64,000 nt of DNA from an uncultured beta proteobacterium (GCA_903869595.1 CAIPZV010000037.1:4600-68599); one strand, 5' to 3'; counted from the stretch's first letter, positions 1 through 64,000 are shown. Numbers and translations: made by a program. The notes: generated by a model from the sequence alone, not told the origin.

Positions 1-965
1 CTCATGCCATAAAAGGACAGGGATACGATAAGGAAGCGCAAAATTGGATCGTCCCGCAGCTTGTGCCAGGCGCCAGACAAAGTCATCACGCCGTTGATCA
101 TGCCGCCCCAGCTAGGCGCTAGCAAAATCAGCGAGAACACCATGCCCACCGATTGGGTCCAGTCCGGCAGCGCGGTGTAATGCAAGTGGTGCGGGCCGGC
201 CCACATATAGGTAAAGATCAGCGCCCAGAAGTGGACGATAGACAGCCGGTAGCTATAGACAGGACGCTCGGCCTGTTTAGGGATGAAGTAATACATCATG
301 CCCAGAAAACCAGCCGTCAGGAAAAAACCCACGGCGTTATGGCCGTACCACCATTGAATCATCGCGTCCTGCACGCCAGCGTAGGCCGAATACGACTTCA
401 TCCAACCAGCAGGAATGGCCGCGCTATTGACCAAATGCAATATCGCAACGGCCAGAATGAAGGCGCCAAAAAACCAATTAGCCACGTAAATATGCTTGAC
501 CTTGCGCGTGCCCAGGGTGCCGAAAAATACCACCGCGAAGCTGACCCAGACCAGGGTGATGAGGATGTCAATCGGCCATTCCAGCTCGGCGTATTCTTTG
601 CCCTGGGTATAGCCCAAGGGTAGGGAAATCGCCGCAGCCACAATCACCGCCTGCCAGCCCCAAAAAGTGAAGGCGGCCAACTTGTCCGAAAACAAACGTA
701 CCTGGCTGGTGCGTTGCACTACGTAGTAGGACGATGCAAACAAGCCGCAGCCGCCAAAGGCAAAAATCACTGCATTGGTGTGCAAGGGCCGTAGGCGCCC
801 GTAGCTGAGCCAGGGAATGCCAAAGTTCAACTCAGGCCAAGCGAGTTGGGCGGCGATGATGACGCCGACCAACATGCCGACTACGCCCCAGACCACGGTC
901 ATGATCGCAAACTGGCGCACGACGGTGTCGTTATAAGTTGCCGCCTGCTGGTTTGCAAATGCCAT
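1..965 (-). CDS. ccoN: cbb3-type cytochrome c oxidase subunit I (partial; runs off the left end)
   Basis: Manual translation from ATG at 965: [27 protein letters not shown]...[17 protein letters not shown]...[13 protein letters not shown]...WAGPHHLHY. Not in the ORF track because it has no stop inside the window. Confidence 0.95.
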
Positions 966-1024
966 AAAAACCTCTCTCAATAGATGCGTTACGCGCAGTG
1001 TGCGGCTTGGGTTGGAAAAATGAT

Positions 1025-1038
1025 TTGATGCATGTCAA
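1025..1038. promoter_or_regulatory. FNR/Anr-like binding site upstream of ccoN
   Basis: TTGATGCATGTCAA versus consensus TTGAT-N4-ATCAA (1 mismatch), about 60 nt upstream of the ccoN start. Confidence 0.75.
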
Positions 1039-1070
1039 GTGGCGCGCAAACAGCGTTTGAAAAATCCAAA

Positions 1071-1214
1071 TTACGCGGCTTCGTCCTCCAATATGCGCGC
1101 GCCTTCGGACTCGATGTCGTCAAACTGCCCCCGATCAATGGCCCACCACAAACCGCCCAGAATGAAAAATACCAGGCTGACCGACAGGGGAATGAGTAAG
1201 TAGAGAATTTCCAT
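1071..1214 (-). CDS. ccoS: cbb3 oxidase assembly protein CcoS/FixS
   Basis: MEILYLLIPLSVSLVFFILGGLWWAIDRGQFDDIESEGARILEDE, with the GQFDD motif. True start is ATG 1214 inside the longer track ORF. Confidence 0.93.
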   Translation of the reverse strand: MEILYLLIPLSVSLVFFILGGLWWAIDRGQFDDIESEGARILEDEAA

Positions 1215-1224
1215 CGGAGGGGTG

Positions 1225-3738
1225 TCAGTGCGTGACGCTTGCCAAAGTTGATGGCTTCGCGGTGCTGGCAAAGACGGTTTTGGACTTATGGGGCACTTGC
1301 CCGGCGGTATTGCTCCTTGCTGGCAGCGCCAAGCGCGCCGCATTGGCAACCACCAGCAAAGAGCTGGTCGCCATGCCCAGCCCCGCCAACCAGGCGGGCA
1401 GAAATCCAGCCACCGCCAGCGGCACGCAGGCCGCGTTGTAGAGCAGCGCCCAGAGCAGGTTTTGCCGCACCACGCGCATGGTTTTGCGCGCCAGCACCAA
1501 GGTATCGGTAATGGCACTAAGCTGCGAGCCCAGCACTACTAAGTCCGCTTGCGACTGCGCCAGTGATGAAGCATTCCCAAAGGCAAAAGCTACATGCGCC
1601 CCGGCCAACACCGGCGCATCGTTCAGCCCGTCGCCCACCATGGCCACCGTCGCGCCCTGGGCTTGGAGTTGGCGCAAGCGGGCCAGTTTGTCGTCCGGTG
1701 TGCAGCGGGCGTGGGCTCGGTCTGGCGTAATGCCTAGCTGGGCGGCGGCCAGCGCCACTGGGCCCGGCGCATCGCCAGACAAGAGATGCACTGCCAGGCC
1801 CATAGCCTCTAGGTCTTGCACGCAGCGGCGGGCGTCCGGGCGCAGCACTTCGCGCAATTGAAAGGTCGCCAACCAACCCTGATCGTCCGTTAGGAACACA
1901 CTGCTGCTATCGCTTTGCGCATCGGCCAAGCCGCAAAACGTGGCCGAACCCAGGCGCATAGCCCTTGGCGCCATGCCAGACAGACCTTGACCCGCAGTTT
2001 CATGCACCTCCTTGGCTTGGCAAACCCCAGGCTGCGCAGTCGCCTGCACAGCCTCGCACAAAGCGCGCGCTGCGGGATGGCGCGAATGGCTGGCCAACGC
2101 GGCGGCCATCGCTAGTGCCTGTTCGGGTCGGATGCCAGGTCGGCATTGCGTGCTATCGAGTTGCTGCGCGTCACTGCTCAGCGTGCCGGTTTTGTCAAAC
2201 ACTACCGTGTCCACCTTCGCCAAGCTTTCCAAAGCCTGCAATCGGCGCACCAGCACGCCGCCGGTGGCAAGGCGACCGGCGGCGGCAAGCATGGCCGCAG
2301 GCGTGGCCAGCGACAAAGCGCAAGGGCAGGTGACGACCAGCACGGCCACCGCCAGCATCATGGCGTGCGCCGGGTCGCGCGGCCACCACCACAATGCCAC
2401 CAGACCAGCGGCCAGCAGCACGCCGAGTAAAAAGGGTTTGGCCATGCGATCGGCCAGGCGCGCCACCTGCGGCTGCTCGGTGGCCGCGCTTTGCATCAGC
2501 GCCACGATGGCGGCAAAGCGCGTGTCCGTGCCCGCTTTGTCGACCCGCACGCGCAAAGTACTGGCCAGGTTGTGGCTACCCGCCAGCACGCTATCGCCGG
2601 GGCCGCGCGTCAGCGGGCGCGACTCGCCGGTGAGCATGGCTTCATCCACAGCGCTGCTGCCTTGCAGCACCACACTATCGGCAGGAAAAGTCTCGCCCGC
2701 ATAGACCCGCAGCACATCACCCACGCGCACCCGGCGCGCGGCGATGCGCTCGGCGCTGCCATCTGCGCCCAAGCGCTCCACGCTATCGGGCAAGCGGTTA
2801 AATACGGCGTCCAGCGCCCCGGCGGTGCGCTCGCGCAAACGCAGCTCCAGCCAGCGGCCACTGAGCAGGAAAAACACAAACATGGTGAGCGAGTCGAAAT
2901 ACACCTCGCGCCCGAAAGGCCCGCCCGGCTCAAAGGTTCCGGCGCTGCTGACCGCAAACGTCACGGCAATGCCCAGCGCCACCGGCAAGTCCATGCCGAT
3001 GCGCCGCGCCAACAGATCGCGCCAGGCGCTGGAAAAAAATGGCCCGCAAGAAAACAGCAGCACTGGCAGGCTCAGCACCCAGGAAGCCCAGCGCAGCAAT
3101 TGCTCCATCTCGCCGCTCAGGTCCCCGGGCGCAGCAGTGTAGGCCGGGTAGGCGTACATCATCACCTGCATCATGCACAGCCCGGCCACCAGCCAGCGCC
3201 ACAGGGCAGCGCGCCGCTCTTTGCGGCGCATGTCGATGGCAAATGCATCGTTAGCAGGCAATAGCGCATAGCCCTGGGCCTGCGCCCGGCCCATCCACTG
3301 CGCGGGCAGCACGCGCGCGCTGTCCCACACCACGCTGGCGCGCTGCGAGGCGGCATTGACGCGCGCGCTGCGCACGCCGGGCACTTGGCGCAAAAGCTGT
3401 TCCACCGTCATCGCGCAGGCGGCGCAGTGCATGCCTTGCACTACCAGGTGCGATTCCCAAACGCCTTCGCAGCCCGTCACTTCCTTAGAGAAGGCCGGCC
3501 ATTCTTGGGGGTCGTTCAGTCCGGCTAAAGCCGATGCTGCGGCTGCGGCTGCGGCTGCGGCTGAGGCTGAGGCTGAGGCTGCGGCTGCGGCTGAGGCTGA
3601 GGCTGGGGCTGCGGCTGCGGCTGCGGCTGGGGTTGAGGCGATAGTGCTAAAACTATTCAAAGCCAGCCGACTAGCCGAAGTGTCATTGGCCCACGAGCGC
3701 GGCGCAGACAAAGGAACGTGGTAAGCCGCATTAGACAT
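1225..3738 (-). CDS. ccoI: heavy-metal (Cu) P1B-type ATPase CcoI/FixI
   Basis: HMA motif GMHCAAC, CPC, DKTGT and GDGLNDAP motifs; located next to ccoS and ccoN. Confidence 0.92.
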   Translation of the reverse strand: MSNAAYHVPLSAPRSWANDTSASRLALNSFSTIASTPAAAAAAAPASASAAAAASASASAAAAAAAAASALAGLNDPQEWPAFSKEVTGCEGVWESHLVVQGMHCAACAMTVEQLLRQVPGVRSARVNAASQRASVVWDSARVLPAQWMGRAQAQGYALLPANDAFAIDMRRKERRAALWRWLVAGLCMMQVMMYAYPAYTAAPGDLSGEMEQLLRWASWVLSLPVLLFSCGPFFSSAWRDLLARRIGMDLPVALGIAVTFAVSSAGTFEPGGPFGREVYFDSLTMFVFFLLSGRWLELRLRERTAGALDAVFNRLPDSVERLGADGSAERIAARRVRVGDVLRVYAGETFPADSVVLQGSSAVDEAMLTGESRPLTRGPGDSVLAGSHNLASTLRVRVDKAGTDTRFAAIVALMQSAATEQPQVARLADRMAKPFLLGVLLAAGLVALWWWPRDPAHAMMLAVAVLVVTCPCALSLATPAAMLAAAGRLATGGVLVRRLQALESLAKVDTVVFDKTGTLSSDAQQLDSTQCRPGIRPEQALAMAAALASHSRHPAARALCEAVQATAQPGVCQAKEVHETAGQGLSGMAPRAMRLGSATFCGLADAQSDSSSVFLTDDQGWLATFQLREVLRPDARRCVQDLEAMGLAVHLLSGDAPGPVALAAAQLGITPDRAHARCTPDDKLARLRQLQAQGATVAMVGDGLNDAPVLAGAHVAFAFGNASSLAQSQADLVVLGSQLSAITDTLVLARKTMRVVRQNLLWALLYNAACVPLAVAGFLPAWLAGLGMATSSLLVVANAARLALPARSNTAGQVPHKSKTVFASTAKPSTLASVTH
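3541..3630. repeat. in-frame hexanucleotide tandem repeat (GGCTGN)x15 in ccoI
   Basis: 15 consecutive GGCTG[C/A/G] units encoding an Ala/Ser/Pro tract on the minus strand. Confidence 0.95.
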
Positions 3739-3773
3739 GGGCAGCAGTCTGCCGCGCCCAATACCAAGGCGTA

Positions 3774-3787
3774 TTGATCCAAGTCAA
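3774..3787. promoter_or_regulatory. FNR/Anr-like binding site between divergent ccoI and usp
   Basis: TTGATCCAAGTCAA, 1 mismatch to TTGAT-N4-ATCAA. Confidence 0.7.
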
Positions 3788-3813
3788 GTCGCCGCTTTGC
3801 CAGGCACTTAGGC

Positions 3814-3950
3814 TAGGGAAGGCCTGCATCAGTCCGTCATCGCGAGGAGCGCAGCGACGCGGCGATCCATAAGTGATTAACTCGCCAGCAAAAATGGATT
3901 GCTTCGCTGCGCTCGCAATGACGGGTTTGGACTTATGCAGAGATTCCCTA
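3814..3950. mobile_element. MITE/REP-like palindromic element with 22-bp imperfect terminal inverted repeats
   Basis: Outer inverted repeats TAGGGAAGGCCTGCATCAGTCC (3814-3835) and GGACTTATGCAGAGATTCCCTA (3929-3950) match at 18/22. Inner imperfect palindrome CCGTCATCGCGAGGAGCGCAGCGACGCGGCGATCCA...TGGATTGCTTCGCTGCGCTCGCAATGACGG. Confidence 0.7.
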
Positions 3951-3983
3951 GGCACATTGCACCGATTTCACAAGGAAAACACT

Positions 3984-4427
3984 ATGTACACCCGTATCCT
4001 GGTCGCCACCGATGGCACTAAGTTGTCCAAAAAAGCGGTCACCAGCGCCATCAGCTTGGCCGCGACTTGCAAAGCCGAGTTAATTGCTATGCAAGTGGTG
4101 CCGCCCTACCCGATTGCCTACTTTGAAGGCGGCATGGCCAGCGACTCCCGCGAGATCAAACGGGTCGAGGCCCTGTGGGTGAACAAAGCCCAAGCGGTGC
4201 TCGATCTGGTCAAGAAAGCCGGAGCCGCCAAAGGCGTGGAAGTGCGTACGCTGGTGAGCAAGTCGGACATGGTGTCGCACGCCATCATCAACGCAGCCGA
4301 GAAAAACGACTGTGACCTGATCGTCATGGCCTCGCACGGCCGACGCGGCATCAAGCGCCTGTTGCTAGGCAGCGAAACCCAGCATGTGTTGACCCATAGC
4401 AGCACGCCGGTGTTGGTGTTGCGCTAA
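3984..4427 (+). CDS. universal stress protein (Usp family)
   Basis: MYTRILVATDG N-terminus and DLIVMASHGRRGIKRLLLGSET C-terminal motif; AAGGA RBS before ATG 3984. Confidence 0.92.
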   Translation: MYTRILVATDGTKLSKKAVTSAISLAATCKAELIAMQVVPPYPIAYFEGGMASDSREIKRVEALWVNKAQAVLDLVKKAGAAKGVEVRTLVSKSDMVSHAIINAAEKNDCDLIVMASHGRRGIKRLLLGSETQHVLTHSSTPVLVLR

Positions 4428-4438
4428 GCCTTTGCCAA

Positions 4439-5524
4439 TCAGGCCTCAGCGCCATCAGGCATCGGGGCCAAGACCGGCGGGACTTTGGGCTCGTCGGCAA
4501 AGCGCTGGCGTATGGCCAGCACCTGGGGCCAGGCATCTAGAAAAGCATCCACGCATTGCGGATCGAAATGCAGGCCGCATTGCGCACGCAAATAGTCCGC
4601 AGCATCCTCCAATGACCAAGGTTTTTTGTAGGGGCGCTCCGAGGTAAGCGCATCAAACACATCGGCCACCGCCACGATGCGACCGAACAAGGGGATGTCC
4701 TCCCCAAGCAGGCCTTGCGGATAGCCGCTGCCGTCAAACTTTTCGTGGTGGCCCAAAGCGATGGTGGCACCGGCCTGCAATAAGCGTGAGCTGCTGCCCT
4801 TGAGCAATTCATGGCCCAAACTGGCGTGCTGGCGCATGATGTCCATCTCGGCCTCGTCCAGGCGTCCGGGTTTGAGCAGGATGTGGTCCGGAATGCCGAC
4901 TTTGCCGATGTCGTGCATGGCCGCGGCATCGAGTATCAAGGCCTGGTCCAGAGCGGAGAGTTGCAAGCCCTGGGCGATCAGGTAGGCGTAATGCCCAACG
5001 CGTGAAATATGCGCGCCGGTTTCATAGTCGCGATAGCCCGCTGCTTTGACCAAGGACATGACGGTTTCGCGCTCGCGCTCGCGTATTTCGCGGGTGGCCA
5101 GCTCCACCTCGCGGGTTAGCCAGGCGGCATGATCAGCCAAACGCAAACTGGCTTCGCGCAGCTTGAGCATATTGCGCGCGCGCGCTAAAAATTCCGCCGC
5201 GTCCACCGGTTTGGGCAGGAAGTCGTAAGCCCCGGCCTCCAGGGCGCGGTAACGCACCTCTTTTTCGTCGTGCGCGGTGATCATGAGCAAAGGGATCGCT
5301 TCCGCGCCTTCCAAAGCGCGGAAGGCCTGCATGAATTCCAGCCCGTTCATCTCGGGCATCAGGTAGTCCAACACCACCAAATCCACCCGCTGCGTACGCG
5401 CATAGTCCATCGCGGCAGCCGGATCGGTAAAACTTGCGCACTGTGCCTGCGGCAGGCGCTGCACCAGCAGTTCCAGCCATTTCAGATTGACCGGGTTGTC
5501 GTCCAGCAAAAGCACGTTTTGCAT
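4439..5524 (-). CDS. response regulator with HD-GYP c-di-GMP phosphodiesterase domain (RpfG-like)
   Basis: REC domain (LLLDD, DYLMP, KP), then HDIGK and GSGYP motifs. Start is 5524 or 5545. Confidence 0.9.
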   Translation of the reverse strand: MQNVLLLDDNPVNLKWLELLVQRLPQAQCASFTDPAAAMDYARTQRVDLVVLDYLMPEMNGLEFMQAFRALEGAEAIPLLMITAHDEKEVRYRALEAGAYDFLPKPVDAAEFLARARNMLKLREASLRLADHAAWLTREVELATREIRERERETVMSLVKAAGYRDYETGAHISRVGHYAYLIAQGLQLSALDQALILDAAAMHDIGKVGIPDHILLKPGRLDEAEMDIMRQHASLGHELLKGSSSRLLQAGATIALGHHEKFDGSGYPQGLLGEDIPLFGRIVAVADVFDALTSERPYKKPWSLEDAADYLRAQCGLHFDPQCVDAFLDAWPQVLAIRQRFADEPKVPPVLAPMPDGAEA

Positions 5525-5618
5525 CGAATGGCTTTCAGGTTCCAACGAAAATGGTAGTTATCGAAAGTGCCAGCATACAAGCTGGCGCAGCGCTTGCAAA
5601 GGCGGATGCAGGCATTTT

Positions 5619-6380
5619 TTAAAAATCGGGTCGTCGCTTGTCCAAAAACGCCTGCACGCCCTCGCGGTGTTCCTTGCTGTCAGCATACGCATAGGCCGAA
5701 GTCGGCGTGGGCGCTTGCGCCGAACTTCTCTGGCGTAGCACTTGTTTGTTCAGCCGGGCCGCTTGGGGCGAAAGCGTCAGCATGCGCGCCACCAAGGCGT
5801 CGGCCTGGGCTTGCGCGGCTTCATCGGGCACGCTCCAGGCCAGGAAACCGCAGCGCAGCATGTGCGCCGCATCAAAACTTTCTGCCGCCAGCAGCATCGC
5901 ACTGGCGGTAACGGCGCCGACGGCCTGCTGCACCAGCGCAGCCTCGCGCGGCGCCATCGGAAAGCCCAAACGGGCAATCGGCGCGCCATAGACGCTGCCA
6001 GCTGCGCCTAAACGCAAATCGCAGCAACTGGATATTTCCAAGCCCGCGCCCATGCAATTGCCGCGCACCAACGCCAACAGGGGAATCGGGCAATCCAACA
6101 TGGCTTGCAAACCGCCCCAGACCTCCACTTCGTGGAAATGCATCAGGCTCTCTTGCGCAAAACGAAATGCCGGGTATTCAGAAATATCGCCACCGGCGCA
6201 AAAATGGCCGCCTGCGCCCTGCACCAGCACACAAAGCAAGTCGGTGCGGGCGGATATCTCCAGAAAGACCTCGCGCAGTTGCAGCCACATGGCGCGCGTC
6301 ATGGCGTTCATGCGCGCCGGGTTGGACAGCGTGACCGTGGCCAGCGCGCCGCTTTGCTGCCAATCAATACTGCCCATCAC
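5619..6380 (-). CDS. enoyl-CoA hydratase/isomerase family protein
   Basis: FCAGGDI, GNCMGAGLE and EGVQAFLDKRRPDF crotonase motifs. Confidence 0.9.
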   Translation of the reverse strand: MMGSIDWQQSGALATVTLSNPARMNAMTRAMWLQLREVFLEISARTDLLCVLVQGAGGHFCAGGDISEYPAFRFAQESLMHFHEVEVWGGLQAMLDCPIPLLALVRGNCMGAGLEISSCCDLRLGAAGSVYGAPIARLGFPMAPREAALVQQAVGAVTASAMLLAAESFDAAHMLRCGFLAWSVPDEAAQAQADALVARMLTLSPQAARLNKQVLRQRSSAQAPTPTSAYAYADSKEHREGVQAFLDKRRPDF

Positions 6381-6393
6381 CCAATGCGCCTAT

Positions 6394-7203
6394 TTACTTT
6401 GCCGCTGGCACGGGCCGCGTGCCGAACCACCACCACAAAGCGGCACCGCCCAGCACCATGGGAACACACAGCCACTGGCCCATGCTCAGACCCATTTGCA
6501 AGAGACCGATATGGGCATCGGGCTCGCGGAAATACTCCACCACAAAGCGCAGCACGCCATAGCCCATCAGAAAAGCCGCCGACACCCGCCCCTGGCGCGG
6601 CCCGCTGCGCGCGTACACCCACAAAATCACAAATAGCAGCAATCCTTCCAGCAGAAATTGGTACACCTGCGAAGGGTGGCGCGGCAGATCGCCAGCCCCG
6701 CGAAACACCATGCCCCAGGGCAAGGCCGGGTCGGCTACACGGCCCCACAATTCGCCGTTGATGAAATTGCCCACGCGGCCACAGGCCAGGCCAGTCGGTA
6801 CGCAGGGGGCCACAAAATCCGCCACCGCCCAGAAGGATCGTTTGCGTTTATAGGCAAACCAGCCCATGGCAACAATCACACCGAGCAAACCGCCGTGAAA
6901 ACTCATGCCGCCACGCCAGGCATACAAAATTTCTAGTGGATGGGCGGCGTAGTACGCCGGGTTGTAAAACAAGCAGTAGCCAAAGCGCCCGCCCAGCACC
7001 ACACCCAAAACCCCCAAAAAGAGTACGTCCTCCACGTCGCGAAAACTCCAGCCGGTATCCCCCGCATAGGGCGCATGGCGCAAGCGGCGCGCGCCCAGCA
7101 ACATAAAAAGGCCGAAAGCAGCCAGGTAGGTCAGCCCGTACCAGTGGACGGCGACGGGGCCCAGTTGCAAGGCAACCGGGTTGATGGTGGGGTGAATCAG
7201 CAT
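6394..7203 (-). CDS. lgt: prolipoprotein diacylglyceryl transferase
   Basis: [27 protein letters not shown] and HPSQVYQ motifs. Confidence 0.96.
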
Positions 7204-7233
7204 GGCGGCTATTGTGCCTTGGGCCTTGAGCCT

Positions 7234-7278
7234 CGCCGCGCTGACAATTACGGGTTTGGACTTATGCAGAACTTCCCT
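7234..7278. repeat. truncated copy of the right end of the 3814-3950 element
   Basis: ACGGGTTTGGACTTATGCAGA (7250-7270) is identical to 3921-3941, and the flanks are similar (CGCCGCGCTGACAATT versus CGCTGCGCTCGCAATG; CTTCCCT versus ATTCCCT). Confidence 0.7.
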
Positions 7279-7323
7279 GGTTCACAACAACTATAGAATC
7301 GGCATTTATTTAACAATTTTGTT

Positions 7324-8244
7324 ATGAATATACAAATAACAATTAAAAACACCCTAAATCAACTGAATTCTGTGATTTTGGGTAAAGAGCGCGCAGTACA
7401 CGACGCCCTGGCCTGCTTGTTGGCTGGCGGGCATTTGCTCATTGAGGACGTGCCTGGTGTGGGCAAAACCACCTTGGCGCAAGCGCTGGCGCGCACCTTG
7501 GGCCTGGAATTCTCCCGGGTGCAATTCACCTCGGACTTGTTGCCCAGTGACCTCTTAGGCGTATCGGTGTATGAGCGCGGGCAAGAGGCTTTTGTGTTCC
7601 ACCCCGGCCCGGTGTTTGCCTCGGTGCTGCTGGCTGATGAGATCAACCGCGCCAGCCCCAAAACCCAAAGTGCTTTGCTCGAAGCCATGGAGGAAAAGCA
7701 AGTGACCGTAGAAGGCGCAACCCGCCCCTTGCCAAACCCCTTCTTCGTGATTGCCACGCAAAACCCGCAAGACCAGCAAGGCACGTATCCCTTGCCCGAG
7801 TCCCAACTAGACCGCTTTCTCCTATGCATTTCCCTAGGCTACCCCGACCGCGCCGATGAGCGCCGTTTGCTGACGGGCCAAGACCGGCGCAGCATGCTCG
7901 GCGCCATGCCGGCGCTGCTCCATGCGCAAACGCTGGCGCCCTTGCAGGAGGCGGTGCAGGCGGTCCATGCCGCATCGCCGCTGATTGACTATGTGCAAGC
8001 CCTGGTGGCCGCCAGCCGCTCGGGCCAGTGGTTTGTACAAGGAATGAGCCCGCGCGCCGCCCTACTGCTCTTGCGTGTATCCAAAGCCGCCGCGCTGATC
8101 GCGGGGCGCGACTACGTGGCGCCCGACGATGTGCAAGCCATTTTTGTGCAAACCGCCGCGCACCGTATGGTGCCGGTGCGCGCATCAGGCCGCAGCAGCG
8201 CCGCACAAGCTCGCGCCATGATGGAATCCATCGCCCTGCCATGA
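7324..8244 (+). CDS. MoxR family AAA+ ATPase
   Basis: EDVPGVGKT, LADEINRASPKTQSALLEAMEE and ATQNP motifs. Confidence 0.94.
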   Translation: MNIQITIKNTLNQLNSVILGKERAVHDALACLLAGGHLLIEDVPGVGKTTLAQALARTLGLEFSRVQFTSDLLPSDLLGVSVYERGQEAFVFHPGPVFASVLLADEINRASPKTQSALLEAMEEKQVTVEGATRPLPNPFFVIATQNPQDQQGTYPLPESQLDRFLLCISLGYPDRADERRLLTGQDRRSMLGAMPALLHAQTLAPLQEAVQAVHAASPLIDYVQALVAASRSGQWFVQGMSPRAALLLLRVSKAAALIAGRDYVAPDDVQAIFVQTAAHRMVPVRASGRSSAAQARAMMESIALP

Positions 8245-9200
8245 TCTGGTTACGCGCGCAATGGCAAGCTTGGTGGCAATCGCGCCTAGCGGCCAGCGAC
8301 CATCTGGTGCTGACGCAGCGCAGGGTTTACATCTTGCCCAGCGGCGCGGGGCTGATGCTGGCAATTACGCTTTTGTGCATGCTGGTGGCCTCTATCAACT
8401 TTCAGTTGAACATGGGCTATATGCTGACTTTTTTACTCGCCGGGGCAGCGGTGGTGGGTATGCATTTGGGTCATGCCAATTTACGCGGACTGCAGCTGCG
8501 GCTGCTGGCGCCGCAAGCGCATTTTTTGTACACACCGGCCTGCCTGCAAGTGCAACTGGACAACCCCCGCGCGCAGGCCCGCTGGGGCCTGGGCCTGGCG
8601 GTGCAAGGGGAGGAAAACTTGAGCTGGATCGGCGTGCCAGCCCACGCCATCGGCTTGGTAGATTTGTATTGGAATGCGCCCCAGCGCGGGCGCAACCCGC
8701 TGCCCATGCTGACGCTGGAAACGCGTTTTCCGATGGGCATGTTCCGCGTTTGGGCTTTGTGGCGGCCAGCCTCCAGCGTACTGGTCTATCCGCAGCCGGA
8801 AGCAGATGCACCGCCCTGGCCGCAAGGGCTCAGTCCCTCCGGCGAAGTGGGCCATGCCCGCCTACAAGGCGGGACCGAACCTGAGGGCGTGCGTCCCTAC
8901 CGGCGCGGCGATGCACTGAAAAGGGTGGTTTGGAAAAAAGCGGCGCAAGCCATGGCGCGCGGCAGCCATGATTTGCTCAGCCGCGAAACTGCGCAGACGG
9001 CCAGCGGCGTGCTGTGGCTGGACTTGGCGGACACCGGGCTGCGCGAGCGCGAGGCGGCGCTGTCGCGCCTATGCGCCTGGGTGTTGCGCGCCGATGCCAG
9101 CGGCCAGGGCTATGGCCTACAGCTACCGGCGCAAACGATTGCCCCCGGCCATGGGCCCAGCCACCGCCAACAGTGCCTGGAGGCACTGGCCTTGTGCTAA
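8241..9200 (+). CDS. DUF58 family protein
   Basis: GVRPYRRGDALKRVVWK motif; ATGA overlap with the moxR stop; canonical partner of MoxR. Confidence 0.85.
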   Translation: MIWLRAQWQAWWQSRLAASDHLVLTQRRVYILPSGAGLMLAITLLCMLVASINFQLNMGYMLTFLLAGAAVVGMHLGHANLRGLQLRLLAPQAHFLYTPACLQVQLDNPRAQARWGLGLAVQGEENLSWIGVPAHAIGLVDLYWNAPQRGRNPLPMLTLETRFPMGMFRVWALWRPASSVLVYPQPEADAPPWPQGLSPSGEVGHARLQGGTEPEGVRPYRRGDALKRVVWKKAAQAMARGSHDLLSRETAQTASGVLWLDLADTGLREREAALSRLCAWVLRADASGQGYGLQLPAQTIAPGHGPSHRQQCLEALALC

Positions 9201-11221
9201 GCCCGAGCCTCACTCGCTGCGCCGCCCTGCCCCGCGCTGCGGTGGGCGAGTATTTTTTGCTAGCCGTGGTGGCCTTGGTCATCGCGCCGCATGTCGTCCA
9301 ACTGCCTTTATGGTGCAGCACTTTTGTCGCACTGATGTTGCTGTGGCGCACCGGCGTGGCCAGCGGCGCTGTACCGCGCCCGGGGCGCGCGGTACTGGCG
9401 CTATTGCTGGTCTTGTCGGTGGCGGCTATCGGCCTGAACTTTCGCACGCTGGTAGGCACCGAAGCCAGCGTGACTTTGGTGGTAGTGCTCTTATCGCTCA
9501 AAGCCCTGGAGATGCATGCGCGGCGCGATATTTTTGTGGTGTTTTTTTTGGGCTTTTTTACCGTACTCACGCAGTTTTTAAATTCGCAGTCCTTGTTTAG
9601 TGTGGCGACCATGCTGCTGGGCACCTTGGGTTTACTCAGCACCCTGGTGATGGCCCATATGCCGGGCAGCGAACCGTCTCTGCGCGTCGCCCTGCGCACC
9701 GCCTGGAAAATGGCCGCTTGGGGCCTGCCGCTGATGGCGCTGCTGTTTGTGCTGTTTCCACGCATAGGCCCTTTGTGGGCCATCCCCGATGAAAAACCGC
9801 AGGCGCGCACCGGCCTGTCCGACAGCATGCCCGTGGGCAGTGTGGCCGAGCTGGCGCAGGACAGCCGCATTGCCATGCGCATCAGCTTTGACAAGGAGGC
9901 GCCGCCCGCCGAACAGCTGTATTTCCGCGCCCATGTGCTCTCGCAGTTTGACGGGCAGCAATGGACCAGTGACGATGTGCAAGCCCAGGCCCCAGCAGCG
10001 CGCGGCGATGTGCGCATTGAAGGCGCCATGGTGTCTTACGAGGTCAGTTTGGAGCCGCACGGCAAGACTTTTTTGCCCTTGCTCGATATCACGCCGATGG
10101 GGCCCAACAGCGAAGACATCACGGCGCAAAGCGGCGCGGACTTGCGCTGGCGCAGCCCGCAAGCGGTGCAAGAGCTGCTTCGCTACCACGCCACCAGTGC
10201 GACGCGCTATCGCTATGGTTTGCTGGAAAGCGCGCAATCCCTGGCAGCGCAAACCCGACTTCCTGCGGGCTTGAACCCGCGCCTGCTGGCCTGGGCCGCA
10301 GACATTCGCAAGCAGCCGCAGATGGCGGATGCCGATGCGCAAGGTTTGAGCGCCTATTTGCTGGCGCATTTGGCGCGTGGCAATTACCGCTATACCTTGC
10401 AGCCCGGCACCTATGGCCGCCACACGGCAGATGAATTTTGGTTTGACCGTAAAACCGGGTTTTGCGAGCACTTTGCATCGGCCTATGTGATTGCCATGCG
10501 CGCCATGGGCGTGCCGGCGCGTATCGTGACCGGTTACCAGGGTGCGGAACGCAATGGCGTGGATGGCATCTGGACGGTGCGCCAAAGCGATGCCCATGCC
10601 TGGGCCGAGTTCTGGCAGCAAGACCGAGGCTGGGTGCGCGTGGACCCGACGGCATCCAGCGCGCCCTATCGCTTAAACGAGACCGAGCGCCTGGGCGAGG
10701 CGCCAAGCGGGCTGGGCGGGGTCATAGGCAGCCTGAGCCCGGGCCTGTGGATACAGATGCGCGACAGCTGGGAGGCCATGAACCACCGCTGGAGCGCCTG
10801 GGTCACCAACTACGGTGGCAGCCAGCAATTGGAATTGCTGCGCCATATCGGCTTTGCTAGCCCTTCGCAAGAACAATTGGCTTATGTACTGGCCGCACTG
10901 CTGGGCTTGGCGGCGCTGGTGGGTGCGCTTTGGGCGCGCTGGCGGCAGCCGCCGGGCCAGGCCTGGCAACGATTGCACCGCCTGTTACTGCGTAAGTTGG
11001 CAGCTAGCGGCTTGCCTACCAGCGCGCACCAAAGCCCGCGGGCCTTGGCGCACGCCGTAGGCCAGGCCTTTGGCGATGTAGCCCAACCGGTCTGCGACTG
11101 GCTGCTGCGCCTGGAACGGGCCCGCTACCAGGCGCATGCAAGCACCGGCGCGCTAAGCGCTTTGGAACGCGAATTCAAGCGGCTTCCGTGGTCAATATTG
11201 CTGGCCCAAAAGCCTCGATAA
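9194..11221 (+). CDS. DUF3488/transglutaminase-like membrane protein (TgpA-like)
   Basis: Multi-TM N-terminus; GFCEHFAS, DAHAWAE and WVRVDPT catalytic C/H/D motifs. GTG start at 9194 inferred. Confidence 0.88.
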   Translation: MLSPSLTRCAALPRAAVGEYFLLAVVALVIAPHVVQLPLWCSTFVALMLLWRTGVASGAVPRPGRAVLALLLVLSVAAIGLNFRTLVGTEASVTLVVVLLSLKALEMHARRDIFVVFFLGFFTVLTQFLNSQSLFSVATMLLGTLGLLSTLVMAHMPGSEPSLRVALRTAWKMAAWGLPLMALLFVLFPRIGPLWAIPDEKPQARTGLSDSMPVGSVAELAQDSRIAMRISFDKEAPPAEQLYFRAHVLSQFDGQQWTSDDVQAQAPAARGDVRIEGAMVSYEVSLEPHGKTFLPLLDITPMGPNSEDITAQSGADLRWRSPQAVQELLRYHATSATRYRYGLLESAQSLAAQTRLPAGLNPRLLAWAADIRKQPQMADADAQGLSAYLLAHLARGNYRYTLQPGTYGRHTADEFWFDRKTGFCEHFASAYVIAMRAMGVPARIVTGYQGAERNGVDGIWTVRQSDAHAWAEFWQQDRGWVRVDPTASSAPYRLNETERLGEAPSGLGGVIGSLSPGLWIQMRDSWEAMNHRWSAWVTNYGGSQQLELLRHIGFASPSQEQLAYVLAALLGLAALVGALWARWRQPPGQAWQRLHRLLLRKLAASGLPTSAHQSPRALAHAVGQAFGDVAQPVCDWLLRLERARYQAHASTGALSALEREFKRLPWSILLAQKPR

Positions 11222-11340
11222 ACCTGCAGTTTTCAGGGTCTGGCGACTTGACTAAACTCGGCTTGTGCCGATGTTGGAGCACAGGCCCTGCATCCTTGCG
11301 GGCCTTGTAAAAAAACCATGCGTCCCAGACGCTAGATGCC

Positions 11341-11949
11341 ATGAACCTCACACTGGTATTGCTGATCATTTTCTTTCTTGTCGCCGTACTAGGCGCTGCC
11401 GTCTTTTATTACCTGACCTTGCAAAATCTGGCAGCGGTTAAGCGCGAAGTCCAAAAGCTGCGGGACCAGGCCGACGACGCAAGGGCCAGCGCTCTTTTGC
11501 GCAATGAGCGCGCGCGCTGCTACCAGCAACTTTTGGCCTTGGAAGCAGACATCCAGGCCCGCCAACGCGATAGCCTGAGCAATGAAGAAACTGCGATGGT
11601 GGAGCTCAACCGAGAAGAAATTCAGAACTGTGTCAACGCCCTGAAAAAATCCGGCAACTGGATGGGACTGCCCTTTGATCTGGAGTGGCAAGACATGTGG
11701 GATAAGCTGCCGCAGCTCAAAAACCTGTACCGAGCCAGCGTCATGCAGCAAGACTTTGAACCAGGCTTCATCTCGCCTTCAACTTCAGCGGGCGACACGC
11801 TTGACAATCCAGTGACCCATGCTGCACCCGCTGCAGTTGCGCCGACCCGCCCTGCGGCGGCAACGAGCGTCCCAGAACAGGCGCAGACCGCACCGCAGGA
11901 CAATTCCAAGGTGATGGCCGCTGCGATGAAAAATATGATGCGGGGCTAA
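11341..11949 (+). CDS. hypothetical protein (N-terminal TM helix plus coiled coil)
   Basis: Hydrophobic residues 4-25 followed by a helical region; no family recognised. Confidence 0.65.
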   Translation: MNLTLVLLIIFFLVAVLGAAVFYYLTLQNLAAVKREVQKLRDQADDARASALLRNERARCYQQLLALEADIQARQRDSLSNEETAMVELNREEIQNCVNALKKSGNWMGLPFDLEWQDMWDKLPQLKNLYRASVMQQDFEPGFISPSTSAGDTLDNPVTHAAPAAVAPTRPAAATSVPEQAQTAPQDNSKVMAAAMKNMMRG

Positions 11950-11954
11950 AGCTT

Positions 11955-12461
11955 ATGTCGACAACAACATCCATCCGACGGGCGCTATTAGGCGCGCTGC
12001 TGTTAGCTAGTGCGGCCCATGCCGGCATGTGGGAAGACGGCTATGCCGACTACCAACGCAAGGACTATGCAGCTGCGGTCGCCAAGTGGCAAATCGTCGC
12101 CGATACCGGAGACCGGGAGGCGCAGTCTTTGTTGGGCATGATGCATTTATTCGGCCAAGGTACACCACAAAGTTACCCTAAGGCCATGGTGTGGCTGCGC
12201 CGCGCTGCCGCACAAGGCGAGCCCAAGGCACAATTTCATCTAGGTACCATGTATGCCAGCGGCCAAGGCTATAAAGCCCAAGGTTTGGAGCGTGATTACC
12301 AAAAGGCGGCTATGTGGTTCATCATTGCCGAGCAGTCGGGGCATCCAGAGGCGGGCAAGTCGCTGAAAAAAGTGACTCCCGAGATCAGCGAGACGGATTT
12401 GGTGATTGCGCGCCGCTGGGCCAAGACCTGCATCAAGCGCGAATTCAAGGGCTGCGAATAA
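11955..12461 (+). CDS. secreted Sel1-like repeat protein
   Basis: Signal-peptide-like N-terminus (RRALLGALLLASAAHA) and 2-3 Sel1 repeats (AQSLLGMMHLFGQG, AQFHLGTMYASGQG). Confidence 0.85.
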   Translation: MSTTTSIRRALLGALLLASAAHAGMWEDGYADYQRKDYAAAVAKWQIVADTGDREAQSLLGMMHLFGQGTPQSYPKAMVWLRRAAAQGEPKAQFHLGTMYASGQGYKAQGLERDYQKAAMWFIIAEQSGHPEAGKSLKKVTPEISETDLVIARRWAKTCIKREFKGCE

Positions 12462-12492
12462 GACTGGACGACGGGCTCGTGCAGCAAGACTC

Positions 12493-13503
12493 TTATTCTT
12501 TTTTGACCGTGATGCTCATGCGCCGGTTACGCGCGTCTTTGGGGTCATTGGGGTTATAGGGCACGGTATCGGCCACGCCCTCGATCTGCACAAAACGGTC
12601 TTGTTTGATGCCGTTTTTCTCGAGCACCGAGCGCGTCGCTTCGGCGCGTTCGACGGATAGAAGCCAGTTGTTGCGCCCGTCTTTGTTGGCAAAAGGCGTG
12701 GCGTCGGTATGGCCGCGCACGGCAATTTTGTTGGGCATGCCCGCCAGCGATTTGGCGATTTCCCCTAACAAGGCCTGCGCCTTGGGCTGCAGCTTGGTCG
12801 TGCCCAGTGGGAACATAGAGAAGTCCGCTTTGTCGATGACCTCAATGCGCAAGCCGTCTTTGTCGCGGACGAATTGCACCTGTCCTTGCAACTGCTCCAG
12901 CGCCGGGTTCGACGCCATCGCCTCTTTAACGTCTTTTTCCATCTGGTCCATTTTTCCTTTTTCACCGCCCTGCCCGGTGCCGGTACCGCCGCCCTCGCCT
13001 TCGCCGGTTCCGGGCGACTGGTTCTGGGTTTTGGCGTCGTTATCGCGCGCGTTTTCGCTATTGGGTGAAGGGTCGTTTTCCGTGGGGCCACCCTCCGACT
13101 TGGGCGTCAGCCGCTCCATGAGGCCGGTTTGCTTGGCGGTGTAAGGAAAGCCGTCCGGGTCGATGATGGAGCGTCCGCCCATGATGCCGTTGGAGCCGGC
13201 CAGCGCGCCCATGGTGATGGCGCTTTGCGAGGCGGGCTTGAAATAATCCGCGACACTTTTGCGCTGCGAATCGTTGGTGGCGCCCAAAATCCACATCAAC
13301 AAGAAGAAGGCCATCATCGCCGTCATCATGTCGGCAAGCGCAATTTTCCAACCACCGCCATGTGCACCCGCGTGCGCGGCGGCAATCTTTTTGACAATAA
13401 TCGGAGCAAGCGGCGCGTCCTCTTCTGGCGCCGCAACATCTTCGGCGCCCGGCGCCGCAGCACCTGCGGGGACTTCTTCTTCCTTCGGCGCTTCAGTGGC
13501 CAT
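12493..13503 (-). CDS. motB: flagellar stator protein MotB
   Basis: WKIALADMMTAMMAFFLLMW TM segment with the conserved Asp; OmpA-like domain (GHTD, NWLLSVERA, RNRR). Confidence 0.95.
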   Translation of the reverse strand: MATEAPKEEEVPAGAAAPGAEDVAAPEEDAPLAPIIVKKIAAAHAGAHGGGWKIALADMMTAMMAFFLLMWILGATNDSQRKSVADYFKPASQSAITMGALAGSNGIMGGRSIIDPDGFPYTAKQTGLMERLTPKSEGGPTENDPSPNSENARDNDAKTQNQSPGTGEGEGGGTGTGQGGEKGKMDQMEKDVKEAMASNPALEQLQGQVQFVRDKDGLRIEVIDKADFSMFPLGTTKLQPKAQALLGEIAKSLAGMPNKIAVRGHTDATPFANKDGRNNWLLSVERAEATRSVLEKNGIKQDRFVQIEGVADTVPYNPNDPKDARNRRMSITVKKE

Positions 13504-13505
13504 GC

Positions 13506-14369
13506 TTACTTCCCGCGCAGCCCGTCAAATACTTCGGCAAAACTCGGTTGGTTGTGGTGGCTGATACAGACGCGCGCGGCTTCCAAAATCAGCGGCATGG
13601 GGTGACCGTGTAGGGTGCCGACAATGATTTGCTTGACGACACCGTACATACAGGCCTCGTCTTCAATGATTTGTTCCAGGCGCTTGGCAAAGGGCTCGAA
13701 AAATCCGTAGGCCAAAAACACGCCGATAAACGTTCCCACCAGCGCCGCGCCCACCAGACCACCCAAAATCGCTGGAGGTTGGTCGATGTTGTCCATGGTC
13801 TTCACCACACCCATCACGCAAGACACAATGCCCAGCGCGGGCAAGGCACCGGCCAGCGTCGAAATGGCGGCCGAGGCCTTCAGTTCGTCGTGGTGGTGGG
13901 TTTTGATGGCGCTGTCCATGATCTCTTCGACCGCCATGGTGCTGATCGTGCCCTGGGACACAACCATCAAGCGGACAGTGTCACAAATCAGGTGTAGCAG
14001 GGCGTGGTCAGCGATGATTTTGGGATATTCGCCGAAAATCGCGCTCGAATCTGGGTTCTCGATATGGGCTTCCAGGGCCACGGCGCCCTCGGTTTTGAGC
14101 GTTTTCATCACCTTGGACACGCAAAAAATCGTGTTCAAGTAGTCGTCTTTGTGGTACTTGGCGCCCTTGAAGGTGCGGCCAATGCCAGCAAACACCGCTT
14201 TGACCACGTCCGGGCTATTGCCAATAAACATGCCGCCCAGGGCGGAGCCAAAAATACACCATCCTTCAATGGGCGCAGCGTGGATAAACGGCGCCATGCT
14301 ACCGCCGCCCACAATAAAGCTGCCAAAAACGCAGACATTCAAGAACACAATCCCGAAAATGCCAAACAT
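13506..14369 (-). CDS. motA: flagellar stator protein MotA
   Basis: LEAHIENP and LPALGIVSCVMGVV...ALVGTFIGVFLAYG motifs; ATG at 14369. Confidence 0.93.
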   Translation of the reverse strand: MFGIFGIVFLNVCVFGSFIVGGGSMAPFIHAAPIEGWCIFGSALGGMFIGNSPDVVKAVFAGIGRTFKGAKYHKDDYLNTIFCVSKVMKTLKTEGAVALEAHIENPDSSAIFGEYPKIIADHALLHLICDTVRLMVVSQGTISTMAVEEIMDSAIKTHHHDELKASAAISTLAGALPALGIVSCVMGVVKTMDNIDQPPAILGGLVGAALVGTFIGVFLAYGFFEPFAKRLEQIIEDEACMYGVVKQIIVGTLHGHPMPLILEAARVCISHHNQPSFAEVFDGLRGK

Positions 14370-14448
14370 AGTCGTTCCCAAAAGGACGGTTTGCTGAGCC
14401 CAAGGCTACCCGCAAACCTGTAAAGGCCACACAAAGGTGGCCCGCAAA

Positions 14449-14483
14449 AAATTTCACCTGGCGGCCGACCCTGTCGGGCCGCC
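14449..14483 (-). terminator. possible intrinsic terminator after fliS
   Basis: Hairpin GGCGGCC-GAC-CCT-GTC-G-GGCCGCC (14460-14483) followed on the minus strand by a short spacer and a T-run. Confidence 0.4.
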
Positions 14484-14494
14484 AACACCCCCGC

Positions 14495-14989
14495 TCAGTG
14501 CAACTGCGCTTGCTGGGGCAAAAGCGTGGGCAACTGCGCCCAAGCTGACCGGATTTCCGACATCAGGTGCTGAACTTCCTTCAATGCGTCCATATCATTG
14601 TGCGCATTGGCGAAAATCAGACGCCTGGTGACGTAGTTGTATAAATCATTCAAGTTTTGTGCCAACTCGCCGCCGCGGTTGAAGTCCAAGGCGCCTTGGA
14701 GACCTACCACGATCCGGCTGGCACGAGAAATGGCCTTGCCTTTTTCCTGGATCTTGCCATGGGTCAAATGCCCTTGAGCCTGGGAAACGCTATCGACCAG
14801 GCCGTCAAACAGCATCTGGATCAGGGCCACGTTATTGGCCACGGAAGCCTGGGAAGCCAGGTTGTCAGAGCCGTAAGACTCCATCGCTTTAAAGTGAACT
14901 CGCATAAGTGAATCTCCTACTGGGTTGCTGTACACAGTAGACATCGACGAGCCACGTAAAAACTTGAGGCTTGGAGTAACGTCCGTCAT
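14495..14989 (-). CDS. fliS: flagellin chaperone FliS
   Basis: LIQMLFDG, ISRASRIVVGLQGALDFNRGGELAQNLNDLYNY and EIRSAW. Start could be 14944. Confidence 0.92.
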   Translation of the reverse strand: MTDVTPSLKFLRGSSMSTVYSNPVGDSLMRVHFKAMESYGSDNLASQASVANNVALIQMLFDGLVDSVSQAQGHLTHGKIQEKGKAISRASRIVVGLQGALDFNRGGELAQNLNDLYNYVTRRLIFANAHNDMDALKEVQHLMSEIRSAWAQLPTLLPQQAQLH

Positions 14990-14993
14990 GAAA

Positions 14994-15743
14994 TTAATCT
15001 CTGGACTTGGACTTAGGCGGGGATTTGGCCTTCCCCTCTATCCCCAGGGAAACCCTGAGCTTCTTAACAATACCGCTTAAAAGTTGGCTGACGCGGGACT
15101 CGGTCACGTCCAAAACTTCGCCAATTTCCTTTAAGTTGAGCTCCTCCACATAGTAGAGGGACATCAAAAGCTGGTCGCGCTCCGGTAACTCGGCAATCGC
15201 GTCGGTTACGGCACGCATGAAATCCTGATGCTCAACGATGGCATCGGGTTGGCGCGACTTTTCGTCAGCAATACCTAGTACCTCGTCGTTAATCACTTCC
15301 ATAGAAAGCGTCTCAAAGCGCTTGGCGTTACCGCGTTTTTTCTGGAATTCCTCCAGATCATCGCCCATGTGCTCGGCCAATTCGCTCTGGGTGGGCGTGC
15401 GGCCCAGCTCGCTGGCAAGAAAATGGATGGCCTCGTTCTCGGATTTGTTAAAAGCCACCGCCGAGCGCGGCAAATAGGACAACTGGCGCACTTCGTCCAG
15501 AATGGCGCCGCGCACCCGGCTGAGGGCAAAACTCTCAAATTCGATGCCTTTGGTCGGGTCAAAGGCCCGCGCAGCCTCTAAAAGGCCAATCATCCCCACC
15601 TGCATCAGCTCATCGAGCTCCATAAATGGGGGGATACGCACCTTCAGATGCAAAGCCACCCGTTTGACCATGCCCAGATGGGCCATGACCAGCGCCTCGC
15701 TAGCGTCATGAACCTCATCGTAGAGCTTGGTGGCGGTGGCCAT
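14994..15743 (-). CDS. fliA: flagellar sigma factor sigma28
   Basis: ELMQVGMIGLLEAA, RVRGAILDEVR and LKEIGEVLDVTESRVSQ motifs. Confidence 0.95.
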   Translation of the reverse strand: MATATKLYDEVHDASEALVMAHLGMVKRVALHLKVRIPPFMELDELMQVGMIGLLEAARAFDPTKGIEFESFALSRVRGAILDEVRQLSYLPRSAVAFNKSENEAIHFLASELGRTPTQSELAEHMGDDLEEFQKKRGNAKRFETLSMEVINDEVLGIADEKSRQPDAIVEHQDFMRAVTDAIAELPERDQLLMSLYYVEELNLKEIGEVLDVTESRVSQLLSGIVKKLRVSLGIEGKAKSPPKSKSRD

Positions 15744-15748
15744 GGAGC

Positions 15749-16567
15749 TCAGTCCTGGTGCCGGACCAGGCGCTCGACAAAAAACTGCATGCCGCCGGAG
15801 AAGTTGGCAATCGGGGGCATTTGAGTGATGGACTTGGCCAAACGCTTAAAGTCGCGGGCGCTGTTGCTGCGCGGGGCAAATTCAAGCACAGGCTCGTATT
15901 TTTTATGCGCCGCCAGGATGGCGTCGTCGTTTTCAATCGAGCCTAGGTAGCGGGTGGTGAAATTGAGAAACTGGGCGCACACTTGGTTAATGCGCCGATA
16001 CAAGTTTTGCCCGTCGGCCTGGCTATTGACCGCGTTGGGCACGATGTAAATCTCGTTCAGGTCGTAATCCTGAATCAATACCTTAATGGTTCCGTAGGCG
16101 TCGGCAATCGAAGACGGGTCATCCCGCACCACGATGTAGCGGCGCTGGCAGGCACCCATAAAGGTGAGGACCGTGGGCGAAATACCAGCGGCCATGTCCA
16201 CGATCAAGTAGTCGATTTCGTCTTCCAGGGCACTAAAGGACTGGACGATGCGCGAAGCCTGCACCCGGGTGAGCGAGGCCAGCTCTTTCACACCGGAAGC
16301 ACCTGGCACCAGCATGACGCCATGGCGCGAGGTGACGATAATTTCCTGTAAGGTCTTTTGCCCACTCATAAAGTGGCTCAAATTGAAGGGGCAGACGCAG
16401 CCTAGGGCGATTTGGGCATTGGCCAGGCCCATATCGGCATCAAACAACATGACGCGGTGGCCCATCATGCGCAGCGCAATCGCCAAATTAACGGCCACGG
16501 TCGTCTTACCGACGCCGCCTTTGCCGCTGGCGATGCCGATCACCTCGGTACGAGCAGTTTTAGTCAT
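15749..16567 (-). CDS. flhG: MinD-like flagellar number regulator FlhG/FleN
   Basis: SGKGGVGKT and DADMGLAN motifs; located between flhF and fliA. Confidence 0.93.
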   Translation of the reverse strand: MTKTARTEVIGIASGKGGVGKTTVAVNLAIALRMMGHRVMLFDADMGLANAQIALGCVCPFNLSHFMSGQKTLQEIIVTSRHGVMLVPGASGVKELASLTRVQASRIVQSFSALEDEIDYLIVDMAAGISPTVLTFMGACQRRYIVVRDDPSSIADAYGTIKVLIQDYDLNEIYIVPNAVNSQADGQNLYRRINQVCAQFLNFTTRYLGSIENDDAILAAHKKYEPVLEFAPRSNSARDFKRLAKSITQMPPIANFSGGMQFFVERLVRHQD

Positions 16568-16585
16568 TCTTTTCCAGCGAAATTC

Positions 16586-17890
16586 TCAATTGAAGGGCCC
16601 GCGCATACCCCGGGGGCTTGCAGGCGAAAACAGGCGTGGCGACGGCGGCGGCAATTTCACCGAGAGGGGTTTGGAAACCTGGATCGGGGCGATGGCTGTA
16701 ATCGGGCCAATGGTCTCGGGCGCCCGCGAAAGCTGGGCCAGGGCCATTTCTACCAACGAAGCTGCACTCAAATCCCGCCTCAAAGCCCCCAACTGGGCTC
16801 CATCGCTCGCTGCGGATAGCGGCAGAAAATTATCGCAGAGAAACTCCACCAAGGGCCAGGGCTGGACCGATTCATCCAATTTACTCACCATGAGGCTATT
16901 CCAACGAACACCAGAGCTGCGCAAAGCGCGGCGCAAGGTGGCCGTAGAGGCGTCGGCGGCCACCAAGGCGTGGGTGGAACAAGTGGGACATACCGCCTGG
17001 ATTTCCATGATCCGCTCGGCCATGTGGGTGCCGCAGGTGTCTATAAGCACCAGGCTGCGCGCGCTCAACTGGGCCAGCAGCGCGCTCAGGGCGGCACCAC
17101 TATCGGCACGGAAACACTCGATGCCAGCTTGGTTAGCCAGGGCCTGTGTCTGGGCCCAAGCGCCTACGCGCTCGTCGCGGTAGCTAATGATGGCCACTCT
17201 GGCCGCTGCCTGCTGGGCGGCAGCCTCGCGTGCCAGGCGTACCACCATGGTGGTTTTACCCGAACCGGATGGACCGGCTATGAGATGAATACCGGACTGA
17301 GGCAGCTCCATGCTGGGCCGTTGGGACACCTGCTCCAGTTGGTTACGCACCGCCATCAAGGCTTCGTGCTCGCTGCGCATGTCTTTAACGGTGTCGAGCA
17401 ACAAAGTGCGCAGCCCGCCGGGCATGCCGGCGCGAGTGAAGGACGCGATCAACTCTTCCACCTCGGGAGTCATCTGCTGCCCGTGGCTCCAGACCGGTGC
17501 TTGCTGGGTCTGCTGGAATTCGCGCCGCAAGGCGGCCAGTTCCTCGCGGATCAAGTCCATCATTTCACGACTGGCAAAGTCCTCACGCTCTAGGGCTTTG
17601 CGCTGCACCAGCGGTAAGGACTGCGCGGGCGCGGGGGTCTTTGCGACCTGTGCCTGTCCTTTAGGCTGGGTTTGGGCCTGGGCGAAATGGCGCTTGAAAT
17701 CGCTAGCAGTCTCGCTGGGCTTGGGGGCAGCGAAAGGTTCGGCGGATTCTTCGATATCGATAGCCACCACCAGCTCGGTTTGTCCGCCCACCATGTGGTT
17801 GGAAATCACCAGGACGTTACGACCATACAAGGCCATAGCCTTTTCGGTGGCACTTTTGGTGTCATGAGCGAGTATGCGTTTGAGTTCCAT
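16586..17890 (-). CDS. flhF: SRP-family GTPase FlhF
   Basis: GPSGSGKTT, DTCG and SKLDE motifs; N-terminal ATEKAMALYG B-domain. Confidence 0.9.
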   Translation of the reverse strand: MELKRILAHDTKSATEKAMALYGRNVLVISNHMVGGQTELVVAIDIEESAEPFAAPKPSETASDFKRHFAQAQTQPKGQAQVAKTPAPAQSLPLVQRKALEREDFASREMMDLIREELAALRREFQQTQQAPVWSHGQQMTPEVEELIASFTRAGMPGGLRTLLLDTVKDMRSEHEALMAVRNQLEQVSQRPSMELPQSGIHLIAGPSGSGKTTMVVRLAREAAAQQAAARVAIISYRDERVGAWAQTQALANQAGIECFRADSGAALSALLAQLSARSLVLIDTCGTHMAERIMEIQAVCPTCSTHALVAADASTATLRRALRSSGVRWNSLMVSKLDESVQPWPLVEFLCDNFLPLSAASDGAQLGALRRDLSAASLVEMALAQLSRAPETIGPITAIAPIQVSKPLSVKLPPPSPRLFSPASPRGMRGPFN

Positions 17891-17945
17891 GGTACTGGTT
17901 CCGCAATAAATAATAAGGGGTGGGTGTCAGGCTGGCGCGCGGGGC

Positions 17946-20054
17946 TTAGCCCTGCTGGTTGTCCGCACTGACGGTATGAATGACCTGAATTGATTGGTCA
18001 TCCGGGATTTCGGCATAAGACAAAACCACCAATTCGCTCACGCGGTGGCGAACGGCTTTGGCCAACCAGGGGCGAATTGCCGGAGAGACCACCAGCACGG
18101 CCGCATGGCCGAGTTCTTCCACGTCCTTAGAGCCTTGGCGCAACGCACCAAACAGGCGCTCGGCCAGACCAGGCTCCATAACCACATTTTGGTTCTGGCT
18201 TTGTTGTTGCAGCACGTTGTGCAGCAACTGCTCCAAGCCCGGGTCCAGCGTCATCACCGAGAGGGTTTCTTTTTCGTCCAGCAGGTTTTGCACAATCATG
18301 CGGCCCAAGCGGGGGCGCAGCAAGGCGGTGAGTTGCTCGGGTTCTTGGGTGCGGGCGCTGACCTCGGACAAAGTTTCCACAATCGTGCGCATATCGCGGA
18401 TCGACACCGAGTCATTGAGCAAACCTTGCAGCGTGCGGGTCAGTACGCCCAGCGACAGCTTGGAGGGCACCAGGTCTTCCACTAACTTGGGCGATTTGGC
18501 AGTCAATTTGTCGAGCAACTGCTGCACCTCGTCATGGCTGAGCAGATCGGCCGCGTTGTCGCGCAACACCTTATTCAAATGGGTGGCTACGGCGGTGGCC
18601 GCATCCACGACGGTGTAGCCCATGGCGCGCGCATGGTCGCGCTGCGATGGTTCGATCCATACCGCTTCCAGGCCAAAAGCCGGTTCGGTTGTCGGGGTGC
18701 CTTCCAAGGTGGCATAGACCTGGCCGGGATTGATCGCCATTTCACGACCGACTTTGACTTTGCCGCGCCCGCGCACCACGCCTTTGAGAACGATGTGGTA
18801 GCTGTCTGGGTCGATGCTCAAGGCATCGCGGATACGCACTGGCTGGATCAAAAAGCCCAGTTCGGCCGACAATTTCTTGCGTACGCCTTTGACGCGCGTC
18901 ATCAGCTGGCCGCCGGTTTCGGCATTGACCAACGGTATCAGGCCATAGCCGATTTCCAAGCCCACCAGGTCCACCTGGTCCAGGTCTTCCCAGTCCAGTT
19001 CCTTGGGCTGCTCGGCGGCGGCCACGGCGGCGGCTTCGGCTACTTTTTCGGGGGAGTCGGCAGCCGCATCGCGGCGCAACAGCATCCAGCCCAGACCGGC
19101 ACTGCCAGCGGACAAAAAGATAAATACCAAATGCGGCATGCCGGGCACGACCCCGAGCACCGCCAAGATGATGGAGGTAATAAACAAAGCGGTCGGATTG
19201 CCCAACTGGGTGGAGGCCTGCTCGGTCATGGACTCGGCGGTCGTCACCCGGGTTACCACAATGGCAGTAGCCAGCGATAACAACAAGGCAGGAATTTGGG
19301 CGACCAGGCCGTCACCAATGGTGAGAAGCGAATAAATACGCGCCGCTTCGCTCATCGATAAACCATGCTGGCCTACACCAATGGCAAAACCTCCCACTAA
19401 ATTGATGACCAAAATCAAAAGTGCGGCAATAGCGTCACCGCTGACAAACTTGGATGCGCCGTCCATCGAGCCGAAGAAGTCCGATTCCTGGCCCAATTCG
19501 GCGCGCCGCACGCGGGCGGTGTCCTGGTCGATCACGCCGGCGTTCAGGTCGGCATCAATCGCCATTTGCTTGCCGGGCATAGCGTCCAGGGTAAAGCGGG
19601 CATTGACCTCGGAGACGCGACCTGCACCCTTGGTCACCACAAAGAAGTTCACGATCATCAAGATGATAAAAATGACGAAACCCACGACGTAATTGCCGCC
19701 GATCACAAACTCGCCAAAGGCGGCCACCACTTTGCCCGCCGCGTCATGGCCCTCGTGGCCGTTGACCAAAATCACGCGGGCCGAGGCCACGTTCAGCGCC
19801 AGGCGCAACATGGTGGCAAACAGCAGCACCGAAGGGAAGGAGGAAAACTCCAGCGGTTTGCGCACTTTGATGGCGATCATGATGATCAAAAGCGCAGACG
19901 CTATGTTGAAAGTAAACAACACGTCCAGCAACATGGGATGCAATGGAATGACCAACATGCCCATGATCAACAAGACCAGTCCGGGGATGCTCAGGTCATT
20001 GAAGTTGAACTTGGACAAATTTTGTCGGATTGTCGACAGGGTCAGCGTGCTCAT
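17946..20054 (-). CDS. flhA: flagellar export gate protein FlhA
   Basis: RVSEVNARFTLDAMPGKQMAIDADLNAG and FFGSMDGASKFV motifs; ATG at 20054. Confidence 0.97.
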   Translation of the reverse strand: MSTLTLSTIRQNLSKFNFNDLSIPGLVLLIMGMLVIPLHPMLLDVLFTFNIASALLIIMIAIKVRKPLEFSSFPSVLLFATMLRLALNVASARVILVNGHEGHDAAGKVVAAFGEFVIGGNYVVGFVIFIILMIVNFFVVTKGAGRVSEVNARFTLDAMPGKQMAIDADLNAGVIDQDTARVRRAELGQESDFFGSMDGASKFVSGDAIAALLILVINLVGGFAIGVGQHGLSMSEAARIYSLLTIGDGLVAQIPALLLSLATAIVVTRVTTAESMTEQASTQLGNPTALFITSIILAVLGVVPGMPHLVFIFLSAGSAGLGWMLLRRDAAADSPEKVAEAAAVAAAEQPKELDWEDLDQVDLVGLEIGYGLIPLVNAETGGQLMTRVKGVRKKLSAELGFLIQPVRIRDALSIDPDSYHIVLKGVVRGRGKVKVGREMAINPGQVYATLEGTPTTEPAFGLEAVWIEPSQRDHARAMGYTVVDAATAVATHLNKVLRDNAADLLSHDEVQQLLDKLTAKSPKLVEDLVPSKLSLGVLTRTLQGLLNDSVSIRDMRTIVETLSEVSARTQEPEQLTALLRPRLGRMIVQNLLDEKETLSVMTLDPGLEQLLHNVLQQQSQNQNVVMEPGLAERLFGALRQGSKDVEELGHAAVLVVSPAIRPWLAKAVRHRVSELVVLSYAEIPDDQSIQVIHTVSADNQQG

Positions 20055-20128
20055 AGTCAGTATTCGGTAGAAATCGGCAGGTTGAAGTGGTGTGCAGGCT
20101 TGGTTTTTTTCGGGTTCCAGGGTCTTTA

Positions 20129-20144
20129 TGCAATCTTTATGCCA
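20129..20144 (-). promoter_or_regulatory. sigma54 -24/-12 promoter of the flhA-flhF-flhG-fliA operon
   Basis: Minus strand TGGCATAAAGATTGCA with exact GG-N10-GC spacing. Confidence 0.8.
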
Positions 20145-20248
20145 CCAACTTTCAGCGAACCCGCTTCGCACCCACCTGCGGCAAACCCTTACCAGTCACG
20201 TTTCTTGCGTTACACATGGCATTGCCACATCCAGTGGCGCGCTAAAGG

Positions 20249-22534
20249 ATGGAAATTTCCATGGACGCAAGAACCGATTTTTTGACCGCCCCGACCCCTT
20301 CTCCGAGGGGAAATGAGGGCTCAGCGGGTACTAGCACGGGCGAAATCAGCCCTTCTGGCGCCCAATTTGCCGGGGTGCTCAATGGGCACATGCTCAAGCT
20401 TGAACGGCAAGCCCTTGCCTCATCGCCCCCCCAAGCAGCCGATTTGCAGGTGTTGCGCCTTGGCAACAAGCTCAACGTCATCACCACCGATGCCCCATTG
20501 CCCGACGTCGCCAGCCTCGCTGACTTCGCCCGCGCGCAGGGTTTGGGTGAATCAGCAGTGAGTGCGCTTTTCGGCACACCCGTACAAACGCTCACCGACC
20601 TAAGCCAGGGGCTGCGTGTCACCAACGGATTGCCTCCGGTACTGGCCCTCGCCACCGATAAGCTCGTCGATAGCGGCAACCCCCAAGCGGCCATGGCATT
20701 AGCCCAGGCAAGTGCCAAAGACTTATTAGAAGCTGGCCTATCGCAGGACGGCATCTCGGTAATCGCCGGTCAAAACTGGTTGAGCTTGCGTGCGCAGAGC
20801 GCCGCCGCAGCGGCGATCACCATCAGCGCAGAGGCGCTTGCCAGACCTGCTCTGGGTGCGAAATTAGCTGTAGCAGCGCAAACAATGGCGGCTGGGGCCC
20901 AGGAAAAGGATCCAGTCCTTGATACAACTACCGCCATTGCCGGCGCTGCGCCGGATTCGAACGGCTTGCAAGCACCAAATGTCTTGCCATGGGACACACA
21001 AGCGCAGCTAAACGCCCTGCTCGCCTCGCAAAGCGCGCTACATATCAGCACCCAGCCTGACGCTGACCGCGCCCTGCTGGCCGCGCGCCCCCCTCAGCCT
21101 GCAGGTCAGGATGGCGCCAAGGCGCTGGAAACCACCCTCGCCATAGACCCCGCATCCGTACTGGCCGCCGCCCTGCAAGCTGGCCTGGGGATGGTGCCGG
21201 TACAAGAAGCGGGCGGGCCAAATGCCTTGGCGGTAACCGTGACCAACCTGTCCATTGAAAAATCTGGCACTGCCAAATTAGCTGACCCGGTAGGCACGGG
21301 TGCCGCGATCGTGGCAGCTGCCGGTGCGCTGATCCAATTGAGCGCTCCGGCAAGTGCCGCCAGCATAGAAGACAGCGCAGAAGTACCTGCGGAGCCGCCA
21401 GCCGACCTGCAAATCCGCCTAGTACCGCCAGACCAGGCCATAACCCAACGCCTCGCTCAAATGGCGGGCAAGTCCAAGCCCATCGATTGGTCTGCTCTGC
21501 TGGCCGGGCAAAAAGTATCCGACACGCTGGCTGGCTTGGCCCACAGCCCCGCGCCCGCGCTCAGCGATGCGCAGGCCAATTTAGTGGTGCAAATGCAGGC
21601 CAATGGTCAATTGCCCGCCTCCACCGACGAGGGACGCAATGCCTTGCTCGCTAAATTGCAAGCCCAAGCCGCCAGCACTCGGGCTACCCCTGCCGGCTTT
21701 AGCGCGCAAACAGGCAGCCAAATACCCACAAGCACCGTTACTGCGCCGCCAATTGCTCCTGCCCCGCAGATCGCGACCCCAAGTGCAGGCGCAGCCGATT
21801 CGCTGCCAACCGACAACAAGGCATTGGCATCGCAAAACACGCTGACCCTGCAAGCCACCGGTGCCGGCGCTTTACTGGCGCCAGCACGCCCGAGCAGCCT
21901 GTGGGAAAGCGTGCGTATAGAAGTACCCTCCGGGCTGGTCTTGGAAGCCCTTCAGGAACACCAGGACCAAAAATCAGATGCTGAGCCTACGCTGCCGACA
22001 AGCGTCAGCGCAGCGGCCGGCCCCGGATCGAGTCAGGCCCACAGCCCGGCCGCAGACAAAGCGCAAGTTGCCACGCCCCAAGCAATGGCAGAGCAGCGCG
22101 CAGCCCAGTACCAGCAGGTGGCGGACCAATTAGGTGAGGCCATGGCCAAACGCCTGATGGCTCAGATTGAACGTGGCCAATGGAAGATGCAATTGCGCAT
22201 GCAACCGGCTGCCCTGGGGCGCATTGATGTGGAACTGGATATGCACGCCAAAGGTCTGGACGCTACCTTCACCAGTGATAACGCCATGACCCGCGAATTG
22301 ATGGCCCAAGGCTCCGCCCGCTTACGCGACACGCTTACGCAAACTGGCACGACAGTTGCTTCAGTTGTTGTGAATGGGGATTCAGGCCGTCAATCCGGCG
22401 GAAATTCGACACCCGGACAAAAACCCAAGGGCGAGCAAAATGCCAACAACAAGAAAGGCCTTAGCCCCGCGCTGGTCCAGACGGCTGCAATGCCGCCTGC
22501 TGCACAGGGTGACGGTCTGAATGTGTTGGCTTAA
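20249..22534 (+). CDS. fliK: flagellar hook-length control protein FliK (long)
   Basis: Low-complexity A/P/Q body; C-terminal T3S4 domain (MQLRMQPAALGRIDVEL...RLRDTL); heads the fliL-R run. Confidence 0.88.
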   Translation: MEISMDARTDFLTAPTPSPRGNEGSAGTSTGEISPSGAQFAGVLNGHMLKLERQALASSPPQAADLQVLRLGNKLNVITTDAPLPDVASLADFARAQGLGESAVSALFGTPVQTLTDLSQGLRVTNGLPPVLALATDKLVDSGNPQAAMALAQASAKDLLEAGLSQDGISVIAGQNWLSLRAQSAAAAAITISAEALARPALGAKLAVAAQTMAAGAQEKDPVLDTTTAIAGAAPDSNGLQAPNVLPWDTQAQLNALLASQSALHISTQPDADRALLAARPPQPAGQDGAKALETTLAIDPASVLAAALQAGLGMVPVQEAGGPNALAVTVTNLSIEKSGTAKLADPVGTGAAIVAAAGALIQLSAPASAASIEDSAEVPAEPPADLQIRLVPPDQAITQRLAQMAGKSKPIDWSALLAGQKVSDTLAGLAHSPAPALSDAQANLVVQMQANGQLPASTDEGRNALLAKLQAQAASTRATPAGFSAQTGSQIPTSTVTAPPIAPAPQIATPSAGAADSLPTDNKALASQNTLTLQATGAGALLAPARPSSLWESVRIEVPSGLVLEALQEHQDQKSDAEPTLPTSVSAAAGPGSSQAHSPAADKAQVATPQAMAEQRAAQYQQVADQLGEAMAKRLMAQIERGQWKMQLRMQPAALGRIDVELDMHAKGLDATFTSDNAMTRELMAQGSARLRDTLTQTGTTVASVVVNGDSGRQSGGNSTPGQKPKGEQNANNKKGLSPALVQTAAMPPAAQGDGLNVLA

Positions 22535-22586
22535 AGCCGGCCCCGAGAACGATTGCAATTGAAGAACCCAGATTGAGAGGTACCTT

Positions 22587-23291
22587 ATGGCAGACGCAGC
22601 ACCAGCAGAAGCGGAAGCGGAAGTAGAAGCCAAGCCCAAGAAGCCGATTGCACTGATTATTGGCGTGGTGGTGGGCATTATTGTGCTGATCGCCGGTACG
22701 GTAGTCGGCACGCTTTTGCTTGCCAAGCAAACTGGCTTTTTTGCGCCTCCTCCTAACCCCGACGCCATGCTCGAAGGCGAAGGCGGCGACGGCCACGGCG
22801 AGAAAGCCGGCGATGGCCATGGCGCCCCTGCCGGCGATGGCCATGGCGACAAGAAAGCCGACGCCCATGGCGCACCCGCTGACGCCCATGGCGGTGGCCA
22901 CGGCGACAAGAAAGGCGACGCCAAAGAAGGCGGCCCGCCCAAGCTGAACAAAAAATCGCCCGACAGCCCGCGCTTTGAGTACACCTACTTCCAGCTGGAA
23001 CGTGAATTTTTGGTCAATCTGAGCGGATCGAAAAAAGTGATGTCCGTGCAAATTGCCTTGATGACGCGCTATGACGAGCGCGTAATCGAGAACGTGAAAA
23101 AGCATGAATTTGCCCTGCGCTCGGCCATCATGGACGCTATGCGCATGACGACCGAAGCGGATCTGGCCAAGCCTGACTTCCGTAAGGACCTGGCTAAAAA
23201 AGTCGCCGACGTGATGAATACCTTGTTGGAAAAATATGAAGACTTCGGCGGCGTCGAAGAAATCAATTTCACCAACTTTATCGTCCAGTAA
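22587..23291 (+). CDS. fliL: flagellar basal body protein FliL
   Basis: Single N-terminal TM; FLVNLSG, LRSAI and EEINFTNFIVQ motifs; contains a His/Gly repeat insert. Confidence 0.92.
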   Translation: MADAAPAEAEAEVEAKPKKPIALIIGVVVGIIVLIAGTVVGTLLLAKQTGFFAPPPNPDAMLEGEGGDGHGEKAGDGHGAPAGDGHGDKKADAHGAPADAHGGGHGDKKGDAKEGGPPKLNKKSPDSPRFEYTYFQLEREFLVNLSGSKKVMSVQIALMTRYDERVIENVKKHEFALRSAIMDAMRMTTEADLAKPDFRKDLAKKVADVMNTLLEKYEDFGGVEEINFTNFIVQ

Positions 23292-23324
23292 ACCACCGGT
23301 CCTACCGACAAAGCGCTTTGCACA

Positions 23325-24317
23325 ATGGCCGATAACCTGCTTTCCGCTGACGAACTCTCGGCCCTGGCCGAAGGGGTGAATGACGGCTCCATCGCAGTCG
23401 ATACCGGCTTCAATACCGCAGCGCGCGTTAAGAAGCACGACCTCGCCAGCGAAGACAGCAGCTTAGGCGTCAATGTCGGTTCTATCGACATGATTAACGA
23501 GCGCTTTATCCGCTTGTTCCGCCCCCAACTGATGGATGTGCTGCGCACCAGCCCGCGCATTAACCCCACCAAAGTGCAAATCGTCAAGTTTGGCGACTAT
23601 GTCAAAGACTTGCGCGCGCCCTTGTCGGTCAATGTCATCCGCATGAACCCGCTGCGCGGTTTCACACTGATGGTCATGGACCCGACGATTGTGTTTAGTT
23701 CGCTAGACAGTTTCTTCGGCGGATTTGGCAAAGGCACGCTAGGGCAACTCTCGCCCGGGCGCTTGTTCACGCCGATGGAAACACGCATCATCAATATGAT
23801 TTTGGACGTGACCTTCCGCAACCTGAAAGAAGCCTGGAGCCCACTCATGCCAGTGGACTTCGAGTTTGTCAGCTCCGAGATCAACCCGCAATTTGCGCAA
23901 ATCGCCGACGAAAACGACCTGGTTATTTTGAGCCGCTTCGAAACTGAAACGGCCACGCAAAACGTGGGCTTTTTTGACGTGGTGCATCCCTATACCTCGC
24001 TCAAACCGGTGCGTGAATTGTTGCGCAGTAGGGTGCAGTCTGGGGATGGCAATGAAGACTCAGACCGCCAATGGCGCGGTGAGTTGGAAGAGGCCGTAGG
24101 CGGCTCCTGCATGGAAGCACGCGTGGTGCTGGGCTATATCAATTCCACCCTGCGCGTCGTCGAGTCCATGCAAGCGGGCGATATTTTGTATTTCAAGAAA
24201 CCAGAATTTGCCGTGTTGGAAGCCAATGAAATTCCAGCCTTTGACGTGCATGTGGGCACGCTGGGCGCCCAGGTGGCAGTTCAGGTCGAACGTGCCGTTG
24301 TCCCAGGCAAATCCTAA
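23325..24317 (+). CDS. fliM: C-ring protein FliM
   Basis: LLSADELSAL CheY-binding motif; INERFIR and SEINPQFAQI motifs. Confidence 0.95.
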   Translation: MADNLLSADELSALAEGVNDGSIAVDTGFNTAARVKKHDLASEDSSLGVNVGSIDMINERFIRLFRPQLMDVLRTSPRINPTKVQIVKFGDYVKDLRAPLSVNVIRMNPLRGFTLMVMDPTIVFSSLDSFFGGFGKGTLGQLSPGRLFTPMETRIINMILDVTFRNLKEAWSPLMPVDFEFVSSEINPQFAQIADENDLVILSRFETETATQNVGFFDVVHPYTSLKPVRELLRSRVQSGDGNEDSDRQWRGELEEAVGGSCMEARVVLGYINSTLRVVESMQAGDILYFKKPEFAVLEANEIPAFDVHVGTLGAQVAVQVERAVVPGKS

Positions 24318-24335
24318 CGTTTGAGGAAACATCCC

Positions 24336-24644
24336 ATGACCGAAGCACTGACCGACGAGAGCTCTGCAAGCCACGACCCAGAAAACCAGATCAACCCTGA
24401 AGTCCTGCAAAACATCAGCGTCACGCTGAGTATTGAAGTGGGCCGGGCCATGATCAAAATCAAAGACCTGATGCGCTTGACCCAAGGCAGTGTGGTCGAG
24501 CTGGATCGCATCGCCGGCGAGCCCCTGGATCTGTTAATTAACAATACCGTAGTCGCACAAGGCGAAGTGGTGCTGGTCAACGAACGCTATGGCATACGCC
24601 TGACGCGTGTAGTGCCCGCATCCGAGCGGATGAAAAACCTGTAG
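24336..24644 (+). CDS. fliN: C-ring protein FliN
   Basis: GSVVELDRIAGEPLDLLIN...GEVVLVNERYGIR. Confidence 0.95.
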   Translation: MTEALTDESSASHDPENQINPEVLQNISVTLSIEVGRAMIKIKDLMRLTQGSVVELDRIAGEPLDLLINNTVVAQGEVVLVNERYGIRLTRVVPASERMKNL

Positions 24645-24651
24645 GCGCAGC

Positions 24652-24954
24652 ATGGGTACGGCGGGCGCGAGCGGAGTCGATTGGCTACGGGTCAGCGGCA
24701 GTTTTGTATTGGTCTTGCTGCTCTTGGGCGGCATGCTCTGGCTGTTGCGCCGTATGAAAGACTTGCAAGTGCGCCACAAAGGCCCTGCCTTACTGGAATT
24801 GCGCGAAACCATTCATGTAGGCCCGCGCCAGAAAGTCGCACTACTTCGCGTGGGTGATAAACACGTACTCGTGGGCATCAGTCCGCAACAACTGGTCGCA
24901 CTCGGTGAAGTCCAGCCCTTTGCCAGCTTGGAAGGAACGCACAGTGAAAGCTAA
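24652..24954 (+). CDS. fliO: flagellar biosynthesis protein FliO
   Basis: TM followed by VGPRQKVALLRVGDKHVLVG; located between fliN and fliP. Confidence 0.88.
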   Translation: MGTAGASGVDWLRVSGSFVLVLLLLGGMLWLLRRMKDLQVRHKGPALLELRETIHVGPRQKVALLRVGDKHVLVGISPQQLVALGEVQPFASLEGTHSES

Positions 24955-25687
24955 ATACGGCGTCAGCATCTTGCTGCTGCTCTTGCTGGCAGTGCCTGCC
25001 TATTCCTTGGCGCAAGGCATCCCCATGGTCAATGTGACCGGCACCGGCAAAGACACCCAGTACAGCTTGTCACTGCAGCTGCTGGCACTGATGACGGTGC
25101 TGACACTGTTGCCCTCGCTACTTTTGATGATGACCTCCTTTGTACGCATCATCATCGTCATGTCGATCTTGCGCCAAGCGCTGGGCACGGGCCAGACGCC
25201 ACCCAATAACGTGCTGGTAGGTATCGCCTTGTTTTTAACCCTGTTCATCATGTCGCCCACGCTGGAAGCGGTGTACCAAAACGCCGCCGTGCCTTACATG
25301 GAGCAGGGCATGAAGTTTGACAAAGCCCTGGCCGCTGCCGAAGCGCCGCTGCGTAGCTTTATGACCAAGCAAACCCGGGAAGACGACATTGCCATGTTCA
25401 TGCAAATGGCCCGCAACAAGGATGTAGCCAGTGCCGACGCCGTGCCCTTTACCACCCTGGTGCCCGCCTTTATCACTTCCGAGCTGAAAAGCGCTTTCAC
25501 GATCGGTTTTCTGGTTTACATCCCCTTTGTGGTGATTGACCTGATTGTGGCCAGCGTGTTGATGTCTATGGGTATGGCGATGCTCTCGCCCATGATGATT
25601 TCCATGCCCTTTAAGTTAATGTTGTTTGTGCTGGTGGATGGCTGGAGCCTGATCATGGGCTCGCTGGCAGCGAGCTTTGTCACTTAA
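24944..25687 (+). CDS. fliP: export apparatus protein FliP
   Basis: MTSFVRIIIV, LGTGQTPPN, ELKSAF and PFKLMLFVLVDGW motifs; GTG start inferred. Confidence 0.96.
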   Translation: MKAKYGVSILLLLLLAVPAYSLAQGIPMVNVTGTGKDTQYSLSLQLLALMTVLTLLPSLLLMMTSFVRIIIVMSILRQALGTGQTPPNNVLVGIALFLTLFIMSPTLEAVYQNAAVPYMEQGMKFDKALAAAEAPLRSFMTKQTREDDIAMFMQMARNKDVASADAVPFTTLVPAFITSELKSAFTIGFLVYIPFVVIDLIVASVLMSMGMAMLSPMMISMPFKLMLFVLVDGWSLIMGSLAASFVT

Positions 25688-25707
25688 ATTGCAAGAGGAG
25701 AAATGCC

Positions 25708-25977
25708 ATGGATATCGCGGCGGTTGTGGATTTAGGGCACCAGGCTTTGTGGATGGTGGTACTCATTTCGGCGCCTTTGCTGGGCGTGTCGCTGGTCGTG
25801 GGCTTGGTGATCGGCATCATCCAGGCGGCCACTTCGATCAATGAGCAGACTCTCAGCTTTATCCCCAAGCTGGCGGCGCTGGCGATCACGCTGGCGCTGG
25901 TAGGTGGCTGGCAGTTAGCGACACTGATTGACTATACGCGCGGCATTTTTCAACGTATTCCAACACTGTTCGTGTGA
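25708..25977 (+). CDS. fliQ: export apparatus protein FliQ
   Basis: QAATSINEQTLSFIPK motif. Confidence 0.96.
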   Translation: MDIAAVVDLGHQALWMVVLISAPLLGVSLVVGLVIGIIQAATSINEQTLSFIPKLAALAITLALVGGWQLATLIDYTRGIFQRIPTLFV

Positions 25978-26004
25978 GCGCAGCGCCATCCGAACGAGTG
26001 CACT

Positions 26005-26781
26005 ATGAATTTACTGGCCGCCGACCTCATCGAAAGGTTTTATACCTTTTTGTGGCCTATGCTGCGGATTTCGGCGCTGCTTTTGTCTGCGCCGATTTTT
26101 TCTTTGCGCTCACTGAACACGCGCATGCGGGTACTGCTGGGCGTGGCGCTGACCTGGATGATTTATCCGCTATTTGATTGGCCGGCCATAGACCCGGTCT
26201 CGCCTGCTGGATTGGTAGAGGTTTTCAACCAAGTCTCTATTGGTTTGGTCATGGGATTGTCGCTGCAAGTCATTACGGCAGCGATTTTGCTGGCAGGCCA
26301 GTCCATCTCCACCGCCGTGGGTTTGTCTATGGCCATGTTGATGGACCCGAATCTGGGCAGTGTGCCGGTAATAGCGCAATTTGTGCTGATTTTGTCAACC
26401 ATGATTTTTATCGGCCTGGGTGGCCACACCATGTTGCTGGCGCTGGTCGTCGATAGTTTCAACAGCCTACCCATCGGCAAAGGACTACTCACCACCGCCG
26501 CTTGGGCACATTTTGTCAAGTGGAGTTCCATGATTTTTTTGGGTGCTGTGCTGCTGGCATTGCCGGTCATGGTGACCATGTTGTTCATCAACATCGGTCT
26601 GGGCGTGGCGACCCGCGCAGCGCCTAGCCTGAACATTTTTTCGCTGGGCCTGCCAGTCATGATCGTGGCCGGTTTTGCCGTGCTGATGATCGCACTGCCT
26701 AGTGTGGGAGCGCGCATTGAATGGCTCTGGTTGCAGGGCTTTATGGAAATACGGGGCCAGATCACCCCGGCTGGAGGCTAA
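26005..26781 (+). CDS. fliR: export apparatus protein FliR
   Basis: Multi-TM protein with TRAAPSLNIFSLGLP motif. Confidence 0.94.
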   Translation: MNLLAADLIERFYTFLWPMLRISALLLSAPIFSLRSLNTRMRVLLGVALTWMIYPLFDWPAIDPVSPAGLVEVFNQVSIGLVMGLSLQVITAAILLAGQSISTAVGLSMAMLMDPNLGSVPVIAQFVLILSTMIFIGLGGHTMLLALVVDSFNSLPIGKGLLTTAAWAHFVKWSSMIFLGAVLLALPVMVTMLFINIGLGVATRAAPSLNIFSLGLPVMIVAGFAVLMIALPSVGARIEWLWLQGFMEIRGQITPAGG

Positions 26782-26784
26782 GCG

Positions 26785-27945
26785 ATGGCAGACGACAGCG
26801 GCGATCGCACCGAAGACCCGACCGCGCGGCGCCTCAAGCGTGCGCGCGATGACGGCCAGGTAGCCCGCTCCGCCGAACTACCGGCCGCTGCTGTGATGAT
26901 TTGCAGCGTCCTCATGTTGCTGATGATGGGCGATGTCTGGTTCAAACAATTATCGGTCTATTTCAGCGCCGGCTTTACGTTTGATCGCAAGTTGCTGGAG
27001 TCCCCTATGCTACTGCCTGCAGCCTTTGGCAGCCAGTTGCTACACGGCCTGCTTTTGGTATTGCCGCTGATGCTTGTCACCATGGTGGTGGCCATACTGG
27101 CGTCAGGTGCAACTGGCGGCTTTCTGTTTTCACTCAAGTCCATACTGCCCGATTTTTCCAAACTCAATCCCATCTCAGGGATGAAAAAAATAGTCGGCGC
27201 CGATGCCGTCGTACAGCTCGTCAAATCCATTTTAAAAATGGTCTTGATCGGCACCGTGCTGGTCAACATGCTGAACCACCATTTTGTCGAGCTGATGTCC
27301 CTGGGCGCCATGGCCTTGGAGCCGGCCCTGGCCAAAGCCGGTAGCTTAATTTCTGAGTCGGTGATGTGGCTCACGCTGTGCTTGGTGCTGATTGCCATGA
27401 TCGATGTGCCTTACCAAAAATACAGCTTCATGAAGCGTATGCGCATGACCAAGCAAGAGATCAAAGACGAGCACAAAGACATGGAAGGCCGTCCCGAGGT
27501 CAAAGCACAAATCCGCCGCCGCCAGCGCGAAGTGTCCACCGCCCGCATGATGCAAAAAGTCAAAGAGGCCGACGTCATCATCACCAACCCGGAGCACTTT
27601 GCAGTCGCCCTGTCCTACGACCCCACGTCCGACGGCGCCCCGCTATTGCTGGCCAAAGGCGTGGACCACACCGCCGCGCGCATCCGCGAAGAAGGTAAGG
27701 CTCACAGCATCGAAATTTTTGCCGCCCCCGAACTCGCCCGTGCGCTGTACTTCACCACCGAACTAGACCAGCCCATCCCCGAGGCCCTGTATTTTGCGGT
27801 AGCCCAGGTGATTGCCTATGTGTTCAGCCTGGCCCAGGTGCAGCCGGGCGTGGACCCCATGGCACGTCCCGCACCCAAACTTCCAGCGTCCATGCTGTTT
27901 GACACCAACGGCAAGCCTTTGCACCCTGAGGCAGTACCCGCATGA
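26785..27945 (+). CDS. flhB: export switch protein FlhB
   Basis: RTEDPTARRLKRARDDGQ, MTKQEIKDEHKDMEGRPEVK and the NPEH autocleavage motif. Confidence 0.96.
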   Translation: MADDSGDRTEDPTARRLKRARDDGQVARSAELPAAAVMICSVLMLLMMGDVWFKQLSVYFSAGFTFDRKLLESPMLLPAAFGSQLLHGLLLVLPLMLVTMVVAILASGATGGFLFSLKSILPDFSKLNPISGMKKIVGADAVVQLVKSILKMVLIGTVLVNMLNHHFVELMSLGAMALEPALAKAGSLISESVMWLTLCLVLIAMIDVPYQKYSFMKRMRMTKQEIKDEHKDMEGRPEVKAQIRRRQREVSTARMMQKVKEADVIITNPEHFAVALSYDPTSDGAPLLLAKGVDHTAARIREEGKAHSIEIFAAPELARALYFTTELDQPIPEALYFAVAQVIAYVFSLAQVQPGVDPMARPAPKLPASMLFDTNGKPLHPEAVPA

Positions 27946-29459
27946 CCGATCTTCAATTTCCTGGCGACGACAGCATTGCGGGCGTGCAGCCGCTGCTTTT
28001 CCGCGTTGCCGACCGCATGCGCCTAGAGGGCTATGTGTCGGCCCTGGTGCAAGACAATATGAGTTTGTCCCTGGTCAGCGGCTTTGACGCCATCTTGGAT
28101 CACTACGGCAAATTGCTGGTCGCCCGCCTGCGCGAAGCCGCCCCGCACATCGGCCTGGAAGTGTGCTTTCCAGCGAGTGCCGACGCGCTGATCACCCGCT
28201 TTAACGAGGTGCTGCAGGACTACTCCATCGAAGACGCGATGGGCGCCAAATTCCACAACGCCCCGCCCAAAATCTGGATCGTGCACGACGCCGGTGCGCT
28301 GCCCGACAACGAAATTCAGTTACTGGCACGCTTGGTCCAGCATTTCCCGGGCGCCAATATCCGCGTGGTCATGCTGTTTAACGCGTCCAGCCAAAAACAA
28401 AAACTGCTGGCCGCTTTTGGCCGACGCATTCTGAGCTGGGAAATCGAACCGCCCACGCCTGAACAATCCGAGGTCTTGCTGGAGCAGGCGCGCGCGCAAG
28501 GCCGCGAAGGCGTAGTCGGTGCATTGCTGCGCCAAATTAGTCCCCAGAAAAAACCGCTGCTGCATCCCATGGCCATGCCTGAGTTGGTGGCTGAACCACC
28601 GCCTGTCACACCACCTCTTGAATCTAAATCAGCCTCTGCAGCCAGCGACGAGCCCCGTGAAACACCGCCTGCAAAGCCTTCTCGCAAAATATGGCTCTGG
28701 GCGACTCTGGCAGCTGTGTTGCTTTTGGCCTGCGGCTTTGGCGTGGCTATGGTCTATGGCGTCATCCCCACCGGCGACAATGCGGTGCAGGAACTGCGCG
28801 ATTTGCTGCGTGGCGCTAGTGCCCACGCCCCACCTGCGGCAACTGCAGCCAGCAGTAGCGCGCCCGCTGCGGTGGCTTCCACGCCGCCGCCCTCTGGGCC
28901 CGATCGCAACGCCGCCGCAGCCGTAGTGTCCGCCGCACCTGTCGCGGCCACCGCGCCAATCATCGCCAGTCCCACACCCAAAGCGGCCGAAGAGGTGGAA
29001 ACCATTGTTCCCTCTTCCAGCGTCCGGCCTAAGGCAGCGGCGCCTACGCCAGAGCCCACACCGGTGGCCAAAGAACTAAAAGAGACACCCAAGGCACCCG
29101 ACGAGGCCGCAATTTCACAGAACCAGGCGGGACAAGCCTGGGTGCGTCAGATGCCCGCCGGCACCTTCCTGGTGCAGCACACCATAGTGCCCAGCTACGC
29201 CGAGGCCAATACCTGGCTGCAAGCCCACCCCAATTTGCGCCGTGCGCGCATCGTGGCCAACTACCTGCCCAACCTATCTAGCTTGCAGTACTCCGTGGTT
29301 TCCGGGCCCTTTAGTTCGCTGGCGGAGGCCAGTGCGTATGCGGATAGCCCGGGCGTGCCCAAGGACCCGCAGATCCGATCAGCACGATTTATGAAGGAAC
29401 AGTTCTCTCAAGAGAACATGGTGAGCACAGGACAAAGGCGCACGGAGAACAAGCGATGA
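27942..29459 (+). CDS. hypothetical DamX-like protein (degenerate AAA_22-like domain, TM, SPOR-like C-terminus)
   Basis: Walker-B-like IWIVHDAGAL without a Walker A; TM at about aa 250-270; Pro/Ala linker; C-terminal FLVQH...YSVVSGPFSSLAEA resembles SPOR. ATGA overlap with flhB. Confidence 0.6.
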   Translation: MTDLQFPGDDSIAGVQPLLFRVADRMRLEGYVSALVQDNMSLSLVSGFDAILDHYGKLLVARLREAAPHIGLEVCFPASADALITRFNEVLQDYSIEDAMGAKFHNAPPKIWIVHDAGALPDNEIQLLARLVQHFPGANIRVVMLFNASSQKQKLLAAFGRRILSWEIEPPTPEQSEVLLEQARAQGREGVVGALLRQISPQKKPLLHPMAMPELVAEPPPVTPPLESKSASAASDEPRETPPAKPSRKIWLWATLAAVLLLACGFGVAMVYGVIPTGDNAVQELRDLLRGASAHAPPAATAASSSAPAAVASTPPPSGPDRNAAAAVVSAAPVAATAPIIASPTPKAAEEVETIVPSSSVRPKAAAPTPEPTPVAKELKETPKAPDEAAISQNQAGQAWVRQMPAGTFLVQHTIVPSYAEANTWLQAHPNLRRARIVANYLPNLSSLQYSVVSGPFSSLAEASAYADSPGVPKDPQIRSARFMKEQFSQENMVSTGQRRTENKR

Positions 29460-29905
29460 AGGAACCAGAATTTTTTCCCAGCCATGCTCCCCACCATGTG
29501 GAGATGCCCGAGGGCAGCAATGTTGCCAAGAGTAAATCCGCGCATGTGGGCGAAGACATCCGCCGCGTTGCGAAAGACGAAAGCATTGAAGACGAAGCGT
29601 TGGAGATAGCGCCGGAGAACACTATTCTTTTGCAAACCGCCAGCGCTGCGACCAGCAATATCGTCAAGCTACCACCTCAGCAGAAGAAAGAACTCAAGAC
29701 CGTCGCGATTAAAACTACCGCGCTCGACGCTAAAGCAGGCACTGCATTGGGCCTTAGCGGCGGTGAGGACGTTTTGGAAGCGGAATTTGAAACCGAAGAA
29801 ATGGTCGAAATGGATTTCCCCGCCCGCGTGATTCAACTCAAAATTGAAAACGACGTGATTCGTGAAGAACTCAAAGCGCTCGATGCGCTCATGAAGGGCG
29901 GCTAA
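29456..29905 (+). CDS. hypothetical acidic protein
   Basis: ATGA overlap with the upstream gene; C-terminal helical MDFPARVIQLKIENDVIREEL; no family recognised. Confidence 0.65.
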   Translation: MKEPEFFPSHAPHHVEMPEGSNVAKSKSAHVGEDIRRVAKDESIEDEALEIAPENTILLQTASAATSNIVKLPPQQKKELKTVAIKTTALDAKAGTALGLSGGEDVLEAEFETEEMVEMDFPARVIQLKIENDVIREELKALDALMKGG

Positions 29906-29939
29906 ACCCCAGCCCCCGCGCCACCAAGAGGTAAGTAAT

Positions 29940-30962
29940 ATGGCCGATACCCCCAACACCCTGACACCCGACGAAGCATCCGCAATCGAGGCTATCGGCG
30001 GCGCCCCGCTGGCAGCCGCCAGCGATACCGCAGCGCACGATGAGACGACTGAGCCCGTACTGCATGAAGCATCTGGCGATGCGCAATTGCATCAGGCAGG
30101 CGAGCACGGCAACGAGGGCGGTGCGCTGCATAGCGGTGCACACGACGACCACCACGAGGCTGAGCATGCGGCGCAGGATACCCAGGACGCCGAAATGGCG
30201 GAAATGAAGTCCACCTTGCTGGACTCGGCCGAGTTGGCCAATCGGGCCGCAGGCATGGCTGCCAAAGCGGCGGGCAATATGCATGGCGCATCCACCCAGC
30301 TTATCGAAAGCTATTCGGCACAAAAGATGTACCTCATCATTGTGCTGGCCGTGTTCGGCCTGCTGATGGTGCTGGCGATGAGCGTATTTGCGTTTATGTC
30401 CTTTCGGCTGCAGCAGCGTGTGGCTCAGGCCGACGCCATGCTGATCGCAGTCGGCAAGAGGGTGATCGCGATGGACGAATCGATAGAGCTTTTTACCGGC
30501 CACGGTGAAGCCCTGCGCGAAGTGGCCAGCAAACAAGACGCCATCATCAGCGCGCAAACCAAAATCGAACTGCGCCTGGACGAAGTCATGCGCGGCGTGC
30601 AAGCCGCTGCCGACTCGATTGCCAAACCAGCCCATGACAAAGACAAGGATAAAGCGCCCGATGTCGCCAAGCTCATCAAGGACTTGGATGGCAAGCTCGC
30701 GGCCCAGGCCAGTGCTATTAGCAACCTGAGCAGCCAAGTGCGATCGGCAGGCACCCCGGCGCCGGCCCGCCCGGATCCGGCTGCGGTACGCAAAGAAGCC
30801 GAAGCCATCGTGCGCCAGCTCAAAGCCGCAGAAGCCAGCGTGAAACCGGCAACACCGGCCACCACAGCGCCCGCTGCGCCCAAAGCACCTGAAAAACCGG
30901 TGGAAAAAGTGGTGCAGTACCCGCGCATCCAAAACACCGGCAAGACGCCGGATGGCCAGTAA
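29940..30962 (+). CDS. hypothetical bitopic membrane protein with coiled coils
   Basis: Acidic/His-rich N-terminus, TM YLIIVLAVFGLLMVLAMSVFAFMSF, then a heptad-rich region. Confidence 0.7.
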   Translation: MADTPNTLTPDEASAIEAIGGAPLAAASDTAAHDETTEPVLHEASGDAQLHQAGEHGNEGGALHSGAHDDHHEAEHAAQDTQDAEMAEMKSTLLDSAELANRAAGMAAKAAGNMHGASTQLIESYSAQKMYLIIVLAVFGLLMVLAMSVFAFMSFRLQQRVAQADAMLIAVGKRVIAMDESIELFTGHGEALREVASKQDAIISAQTKIELRLDEVMRGVQAAADSIAKPAHDKDKDKAPDVAKLIKDLDGKLAAQASAISNLSSQVRSAGTPAPARPDPAAVRKEAEAIVRQLKAAEASVKPATPATTAPAAPKAPEKPVEKVVQYPRIQNTGKTPDGQ

Positions 30963-30993
30963 GCCTGGCGACCGCAAGGACTGCCGGGGCGCT

Positions 30994-32133
30994 TTAAACG
31001 CCTTCGCGCAGTCCGAATTTCTGAATTTTTTCTATCAGCGTGGTGCGCTGCACGTTCAGAATGCGTGCCGTCTGCGACACATTACCATTGGTACGGCTCA
31101 GGGCCTGAGCGATCAGATCGCGCTCGATTTCGGCGAGGCGGTGCTTCAGTGACAAACCTTCGGGCGGCAGCACCGGTAAGGCCTGGGACATAAAGGTCAT
31201 TTGCTCGACCTGATTAGGTTCGTCTTCGACCTCGCCCTCATCCTCATCCGATAATTCGTCAAACAAACCGCCTGAAGTGGGGCCATCAGCAAAAGCGCCC
31301 GAAGCCAAAGCAGGGTCTATCTGGGGCAAGTCCCCCGAGTCGGCCAGCGCTTTGTAAGCCAGCATGCCCTTGGGTAAAAGGCTCTTGGAAAAATCTTTCA
31401 ATTCCAGGCACTGCCCAGCAAACAAGGTGCTGAACCGGTCGATCAAATTAGATAATTCCCGCACGTTGCCAGGCCACTGGTAGGACTGCATGGCATAAGT
31501 GAAGTCCGGAGCGAAGGTGATGGGTTTTTCACCTGGGCCCGCGTGGTGCTTAGCAAAAAATTGCAGCAGCAAGGGCACATCGTTGGCCCGCTCGCGCAAG
31601 GGTGGCGTGTTAAGCGGCAGCACGTTCAGACGGTAATACAAGTCTTCGCGAAAACGCCCGGCGGCGATCTCGGCCTCTAGGTCGCGGTGGGTAGCAGCAA
31701 TCACGCGCACGTCAATCGGAATGGGCTTGGTACCGCCCACCGGGTCTATCACCCGCTCTTGCAGCACGCGAAGCAATTTGACTTGCAGCTCCAGCGGCAA
31801 GTCGCCAATTTCGTCTAAAAAAATAGAGCCGTTGTGGGCCAGCTCAAAACGCCCCACCCGGTCGGTCACGGCGCCGGTAAAAGCGCCCTTGCGGTGGCCA
31901 AACAGCTCGCTTTCAATCAAATCTTTGGGGATGGCCGCGCAATTAATCGGCACAAAATTGGCATTGGCCCGGTGCGACAGGTCGTGTAGCGAGCGCGCCA
32001 CAATTTCCTTGCCGGTGCCGCTCTCGCCGGTGATCAAGACGGTCGAGCTCGATGCCGCCACGACGGGCAAAAGGTCCCGGATGGCCCGAATGGCATCACT
32101 TTCACCAATAAAATTGAGAGCGTTTCGCGACAT
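30994..32133 (-). CDS. fleQ: sigma54-dependent activator, FleQ-like, lacking an N-terminal regulatory domain
   Basis: [28 protein letters not shown] and a C-terminal Fis HTH; starts directly at the AAA+ domain. Gene name assigned from flagellar context. Confidence 0.8.
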
Positions 32134-32323
32134 GGAACCTTGTGTGGGACCGCCCCCGCGCCCCGAAAAGGGCGCCCTTATTGGGGCCTGACGCCAAAAT
32201 CATACCAGTAAGTGTCATTTTTCAGACAGTACACATGTGTTTTTTTACATTTTTCATGGTTTGTTTCACAAATTACACGAATTACCGGTGCTAAGTATGC
32301 TTTTTTAAGCAAATCAGGCTAGT

Positions 32324-32339
32324 TGGTACGCAAACTGCA
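32324..32339 (+). promoter_or_regulatory. putative sigma54 promoter upstream of the Sel1/J-domain module
   Basis: TGGTACGCAAACTGCA with GG-N10-GC spacing, 71 nt upstream of the GTG start. Confidence 0.6.
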
Positions 32340-32410
32340 TAATCAAGATGAACACGAGGCCGCCGGCTTGTCCAAGCCCGGACCTGGTGCCCAACCCTTA
32401 GACCACAGGC

Positions 32411-33742
32411 GTGACCGACCTCGCTCCCGATTTACAACTTGCCGCCCTCACCAATCTGGGCCTGATGTACGCCCAAGGCCATGGGGTGGAGCAGGATTTC
32501 GTGCGCGCGCTGGACTGCTACCGCCAGGCCGCCGAACATGGCGTGCCGCAGGCCCAATCGAATCTGGCGGTAATGTATGCCCATGGCCAGGGCGTGCAAC
32601 AAGATTTTGCGCAGGCCCACAAGTGGTACCAGGCTGCCGCCGAACAAGGCCTGCCCTATGCCCAAACCAATCTGGCGGTGATGTACGCCAACGGCCAGGG
32701 CGCGGCGCGGGACTACCAGCAAGCCCTCAAGTGGTACCAAGCAGCAGCCGAGCAAGGCGACACCAGCGCCCAGCGCGGCCTGGGCGTGATGTATGCCAAC
32801 GGTCAGGGCGTACCGCAGGATTTCGGGCTGGCCTTGCAGTGCTATCAAAGTGGCGCCGCTGCGGGCGACGCCGCTGCCCAGTACGGCATGGGCGTGATGT
32901 ACGCCAACGGACACGGCGTAGCGCAAGACTTAAAGCAAGCTTGCCACTGGTACCAGCTGGCCGCTGCCCAAAACCACTTGCACGCTTTGTTCAATTTGGG
33001 CTTTTTGTATTCCAATGGCCAGGGCATGGCGGCGGACTTGGGCAAAGCCCTGGATTGCTATGAGCGCGCCGCCGCGCTGGGCGATGCCGCCGCGCAGTAC
33101 AACCTCGGCGTGCTTTACAGCAGCGGCCAAGGCACTGACCTGAATACCGAAAAAGCGCTGCATTGGTACCAAAAAGCCGCCGAACAAGGCGATGCCGCAG
33201 CGCAATTCAACCTGGGCCTGATGTACGCCACCGGCCAGGGCGTGGCGCAAGACGATGCGGCGGCACTGGCCTGGTACCAATTGGCCGCCGACCAGGGCGA
33301 CGCGCAGGCCCAGTACAACCTGGGCGTGATGATTGCCAATGGCCAAGGAACCTTGGCCAGCCGCACCGTGGCCATGCAATGGCTGCAACTTGCCGCCGAC
33401 CAGGGCGATGCGCTGGCCTGGTACAACTTAGGCGCCCTCTACCAGGAAGGCGCGGACCAGGCACCGGATTACCAACGCGCCTTACAGTGCTACCGCAAAG
33501 CGGCCCAGGGCGGCCAGGCCGATGCCCAAGCCGCACTCGGTTGGTTGTACGCCAACGGCATGGGCGTGCTGCAAGACTATGTGCGCGCCCATATGTGGTT
33601 TAACGTGGGCGCGGTCAGCGGCCATGCGCAAGCGGCTAGCGGACGCGAGTTTGTGGCCCAGCAAATGGCACCGATGCAAATCGCGCAAGCGCAAGACCTG
33701 GCGCGTAAATGCATACAGGAACAATTTGCTGGCTTTGACTAG
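32411..33742 (+). CDS. Sel1-like repeat protein (11 repeats), no signal peptide
   Basis: 36-aa units AQxNLGxMYANGQGVxQDxxxAxxWYxxAAxQG. Confidence 0.9.
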   Translation: MTDLAPDLQLAALTNLGLMYAQGHGVEQDFVRALDCYRQAAEHGVPQAQSNLAVMYAHGQGVQQDFAQAHKWYQAAAEQGLPYAQTNLAVMYANGQGAARDYQQALKWYQAAAEQGDTSAQRGLGVMYANGQGVPQDFGLALQCYQSGAAAGDAAAQYGMGVMYANGHGVAQDLKQACHWYQLAAAQNHLHALFNLGFLYSNGQGMAADLGKALDCYERAAALGDAAAQYNLGVLYSSGQGTDLNTEKALHWYQKAAEQGDAAAQFNLGLMYATGQGVAQDDAAALAWYQLAADQGDAQAQYNLGVMIANGQGTLASRTVAMQWLQLAADQGDALAWYNLGALYQEGADQAPDYQRALQCYRKAAQGGQADAQAALGWLYANGMGVLQDYVRAHMWFNVGAVSGHAQAASGREFVAQQMAPMQIAQAQDLARKCIQEQFAGFD

Positions 33743-33789
33743 GCTGCCTGCCGGTCACGCAGCAAAGCCCTTGCGCTAGCGCCCCGCCT

Positions 33790-35073
33790 ATGCTCTCTTC
33801 CTCCTCGGACTCCGACTACCAGGCCTACTTTGCCGATGCCGCCAGCGCCGTGCAATCGGTGCTGGCCGCTGCGCGCCAGCAAGTGGTGTGCGCACTGGCG
33901 CGCGACTGCAGCCGCCATTGGTTTGAGCTGCTGCTTCAGGTGGCGCGACGCGGCGTGGCGCTGCGTCTGTTGGTACCGGACACCGCGGCCAATCGCCAGT
34001 CCGCCATCGCCTGGGAACGCATCAGTGCCTTAGGTGCCGAACTGGTTTGGCTGGACAGCAGCGCGCCGATTTTGCAAACCCCGGTGTGCGTGGTCGATGG
34101 GCATACGGTACTTAGCGGCGCCATTACCGAATTGAGCACCGTGGCACGCGAAGACTTTGCCGGCGTGGTGCGGCAAAGCGACTTGGGTCTGGCAGCACGC
34201 TGCCTGCAAGGGCTGGACGCGATGGCGCCACATGTCGCAGCCCTAGCCGAAGCCGAAACAATCGCGCAAACCGCCAACGGCCATGCTTTGGTCCTCAGCG
34301 CCGACCTGCAAGCCCGCACCGCCGCTTGGCAAAGCGAACTCTTGCAATGCCAGAGCCTGGCGCTGCAAGCCGAGTTAGATGAAATGCAGCGCAGCATGCA
34401 AAGTTTTGAAAGGCAGCAGGACGCGGCCATTGGCGATTTGCTACGCGAGTTTTTGGATCTCAAGCGCCAGTACCTGGCCCAGATGCACGCGCGCTTTGGT
34501 GGTGCAGAGCGCGGAGACCAAGCGCGCGAGGCCGATGAAAGTTTTAGCCGCTACACCGAAAGCCACCCGGACGACGAGCACCTAGATGCACCGCCCGAAC
34601 TAGACATCCAAGCGCAACAAGAACTCAAACGCCTCTACCGCAAACTAGCCATGCAATGCCACCCGGACCGCGTGGACTCGGCCCAAGACAAGCAACATGC
34701 ACAGGCTTTGTTCCAGCGTCTGCAACGCAGTTACCAAGCCAGCGATATGCGCGGCCTGCAAAAGCTGCAAGCCCAGTTAGAACTAGGCCAGGACGCCAGT
34801 AGCGCGCGCGCACCAGGCGCCGCCTCAGCGACCCGCCGCGCCCCGGCGCAATGGGCGATGGAGCTGAGCGCGCTGCAAAGTACCCTGGCGCAGCAACAGG
34901 CGCAGCGCCTCGAGATTTTGCAAAGCGCCACCTGGCGCACGCTGGTAAGCCAAAGTCGTTGGGACTTGTGGTTTGCGCAGCAGGCCAAGCACCTGGAAAC
35001 CGAAGTGGCGCGCTACCGCGAAGCGCTGCAAGAGGCGCCAGCCCAAGACCCTGCGCAGATTCAGCAAGGCTAA
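33790..35073 (+). CDS. PLD-like (degenerate) domain, coiled coil and J-domain protein
   Basis: J-domain core LKRLYRKLAMQCHPDRV...FQRLQRSY with HPD at about 34660; the N-terminal ~150 aa follow a PLD-like pattern but lack HxK. Confidence 0.75.
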   Translation: MLSSSSDSDYQAYFADAASAVQSVLAAARQQVVCALARDCSRHWFELLLQVARRGVALRLLVPDTAANRQSAIAWERISALGAELVWLDSSAPILQTPVCVVDGHTVLSGAITELSTVAREDFAGVVRQSDLGLAARCLQGLDAMAPHVAALAEAETIAQTANGHALVLSADLQARTAAWQSELLQCQSLALQAELDEMQRSMQSFERQQDAAIGDLLREFLDLKRQYLAQMHARFGGAERGDQAREADESFSRYTESHPDDEHLDAPPELDIQAQQELKRLYRKLAMQCHPDRVDSAQDKQHAQALFQRLQRSYQASDMRGLQKLQAQLELGQDASSARAPGAASATRRAPAQWAMELSALQSTLAQQQAQRLEILQSATWRTLVSQSRWDLWFAQQAKHLETEVARYREALQEAPAQDPAQIQQG

Positions 35074-35075
35074 GC

Positions 35076-36548
35076 ATGGGGCAGTTACAAATTTCATCCG
35101 CCGCAGGCGCACTGACACCCTTAGAGCGCAAGCGCTTGGATATGGTGGCCCACACCCTGGCCGGCTTGCACGAAACCCAGGCCCTGCAATTTTTCCGCGA
35201 CCGGCCCGCGCTCTTGGCGGCTTGCCTGCAACAGCATTACCCGCTGGACCATGCACTGATGGAGACCCTGGGCCAACGCAAAGACTGGCGCATGCTCAGC
35301 GCCAGCCGCGTGTTGCAATGGACCGACGAACTGATAGAGGCGTATACCGAAGACTGGGACTGGGAGCTGCTCAGCAAAAACCCGGCCCTGCCCTGGTCCG
35401 GCGCCTTGCTGGAGCGCTATACCGAACGCTGGAACTGGCAGTCTTTGTGTACCAACCCCGGTCTGCCCTGGAGCCAAGCGCTGCTGGAGCAATTTGTGTA
35501 TCGCTGGAACTGGGCGGTGCTCAGCCGCAACGCCGAACTGCCCTGGACGGCCGCCTTTATCGAAGCCAATGCCCACCGCTGGGACTGGACCGCTCTGAGC
35601 TGGAACACCGGCCTGCCCTGGACCGTGGGCTTGCTAGAAAACTACCGGGAGCGCTGGGACTGGACCGGCCTGAGCGCCAACACCTCGCTGCCCGGTGACG
35701 CGGCGCTGGTCGAGCGCTTTGCCCAGCACTGGCAGTGGACTTGGCTGAGCGCCAACCCCAGCTTGCGCTGGAGCGAAGCACTTATCACGCGCTATGCCGC
35801 GCAATGGGACTGGGAGGCCTTAAGTAGCCAAGCGCAATTGCCCTGGAGCCCGGAGCTGATCGCGCGCCATGCCGAACTGTGGGACTGGAGCGCTTTAAGC
35901 GCCAACCCGCACCTACCTTGGACCCCGGAGCTATTGCACGCCTGGCCCGCACGCTGGGATAGCGCCGCCCTCTGGCGCAACCCGGCGTTGCCCTGGCGCG
36001 AACTGCTGGTTACATGGAGCGAGTCGGCCTGGCTGCAAGCGCCGCAACCACGGGCCCCTCCCGCACCCCTGCAAGCCTGGGACTGGGACGGCTTGAGCGA
36101 AAACCCGGCGCTGCCTTGGAGTGCGGCGCTGCTAGAAGCCTTGCAAGACCAATGTGACTGGGACCGCCTAAGCTGGAACCCGGGCCTGCCCTGGGACGGC
36201 GATTTACTCGCGCAATTCACCCGCGACTGGGACTGGAGCGGCCCCAGCAGCAGCGCCACCCTGCCCTGGAGCGGCGCGCTGCTCGCGCAACATGCCGACG
36301 ATTGGGACTGGGAACGCCTGAGCGCCAACGCGGCTATTGCCTGGTCTGAGGACCTGCTGGCGCCTTACGCCGATCGGCTGAACTGGGCCACCCTGAGCGC
36401 GCAAGCCACCCTGCCCTGGAGCACCGCTTTCTACCTGCGCTTTGACGCGCACTGGTTTCCCAGCCTGGTGGCGCAGCACCAAGGGCTCAATATCCACCAC
36501 TTGAGCAGCGACGACATCACGACACTGTTGCAGGAAAAGCCGTCATAA
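35076..36548 (+). CDS. Trp-rich 25-aa tandem repeat protein (15 units)
   Basis: Units WDWxxLSxNxxLPWxxxLLxxxxxx; ATG 2 nt after the upstream stop. Confidence 0.85.
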   Translation: MGQLQISSAAGALTPLERKRLDMVAHTLAGLHETQALQFFRDRPALLAACLQQHYPLDHALMETLGQRKDWRMLSASRVLQWTDELIEAYTEDWDWELLSKNPALPWSGALLERYTERWNWQSLCTNPGLPWSQALLEQFVYRWNWAVLSRNAELPWTAAFIEANAHRWDWTALSWNTGLPWTVGLLENYRERWDWTGLSANTSLPGDAALVERFAQHWQWTWLSANPSLRWSEALITRYAAQWDWEALSSQAQLPWSPELIARHAELWDWSALSANPHLPWTPELLHAWPARWDSAALWRNPALPWRELLVTWSESAWLQAPQPRAPPAPLQAWDWDGLSENPALPWSAALLEALQDQCDWDRLSWNPGLPWDGDLLAQFTRDWDWSGPSSSATLPWSGALLAQHADDWDWERLSANAAIAWSEDLLAPYADRLNWATLSAQATLPWSTAFYLRFDAHWFPSLVAQHQGLNIHHLSSDDITTLLQEKPS

Positions 36549-36592
36549 AACGAGCCCATGGCGTCCAACAAATGTAAAAAACGCGGTTTGGA

Positions 36593-36608
36593 AGGCACAA
36601 AACTTGCG
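36593..36608 (+). promoter_or_regulatory. putative sigma54 promoter upstream of the small ORFs and large Sel1 gene
   Basis: AGGCACAAAACTTGCG matches GGCAC-N5-TTGC exactly. Confidence 0.7.
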
Positions 36609-36704
36609 TAACCGTCCAGATGTAGCGCCTGTAACTTCATCGGGCGTCAAAAAAACCATTGAAAAGCGCCAAAGCCTGTTGCCAGGGCGCACGAGGAAAT
36701 TGCC

Positions 36705-36920
36705 ATGACCGAGGTGAAACACCAGCCCAGCCAAGCCCAGCATCTGGAGGCGGCAGCCCATCCCGCGCGCGGCCCGTCCACCCAATGGCTGGCTGAATCC
36801 ACGCTGGTGGTTTCGCGCCAGGCGCATGTGCCGCACGGGCAAAAACTCTATGCCGTGGAGCACCAGGCCCACCCAGTACAGCACCAGGCCCTTCCCATGC
36901 TGAGCCAACACCAGGAATGA
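36705..36920 (+). CDS. small His/Gln-rich hypothetical protein (71 aa)
   Basis: GAGGA RBS before ATG; downstream of the sigma54 motif; stop overlaps the next ATG. Confidence 0.5.
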   Translation: MTEVKHQPSQAQHLEAAAHPARGPSTQWLAESTLVVSRQAHVPHGQKLYAVEHQAHPVQHQALPMLSQHQE

Positions 36921-36985
36921 GTTTGCCCCGCGCCTTCCCCCAAGCCTGTGCGCCGCTAGCGCATGCGGTGGGAGTGCGCGCATGA
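36917..36985 (+). CDS. possible 22-aa coupling peptide MSLPRAFPQACAPLAHAVGVRA
   Basis: ATGA overlaps at both ends (36917-36920 and 36982-36985); below the ORF-track length cutoff. Confidence 0.3.
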   Translation: MSLPRAFPQACAPLAHAVGVRA

Positions 36986-39609
36986 AAAATCTGCTCGCCG
37001 ACGCCGACGCGGCCTACCGCCGGGGCGACTTTGCCAATGCCTTGCGCATTTCGCGGCCTCTGGCCTCGCTGGAATACGCCGCCGCGCAAAACAACCTGGG
37101 CTTTATGTATGCCAACGGCCAGGGCGTGGCACAGGACTATGCGGAAGCGCTGAAGTGGTACCGCCTGGCCGCCGCGCAAGACTATGCGCCGGCGCAATAC
37201 AACCTGGGCTATATGTACGCCAACGGACAGGGCGTGGAACAAGACCACGCCCAAGCGCTGCAGTGGTACCAATTGGCCGCGGCACAAGGGCTGCCGGATG
37301 TGCAAACCAATCTGGCTTTTATGTATGCCAATGGCCAGGGCGTGGAACGTGATGCAGCGCAAGCGGCTTACTGGTTCGAGCGCGCCGCCGTGCAAGGCCA
37401 CGCCACCGCCCAATTCAATTTGGCCAGCATGCTGCTGCAAGGTGAAGGCATAGCCAAAGATACGGTGGGCGCACGCAAATGGCTGGAGTCTGCCGCCGTG
37501 CAAGGCCACAGTTATGCGCAATTCCAATTAGGCCTCTTGCTGGCACAAGGCAAAGACGTGGAGCCCGATGCCGAACTGGCGGCCAAGTGGTACCACAAAG
37601 CCGCCGACCAGGGCGATGCCCCGGCGCAATACAACCTGGGTCTGATGTACGCGCACGGCCAGGGCATTGCCCCGGACTTGTCGCTGGCCATGTCCTATTT
37701 CACGCTGGCCGCCGAACAAGGCCATGGCGATGCGCATTACAACCTGGCCGTGCTTTTAGCCCGGGTGGACGGCGAAGGCCGCGACGCGATTGATGGCACT
37801 GGCGCTGACGATGACGAAGACGCCCCCGGCCCCATGGCGCAAGCCCTGGTGCACTACCGCACCGCCGCCGCTTTAGGCCATGCGCAAGCGCAATACAACT
37901 TGGGCACGCTCAGTGCCAACGGCTATGGCGTGGCGCAAGACTATGCCGAGGCTTTGCAGTGGTACCAAATGGCCGCTGAGCGCGGCATGGCGCAGGCGCA
38001 GTTTCAGGTCGGGTTGATGTACCACATCGGCCAGGGCGTGACGCAAAACAGCACCCAGGCGCGCCAGTGGATGCACCTGGCCGCTGACCAGGGCCATGCC
38101 ATGGCGCAATGCAATTTGGGCGCGATGTACAGCCAAGGCCAGGGCGTGAGCCAAGACTTCACCTTAGCGCGCCAGTGGCTGCAACTCGCTGCCGACCAGG
38201 GCGACACCTTGGCGCAACATAACCTAGGCCTATTGCTCGCCCAAGGCAAAGGCGGCGCGCAAGACGCGGCCAAGGCCTATGACTATTTCGCGCTGGCGGC
38301 CCAGCAAGGCCATGGACCAGCCCAATTCAACCAAGGCGTGGCGCTGGCCCAAGGCCATGGCGTGGCGCAAGACCTGCAAGCGGCACAAGCCTGCTGGCAA
38401 CACGCCGCCGACCAGGGCATGAGCGAAGCCATGTTCAACCTGGCCGTGCTGCGCGCCAGCCAAGACAATACTGATCCGCAGGTGCGCGCGTTCTACCAAG
38501 CCAGCGCGGACTTGGAAAACGCCGCCGCTCTGCACAACCTGGGCGTGATGTACGCCACCGGCAGCGGCACGGAGCAAGACGAAGCACAGGCCTTGCAGTA
38601 TTACCGCGAGGCCGCACGGCGCGGCGACGTAGCCGCGCAATACGCAGCTGCAGTCTTGCTGGCTGAGGGCCCGCAAGAACTGTGCGACGCGACGGCGGCA
38701 TTGGCCTATTTGGAACTGGCCGCAGCCCAAGGGCATCCGGCGGCGCAAGAGCGTCTGAACCTTCAACAATCAAACCAAAGCGCCAGCACTGCCGACTATG
38801 CGCGCCTGCTAGACAACTACCGCCTAGCGAGCGAACACGGCGACGCCTTGGCCGACTTCAATTTGGGCCTGCTTTACGCAGGTGGCCTGGGCTGCGAGGC
38901 CGATGCGGCGCTGGCGCAGCAGCACTATCTGCGCGCCGCCCAAGCGGGCATGGCGCAGGCGCAAAACAATTTTGCTATTGCCTTGCTACAGGCCGCCGAT
39001 ACCGGTGCGCAAGCCGATGTGAATGCAGAACAAGCAGGCCAATGGCTGCGCGAGGCCGCGGCCCAAAACTACCCGCTCGCCTGCTTTAACTTGGCGCTGT
39101 ACCAAAGCCGCAGCGGCGACGCGGCGCAGGTGCCAGAACTGCTGCGCCAAGCTGCCGAACAGGGCGTGGGCAAAGCCCAATTTAATTTGGGCTGGAATTT
39201 GGCATTTGGCGATAACGCCATTGCCAGCTTTACCCAAGCCCTGCCCTGGTTGCATAAAGCCGCCGAGCAAGACGATACCGACGCGCTCTACACCCTGGGG
39301 CGCATGCAGTTTTTCGGGCAAGGTTTGCCCGCCGATGCAACGCAAGCGCTGGCCTGGTACCAGCGCGCTGCCGCATTGGGCGATGGCGCAGCGCAATTTA
39401 ATTTGGGCTCCATGTACGCCAACGCCCAGGGCACGGCGCAAGACTATGCCCAAGCCTTGCAGTGGTACCGTGCAGCGGCCGGCCAGGCACCGGCACCCGC
39501 CCCAGCGGCACAACTGAACGCACCACCGGTCACCGCGCTGCCGACACGCGCCACGGAACCAGAGACTGTGGCCACTTCCGACAGCGATGCCATGAGGCGG
39601 GCCGCGTGA
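36982..39609 (+). CDS. large Sel1-like repeat protein (~22 repeats), no signal peptide
   Basis: Tandem 36-aa Sel1 units over the whole length; acidic insert GTGADDDEDAP in repeat 7. Confidence 0.9.
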   Translation: MKNLLADADAAYRRGDFANALRISRPLASLEYAAAQNNLGFMYANGQGVAQDYAEALKWYRLAAAQDYAPAQYNLGYMYANGQGVEQDHAQALQWYQLAAAQGLPDVQTNLAFMYANGQGVERDAAQAAYWFERAAVQGHATAQFNLASMLLQGEGIAKDTVGARKWLESAAVQGHSYAQFQLGLLLAQGKDVEPDAELAAKWYHKAADQGDAPAQYNLGLMYAHGQGIAPDLSLAMSYFTLAAEQGHGDAHYNLAVLLARVDGEGRDAIDGTGADDDEDAPGPMAQALVHYRTAAALGHAQAQYNLGTLSANGYGVAQDYAEALQWYQMAAERGMAQAQFQVGLMYHIGQGVTQNSTQARQWMHLAADQGHAMAQCNLGAMYSQGQGVSQDFTLARQWLQLAADQGDTLAQHNLGLLLAQGKGGAQDAAKAYDYFALAAQQGHGPAQFNQGVALAQGHGVAQDLQAAQACWQHAADQGMSEAMFNLAVLRASQDNTDPQVRAFYQASADLENAAALHNLGVMYATGSGTEQDEAQALQYYREAARRGDVAAQYAAAVLLAEGPQELCDATAALAYLELAAAQGHPAAQERLNLQQSNQSASTADYARLLDNYRLASEHGDALADFNLGLLYAGGLGCEADAALAQQHYLRAAQAGMAQAQNNFAIALLQAADTGAQADVNAEQAGQWLREAAAQNYPLACFNLALYQSRSGDAAQVPELLRQAAEQGVGKAQFNLGWNLAFGDNAIASFTQALPWLHKAAEQDDTDALYTLGRMQFFGQGLPADATQALAWYQRAAALGDGAAQFNLGSMYANAQGTAQDYAQALQWYRAAAGQAPAPAPAAQLNAPPVTALPTRATEPETVATSDSDAMRRAA

Positions 39610-39655
39610 ACATCAAGCAATACCACGCTGTGGGCAGCAAACCATGCTTAAAAGC

Positions 39656-39682
39656 TCAAGCTTTGGGGCCTTGTGCCGATTC
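39656..39682 (+). promoter_or_regulatory. putative sigma28 promoter of flgP-flgT
   Basis: TCAAG-N14-GCCGATTC, the same geometry as the flgM and fliD motifs. Confidence 0.7.
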
Positions 39683-39710
39683 ATGGAAGGACCATCTACA
39701 AGGATTGAGT

Positions 39711-40271
39711 ATGCAAGTTACTAAATTTATCTCCATCGCCCTGACCGCCATCGTGCTAAGTGCCTGCCAAGTCGCGCCTTTGCAAAATTTGATGGGCAAT
39801 GTCGGTCTAAACCCTGAAGCTGCCGCTGGCAATGGCGCGCAAGACAAAACCGCCAGCGAGCGCCCGGCCATGCTCAAAGTGCCCAGTGAGTTGCTGGTAC
39901 CCAATCTGCCCCTGGTGGAAAAGCGTGAAAGCCTGACCGCTACCGGCTACGCCGTCATCAGTGTTCAAAATAGCAAAACGCCGGCACAGCAGCGCCTGAT
40001 GGCGATCCGCGCGGCCAAGCTCGACGCTTATCGCTCGCTGGCCGAACAGGTCTATGGCCTGCGCTTGGACGCTACTGCCACCGTGGCTGACATGGTGGTG
40101 CAAATCGACACCTTTCGCAGCAAGGTGGAAGGCGTGATTTATGGCGCGACCTTGGTGAGCATCACGCCCAGCGGCGACGATACGTATGAGACCACCCTGA
40201 CACTGGACAAAAGCACGGTGCAGGACTTGCGCATGCTGTACCTGACGCAGCTCACCGCGAAAAGCCGTTAA
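39711..40271 (+). CDS. flgP: FlgP/LPP20-like flagellar lipoprotein
   Basis: Lipobox LSAC; QRLMAIRAAKLDAYRSLAEQVYGLRL motif typical of FlgP. Confidence 0.8.
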   Translation: MQVTKFISIALTAIVLSACQVAPLQNLMGNVGLNPEAAAGNGAQDKTASERPAMLKVPSELLVPNLPLVEKRESLTATGYAVISVQNSKTPAQQRLMAIRAAKLDAYRSLAEQVYGLRLDATATVADMVVQIDTFRSKVEGVIYGATLVSITPSGDDTYETTLTLDKSTVQDLRMLYLTQLTAKSR

Positions 40272-40297
40272 TCCATAAAAAATTTAGCTACTCCACC

Positions 40298-41497
40298 ATG
40301 CGCCGCCTTCCCGCCCTGTTGATGACGCTGCTGCTGGCCGCCAGCGGCGCGGGTGTCTGGGCGCAAAACCTGAGCATGGATGAAAAGCTGGCGGCCATTC
40401 GCAAAAGCCTGGTCGAGACTGCGCTGGAAGGGCCGACCAAAGTCACTGCCACGCAATGGATTGATGCGCAGGGTGTGTTGCGTGAAAGCAGCAGCTTTCG
40501 CTCCGGCGTGGAAGTGCGCGGTGTGCGCGTAGTGGGCTACACCACCGACAGCGAAGGCGAAGCGAGCGCCACATTGCAGTTGCAGGAACTCTCGGGCAAG
40601 GGCAACGCCAAAGGCATGGGTGATGCAAAGAAGGCTGAGCCCGCGTGCAAACCCGCAAGCCCTGGCCGCTTGCAGCACTTAATGGGGATGCAATGGAATG
40701 TCAGCGGTCGCTTTTCGAGTGAAGAGCACAACCTGTTAGAGGAGTTGCGCGCGAATTGGCTGGGTCAATTGCGCACAACCGGCGCCACCACAGCGCTTTG
40801 GAACATTACCCCCAAGCCCCGCAACGAAGGGCGCAGCGGCTACGAACAAGCTTTGCTGGGTTCAGGCTCGGATGACCTGCCCTGGCTATTGGACCTGACA
40901 GTTGTCGCAGTTCCGAGATCGCAAGAAGCCAACACCGGATGGACCAATGCCAGCGATCGCGCGCCCATGCTGGCTGAAGAAAGCGCTCGCGCCTCGCCAC
41001 GCATCAACTGGGCCTTCAATATGCCGACGATGGTACGCGTCGAGGTGCAAATGCGCCTCATCGCCCGCAACCAAACCAAGCCCGTCTTGGTCCTTAACAC
41101 GCCCCTGACTTTGATCGCGCAGGAAGGCAACTGGGGTATCACCCAGCTCAGCAACAGTTCGCGCACACAAGCGCTGCAATTGGCAGAAAACAATGCCTTG
41201 GAGCTGTATAAAACCATGGTGTGCCAAACCGTGGTCGGCGAAGTCACGCAAGCGTTGGGCAAGCAATTTCGGATCAACCTGGGCACCGCTGCCGGGGTGC
41301 GCGTAGGGGATACCTGGGTACTGGCTGATGCGAGCAGGCTGCCCCAGCGTGCACTCGAGCCGGGCAACGCGGGGTTGACTGTAATGGCCAAGGTTCAGTA
41401 CGTCACCGAGCACTACGCGCAACTGACACCGACTGCTGGACCGGCGCAAAACGTGCAAACACGTTGGGCCGCCTGGTCGACCGAGGAAGCGCGCTAA
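40298..41497 (+). CDS. flgT: FlgT-like periplasmic flagellar assembly protein
   Basis: Signal peptide; C-terminal FRINLGTAAGVRVGD motif resembling FlgT_C; adjacent to flgP. Confidence 0.65.
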   Translation: MRRLPALLMTLLLAASGAGVWAQNLSMDEKLAAIRKSLVETALEGPTKVTATQWIDAQGVLRESSSFRSGVEVRGVRVVGYTTDSEGEASATLQLQELSGKGNAKGMGDAKKAEPACKPASPGRLQHLMGMQWNVSGRFSSEEHNLLEELRANWLGQLRTTGATTALWNITPKPRNEGRSGYEQALLGSGSDDLPWLLDLTVVAVPRSQEANTGWTNASDRAPMLAEESARASPRINWAFNMPTMVRVEVQMRLIARNQTKPVLVLNTPLTLIAQEGNWGITQLSNSSRTQALQLAENNALELYKTMVCQTVVGEVTQALGKQFRINLGTAAGVRVGDTWVLADASRLPQRALEPGNAGLTVMAKVQYVTEHYAQLTPTAGPAQNVQTRWAAWSTEEAR

Positions 41498-41550
41498 GCC
41501 CCTGGGGCCTTCGTGCTAAGCTTTGCGCCGATTTGCGAATCGCCCCTACG

Positions 41551-41991
41551 ATGCTTTTTACTTTCCCTCTGCGCCCCGTGACCATAGGCCTTGCCTGTGT
41601 GCTGCCCTTGTGCGCCATGGCCCCCTTAACCTGGGCAGCCAGTGATGCGGCCCCGGCAAAGCCGGCCGCCATCGTCGCAGCGCCTGCCGGTCAAACCTAC
41701 AAACCCAAAGCGGGCGAAACTCTGGACCAGGTGATTGCCAAAACCATGGGCACTAGCCCCCTAAGCATGGGCATTTTGCGCAAGGCGTTCATCGACCAAA
41801 ATCCGCAAGCCATAGTGCCGGGCAATCTCCCCAAGCTACGCAAAGGCGCAACTTTGAACGTGCCTGACCACGACTTGCTGCTGCGCGGTGTACTGGCCAG
41901 TGTCACACCGGTGGCAGCGCCCCCCGAAGCCAGCCCCCGTCCGGTACAGTCCACGCCCGAAGACCGTAAGCGCTGGGTTCAGTTTCCGTGA
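41551..41991 (+). CDS. small exported LysM/FimV-N-like protein
   Basis: Signal-like N-terminus; GETLDQVI...FIDQNPQAI...LRKGATLNVP resembles the FimV/HubP LysM region. Confidence 0.6.
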   Translation: MLFTFPLRPVTIGLACVLPLCAMAPLTWAASDAAPAKPAAIVAAPAGQTYKPKAGETLDQVIAKTMGTSPLSMGILRKAFIDQNPQAIVPGNLPKLRKGATLNVPDHDLLLRGVLASVTPVAAPPEASPRPVQSTPEDRKRWVQFP

Positions 41992-43289
41992 TCCCCGTTA
42001 GTGATGCGTCGGCGAACCCGGTACGCATCAACCCGGTTTTTCCTCAAGGGCCCGCTTCACCCACGCTGGTAGAGGCAGTCACTGCGCGGGCCCTGAACCT
42101 GCGCGATGGCCAAATCGTGCAAGCCACGGTGCAATCGCGTGCCGACGAAATGGTGCTCATGCTGCGCGGCCGCCAAGTAGGCATTGCCCGTGTGCCAGGC
42201 TGGGAAGTGGGCCAGCGCCTGAGCTTTCGCACGCAGGCCAACCCGGATGGCAGCATCGCTTTAGTGCTGATCAACGGCAAAGCCAGCGCTTACAGCAACC
42301 CGGGCCTACCCACTTTGATTGAGGCGCAGGCGCGGCCTGTGCCCAACCAGCCGCTACCCAATCCGAATCCGCAAAACGAACATGGCCAGGAGCGTACTGC
42401 GCCCAGTATTTCCGCCCCGGCTACGCCACCGAGCAACCCGGTGGTCGCGGTGCAAAACTTGCAGGCCAGCGCCCTATCGGGTCTGGGCTGGACACCCATT
42501 AGCCCGAGCGAGGGTAAGTTCTCTCGCCTAGGCAGCCTGATGTACCGCAACCCGGGTATGCCCGAGGTGCGCGATTTGCTCAAACCGGGCGGTCTCGACG
42601 CTTTGTTGTCCAGAGTAGCGAACCAACCCGAAGTCCAGGCGCAATTGCAAAACCAGTTGCAAGCCATGCGGCTGACCATGGCAAAACTCAGCCCCGAGGA
42701 GATCAGCGCCGCCTTGCGGGCCGCGCTGGGCTCGGAGACCAGCTTGCCGCGCATCCGCAACCCAGCCCCCAATGACCTGAAGCCTTTGCTGCACAAGTTG
42801 TTGTCGCTGATGGAGGACAAGACCGAAGAAGACACAGCAGGTATGCACCAGGTCAAGCGCGCGCTGGCGGATTTGGACGCAGCCCAGCTGACGGCCATGC
42901 AGGCCCAGCACCTAGGCGAAATGTCCATGACCGTGGTACTGCCCTTTGTGGACCATACCCCGGTAGAGTTGGCCTTTGAGCGCAAGCGCACGAACGAGGA
43001 CGAAGAGTCCCGGTACACCGTGAACATGCATTCCAACAGCCGCGATTACGGCGAGTTGTGGCTGCAGGCCGATTTGCTGGGTGGCGACAACGTGGCCTTG
43101 TCCATGTGGGCGGTGCGGCCCGCAGTGATTGACTTTGCCCGCCAGGGCCAGGCCGAGCTGCGCAAAACGCTGGGTGACGCGGGCCTGACGCTGCGTTCGT
43201 TTTCGGCGCACTTGGGCGAGCGCCCTGCGCCCGAGCCCCTCATCCAGCCCCTGGCCTTGCCCGGCGAAGTGGTGGACATGCGCGCATGA
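41988..43289 (+). CDS. second FliK-like protein (FlhX-associated)
   Basis: C-terminal YTVNMHSNSRDYGELWL...LRKTLGDAGL T3S4-like domain; overlaps the FlhX-like gene. Confidence 0.65.
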   Translation: MIPVSDASANPVRINPVFPQGPASPTLVEAVTARALNLRDGQIVQATVQSRADEMVLMLRGRQVGIARVPGWEVGQRLSFRTQANPDGSIALVLINGKASAYSNPGLPTLIEAQARPVPNQPLPNPNPQNEHGQERTAPSISAPATPPSNPVVAVQNLQASALSGLGWTPISPSEGKFSRLGSLMYRNPGMPEVRDLLKPGGLDALLSRVANQPEVQAQLQNQLQAMRLTMAKLSPEEISAALRAALGSETSLPRIRNPAPNDLKPLLHKLLSLMEDKTEEDTAGMHQVKRALADLDAAQLTAMQAQHLGEMSMTVVLPFVDHTPVELAFERKRTNEDEESRYTVNMHSNSRDYGELWLQADLLGGDNVALSMWAVRPAVIDFARQGQAELRKTLGDAGLTLRSFSAHLGERPAPEPLIQPLALPGEVVDMRA

Positions 43290-43699
43290 GAACCATCAAA
43301 AAAGCCATCGCCCTGGAATACGGCAAAAACCGGGCGCCCATCGTCACCGCCAAGGGCGAGGAAGAGGCGGCGCTGGAGATGATCGCCCAAGCGCGCGAGT
43401 ATGGCGTCTATGTCACCGAAGACCCCAAACTGCTGGCCTTGCTCAGCCGCCTGAAGGTCGATCAGGAGATTCCAGCCGAGCTGTTTACCGCCGTGTCGGT
43501 GATTTTGTCTTGGGTGTATTGGCTCAAGGGCATGCGCCCCGGCGATGAAAAAACCGCGCCTGGCACGGCTTCAGATAGCCAAACCGAGGCCCAAGGCATG
43601 CCCACCGAGGCGGCTGCGATGTTTGACGAATTGTCCAGCGGCCTTGATGGTTTGGGTGGATTCGGTAATTCGTCTAGTCCGGCGGGTGGTGCTGGATAA
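43286..43699 (+). CDS. FlhB C-terminal-like protein (FlhX/YlqH type)
   Basis: AIALEY...APIVTAKG...EDPKL...EIPAELFTAVSVIL. Confidence 0.88.
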   Translation: MRTIKKAIALEYGKNRAPIVTAKGEEEAALEMIAQAREYGVYVTEDPKLLALLSRLKVDQEIPAELFTAVSVILSWVYWLKGMRPGDEKTAPGTASDSQTEAQGMPTEAAAMFDELSSGLDGLGGFGNSSSPAGGAG

Positions 43700-43721
43700 A
43701 CCTTGCGTGCCGGGACTCAAT

Positions 43722-43806
43722 CCGGTCATTACGAGGCGACAGGCCGTGCCAATCTAGGATTTCGTACCTGCATGGATCGCCGCGTCGCTGCGCTCCTCGC
43801 GATAAC
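43722..43806. repeat. REP-like palindromic element of the same family as 3834-3924
   Basis: 43773-43803 is the exact reverse complement of 3839-3869 (31 nt); lies between convergent genes. Confidence 0.8.
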
Positions 43807-43825
43807 GCGCTTATGAAGCGTTTGC

Positions 43826-44215
43826 TTAGGCGTCGCTGTAGCCGGTGTTGCGCGAGAAGCGGGAGATGTGGCCCAGGCGGTCATAGACTTCCACCGAGCT
43901 GCTGGGGTCTTCCAGCCGTAAGCTTTGCAGCGTTCCGCGGATGGCTTCAAGTTTGCGCTCCATGAGCACTGCATTGCGTCGATGCGCATCACGGCAGGCG
44001 ATCATGGTTTCGCGAAAACCCTGCCAATGGGGCAAGGTCTGCACCTCGTGGGCCGGGGGCGCCAGGCGCGTCAACTCGGTAAGTAACTCGTTTTTAATAG
44101 GTTGCAGGGCTTCGAACTTATCCAAATCCTGCACGCGCAAGGCGTCGAACTCCAGTTCCAGAATCTCAGAAAGCTGGCGTGCAAGTTCGTTAGCCTGTTC
44201 GGTGGTTTCGGTCAA
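43826..44215 (-). CDS. flgN: FlgK/FlgL chaperone FlgN
   Basis: Helical protein with CRDAHRRNAVL motif, downstream of flgM. Confidence 0.82.
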   Translation of the reverse strand: MTETTEQANELARQLSEILELEFDALRVQDLDKFEALQPIKNELLTELTRLAPPAHEVQTLPHWQGFRETMIACRDAHRRNAVLMERKLEAIRGTLQSLRLEDPSSSVEVYDRLGHISRFSRNTGYSDA

Positions 44216-44248
44216 TGCACACTTTCAGGGGACAGCTCACTCACCCGT

Positions 44249-44584
44249 TTAGTGGGAGATCAAGTTCTCCAGAGCCAAAAAGCTCTCAGCGATGCGACGC
44301 GGATTGAGCGGATACTGCCCGTTTTGAATCGCTTCCTTTATCGAGTCCACTTTGGCGCGGTCAAATTCGGGCTCTTTTTTCAGGCGCTCGGTGATTTTCT
44401 TGAATCCTGGCACTTCAGCACCTCGCTCAGCGGCCGCCGATTTGCTGGCCGCGATTTCCGACTCGGAGGCGGCTGCCTGCGTTACCGCACCCGCAAAACC
44501 ACCGCCCTTGGCTTTCTCCAGGGATTTACGCAGGGACACATCGGTCTGCACCGGCCGGGAATTGTTGGATATCGCATCAGTCAT
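44249..44584 (-). CDS. flgM: anti-sigma28 factor FlgM
   Basis: FDRAKVDSIKEAIQNGQYPLNPRRIA motif. Confidence 0.92.
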   Translation of the reverse strand: MTDAISNNSRPVQTDVSLRKSLEKAKGGGFAGAVTQAAASESEIAASKSAAAERGAEVPGFKKITERLKKEPEFDRAKVDSIKEAIQNGQYPLNPRRIAESFLALENLISH

Positions 44585-44635
44585 AGTAGGCTCGCTTCAT
44601 GTTCGGAAGTCGTTTATGGGGCTTCTCTCACAGGT

Positions 44636-44662
44636 GAATCGGACGTAGAAAACAAAACTTGA
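44636..44662 (-). promoter_or_regulatory. putative sigma28 promoter of flgMN
   Basis: Minus strand TCAAG-N14-TCCGATTC. Confidence 0.6.
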
Positions 44663-44683
44663 GGCCTTTTCGTATTTATTTTT

Positions 44684-45571
44684 TCATAAACCGCGTGCAG
44701 TATTGGGTCCGGTAACCACCCCACTTAGTATTCGACCCGACTCGGGATTTTTTAAGCGGATTTGCTCGCCCATTTTGCCATCTTGAAGGGATTCCACCCG
44801 CGCTGAGATAGCAAAACCGCTGCTTTGGCCTATCGTCAGGATGACGGCTTGGCCCTGTTTGACCAAAATCGCCCGGCGTACGTCGTGGCTGCGCAGAGGT
44901 ACGCCCGCTTGCATGTCACGCACCATCTCGCCATTTTCCAAATCCTTAACTGAAGTAACAGCCTGTAAATCTACGCCTTGCGCCGTTACTTCCTGCTCTT
45001 CGAGCATGTCGGGACTGACCATGGTCCCGCTGCGCAGCAGCTGCTTGGCCACCACCACCTTGCGCATGACCGCAGGGGCACTGGCAGCAGCTTTGGTCGG
45101 TACAGCGGGCGCACTGGCTTGCACCGCTGAGGCCAAAGCATGCTGCGCACTGGCCGGCGCGCCCGCCAGCGTAACGCCGGGTTTAAGCACCAAGCGCATA
45201 TATAACTGCCAGTAGGGGCTGCCTAGGCAGCGCACACGCACCGTCTCCCGGGTGGCAAAAGGCAGATCCATCACCAGCGGGCGGTCACAGGTCTGCACCT
45301 GTACCCGTGCGTCCAGCGGCGCAAAGCTGAATTGGTCAGCCTCCAGTTGGTGGGTTTTTTGGGCCCATTGGCTCACTTCGCCGAGTAATTTGCTCTGCAA
45401 GACGCCTGAAACGTCGCTTTGACCATAGGCACCGCCCAAGATAAAAAGCCAGGGAAGCGCCCGCACCCCAGTCCTTGCCCAGACGCACCAAATAGCCGCC
45501 GCAACGGCCATCCAATGGCACAGCCCTTGCGTAAGTGTTTGAAACGGTGTTGGTTTTACGACAGCGTGCAT
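44684..45571 (-). CDS. flgA: P-ring assembly chaperone FlgA
   Basis: SAF-domain pattern; LVKQGQAV and ESLQDGKMGEQIRLKNPESGRIL. Start uncertain (45571 or 45517). Confidence 0.9.
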   Translation of the reverse strand: MHAVVKPTPFQTLTQGLCHWMAVAAAIWCVWARTGVRALPWLFILGGAYGQSDVSGVLQSKLLGEVSQWAQKTHQLEADQFSFAPLDARVQVQTCDRPLVMDLPFATRETVRVRCLGSPYWQLYMRLVLKPGVTLAGAPASAQHALASAVQASAPAVPTKAAASAPAVMRKVVVAKQLLRSGTMVSPDMLEEQEVTAQGVDLQAVTSVKDLENGEMVRDMQAGVPLRSHDVRRAILVKQGQAVILTIGQSSGFAISARVESLQDGKMGEQIRLKNPESGRILSGVVTGPNTARGL

Positions 45572-45586
45572 GATGAACCAAGTACG

Positions 45587-45602
45587 CGCAAGAAAAGTGC
45601 CA
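45587..45602 (-). promoter_or_regulatory. sigma54 promoter of flgA
   Basis: Minus strand TGGCACTTTTCTTGCG, a perfect consensus match. Confidence 0.82.
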
Positions 45603-45674
45603 CTTGTTACAGACATTACACATTCAAACCTTTATCACCGCTATAGATACCGATAAACCCGATTGACTGGCCCC

Positions 45675-55135: not shown

Positions 55136-55151
55136 TGGCACATTTATTGCG
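55136..55151 (+). promoter_or_regulatory. sigma54 promoter of flgH-L
   Basis: TGGCACATTTATTGCG, a perfect consensus match immediately after the terminator. Confidence 0.82.
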
Positions 55152-55240
55152 AATCATGGCAAGAGCTTGCCAGTTGTCCGGAAAGACGACAGGCAAAGAC
55201 CCAGATATCCGCCCTGCCACCCCTTTTTCGGAGAATCGCG

Positions 55241-55918
55241 ATGCCCTCCTGCACCACCTTGTTACGGCGCCTGGCCCTGGCCCTGCTGGTGGCGACCCTG
55301 TGCGCCTGTTCCGTGATTCCGCCCCAGCCCTTGGTTCACAGCGAAGGCTTTAAGCCGGTGTATCCGGTGGTTGATAGCCAGCCCAAGTTGGCCACTGGCG
55401 CTATTTTTAACAGTAACCGCAGCGAAGCCTTTTTCGGCGTGGGCCGCAGCTATGTGGTGGGCGACCTGGTCTCGGTGCTGCTGGCCGAGAACACCAGCGC
55501 TAACCGCTCGCAAAACGCCACCCTGAAGAAAACCGCGGGCGCTAAAGTGAGTTCCAAGGGCCTGCTCAATATCTTTGGTGACCTGGGACCGGAAATGGGT
55601 AGCACGGTGACTAACGACGGTTCAGGTCAAACCAATCAAGAGCAAACGCTCACCGGTTCGGTCACCGTATCCGTGATTGAAATCATGCCCAATGGCAACT
55701 TGGTGCTGCGCGGGGAAAAGCAAGTGGCGCTGTCCGAAGGCAGTGAAGTCATTCAGGTATCGGGGGTAGTGCGCCCGGAAGACATCGCACCCAATAACAC
55801 CGTGCTGTCGCGCCGCCTGGCCAATGCCCAGATCAGCTACCGCGGCATCGGCGACGAAGCTGCTGCCAGCCGCGCTGGCTGGGGCACCAGTGCCATCCTC
55901 AAGTTCATGCCCTTTTAA
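55241..55918 (+). CDS. flgH: L-ring protein FlgH
   Basis: Lipobox-like LCAC; PNGNLVLRGEK, GVVRPEDI and LANAQISY motifs. Confidence 0.95.
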   Translation: MPSCTTLLRRLALALLVATLCACSVIPPQPLVHSEGFKPVYPVVDSQPKLATGAIFNSNRSEAFFGVGRSYVVGDLVSVLLAENTSANRSQNATLKKTAGAKVSSKGLLNIFGDLGPEMGSTVTNDGSGQTNQEQTLTGSVTVSVIEIMPNGNLVLRGEKQVALSEGSEVIQVSGVVRPEDIAPNNTVLSRRLANAQISYRGIGDEAAASRAGWGTSAILKFMPF

Positions 55919-55945
55919 GCACGAACGCTCTACCGGACCAGCACC

Positions 55946-57079
55946 ATGCAATATTTTTTCCGACTCATCAGCCTGATGGCCCTGCTATGGGCCAGCAGCT
56001 TCTCCACGGCGCATGCGGACCGTATCAAGGACTTGACCAGCATGGCCGCCATGCGTGGCAACCAGCTGATCGGCTACGGCCTGGTGGTGGGCTTGCAAGG
56101 CACCGGCGACAAAAAAGCCACGTTCACCAGCCAGAGCATGAAAACCCTGCTCAACCGCATGGGTCTGAACCAAGACAACGACATCGACAAATTCAGCAAC
56201 GCTATAGCCAGTGGCAGCGACGAGCTGGCCAATGTGGCGGCGGTCATGATCACGGCGGACCTGCCGGGCATGTCCAAACCGGGACAACGTATTGACATCA
56301 ATGTGTCGGCCATCGGCGCAGCTTCCAGCCTGCGGGGCGGTAACTTGCTGCTCACCAGCTTGCGCGGTGTGGACGGGCAAATTTACGCTCTGGCCCAAGG
56401 CCCACTCACCTCCACCGGTATTGATGCCGGCGGCGCGGGCTCTAAGGTATCGATTGGCGTAACGACCTCGGCGCGCATTCCAGGCGGCGCCACGGTGGAG
56501 CGGGCGGTACCCAATTCTTTTGACAAGTCGGACAACGTGCTGCTGAACCTGCGCGAAAGCGACTTTACGACCGCTAACAGCATCATGCAGGCGATCAATA
56601 CCAAATTCGGGGCGGATGTGGCCAATGCACTTGATGGAGTTTCCATCGTCGTGCGCGCGCCCATGGATATCAGCCAGCGCGTGTCGTTTATGAGCATGAT
56701 CGAAAACATCGACGTGCAGCCGGGTGAGCCCCCTGCCCGCGTGGTGGTCAATGCGCGTACCGGTACCGTGGTGATCAGCCGCAATGTGAAAGTCACGGCC
56801 GCAGCGGTTACGCACGGCACGATTACCGTGTCGGTGGCTATGACCAATGAGGTGTCGCAGCCCGGCGCGTTTTCCGGCGGCACGACCAAAGACGTACAAA
56901 ACGCCGAGATCAAAGTGGGGGAACCCAACAAGCCAATGTTCCTGTTCCAGCCCGGCGTGGACCTGCGCCAGATCGTCGATGCGGTGAACCAAGTGGGCGC
57001 TACGCCCTCGGCGCTGATTGCGATTTTGGAAGCACTCAAGAGCTCGGGTAGCCTGCGCGCCGAGTTGCTGGTTATTTGA
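55946..57079 (+). CDS. flgI: P-ring protein FlgI
   Basis: RIKDL, NQLIGYGLVVGLQGTGD and VVVNARTGTVV motifs. Confidence 0.97.
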   Translation: MQYFFRLISLMALLWASSFSTAHADRIKDLTSMAAMRGNQLIGYGLVVGLQGTGDKKATFTSQSMKTLLNRMGLNQDNDIDKFSNAIASGSDELANVAAVMITADLPGMSKPGQRIDINVSAIGAASSLRGGNLLLTSLRGVDGQIYALAQGPLTSTGIDAGGAGSKVSIGVTTSARIPGGATVERAVPNSFDKSDNVLLNLRESDFTTANSIMQAINTKFGADVANALDGVSIVVRAPMDISQRVSFMSMIENIDVQPGEPPARVVVNARTGTVVISRNVKVTAAAVTHGTITVSVAMTNEVSQPGAFSGGTTKDVQNAEIKVGEPNKPMFLFQPGVDLRQIVDAVNQVGATPSALIAILEALKSSGSLRAELLVI

Positions 57080-57110
57080 TTCCCACCCTCTAACAAGACT
57101 GACCTGCACC

Positions 57111-57659
57111 ATGGATCCGCTCACCAACGCCATGCCGCCAGCGGCTGCAGCCATGACCGGCACCTACCTGGACTTTGGTGGGATAGGCAAGCTCAAAGGC
57201 CAGGCGCGCACCGACGCCAAGGCCGCTACGCGCGAGACGGCGCAGCAGTTTGAAGCCATGTTTTTGCAGATGATGATGAAGACCATGCGCGATGCGATTC
57301 CCAAAAGCGGCATGAACGAGTCACAGGCGGAAGAAACCTTCCAGGGCATGTTTGACAAAGAAGTCTCTTTGGCCATGGCTAAGCGCAATTCGCTGGGGCT
57401 AGCGGACATGCTGGTCAAGCACATGCCAGACCCGAACGCGGCCCAACCGAGTACCGCACAAATGCTACAGGCGCGCCAGCCCCAAGGCATGCCTTTGCAG
57501 GCAGCGCCCGCCAGCCCCATGGCCTTGCAGGCAGCCGCGCCAACGCTGGCGCCGCTGCCCAAGGCACCCGGCGCTATGCCTTTGACCGGCATTTCAGCTG
57601 CTTCGCCTTCGGGCGTGGTGGTGAACAGCAGCACAGCCACTGACGGAGCCAAGCCATGA
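57111..57659 (+). CDS. flgJ: FlgJ, rod-capping domain only (no muramidase domain)
   Basis: AQQFEAMFLQMMMKTMRDA...GLADMLVKH; ends in a low-complexity tail at 182 aa. Confidence 0.9.
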   Translation: MDPLTNAMPPAAAAMTGTYLDFGGIGKLKGQARTDAKAATRETAQQFEAMFLQMMMKTMRDAIPKSGMNESQAEETFQGMFDKEVSLAMAKRNSLGLADMLVKHMPDPNAAQPSTAQMLQARQPQGMPLQAAPASPMALQAAAPTLAPLPKAPGAMPLTGISAASPSGVVVNSSTATDGAKP

Positions 57660-60600
57660 CAGATATGGCCGGCATTGCCGGAAATGCGGTTTCGGTCTAC
57701 CAGCAGGCGCTGTCCACCGTCAGTAACAACATCGCCAACGTTTCCACGGATGGTTACTCACGCCAGGACGTGTCGCTGTCGGCCTTGCCGGTCACCAAAG
57801 CCGGTAATGTGTTTATGGGCTCGGGCGTGGCCATGGACCGGGTCAAGCGCCAATACGATGCCTTTGTCGAATCCAATTTGCGCAACACCACCAGTGATTT
57901 AGAAGCACAAGGCCCCATGGTCAATTACGCCAACCGCGTGGTCGACGTGCTGGGCAGCAGCACCATGGGACTGAACACCGCCTTAGACGCCTTTTTTGCC
58001 TCGGCCCGTACCGTCTCTGGTGACCCCTCCTCTACCGTGCTGCGCAGCAGCTTTGTGCGTGACGCACAGGGTGTGGCGGATCGGTTTGGCCAGCTATCGG
58101 CGCAACTGGATTTGGTGCAGGAGCAAACCCAGCAGGAGTTGGACAATTCGGTCAACCAAATCAATGCGCTGACTTCGCAGATAGCCAAAGTCAATATCCA
58201 GTTAGCCAAACAAAAGAGCGAGGATGCGCAACCACCAGATCTGCTGGACCAACGCGATTTGCTGCTCAAACAGCTATCCGAATTTGCCCGTATGAACACT
58301 CGGTTTACGCCCAATGGCATTGTGACGGTGAGCTTTGGCCCCACCATTAACGCGGACGTCGTAGTGGATGGTCAAAAGGCCTTGATGATTCAGGCCAATT
58401 ACGAGGCGGGCGGCTCCCCCGAAAAAGCATCGCTGGTGCTGGACCCCTACGGTAAAGCAATCGCGCTCAACGGCATTTCCAGCGGTTCCTTGGCTGGGAT
58501 CATGAACTTTAGAGACCAGGTGCTGGGCAGTTCGCGCAACGCACTGGACGGCCTGGCCAAGACGTTTGCCAATGAAGTCAATACCCTGCACCAGCAAGGC
58601 ATTGATGGCTATGGCAATCCGGGGCAGGCCTTGTTTAGCTTTGACAGCAGCATCCAAAGCGCTGCCGGCGGCATGCGGGTTAGCTTTGAAGATCCGTTGC
58701 GGGTGGCCGCCGGTGCGCAGTTTCGCGTGGTGGAAGGCTCAGAAAACCCCAGTGGCACCAACGCCAGCATCAGCTACGATGAAAAACCATCGCCTTCGGT
58801 AGGCACCAACAACGCCCTGCCACCACCGCCACCGCCTGGCCCACCGGCGCTGCAATCGGCGGTGCCAAACAGTGGCAATGTCAGTACGGCACGCCAGGTG
58901 AGCGTCAGCTCCAGCCTAGGCGTCGCTGCCGTGGCCAGCATTGCCAATGGCATGCAAGATGTGAGTCTGTACCTGGACGGTATGCAAGCGGGTCAGCAGC
59001 TACAAATTTATACGCGCGATGGGCGGCATGTACTGGGCGCGCCCTTGACCGACAGCGTTGCCTTGGACAATTTGATGACCAAGGAAAACGGCTTCGCTGC
59101 GGGCGCAACCCTGAGCGATGAATACCTGAACCAGTCGGGCGTTACACCTGATGGCGCAGCCGTGGGCTACAAGGGTATGCAAGTGTTTTATGGCGCACAG
59201 GCGCAGGTGCAGGGGCAGCCGATTTATGACGGCAAGGATGCCGTGTCGGGCTACGACTACCTGCCAGCCGTGTTGCAAGGTGGGCGGATCAGCCCAATGA
59301 CGGCTAGCAACATGCCCTTGATGGATGCCACTACGAATCCTCCGAAGCGTTATTTCCCAGCGGGTGCGTTCAAGCTCAACGGGCAAGACCTAGGCCGCCT
59401 GGACCCACCGGTCGGTGGCGGTCCGCTGCAAGCATCGGCCATTGCCAATTGGATCAATGCGGCGCGGGAAACTACCGGGGTGACCGCCAAAGCGAGCAAT
59501 GTCATCGTGGTCAAGCCCGAGCAAATGAAATTCGGCATGCCCTTGTATTTCGGGTCCTCCCGGGTGGACACTGCGGGCGCCAATACGCCCCAAGCCCTGG
59601 CAAAAGCCATCAACAATGCCAATGCAGGCGTCAATGCCACTGTCAACGCGGGTGGAGATTTGGTCATCCGCAACAACGAAGGTCACGCCGGCGAAGACAT
59701 TAGTATTTCGGCCACCGCGTCCAATACCTCGGGTATCCTTTCGCTTACGGCCTTGGGCATGGGCGCGACGACCTTCAGGGGCGAGGTGGAATTGATCAAG
59801 CCAGCGGTGGACACCATCGTGGTGGATACATCCAAGATGAAGCTTGACAAGGGCTTGCTGATCAACGGGAAAACGATCACCCTGCCCTCCGGGTTGAGTA
59901 CACCGCTGACCCGTGCGAAATTATTGGCAATCGCCTCGGCCATCAATGGGCAGTCAGACACTACCGACGTGACCGCCCGCCTCAGCGCGGATAACCAGAG
60001 CCTGATTCTGGGCAGCATAGCGCAGGGCACCAACCCCAAAATTACTATAAGCGGTTCCATACTCACCGACGGCAAGGGCAGTCCCCTGGTGGACGAGCAG
60101 CAAAACCAGGGCAACCGGTACCTATACGATAAATACAATGCACTGGGCGTCACCAATGGCGTCTGGCCCGCCGAACAGGTCAATGAACTGACGGTAAAGG
60201 CGGACCAAATCAAGTACGGCAACCCCTTGTATTTCAAGGATGCTGGCAATTGGGTGCAGGTCACTACGACGGGCATCGACACCGTGCAGGGCTTGGCACA
60301 AAAAATTCAACAGGCCCATGCGGGCGTGGTGGCCGACGTCGTCAATGGTGATTTAGTCATTCGCAACGCTGCGGACAGGATCGGGCGCGACATCCGAATC
60401 TCCGCGAGCCCATCCGACGCGACAGGCACATCGTCACTGACCGCTTTGGGCTTGAGCGCAAGCACCTTCAAAGTACAGGTTCAGGTAACGCCCTCCGGCC
60501 CTATCCAGTTGGGCTTTGGCAGCACCGGTACGCCGAACGACCTGGCCCAGCTAGGCTTTAGAACCGGTGCGTTTATCACCGGTGCGGCAAAAGACGATTT

Positions 60601-61231
60601 GCTGGTATTTGTGAGCGGCCCTGGCAATGCGTCCGTGTCCGCCAGCTATTCGGGCCAACCGGTGGACGCCAAGCAAAGCTTGCGGGCGCAAACCCTGGAA
60701 GTCAAGTTTGCCCAGGATCCCGCCAAATACCAAGGCGCGCTGTACTACACCATCCGGTCCACCGATCCGGGCAACACTGCACTGGGTTCTACGGTAGTAG
60801 CCGAACGCGTGTTCAACCCGGCCGAACTCAACCCGGGTATCCGCTTTCAAGGTTTGAACCTCTCCTTTACCTCAGCGCCCCAGCCCAATGACGTGTTCAA
60901 GCTCGATGGCAACCAAGACGGTCTGGGCAATAACGACAATATGTTGGCCATCGCCGCCTTGGAAACCAAAGCGGTGGTAGGCAACAAGACGCTGACCAAC
61001 TCGTACATCGACCAGGTCAATGAGATGGGAAATATTGCGCGCCAGGCCACGATTTCGCAAACCGCACTCACCGTGGTGCACGAGCAGGCTATCAAGTCGC
61101 GGGATGAAATCTCCGGCGTGAGCCTGGACAAAGAGGCCGCCGATCTGATCCGCTACCAGCAAGCCTACCAAGCCTCGGCCAAAGTGCTGCAGGTGGCCGG
61201 CCAATTGTTTGATGCTGTATTGCGCGTGTAG
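57656..61231 (+). CDS. flgK: hook-associated protein FlgK with large insertion (1191 aa)
   Basis: SNNIANVSTDGYSRQ, LLDQRD and SGVSLDKEAADLIRYQQAYQASAKV. Confidence 0.94.
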   Translation: MTDMAGIAGNAVSVYQQALSTVSNNIANVSTDGYSRQDVSLSALPVTKAGNVFMGSGVAMDRVKRQYDAFVESNLRNTTSDLEAQGPMVNYANRVVDVLGSSTMGLNTALDAFFASARTVSGDPSSTVLRSSFVRDAQGVADRFGQLSAQLDLVQEQTQQELDNSVNQINALTSQIAKVNIQLAKQKSEDAQPPDLLDQRDLLLKQLSEFARMNTRFTPNGIVTVSFGPTINADVVVDGQKALMIQANYEAGGSPEKASLVLDPYGKAIALNGISSGSLAGIMNFRDQVLGSSRNALDGLAKTFANEVNTLHQQGIDGYGNPGQALFSFDSSIQSAAGGMRVSFEDPLRVAAGAQFRVVEGSENPSGTNASISYDEKPSPSVGTNNALPPPPPPGPPALQSAVPNSGNVSTARQVSVSSSLGVAAVASIANGMQDVSLYLDGMQAGQQLQIYTRDGRHVLGAPLTDSVALDNLMTKENGFAAGATLSDEYLNQSGVTPDGAAVGYKGMQVFYGAQAQVQGQPIYDGKDAVSGYDYLPAVLQGGRISPMTASNMPLMDATTNPPKRYFPAGAFKLNGQDLGRLDPPVGGGPLQASAIANWINAARETTGVTAKASNVIVVKPEQMKFGMPLYFGSSRVDTAGANTPQALAKAINNANAGVNATVNAGGDLVIRNNEGHAGEDISISATASNTSGILSLTALGMGATTFRGEVELIKPAVDTIVVDTSKMKLDKGLLINGKTITLPSGLSTPLTRAKLLAIASAINGQSDTTDVTARLSADNQSLILGSIAQGTNPKITISGSILTDGKGSPLVDEQQNQGNRYLYDKYNALGVTNGVWPAEQVNELTVKADQIKYGNPLYFKDAGNWVQVTTTGIDTVQGLAQKIQQAHAGVVADVVNGDLVIRNAADRIGRDIRISASPSDATGTSSLTALGLSASTFKVQVQVTPSGPIQLGFGSTGTPNDLAQLGFRTGAFITGAAKDDLLVFVSGPGNASVSASYSGQPVDAKQSLRAQTLEVKFAQDPAKYQGALYYTIRSTDPGNTALGSTVVAERVFNPAELNPGIRFQGLNLSFTSAPQPNDVFKLDGNQDGLGNNDNMLAIAALETKAVVGNKTLTNSYIDQVNEMGNIARQATISQTALTVVHEQAIKSRDEISGVSLDKEAADLIRYQQAYQASAKVLQVAGQLFDAVLRV

Positions 61232-61251
61232 TAAGAATAGGGAAAGACACC

Positions 61252-62190
61252 ATGCAAATCTCCACCGGATACCTTTTTGACCGCTCCAGCAAGCAAATGG
61301 TCAGCATCCAAAATGACCTGGCCAAATCGCAAGCCCAGATCGCCGCGCAAAAGCAGGTGCTCAACCCCAGCGACGCGCCAGACCAGGCGGCCACGATCAC
61401 ACGCCTGAAGTCAGTGATCGGGCGCCAGGACACCTACAGCACCGCCTTGAACCAGGTGCAGGCGCGGCTCGACGGAGAAAGTACCAACTTGACCAGCGCC
61501 AGCGATGTGCTGGTGCGCATTAAAGAATTAGCGGTGCAGGCCAACAACGGCAGCCAGGGCCAGGTCAGCCGACTGGCGATAGCAACCGAGATGAAAGGTC
61601 TGCGCGACCAATTGTTAAGCCTGTCCAACAGCACTGACCCCACCGGCAATTACATTTTTTCGGGTAGCAAGGTGCATACGCCGGCTTTTACCGAAGACGC
61701 AGAGGGCCGTGTCCATTACACCGGCGACCAAACCCGTATGAACGTAGCGGTGGGCGAGCAGCGCTCTGTACCGATCAACCGACCAGGTACCAATGCATTT
61801 ACCCGCGTGGTGCGCACCGATGAAACCGGTGAACAGACAGGCGTGGGGTTTTTTAGCGCAATCGACGACCTGATCAACGCCGTGAAGAGCCCGGAGCGCG
61901 GCCCTGATGTCATTATGCAGATGCAGCGCGGGCTCACCGAAATGGACGCGTTGCACAATGGCGTGGTCATGGCACAAGCGGAGGTCGGTACCGACATGAA
62001 GGTGGTGGAGCAGCAAGGGGCCGTGGTGGACGATACCAAGATGACCCTGAAAGTAGCCCTGTCCAATGTGGAAGACTTGGACATGGCCACGGCGATTACC
62101 AATATGCAAAAGCTGATGCTGTCGCTGGAAGCGGCGCAAAGCACGTTTGCCAAGACATCGCAGATGTCCTTGTTCAAGTACCTGGGCTAG
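61252..62190 (+). CDS. flgL: hook-associated protein FlgL
   Basis: MQIST, NPSDAP, GNYIFSG and EDLDMATAI...LEAAQSTFAK. Confidence 0.94.
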   Translation: MQISTGYLFDRSSKQMVSIQNDLAKSQAQIAAQKQVLNPSDAPDQAATITRLKSVIGRQDTYSTALNQVQARLDGESTNLTSASDVLVRIKELAVQANNGSQGQVSRLAIATEMKGLRDQLLSLSNSTDPTGNYIFSGSKVHTPAFTEDAEGRVHYTGDQTRMNVAVGEQRSVPINRPGTNAFTRVVRTDETGEQTGVGFFSAIDDLINAVKSPERGPDVIMQMQRGLTEMDALHNGVVMAQAEVGTDMKVVEQQGAVVDDTKMTLKVALSNVEDLDMATAITNMQKLMLSLEAAQSTFAKTSQMSLFKYLG

Positions 62191-62197
62191 GCCGGGC

Positions 62198-62224
62198 TCA
62201 AGTTCCCAAGACTACAGCCGACTA
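62198..62224 (+). promoter_or_regulatory. putative sigma28 promoter of fliD
   Basis: TCAAG-N14-GCCGACTA. Confidence 0.7.
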
Positions 62225-62247
62225 ATTTCTAAGCGCTCATACACACC

Positions 62248-64000
62248 ATGGTTACCTCGGTTTCATCCACTTCTAGCACCGCCACTGGTACGAGCAGTAG
62301 CGCTACGAACAAGGCCGCTACCGGGCAGAATGTGATGAAGGCGCTTGGCAGCGGCTCGGGCATTGATACGGCTTCCCTGGCGCAAAGCCTGGTCGATGCA
62401 GAAAAGGCACCACGTGCGGATGCGATCAATAAGAATATCAAGAAAAGCGAAGCGATAGTTTCGGGCTATGCGGCCGTCAAATATGCCTTGAATGCGGTGA
62501 AGACTGCATTTGACGACTTAAAAGACGTCAGTGACTTTAGTGCTGTGACGGCGACTAGCAACCAAACCGATATTTTTTCGGTCAGCACTAGCACCAGCAC
62601 CCAACCCGGCAGCCATTCGATTTTGGTAACGCAGTTGGCGCAGGAGCAAAGAAGCGCCTCCAGCCAATCGTTTACCAGTCCCAGCGACGTTATCACCAAC
62701 CAGCCACTGAACCTGTACCTCAATGGCTCCAATGCCCCCTCTATTGCCGTGACCACCGCCACGCCCGCCGGGGTGGTGGACGCCATTAATAAGGCAGGCA
62801 AAGGCCTGAGCGCCCAGTTGGTCAATACCGGCAACGGTTACAAAATTACCGTCACAGGCGCCAGCGGCAGCAGCAACGCCTTTGTCCTAAGCAGCGACGC
62901 CCTGGGTTTGGACTTTGGTGCCATTTCCTTAAAGCGGCCGCAAATTAACCAGTCTTCCCAGTCTTTTGCTGCGGGCGACACCGCTATCGCCGCAGCACCC
63001 ATCAACCTGACCCTTAATGGCGACGCAGCCAACCCCATCGTGGTGGATCCGCCCACGCCAGACGGTTTTGTCGCAGCCTTTAACGGCTCTGCGGCGGCCC
63101 AGGCCAAAGGCTTGACCGCTAATTACTTTGGCGGCAAATTGACGGTGACCAGCCCATCGGGCAGTACGAACGCGTTTTCCCTGCTCACCGACAACGGCGA
63201 CGCGCTGGCCTTTGTGCAAAAACAGTCGGCCAAAGACTTGTGCATGACCAAGCCACTCCAAGAGGCCAAAGACGCCGCCTTGCAGGTAGACGGCCTGCCC
63301 ATTACCAGCACTAGCAATGCGGTGAGCGATGTGATCCCCGGTGTCACGCTGAACCTGACCGCCACCAATGCCAATGCAGTCAACGGTTTTGTCCAAGCCA
63401 CCGGCACAGCCGCCACACTGAGCCTGGCCAACGACACTAGTGTGGCCAAGGCCAAGATCACCGCGCTGGTAACCGCCTACAACGACGCTACGGATCTACT
63501 GGACCAGGTAAGCAACCCCAAATCCAGCCTGGCCACCTATGGCGGCACCTTGGTGGGCAATTCCAGCGTTCGATCGATGCGCGACCAGCTGCGGCGGCTC
63601 GTTACCCAAGATTTTTTTAGCGGCGGCAGCTGGAGTACTGCCAACCCGAATCAGCCACGCCCGGCGCAAAATGCCGGTCCCAGCCATTCGCTGGAGGCGC
63701 TCAGAGACATTGGAATTGAGGTTGACAGCCACGGCAAACTCAAAACCAACTCCGTGAAACTGGACCTGGCGCTGAATTTCAAGTTCGCCGACACGGTGAC
63801 CCTGCTCTCTGGCAACCAGGAAAATCAGGCCACTTCGGATAAATCCGCCTCCGGTCTGGCGGGCGATGCCAGCAAAGCAATCGGCACCATACTGGGCACC
63901 AGCGGCACGATTACGGTAGAGACAGAAAACGCCACTAAGCGTATAAGCAAGTACCAAGACGACTTGACGGCCTTAGACGACCGCATGAGCATGATCTTGG
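62248..64000 (+). CDS. fliD: filament cap protein FliD (partial; runs off the right end)
   Basis: Manual translation MVTSVSST...LGSGSGIDTASLAQSLVDAEKAP...VTQLAQ...SDVIPGVTLNL...RISKYQDDLTALDDRM; no stop found before the window end. Confidence 0.92.
   Translation, partial: MVTSVSSTSSTATGTSSSATNKAATGQNVMKALGSGSGIDTASLAQSLVDAEKAPRADAINKNIKKSEAIVSGYAAVKYALNAVKTAFDDLKDVSDFSAVTATSNQTDIFSVSTSTSTQPGSHSILVTQLAQEQRSASSQSFTSPSDVITNQPLNLYLNGSNAPSIAVTTATPAGVVDAINKAGKGLSAQLVNTGNGYKITVTGASGSSNAFVLSSDALGLDFGAISLKRPQINQSSQSFAAGDTAIAAAPINLTLNGDAANPIVVDPPTPDGFVAAFNGSAAAQAKGLTANYFGGKLTVTSPSGSTNAFSLLTDNGDALAFVQKQSAKDLCMTKPLQEAKDAALQVDGLPITSTSNAVSDVIPGVTLNLTATNANAVNGFVQATGTAATLSLANDTSVAKAKITALVTAYNDATDLLDQVSNPKSSLATYGGTLVGNSSVRSMRDQLRRLVTQDFFSGGSWSTANPNQPRPAQNAGPSHSLEALRDIGIEVDSHGKLKTNSVKLDLALNFKFADTVTLLSGNQENQATSDKSASGLAGDASKAIGTILGTSGTITVETENATKRISKYQDDLTALDDRMSMIL

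Follow-up and report, generated by a model that had tools for sequence, protein, structure and literature searches.

A pseudo-PLD, J-domain, and repeat-protein module in the flagellar locus of freshwater Comamonadaceae and its ancestry in a nuclease cassette

The flagellar gene cluster of an uncultured beta proteobacterium carries, between a divergent sigma54-dependent activator gene and flgP, a conserved module of five genes, here called Sel1A, PLDJ, Wrep, s71, and Sel1B. That this module descends from a mobile two-gene nuclease cassette is largely shown by its relatives in other genomes. As for its present role, the best explanation, to which we give a probability of about 45%, is that a conflict cassette was exapted and may now serve as a DnaK-recruiting scaffold within the flagellar regulon, with clients that can be proposed as candidates. 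"The window" is the whole stretch of 64,000 nucleotides that was analysed, and positions are counted from its first letter.

Layout and distribution of the module

All five genes lie on the plus strand, with the activator on the minus strand to their left and flgP and a flgT-like gene to their right. The features are as follows.

30994-32133, minus strand: sigma54-dependent activator with an AAA+ domain and a Fis-type HTH, lacking an N-terminal regulatory domain (Pfam)
32206-32225, no strand: imperfect palindrome AGTGTC-N8-GACAGT, a candidate operator conserved upstream of the activator
32324-32339, plus strand: sigma54-like -24/-12 motif TGGTACGCAAACTGCA (site 1), upstream of Sel1A
32411-33742, plus strand: Sel1A, 443 aa, about 11 Sel1 repeats, cytoplasmic (Pfam Sel1)
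33790-35073, plus strand: PLDJ, a pseudo-PLD domain, long coiled coil, J domain, and C-terminal helical domain
35076-36548, plus strand: Wrep, a Trp repeat of 25 residues in about 15 copies, a predicted alpha-solenoid (AF2)
36593-36608, plus strand: sigma54-like -24/-12 motif AGGCACAAAACTTGCG (site 2), upstream of s71-Sel1B
36705-36920, plus strand: s71, a His-rich small protein of 71 aa (conserved ORF)
36982-39609, plus strand: Sel1B, 875 aa, at least 15 Sel1 repeats, cytoplasmic (Pfam Sel1)
39711-41497, plus strand: flgP (39711-40271) and the flgT-like gene, the right-hand border, outside the module (Pfam)

The first-pass annotation had placed four large co-oriented genes here, with gaps of 47 nt (Sel1A-PLDJ) and 2 nt (PLDJ-Wrep), and this layout holds; of its two small ORFs, s71 was confirmed, but a second was not identified. 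A search for terminator-like hairpins in the plus-strand gaps between module genes was negative, and all five ORFs are unbroken in every locus read. The 2-nt gap between PLDJ and Wrep is replaced by a 4-nt overlap in loci L057, L073, L075, and L078, so translational coupling of the two is possible. At the border, flgP encodes an LPP20 lipoprotein (35 bits, Pfam LPP20), and the flgT-like gene reaches 20.6 bits with FlgT_C, under the Pfam cut-off.

PLDJ and Wrep occur together in 41 of 42 genomes, and the lone exception stops at a contig edge. The neighbourhood search supports a real multi-gene module of conserved order, tied to a FlgP/FlgT-type flagellar locus: in 30/36 genomes, flgP follows Wrep on the same strand of the same contig, 2.2-4.6 kb further downstream, while the other six comprise four cut by contig ends and two outliers with an intact HKD motif. 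Gene order is identical even where PLDJ is only 36-48% identical to that of the window. The five-gene module, whose proteins are read as cytoplasmic, is confined to the giant-hook flagellar locus of this type in freshwater Comamonadaceae (Rhodoferax-like), and it occurs nowhere else in the carrier genomes.

The first-pass annotation had reckoned with close relatives that have the locus and do without the module, and in gene content such relatives exist. In a sister clade (G007, G022, and probably G008), the activator directly faces flgP in the same flagellar locus, and neither PLDJ nor Wrep was found anywhere in these genomes. Presence and absence are patchy within the genus. The module is therefore accessory rather than a core flagellar part, and the flagellum does not need it.

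Proteins of the module and their ancestry

PLDJ joins a dead nuclease domain to a J domain that appears competent. The J domain scores 30.6 bits with Pfam DnaJ (cut-off 27.8); its HPD motif, residues 291-293, is invariant in 38 sequences, and the basic helix II is also retained. The N-terminal domain scores 19.7 bits with PLDc_2, below the Pfam cut-off of 27, and its HKD motif reads QTPVCVVD..SGA where stand-alone relatives have LHHKFCLID..GSFNWT. The catalytic His and Lys are missing in every flagellar-locus copy. An AF2 model of PLDJ (pLDDT 85.7) matches the nuclease Nuc (1byr) with a TM score of 0.72, normalised to the target, in Foldseek, which also returned Zucchini, NucT, and FAM83; the family matches Pfam SACK1 and PDB 5lzk/4urj as well. 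The gene is under purifying selection, with a dN/dS of 0.16-0.20 overall and, when only the pseudo-PLD domain and unsaturated pairs are considered, of 0.15-0.28.

The predicted N-terminal fold thus resembles that of the single-HKD nucleases Nuc, NucT, and Zucchini (PF13091; 1byr, 6ehi, 4ggj), including DrmC of DISARM and DpdK, but PLDJ of the window lacks the catalytic His and Lys and continues into a coiled coil followed by a J domain. A parallel in fate is FAM83/SACK1 (DUF1669), in which selection maintains a PLD fold without catalysis as a scaffold that binds other proteins, as may be the case for PLDJ. FAM83, which anchors casein kinase 1, belongs to an unrelated animal lineage, whereas PLDJ has its J domain and solenoid proteins as partners. 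No family library or paper searched describes the combination of PLD, coiled coil, and J domain.

Wrep is built on the repeat consensus WDWxxLSxNxxLPWSxxLIxxY and is modelled as an alpha-solenoid (AF2, pLDDT 91, pTM 0.78). Its sequence has no match in Pfam, NCBIfam, or PDB, and a fold search of PDB with its model came up empty (best E 0.38). The family holds about 6,800 clusters, many of them fused to kinases, PLD, DarT, HNH, or Hsp70, with RNase T also among the fusion partners; one Hsp70-Wrep fusion adjoins a LeoBC-like GTPase gene. The small protein s71 has orthologous ORFs of equal length in six lineages, and a 71-aa gene is called at its position in L078, L079, and the P0038 contig. A protein search for it gave 20 clusters, 18 of exactly 71 aa, and the small ORFs that accompany stand-alone cassettes are unrelated to it.

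Sel1A matches Pfam Sel1 with 320 bits over 11 stretches and its orthologues, of 393-451 aa, occupy this position in every related locus. Sel1B (424 bits) is conserved at its N-terminus and disordered in its tail, which ends in RRAA, and its orthologues of 614-883 aa also keep their position. No signal peptide is visible in Sel1A of the window or its orthologues, and neither Sel1 protein of the window has a Sec signal. MotX, the T-ring protein of Vibrio and Shewanella polar motors (NF047621), likewise combines Sel1 repeats with a flagellar system that has FlgP and FlgT. However, the window proteins reach only 100 and 150 bits (Sel1B 150) with its model, against a cut-off of 330, and unlike MotX they lack a signal peptide; they are also two to four times its size. 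The repeat matches are generic, and the MerG, AlgK, and ExoR models match equally. Pfam, the HKD alignment, and Foldseek thus agree with the earlier description of the large proteins as scaffolds or a co-chaperone with no intact enzyme.

The ancestry of the module is seen in stand-alone PLDJ relatives from Deefgea, Burkholderiaceae, and metagenomes, which have an intact HxKxxxxD..GSxN motif, score 87 bits with PLDc_2, and match DrmC, DpdK, and NucT weakly. Of 38 aligned family members, 19 have kept HKD and 19 have lost it. On the maximum-likelihood tree the HKD-lost forms all lie to one side of one branch, and a single loss suffices (branch support 88/93; 90% of bootstrap trees). All HKD-lost copies with readable context lie in the flagellar locus. 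The intact copies have other company, for example a type I HsdR with an HD-CE/HATPase protein and PDC-M05A, an HNH-DEDDh protein (PDC-S48-like) with HicB, an integrase with HicA, or HipA with PDC-S31. In this small sample, four of five intact contexts thus hold defence or mobile genes (restriction, toxin-antitoxin, integrase, or PADLOC candidates), and the fifth, L075-77, has no defence-island genes. Sel1 and J-domain proteins accompany the cassette outside flagellar loci too, so the families do co-travel there, as proposed earlier. The first gene of the ancestral cassette encodes a single-HKD Nuc-type PLD nuclease that a coiled coil links to a J domain, and the second a Trp-repeat solenoid, frequently accompanied by Sel1 and Lcl_C domains. 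The suggestion of an anti-phage cassette fits this ancestry, with its intact-motif relatives mostly in defence islands.

Other conflict systems also draw on chaperones: bNACHT25 requires host DnaJ for phage sensing (PMC12169576), and CoCoNuT systems contain Hsp70-like domains (PMC11090510). The ancestral cassette is likely similar in tying Hsp70/J-protein machinery to a nuclease-bearing conflict system. These systems are built on NACHT or McrBC cores without a PLD-J fusion or Trp repeat, and unlike them PLDJ of the window is predicted to have lost nuclease activity.

The E. coli cluster ybeQ-ybeR-djlB-ybeT-ybeU-djlC-hscC, annotated just as the first-pass annotation described it, is a parallel in composition only, for by profile comparison the homology stops at the J domain (hhalign probability about 0.1 elsewhere). 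Its class C J-domain proteins DjlB and DjlC, like PLDJ, carry an HPD J domain on a non-DnaJ targeting part and have Sel1-repeat genes adjacent; they are tail-anchored membrane proteins (PMC8215388). The PLDJ model consists of an alpha/beta domain and, after it, long helices. Unlike the hscC cluster, the module has neither a DUF1266 partner nor a dedicated Hsp70 gene. A search of the genome found two full-length Hsp70 genes and a further partial match; none of them is on the contig of the window, in keeping with the report of none in the locus.

Activator, promoters, and transcription

The activator scores 239 bits with Pfam Sigma54_activat and 51.5 bits with HTH_8. NCBIfam gives only generic enhancer-binding-protein matches, all under their cut-offs, and no FleQ or receiver domain was found with either library. 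Orthologues in related loci are 70-97% identical, and the gene is divergent from the module in every carrier. The activator of the module-less clade is 75% identical and likewise has no regulatory domain; the palindrome upstream is shared by module-bearing loci and the module-less G007 locus.

Both GG-N10-GC motifs noted earlier, at 32324 and 36593, exist. Motifs of this kind are common at the stringency used (94 in the window compared with 42 in shuffles), and therefore the weight rests on position and conservation. Stronger sigma54-like sites in the window precede flhA, fliL, flgA, flgB, and flgH. Site 1 is shared by the window and its closest relative, L012, alone; the aligned sequence of L013, L066, L078, and L016 lacks it. 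Site 2 is conserved as GGCAC/GGCAT/GGCGC-N5-TTGC in five of seven lineages (the window, L012, L013, L066, and L018) in an otherwise diverged spacer, and L078, a sixth lineage, has a variant motif. The description of the module as FleQ-timed is not supported, given that it was based on two motifs of which only site 2 is conserved and that the activator lacks a FleQ or receiver domain.

Module transcripts occur in four lake metatranscriptomes, with an upward step at s71, in contigs that are strain variants 95-99% identical to the window and carry neither strand nor true depth. In run X1, contig depth goes from 0 to 41.5 across the bins flanking site 2. Contigs of two runs begin at 32374, 3' of site 1, and the bin just upstream is zero in X1 and almost zero in X2, which is weak support for use of site 1.

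Function of the present-day module

In the scaffold reading, the dead PLD domain would be a selected pseudo-enzyme that acts in binding or dimerisation, and the J domain should still stimulate an Hsp70, presumably the housekeeping DnaK, because no dedicated Hsp70 gene lies nearby. With a selected pseudo-PLD and a J domain that should still work, the complex can therefore be read as a class-C J-protein adaptor of specialised function. Its client would be held by Wrep together with both Sel1 solenoids, and the J domain would pass it to DnaK. Expression would come at least partly from the conserved site 2 promoter of the flagellar regulon; the flagellar tie is suggested by position, this one conserved motif, and hints of co-transcription in unstranded contigs. 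Candidate clients are large flagellar export substrates or the neighbouring activator. The earlier idea that the module helps to fold or export the oversized flagellar proteins is speculative.

The module could instead still be a conflict system against phages or grazers, timed with the flagellum and guarding, for example, against flagellotropic phages, its killing chemistry swapped so that the dead PLD is a sensor or decoy and the effector is DnaK sequestration or one of the solenoids. The company of the ancestral cassette speaks for this, as do the fusions of Wrep to DarT, HNH, PLD, kinases, and RNase T, the Hsp70-Wrep fusion beside a LeoBC-like GTPase, the patchy presence in the genus, and the role of host DnaJ in bNACHT25 sensing (PMC12169576). 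Yet the five proteins retain no enzyme or toxin domain, and PADLOC models give only chance-level repeat matches on the proteins of the window. Defence genes usually turn over, whereas the module has stayed in one housekeeping-type locus across deep divergence and is found nowhere else in its carriers. We consider this reading unlikely. A passenger is less probable again: a single insertion into the activator-flgP spacer, kept for a non-flagellar function, with the sigma54-like motif reflecting its own regulation or chance. Such an insertion would explain the related clade without the module and the activator's upstream block, conserved on either side of the insertion point, and sigma54-like motifs are frequent. 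It fits poorly with five intact genes under purifying selection in the same order and spot down to 36% identity, with a -24/-12 motif kept in the diverged spacer of five lineages and as a variant in a sixth, and with the only loss of catalysis on the tree coinciding with flagellar location.

No more probable than a passenger is a regulator that acts in trans on the neighbouring activator, by binding it or delivering it to DnaK, as a checkpoint on flagellar expression. Sensor-less enhancer-binding proteins are usually controlled in trans by the products of neighbouring genes, as PspF is by PspA and HrpRS by HrpV, and Salmonella FlhD4C2 is activated by DnaK. The activator, reduced to AAA+ and HTH and always divergent from the module, suits these precedents, but the same domain-less activator exists in the module-less clade and therefore does not need the module. 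The least probable reading, and a very unlikely one, is that Sel1A and Sel1B are flagellar type III cargo (effectors against eukaryotic grazers, or surface factors) escorted by PLDJ, Wrep, and s71 as chaperones. Most bacterial Sel1 proteins are exported, and these two lack Sec signals and are encoded in a flagellar regulon beside export genes; Campylobacter co-expresses secreted proteins with its flagella, and Legionella Sel1 proteins act on host cells. However, the N-terminus of Sel1B is structured and highly conserved rather than disordered, Sel1A starts directly with its repeats, and the ancestral cassette has Sel1 partners away from flagellar loci too.

Gene module and its flagellar surroundings

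The module is made of known domain types and one undescribed repeat: two Sel1-repeat proteins (Sel1A and Sel1B), a protein with a pseudo-PLD domain, a coiled coil and a J domain (PLDJ), a protein of 25-residue Trp repeats (Wrep) and a small ORF (s71). Outside the module, the window consists of a flagellar locus (fliL, fliM, fliP, fliR and flhB, then flgA and flgB), which also holds motA, motB and the gene of a 1,356-aa FlgE. The four large plus-strand genes that the first-pass annotation placed in 32324-39609, and the gaps of 47 nt and 2 nt between some of them, are borne out by the gene coordinates.

Features of the module and its surroundings
12493-14381, minus strand: motB and motA
30994-32133, opposite strand to the module, on its left side: sigma54 activator, with an AAA+ domain and a Fis-type HTH only
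32411-33742, plus strand: Sel1A, 443 aa
33790-35073, plus strand: PLDJ, 427 aa
35076-36548, plus strand: Wrep, 490 aa
36705-36920: s71, a conserved small gene, 71 aa
36982-39609, plus strand: Sel1B, 875 aa
Right-hand side of the module: flgP (LPP20 lipoprotein), then a flgT-like gene

All five module ORFs are intact in each locus read, and the 2-nt spacing between PLDJ and Wrep in the window becomes a 4-nt overlap in other loci. Elsewhere in the window, motB/motA are adjoined by an ORF of 202 aa with no assignment (11341-11949) and by a gene (11955-12461) for a small Sel1 protein of two repeats.

The module is conserved and tied to the flagellar locus. Among 24 genomes of the same genus, full-length PLDJ is found in eight, and Wrep is found in those eight, each time adjoining PLDJ; one further genome (G017) has weak partial matches to the Wrep repeat only. 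In these genomes the flgT-like gene lies 4-5 kb from PLDJ/Wrep where contigs permit. Gene order was read from whole-genome searches and ORF lists. The conserved order is activator (divergent), Sel1A, PLDJ, Wrep, (s71), Sel1B, flgP and flgT, and it is identical in G015, G005 (PLDJ 47% identical), locus L066, G006 and G012 (PLDJ 36%) and three metagenome contigs. The flanking genes of another locus, L078, are Sel1 proteins by Pfam. A pattern scan with one genome per species gave 51 loci, nearly all from freshwater Comamonadaceae. The first-pass annotation had named homologues that occur singly and unlinked as a refuting observation, which is not what was seen: of the 42 genomes searched, 41 have Wrep, on the same contig as PLDJ wherever coordinates were compared, and flgP lies 2.2-4.6 kb downstream on the same strand in 30 of 36 (contig ends cut four others). 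In the single genome without Wrep, the locus stops at a contig edge. All carriers seen are metagenome-assembled genomes (MAGs).

One of these MAGs, G005, has two complete flagellar loci with the module, on contigs C2 and C32 (L013 and L015), and its PLDJ copies are 48% and 44% identical to that of the window. Either this genome has two flagellar systems, or its bin mixes two populations.

Relatives with the same flagellar locus that lack the module, also considered in the first-pass annotation, do exist as a clade. In G007 and G022, PLDJ and Wrep are missing genome-wide; the G007 activator and FlgP share 75% and 66% identity, respectively, with their window counterparts, and their genes are only 225 bp apart. 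In G008, FlgT gives a split match pattern like that in G007 and G022, and PLDJ and Wrep are again lacking. Since the flagellar locus is present without the module in G007 and G022, the module is accessory to it. In an unrooted tree of the activator, built with no outgroup, the module-less locus L019 joins the window-type half with support of 100/100, apart from the half with L078 and L016, and this position favors secondary loss in the module-less clade.

FlgE measures 1,087-1,363 aa in module carriers. Contigs of G007, G008 and G015 end within flgE, an indication that assemblies break in its giant insert. Two flagellar types occur in the genus, an ordinary one with a FlgE of 412-476 aa and a FlgP/FlgT type with a FlgE of 1,087-1,363 aa; at E <= 1e-20 the genome of the window has the giant type alone, and G012 has both. 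Of 17 genera of the order, that of the window alone yielded the flgT-like gene. The N-terminal 161 residues of FlgE in G007 (C47, L019, 3-485) and in the window (49325-49807) are 99% identical, compared to 75% for the activator, 66% for FlgP and about 40-49% for FlgT, which suggests either a mosaic locus or extreme conservation of hook D0/D1.

PLDJ and its companion proteins

In sequence searches, PLDJ scores 30.6 bits for DnaJ (PF00226), above the Pfam cut-off of 27.8, and 19.7 bits for PLDc_2 (PF13091), below the cut-off of 27; its relative in a Deefgea genome scores 87 bits for PLDc_2. An AF2 model built from 38 homologues (pLDDT 85.7) begins with an alpha/beta domain, followed by a helix about 70 residues long, the J domain and, at the C-terminus, a helical part. 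Most of residues 10-145 have a pLDDT above 90. In Foldseek, the N-terminal domain matches the nuclease Nuc (1byr) with E 7.9e-5, a target-normalised TM of 0.72 and an rmsd of 2.9 over 147 columns, and further matches include Zucchini, NucT, PLD3/4 and the pseudo-PLD FAM83 (4ggj and 6ehi are in this set). The predicted structure thus has the PLD alpha/beta fold. The catalytic HxKxxxxD(x6)GSxN motif of PLD nucleases (HKD) is missing from the window PLDJ, where the sequence is QTPVCVVDGHTVLSGAI (QTPVCVVD..SGA), and judged by this motif its catalysis has been lost. In principle, this parallels the animal FAM83/SACK1 scaffolds.

The J domain, in turn, has kept its signature. The HPD motif (H291-P292-D293) does not vary in alignments of 9 and of 38 homologues, helices 273-290 and 298-316 flank it in the model, and the basic helix II is LKRLYRKLAMQC. 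Against relatives with unsaturated dS, whole-protein dN/dS is 0.16-0.20, and that of the pseudo-PLD domain is 0.15-0.28; selection has retained both the J domain and the pseudo-PLD domain. Contigs that match the module at 95-99% identity occur in four lake metatranscriptomes. The nuclease-dead copy is still in use, as seen from its intact ORFs, HPD, dN/dS and metatranscriptome contigs.

Sel1A and Sel1B both score above the cut-off for Pfam Sel1 (PF08238), with 320 bits over 11 stretches and 424 bits over 15 stretches, respectively. Identification of either as MotX was rejected. They reach 99.9 and 149.8 bits against a cut-off of 330 for NCBIfam NF047621, and no signal peptide was seen by eye on the two proteins, in the window or in orthologues; MotX is periplasmic. 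The tail of Sel1B (39480-39609), disordered and rich in Pro and Ala, is a possible docking peptide, and its final ..(L/M)RRAA is conserved among the window, G015 and G005. The fifth protein, s71, is His-rich with the motif H(V/Q)xHGxKL, and its length is constant at 71 aa in six translated lineages even as identity drops to about 25-30%. A protein search gave 20 clusters, all short (46-71 aa) and exactly 71 aa in 18, and all copies lie in the module wherever context was read. Small ORFs near the stand-alone cassettes described below were tried as relatives of s71 and rejected as unrelated.

Origin of the module and the Trp-repeat family

The most distant relative, from the Deefgea genome (PLDJ 33% identical to that of the window), was used as a query and recovered 81 proteins. 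Of 38 aligned family members, 19 carry GSLHHKFCLID....NGSFNWT in perfect form and the other 19 have lost its His and Lys. The division follows genomic type, with both residues absent in 19 of 19 flagellar-type and present in 19 of 19 stand-alone-type sequences, and a single change on the maximum-likelihood tree suffices to explain it (branch support 88/93; 90% of bootstrap trees). The HKD-lost forms with readable context (the window, P0035, P0038, P0064 and P0049) are all in the flagellar locus. The HKD-intact forms are all outside it, each with a Wrep gene next downstream. In four of five contexts, a small sample, the intact cassette lies beside known or candidate defense or mobile genes; the context L075-77 has no telling neighbors of either kind.

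Neighbors of the HKD-intact cassette
Deefgea: type I HsdR (REase_I), an HD-CE/HATPase protein and a PDC-M05A nucleotidyltransferase
Another context: HNH-DEDDh protein (PDC-S48-like) and HicB
Another context: integrase and HicA
Another context: HipA and PDC-S31

Sel1 and a second J domain already accompany the HKD-intact cassette. For example, one locus has a 772-aa J-RDD-Sel1-Lcl_C protein upstream, and in another Wrep is fused to Sel1 and two Lcl_C domains. The module descends from the HKD-intact cassette, and its evolutionary origin is well supported.

Wrep itself is built of about 15 repeats, each of 25 residues (consensus WDWxxLSxNxxLPWSxxLIxxY), and is confidently modelled as a solenoid of paired short helices (pLDDT 91, pTM 0.78). 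Its sequence has no significant match in PDB, Pfam or NCBIfam, and a Foldseek search of PDB with the fold gave nothing better than E 0.38 and TM 0.25, a vague likeness to armadillo and ankyrin. In a profile search of 1.84 billion representatives, 6,774 clusters (defined at 50% identity) carry the repeat at E <= 1e-3 and 873 at E <= 1e-30. The repeat therefore defines a large, previously undescribed family, and its definition would better annotate many hypothetical proteins. Fusion partners include protein kinases, PLDc_2, DarT, PIF1 and UvrD helicases, HRDC and HIRAN, as well as RNase T, HNH, PHP, DprA/SLOG, SMI1 and Hsp70. The fusions to DarT, HNH, PLD, kinases, helicases and Hsp70 point to target recognition, and we infer that the repeat is a recognition module of conflict systems.

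Two of the fusions are notable for their surroundings. A PLDc_2-Wrep protein of Thiorhodococcus (P0132; L085 7001-8953) is cargo of a conjugative element with TraI_2, TraG/TrwB and TrbC, adjoined by PemK/Phd-type toxin-antitoxin genes. An Hsp70-Wrep protein of 751 aa (P0092; L084 4998-9256) comes after a LeoBC-like dynamin GTPase, and this locus may be an Eleos-like defense variant. A second dynamin-like gene and transposase fragments are found near P0092.

Known systems offer partial likenesses. The first-pass annotation cited an E. coli cluster of Sel1 genes, J-domain genes and hscC, and a check of the annotation confirmed that it exists, in the order ybeQ-ybeR-djlB-ybeT-ybeU-djlC-hscC (PMC8215388). 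What it shares with the module is composition only, Sel1 plus J; homology beyond the J domain was rejected because DjlC against the PLDJ profile and YbeU (DUF1266) against the Wrep profile gave hhalign probabilities of about 0.1 each. In addition, the E. coli cluster has a dedicated Hsp70, HscC, whereas the module is without one. A known anti-phage system was also rejected, as no PADLOC system matches. In PADLOC-DB 2.0, the window PLDJ and Wrep have no matches and Sel1A and Sel1B have PtuA fragments at chance level only; the Deefgea PLD-J protein gives weak DrmC, DpdK and MkoB matches, in the PLD domain only. Chaperones do take part in some defense systems, in that phage sensing by bNACHT25 is mediated by host DnaJ (PMC12169576) and CoCoNuT systems contain Hsp70-like domains (PMC11090510). 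By analogy, the ancestral cassette may have been a chaperone-coupled nuclease defense. No description was found in the literature of a system of PLD, J domain and Sel1, or of Sel1 and a J domain in flagellar loci.

The most far-reaching reading is tentative, with a probability of about 0.3: an immune-type cassette, consisting of a Nuc-type nuclease-J fusion and a Wrep sensor, would have been domesticated once and, having lost its nuclease chemistry, would now be a flagellum-dedicated, DnaK-targeting machine in one flagellar lineage. If so, the ancestors of PLDJ and Wrep would together represent an anti-phage system of a new, chaperone-coupled kind, and conflict systems would have in the Wrep solenoid a new and widespread module for target recognition, with a role like that of the LRR, TPR and WD40 sensors of NLR-like proteins. 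Intact and dead forms are both in public data, and loss of catalysis maps to one branch and, where context is readable, to one genomic address. This pseudo-enzyme exaptation is a natural experiment on a housekeeping machine re-using conflict genes. The significance of the module rests on this exaptation and on the Wrep family, and is lessened since the flagellar locus can exist without the module.

Proposed working and transcription of the module

Single-HKD nucleases must dimerise, and PLDJ would likewise dimerise, through its PLD fold and coiled coil. It would bind Wrep, and these two, the Sel1 solenoids and s71 would assemble into a scaffold in the cytoplasm, on which the J domain of PLDJ would present a client to DnaK. 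The client might be among the export substrates of this flagellum, which are unusually large, or might be the neighboring regulator. The statement of the first-pass annotation that no Hsp70 is present here holds, as contigs C36, C60 and C28 carry the Hsp70 matches of the genome and the window contig, C37, carries none. The genome has two full-length Hsp70 genes, outside the module region. With no dedicated Hsp70 near the module, the housekeeping DnaK is the likely partner of PLDJ.

The carrier is one of the abundant lake bacteria, and its flagellar system, with FlgP/FlgT and a hook protein of 1,356 aa, is of high complexity; a possible J-protein adaptor dedicated to this flagellum would be a new kind of flagellar accessory. 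That DnaK/DnaJ is needed for flagellation is an old observation, and such an adaptor would make this need more directly testable. The first-pass interpretation stands for a conserved module and its linkage to the flagellar locus; its role today is inferred from gene position, conservation and the logic of its domains, and the proposed FleQ timing is supported in part.

The evidence on timing comes from two sigma54-like motifs, site 1 (32324) and site 2 (36593). Both have GG and GC elements 10 nt apart, like TGGCAC-N5-TTGC, and score 18.0-18.2 of 20.7. At this stringency there are 94 such motifs in the window compared to 42 in shuffles; the motifs are common, so a motif by itself proves little. 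Conservation separates the two sites. Site 2 is kept as GGCAC, GGCAT or GGCGC-N5-TTGC in five of seven lineages, amid a diverged spacer, and a sixth lineage has a variant directly ahead of s71; it is thus the one predicted sigma54 element of the module that is conserved. Site 1 is kept in two of seven lineages, the window and its closest relative, and was rejected as a conserved promoter. A shared block, GCAAAC(T/G)GCATAAT, may instead be a sigma70-type -10 element; a scan of the module found no sigma70 consensus promoter.

Lake metatranscriptome contigs bear on both sites. In run X1, the bin ahead of site 2 has a summed contig depth of 0, compared to 41-52 over s71/Sel1B and at most 1.4 over Wrep. 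The step, at 36612 in these unstranded contigs, is compatible with a sigma54-dependent start. Contigs of two runs start at 32374, with no depth (X1) or almost none (X2) in the bin just upstream, which is compatible with a transcription start near 32350. The idea of FleQ timing is therefore supported in part for s71-Sel1B and is a possibility for Sel1A-PLDJ-Wrep. No terminator-like hairpins were found on the plus strand between module genes in a scan; such hairpins are no commoner than in shuffles, and the two on the plus strand lie inside Sel1B and flgP.

Another element lies upstream of the activator gene. An imperfect palindrome, AGTGTC-N8-GACAGT (32206-32225), is kept in module-bearing loci and in the module-less G007 locus, and is likely an operator of the activator's own promoter.

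What the first reader, a model, noticed from the sequence alone, without database searches (positions are those of the whole stretch)
35076..36548. Trp-rich 25-aa repeat solenoid (WDWxxLSxNxxLPW x15)
Seen: 15 units of about 25 residues, each with up to three Trp. Unit 10 is interrupted by a Pro-rich insert (QAPQPRAPPAP). The gene is tightly coupled to the J-domain gene and has no signal peptide. I cannot assign it to ankyrin, LRR, TPR or WD40. My unverified recollection is that similar repeats occur in uncharacterised proteins of Bacteroidota and giant viruses. It may be an undescribed solenoid family with an aromatic binding groove.
Basis: partly seen in the sequence, partly recalled or inferred. 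Interest (0 to 1): 0.7.

Follow-up and report, generated by a model that had tools for sequence, protein, structure and literature searches.

The report
Tryptophan-repeat solenoid partnered with J-domain protein
This Rhodoferax gene encodes a real protein of 15 tryptophan-rich 25-residue helical repeats, from a large repeat family that has a name but has never been studied. It sits in a flagellar gene cluster beside a chaperone-recruiting J-domain protein and most likely acts as that protein's target-binding partner.

Summary
Window 35076-36548 (+) encodes a 490-aa acidic cytoplasmic protein with 48 Trp and 15 units in an exact 25-aa register (WDWxxLSxNxxLPWSxxLIxxY). dN/dS is about 0.15.

It matches no Pfam, NCBIfam or PADLOC model and no PDB sequence or fold. 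It is not wholly undescribed, however. Profile, PHROG and fold comparisons place it as a 25-aa, three-Trp branch of the viral "tryptophan repeat gene family" of entomopoxviruses, giant viruses and jumbo phages. That family has a name but no known function.

At least 2,842 50%-identity clusters exist. AlphaFold2 predicts a confident solenoid with two short helices per unit.

In other bacteria the repeats are fused to kinases, DarT, HNH, PLD, UvrD/PIF1, HSP70, dynamin-like GTPases and SMI1. This suggests a portable binding module.

Here the gene is translationally coupled to a degenerate-PLD + coiled-coil + J-domain protein. The same pair occurs in Chromatiaceae on a conjugative element, with repeats fused to the J-protein.

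In Rhodoferax-like Burkholderiales the pair, two Sel1 proteins and a 71-aa His-rich ORF occupy a fixed slot between a sigma-54 activator gene and flgP/flgT.

Best reading, at moderate confidence: it is the target-binding partner of a specialised J-protein/DnaK module linked to the flagellum. An aromatic binding groove is not supported.

The parts
35076..36548 (+). Trp-repeat (WDW) solenoid protein gene, 490 aa plus stop
   Evidence: AF2 pLDDT 86.4
35076..35279 (+). N-terminal helical cap (aa 1-68), with the family-wide motif F..R.P.....L..HYPL
   Evidence: Helices H15-41, H44-54 and H59-68. The same motif appears in the consensus of 58 family members and in the Chromatiaceae partners.
35280..36029 (+). 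Repeat units 1-10 (aa 69-318), 25 aa each
   Evidence: two 5-6-residue helices per unit
36030..36077 (+). Lineage-specific Pro-rich insert (aa 319-334)
   Evidence: Absent in orthologues L004-L006 and L010; pLDDT 55-65
36078..36452 (+). Repeat units 11-15 (aa 335-459)
36453..36545 (+). C-terminal helical cap (aa 460-490; L.S.DI..LL, like ..RQDIIELM in relatives)
33790..35073 (+). Partner gene: degenerate single-HKD PLD fold (aa ~10-145), long coiled-coil helix (aa 170-258), J-domain with HPD (aa 275-316) and a conserved C-terminal helical domain
   Evidence: Pfam DnaJ E=3.7e-7 and PLDc_2 E=8e-4. AF2 pLDDT 78.9. Foldseek finds NucT, Nuc, Zucchini and FAM83 at E 5e-6 to 1e-4. The HKD position reads QTPVCVVD.
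32411..33742 (+). Sel1-repeat protein A (443 aa), first gene of the conserved block
   Evidence: Pfam Sel1 E=1.2e-98; synteny
36705..36920 (+). Conserved 71-aa His/Gln-rich small ORF between the WDW gene and Sel1B
   Evidence: 49-62% identity to ORFs of the same length and position in L045 and L046
36982..39609 (+). Sel1-repeat protein B (875 aa), last gene of the block
   Evidence: Pfam Sel1 E=2.7e-131; synteny
32324..32339 (+). Sigma-54-like -24/-12 element TGGTACGCAAACTGCA upstream of Sel1A. Only its TGCATAAT part is conserved in distant relatives.
   Evidence: inconclusive
30994..32133 (-). Divergent sigma-54 activator gene that bounds the block on the left; flgP/flgT bound it on the right from about 39.7 kb

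Best explanation
The gene encodes a soluble, acidic, cytoplasmic alpha-solenoid: an N-cap, 15 repeat units and a C-cap, each unit a pair of short helices packed on three Trp. It belongs to the tryptophan-repeat superfamily. I read it as a protein-binding scaffold that acts as the target-recognition partner of the adjacent J-domain protein. That partner's nuclease-type PLD domain has lost its catalytic His and Lys.

On this reading the pair brings the housekeeping Hsp70 (DnaK) to a specific client. In Rhodoferax-type Burkholderiales the pair, two cytoplasmic Sel1 scaffolds and a 71-aa His-rich peptide form a fixed accessory block of the FlgP/FlgT-type flagellar cluster. The client is therefore most likely a flagellar assembly or regulatory component, by the same logic as Vibrio SflA (J-domain plus TPR/Sel1-like domain).

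Shown: the repeats, the fold prediction, the family relationships, the gene coupling, the fusion in other taxa and the synteny. Inferred: physical binding of the two proteins, DnaK recruitment, and the flagellar client.
For: 1. Solenoid of two helices per 25-aa unit, pLDDT 86.4, pTM 0.78.
2. Conserved positions fit helix caps, turns and core; variable positions 4, 10, 11, 16, 17, 20, 21, 24 and 25 could form a binding surface.
3. The family is fused to many unrelated catalytic domains, so the array behaves as a portable binding module.
4. Gene coupling with the J-protein: a 2-nt gap here and an ATGA overlap in homologues of 38-46% identity.
5. Rosetta-stone evidence: in Chromatiaceae the homologous PLD-coiled-coil-J protein carries WDW repeats (three in canonical form) and is still followed by a stand-alone WDW protein with the same caps.
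6. A direct HSP70-WDW fusion exists (P0009).
7. The J-domain has an intact HPD.
8. The PLD fold is confirmed but its HxK is lost, and the pseudo-PLD FAM83 domain is among the fold matches.
9. The block Sel1A-PLDJ-WDW-71aa-Sel1B sits between the sigma-54 activator gene and flgP/flgT in every case examined: seven loci fetched from six relatives' genomes and two metagenome contigs whose PLD-J protein is only 38-46% identical. Divergence of the WDW protein ranks with that of FlhB, which fits vertical co-inheritance.
10. Precedent: SflA, a J-domain plus TPR/SLR regulator of flagellation (PMC7226244).
Against: There is no direct evidence of interaction or of a client. The block is dispensable for this flagellar type: G007 and G022 have the activator gene and flgP directly adjacent, and G008 also lacks the WDW gene. 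The same PLD-J + WDW pair in Chromatiaceae is not flagellar; it lies on a conjugative element next to Gabija-like and TA genes. J-domain or Hsp70 partners are a small minority of the family's architectures; kinases are commonest. The sigma-54-type promoter is recognisable only in the closest relatives.
Confidence: 0.4

Rival explanations
1. Conflict or defence cassette. The WDW array is the sensor that recognises an invader protein. The J-protein and host Hsp70 (or, in relatives, fused DarT, HNH, PLD, kinase or helicase domains) deliver the response. The flagellar-cluster location in Rhodoferax is incidental.
For: Fusion partners typical of immune or toxin systems: DarT, HNH, intact PLD, UvrD, PIF1, Ser/Thr kinases, SMI1/KNR4 and dynamin-like GTPases. 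The Chromatiaceae homologue sits on a conjugative element beside an OLD-TOPRIM + UvrD (Gabija-like) pair and TA genes, and is at least 90% identical across four genera. P0023 lies in a prophage-like island. Distribution is very patchy: 0 of 400 sampled genomes of the phylum. Large viruses carry multigene families of the same repeat.
Against: There is no PADLOC hit. The only enzyme-like domain of this block has lost its catalytic residues. The block has kept one fixed position inside a flagellar cluster while its proteins diverged to 38-50% identity, which is unlike the turnover usual for defence islands. dN/dS of 0.15 shows no overall diversifying selection.
Confidence: 0.25
2. Nucleic-acid-related module. 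The strongly acidic solenoid acts as a DNA mimic or as a regulator of DNA-processing enzymes, and the nuclease-fold domain of the partner is its docking site.
For: Many fusion partners act on DNA: HRDC, UvrD, PIF1, DprA, RNase T, HNH, PHP, DarT and PLD nuclease. The repeat arrays are acidic: P0001 repeats have pI 4.5 and net charge -24, and the family median pI is 5.0. The partner's N-domain matches the Nuc, NucT and Zucchini nucleases.
Against: Kinase, HSP70, GTPase and SMI1 fusions do not fit. The acidity rules out direct DNA binding. Nothing specific supports mimicry, and the flagellar context is unexplained.
Confidence: 0.08
3. One reading: the tryptophans line an exposed aromatic groove that binds a small ligand, glycan or peptide.
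For: Three Trp per unit is unusual. No structure exists to exclude exposure.
Against: W1, W3 and W14 are the least variable positions among orthologues (entropy 0.12-0.23, against 1.1-1.5 at variable positions). They are also conserved across family members with unrelated partners. In the phage 23-aa relatives two of the three Trp are missing, yet the fold matches. The Trp are therefore dispensable for the family's shared properties and look structural.
Confidence: 0.05

Closest known systems
'Tryptophan repeat gene family' of large DNA viruses (entomopoxvirus MSV027/MSV029/MSV205, AMV029; Bacillus phage G gp558-563; phage vB_BpuM-BpSp gp053-058; PHROG 3532)
   Same: Tandem short helical repeats anchored on Trp, with the shared core motif xxWxxLSxxQxLSExFIEKYxDR versus WDWxxLSxNxxLPWSxxLIERYxDR. 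hhalign gives 98% probability, E=1.3e-13. PHROG 3532 gives E=5.8e-15. Foldseek gives E 3e-17 to 1e-7 against predicted structures of named members.
   Different: The unit here is 25 aa with three Trp (a two-residue 'PW' insertion) instead of 23 aa with one. It is a single-copy chromosomal bacterial gene, not a viral multigene array. It is paired with a J-domain protein. The viral family has no known function or solved structure, so the name explains nothing mechanistically.
Leucine-rich repeat variant (LRV, Pfam PF01816; Azotobacter vinelandii structure 1LRV, from my own knowledge)
   Same: Very short (24-25 aa) all-helical repeats forming a solenoid. One Foldseek viral hit is annotated 'Leucine rich repeat variant'.
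   Different: No Pfam LRV match even at E<=10. No PDB fold match at all: best E 0.9, TM below 0.21.
Vibrio alginolyticus SflA (J-domain + TPR/Sel1-like domain regulator of flagellation; PMC7226244)
   Same: It combines a J-domain with Sel1/TPR-type scaffolds and a genetic link to polar flagellum formation. A J-domain with an unknown partner is proposed to control flagellar initiation.
   Different: SflA is one transmembrane protein with a periplasmic SLR domain, is not encoded in a flagellar cluster, and has no Trp repeats or PLD fold. Here the parts are separate cytoplasmic proteins. No homology beyond the J-domain was tested.
Repeat-sensor plus variable-effector immune proteins (for example DSR2 with an alpha-solenoid C-terminal sensor, PMC11850899)
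   Same: One repeat array is combined with many alternative enzymatic domains across the family.
   Different: No member of this family has been tested for defence. There is no PADLOC model hit, and this locus has no active effector domain.
FAM83 DUF1669 pseudo-PLD scaffold (relevant to the partner protein)
   Same: It is a PLD fold without catalytic residues that acts as a protein-docking domain (the docking role is my own knowledge). It appears among the Foldseek hits for the partner's N-domain (5qhm, 5lzk).
   Different: It is eukaryotic, has no J-domain, and shows only fold-level similarity.

Membership tests
Tryptophan repeat gene family / PHROG 3532 | Tandem 23-25-aa units with a conserved Trp and the motif LS..FIEKY.D[KR] | tested here: met
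   15 units with consensus WDWxxLSxNxxLPWSxALL; family consensus ...LIERYxDR
Tryptophan repeat gene family / PHROG 3532 | Significant sequence or profile similarity to annotated members | tested here: met
   PHROG 3532 E=5.8e-15. tblastn to phage vB_BpuM-BpSp 'tryptophan repeat gene family protein' E=8e-5, phage G gp559 E=6e-6, Listeria phage LPJP1 E=1e-13. hhalign 98.1% probability.
Tryptophan repeat gene family / PHROG 3532 | Fold similarity to named members | tested here: met
   Foldseek BFVD: MSV205 E=2.8e-13, MSV027 E=1.6e-10, AMV029 E=1.9e-8, phage G gp563 E=6.3e-10. These are predicted structures only.
Tryptophan repeat gene family / PHROG 3532 | Viral multigene-family context | tested here: not met
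   Single copy in a bacterial genome, inside a flagellar cluster
LRV (PF01816) | Match to the Pfam model or to the solved LRV fold | tested here: not met
   No Pfam hit at E<=1 or E<=10; no PDB fold hit; no PDB sequence or profile hit
Ankyrin / LRR / TPR / Sel1 / HEAT / ARM / WD40 | Match to any Pfam repeat model | tested here: not met
   The only hit is a spurious Sigma_1s match below threshold. Armadillo, HEAT and PUF structures appear only at Foldseek E>=0.9.
J-protein / Hsp70 co-chaperone pair (for the two-gene unit) | J-domain with an HPD tripeptide in the partner | tested here: met
   PF00226 at 30.6 bits, above the 27.8 cut-off; CHPDR is nearly invariant in 24 of 25 aligned homologues
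J-protein / Hsp70 co-chaperone pair (for the two-gene unit) | Stimulation of an Hsp70 ATPase and client delivery | not testable with these tools
   Needs biochemistry
Known anti-phage defence systems (PADLOC) | Match of any block protein to a defence-system model | tested here: not met
   No hit for the WDW protein. There are only weak DrmC (E=0.011) and repeat-driven PtuA hits for the neighbours.
SflA-like flagellar regulators | Single TM protein with a periplasmic SLR domain and a cytoplasmic J-domain | tested here: not met
   Here these are separate proteins. The WDW protein has no TM segment, and the Sel1 proteins' N-termini show no hydrophobic leader (read from the translations).

The most novel reading that the evidence does not exclude
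The Trp-repeat superfamily may be a distinct alpha-solenoid class with no solved representative. It would serve as a general, evolvable target-recognition module shared by three settings: bacterial toxin or immune effectors (DarT, HNH, PLD, kinases), dedicated Hsp70/J-protein modules, and the multigene families of entomopoxviruses, giant viruses and jumbo phages. In Rhodoferax one such module, joined to a pseudo-nuclease J-protein, would have been domesticated as an accessory regulator or assembly factor of a horizontally acquired FlgP/FlgT-type flagellum.
Probability: 0.25. Interest if true: 0.8.

Novelty: new variant of a known kind. Interest (0 to 1): 0.55.

Why it matters
The repeat type is common in sequence space: at least 2,842 clusters at 50% identity. 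It has no Pfam model, no solved structure and no tested function, although it has been annotated in viral genomes under the name 'tryptophan repeat gene family'.

This locus offers a tractable entry point. It is a single-copy gene with a defined partner (a J-domain protein), a Rosetta-stone fusion in other bacteria, and a fixed place in a flagellar cluster. Natural 'empty-site' relatives exist for comparison. Finding what the solenoid binds would give a function to the viral gene families and to the repeat bodies of large DarT, kinase and nuclease proteins. It could also reveal a new way of directing Hsp70 to a bacterial organelle.

Tried and rejected
- The search for related loci with repeat alignments A1 and A2 failed because no stretch was conserved enough. 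Taxon names across GTDB could therefore not be tabulated. The single-protein scan found only Rhodoferax and Comamonadaceae MAGs.
- Foldseek against PDB gave nothing significant. PDB sequence and profile searches gave zero hits.
- Literature searches for tryptophan-rich repeat solenoids and for the viral family name returned only genome-annotation mentions.
- The sigma-54 promoter idea: the GG-N10-GC element is conserved only in the two nearest relatives, and only a TGCATAAT box is shared further out. I left this inconclusive.
- I rejected the idea that P0001 is simply the split-off C-terminus of a fusion. The fused Chromatiaceae proteins still have a separate WDW gene downstream.
- The upstream partner of the Rhodocyclales homologue P0023 is unrelated to the PLD-J protein, so the pairing is not universal.
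- I rejected direct nucleic-acid binding because the arrays are acidic.
- I rejected a non-coding or artefact ORF because of dN/dS.

Full report
**The observation**

The frame at 35076-36548 (+) is open and encodes 490 residues. It holds 48 Trp (9.8%). Fourteen canonical units of the form W-[DNQ]-W-x-x-L-S-x-N-x-x-L-P-W-[ST]-x-x-L-[LIV] start at aa 94-294 and 335-435, spaced by exactly 25 residues. A degenerate unit starts at aa 69.

An HMM built from the units recovers 15 domains and 523 bits. The best of 1000 composition-preserving shuffles scores 9.5 bits. Mean pairwise identity between units is 41%.

The Pro-rich segment (aa 319-334) lies between units 10 and 11. It exists only in the nearest relatives. 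In orthologues of about 48-58% identity the 25-aa register runs straight through.

The upstream J-domain gene ends at 35073 and the ATG follows at 35076. There is no hydrophobic leader or TM segment, and the protein is acidic: pI 4.8 and net charge -26. dN/dS against six orthologues is 0.13-0.16, so this is a real gene under purifying selection. The start at 35076 agrees with the orthologues, which begin MGQLQIS.

**What kind of protein it is**

No Pfam-A, NCBIfam or PADLOC model matches, even for an idealised consensus at E<=10. No PDB chain matches by sequence or by profile.

The family is large. An exhaustive phmmer search over 1.84 billion 50%-identity representatives gives 2,842 proteins at E<=1e-3 and 420 at E<=1e-30. 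The spacing of 25 residues dominates across members.

AlphaFold2 with 35 sequences gives a confident model, with pLDDT 86.4 and pTM 0.78. It has a helical N-cap (aa 15-68), two helices of 5-6 residues per unit (W3-x8 and x16-x21), and a helical C-cap.

The family-wide conserved positions are best read as structural (my inference):
- helix N-caps: D2 and S15;
- turns: N9 and P13;
- core residues: W1, W3, L6, L12, W14, L18, I19 and Y22.

Among orthologues these positions have the lowest entropy (0.06-0.44, apart from position 19 at 0.74 and position 22 at 0.85). Positions 10, 11, 16, 17, 20, 21, 24 and 25 vary most (about 1.0-1.5). That is the usual picture of a solenoid with a variable binding surface. 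It does not support an exposed aromatic groove. I could not inspect the model coordinates.

**Relation to known families**

Foldseek finds no solved structure: the best E is 0.9 and TM is below 0.21.

Against predicted viral structures there are 43 hits at E<1e-3. They include:
- entomopoxvirus proteins annotated 'tryptophan repeat gene family' (MSV205, MSV027, MSV029, AMV029);
- Marseillevirus, Megaviridae, Pithovirus and Orpheovirus proteins;
- Bacillus phage G gp558-563.

The link also holds at sequence level. PHROG 3532 (function unknown) matches at E=5.8e-15. tblastn hits Listeria phage LPJP1, phage G gp559, and a gene annotated as tryptophan repeat family in jumbo phage vB_BpuM-BpSp. That phage carries a tandem array of six such genes.

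The phage units are 23 aa with one Trp (xNWxxISxxQxLSExFIEKYxDK). A profile-profile comparison of double units gives 98.1% probability and E=1.3e-13. The bacterial unit differs by a two-residue 'PW' insertion.

A variant (IDWxxLSxNPNAIxLLExNxDK, P0052) lies on giant-virus MAG contigs. The papers found mention the viral family only as an annotation label of unknown function.

So the protein is a three-Trp, 25-aa branch of a superfamily that is named but uncharacterised. It is not LRV, ANK, LRR, TPR or WD40.

**Architectures across the family**

Precomputed and fresh Pfam scans show the array joined to many unrelated domains:
- protein kinase (9 of 58 scanned, plus P0030), TPR and ankyrin;
- PLD-like domains, with an intact HxK(x)4D...GSxN in P0048;
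- UvrD, PIF1, DarT, HRDC, DprA, RNase T, PHP and HNH;
- HSP70, dynamin-like GTPase and SMI1/KNR4.

N-cap and C-cap motifs recur whatever the partner. Contexts vary:
- a prophage-like island (P0023);
- an HSP70-WDW gene overlapping an upstream dynamin-like GTPase gene;
- an operon behind a PF13941 'MutL' family protein.

The repeat is rare per genome: 0 of 400 evenly drawn genomes of the phylum at E<=1e-6. This is the profile of a portable recognition module, often found in conflict-type proteins.

**The partner and the two-gene unit**

The upstream protein (33790-35073) has a J-domain above the Pfam threshold with an intact HPD, and a weak PLDc_2 match.

Its AlphaFold2 model (pLDDT 78.9) shows four parts: an alpha/beta N-domain, a helix of about 67 residues, the J-domain, and a further helical domain. 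The N-domain matches the single-HKD nucleases NucT, Nuc and Zucchini, and also the pseudo-PLD FAM83 domain.

In the alignment the catalytic HxK reads QTP here and HTS in most relatives, so the domain is not catalytic.

The protein is homologous along its whole length to P0049 and P0050 of Chromatiaceae. Those proteins continue into an N-cap, WDW units (three in canonical form) and a C-cap. In both genomic contexts examined they are followed by a separate 449-518-aa WDW protein with the same caps as P0001.

P0049 lies on a conjugative element next to an OLD-TOPRIM/UvrD pair and TA genes. Its 90% cluster spans four Chromatiaceae genera. The conserved core is therefore [pseudo-PLD + coiled coil + J] plus [WDW protein].

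**The Rhodoferax context**

Record titles of near-identical loci name Rhodoferax and Comamonadaceae MAGs.

The block Sel1A / PLD-J / WDW / 71-aa ORF / Sel1B lies between a divergent sigma-54 activator gene and flgP-flgT. It has this arrangement in seven loci fetched from six relatives' genomes, with WDW identity of 39-87%. It has the same arrangement in two metagenome contigs whose PLD-J protein is only 38-46% identical and whose WDW protein, in L045, is 50% identical. Those contigs also show fliMNOPQR-flhB upstream and flgN, flgM and flgA downstream.

The 71-aa His/Gln-rich ORF (36705-36920) is conserved at 49-62% identity.

The genus has two flagellar types. The FlgT-bearing type (FlhB at least 69% identical to the window's) occurs in 11 of 25 genus genomes, counting the window's own. 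Seven of those 11 also carry the WDW gene. An eighth WDW-bearing genome (G020, 75% complete) shows the block beside the sigma-54 activator gene, but flgT and flhB were not detected in it.

In G007 and G022 the activator gene and flgP are directly adjacent. G008 also lacks the WDW gene. The block is therefore an accessory part of this cluster. It was most simply ancestral and lost once, because WDW divergence ranks with FlhB divergence.

A sigma-54-like element (32324-32339) precedes Sel1A, but it is conserved only in the closest relatives.

**Interpretation**

Several observations point the same way: the gene coupling, the Rosetta-stone fusion, the HSP70-WDW fusion, the intact HPD and the loss of PLD catalysis. 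Together they suggest that the WDW solenoid is the specificity subunit of a dedicated J-protein that brings DnaK to a client.

The long-lived position inside a flagellar cluster, flanked by Sel1 scaffolds without leaders, suggests the client is flagellar. Vibrio SflA (J-domain plus TPR/SLR) is a precedent for that logic.

Against this, the block is dispensable for the flagellar type, and the homologous pair elsewhere is on a mobile element. The defence-sensor reading therefore remains a serious rival. A DNA-mimic role is a long shot suggested by the acidity and the DNA-enzyme partners.

Earlier scan notes describing the same repeat in giant DarT proteins of Bacteroidota and in a phage gene family agree with my independent results. 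I did not use them as evidence.

**Limits**

There are no coordinates for surface analysis, no complex prediction and no RNA data. There is also no taxonomy table for the whole family.

Noticed in passing
window 36705-36920 (+): A 71-aa His/Gln-rich ORF (MTEVKHQPSQAQHLEAAAH...HQAHPVQH...) lies between the WDW gene and Sel1B. ORFs of the same length and position occur in two distant contigs at 49-62% identity. It is probably a fifth gene of the block, possibly a metal-binding or disordered peptide.
   Followed up: partly
window 32324-32345, and the equivalent sites in L011-L016 and L045: A TGCATAAT/GGCATAAT box upstream of Sel1A is conserved across all relatives. The full sigma-54-type TGGTAC-N5-CTGCA is present only in the three closest genomes. 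The promoter class is unresolved.
   Followed up: partly
G005:C2 and G005:C32 (loci L013, L014): One relative genome holds two complete copies of the flagellar region including the whole block. Its two WDW proteins are 55-58% identical to P0001. This is either two paralogous clusters or a mixed MAG (3% contamination).
   Followed up: no
L032:5998-10256: An HSP70-WDW fusion protein (P0009) overlaps by 4 nt an upstream dynamin-like GTPase gene. A second dynamin-like gene lies nearby after IS200-type transposase fragments. This may be an unnamed Hsp70/dynamin module.
   Followed up: no
L024 (Thiorhodococcus mannitoliphagus contig JAAIJR010000025.1): The PLD-J-WDW + WDW pair sits between TraI/TraG-type and TraU/TraN conjugation genes. 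An OLD-TOPRIM ATPase + UvrD pair (Gabija-like), a PemK/Phd TA pair and a minimal nucleotidyltransferase are nearby. Near-identical proteins occur in four Chromatiaceae genera.
   Followed up: partly
Pfam PF02454 (Sigma_1s) against WDW proteins: The reovirus Sigma 1s model scores above its 21-bit gathering cut-off on WDW repeats: 23.1 bits on a consensus array and 30.6 bits on P0056. It also appears in precomputed annotations of P0026 and P0029. This is a likely false-positive source in automatic annotation.
   Followed up: no
window 26785-32133 and 39700-41500: The genus carries two different flagellar systems. This window's type (with FlgP/FlgT and a receiver-less sigma-54 activator) is found in 11 of 25 genus genomes and in none of 16 other families of the order. 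This suggests horizontal acquisition of the whole cluster.
   Followed up: partly
L034:4810-13087: A stand-alone WDW protein (P0044) sits in an operon with a PF13941 'MutL' family protein, three proteins without Pfam matches, and a 775-aa HEAT-like protein.
   Followed up: no
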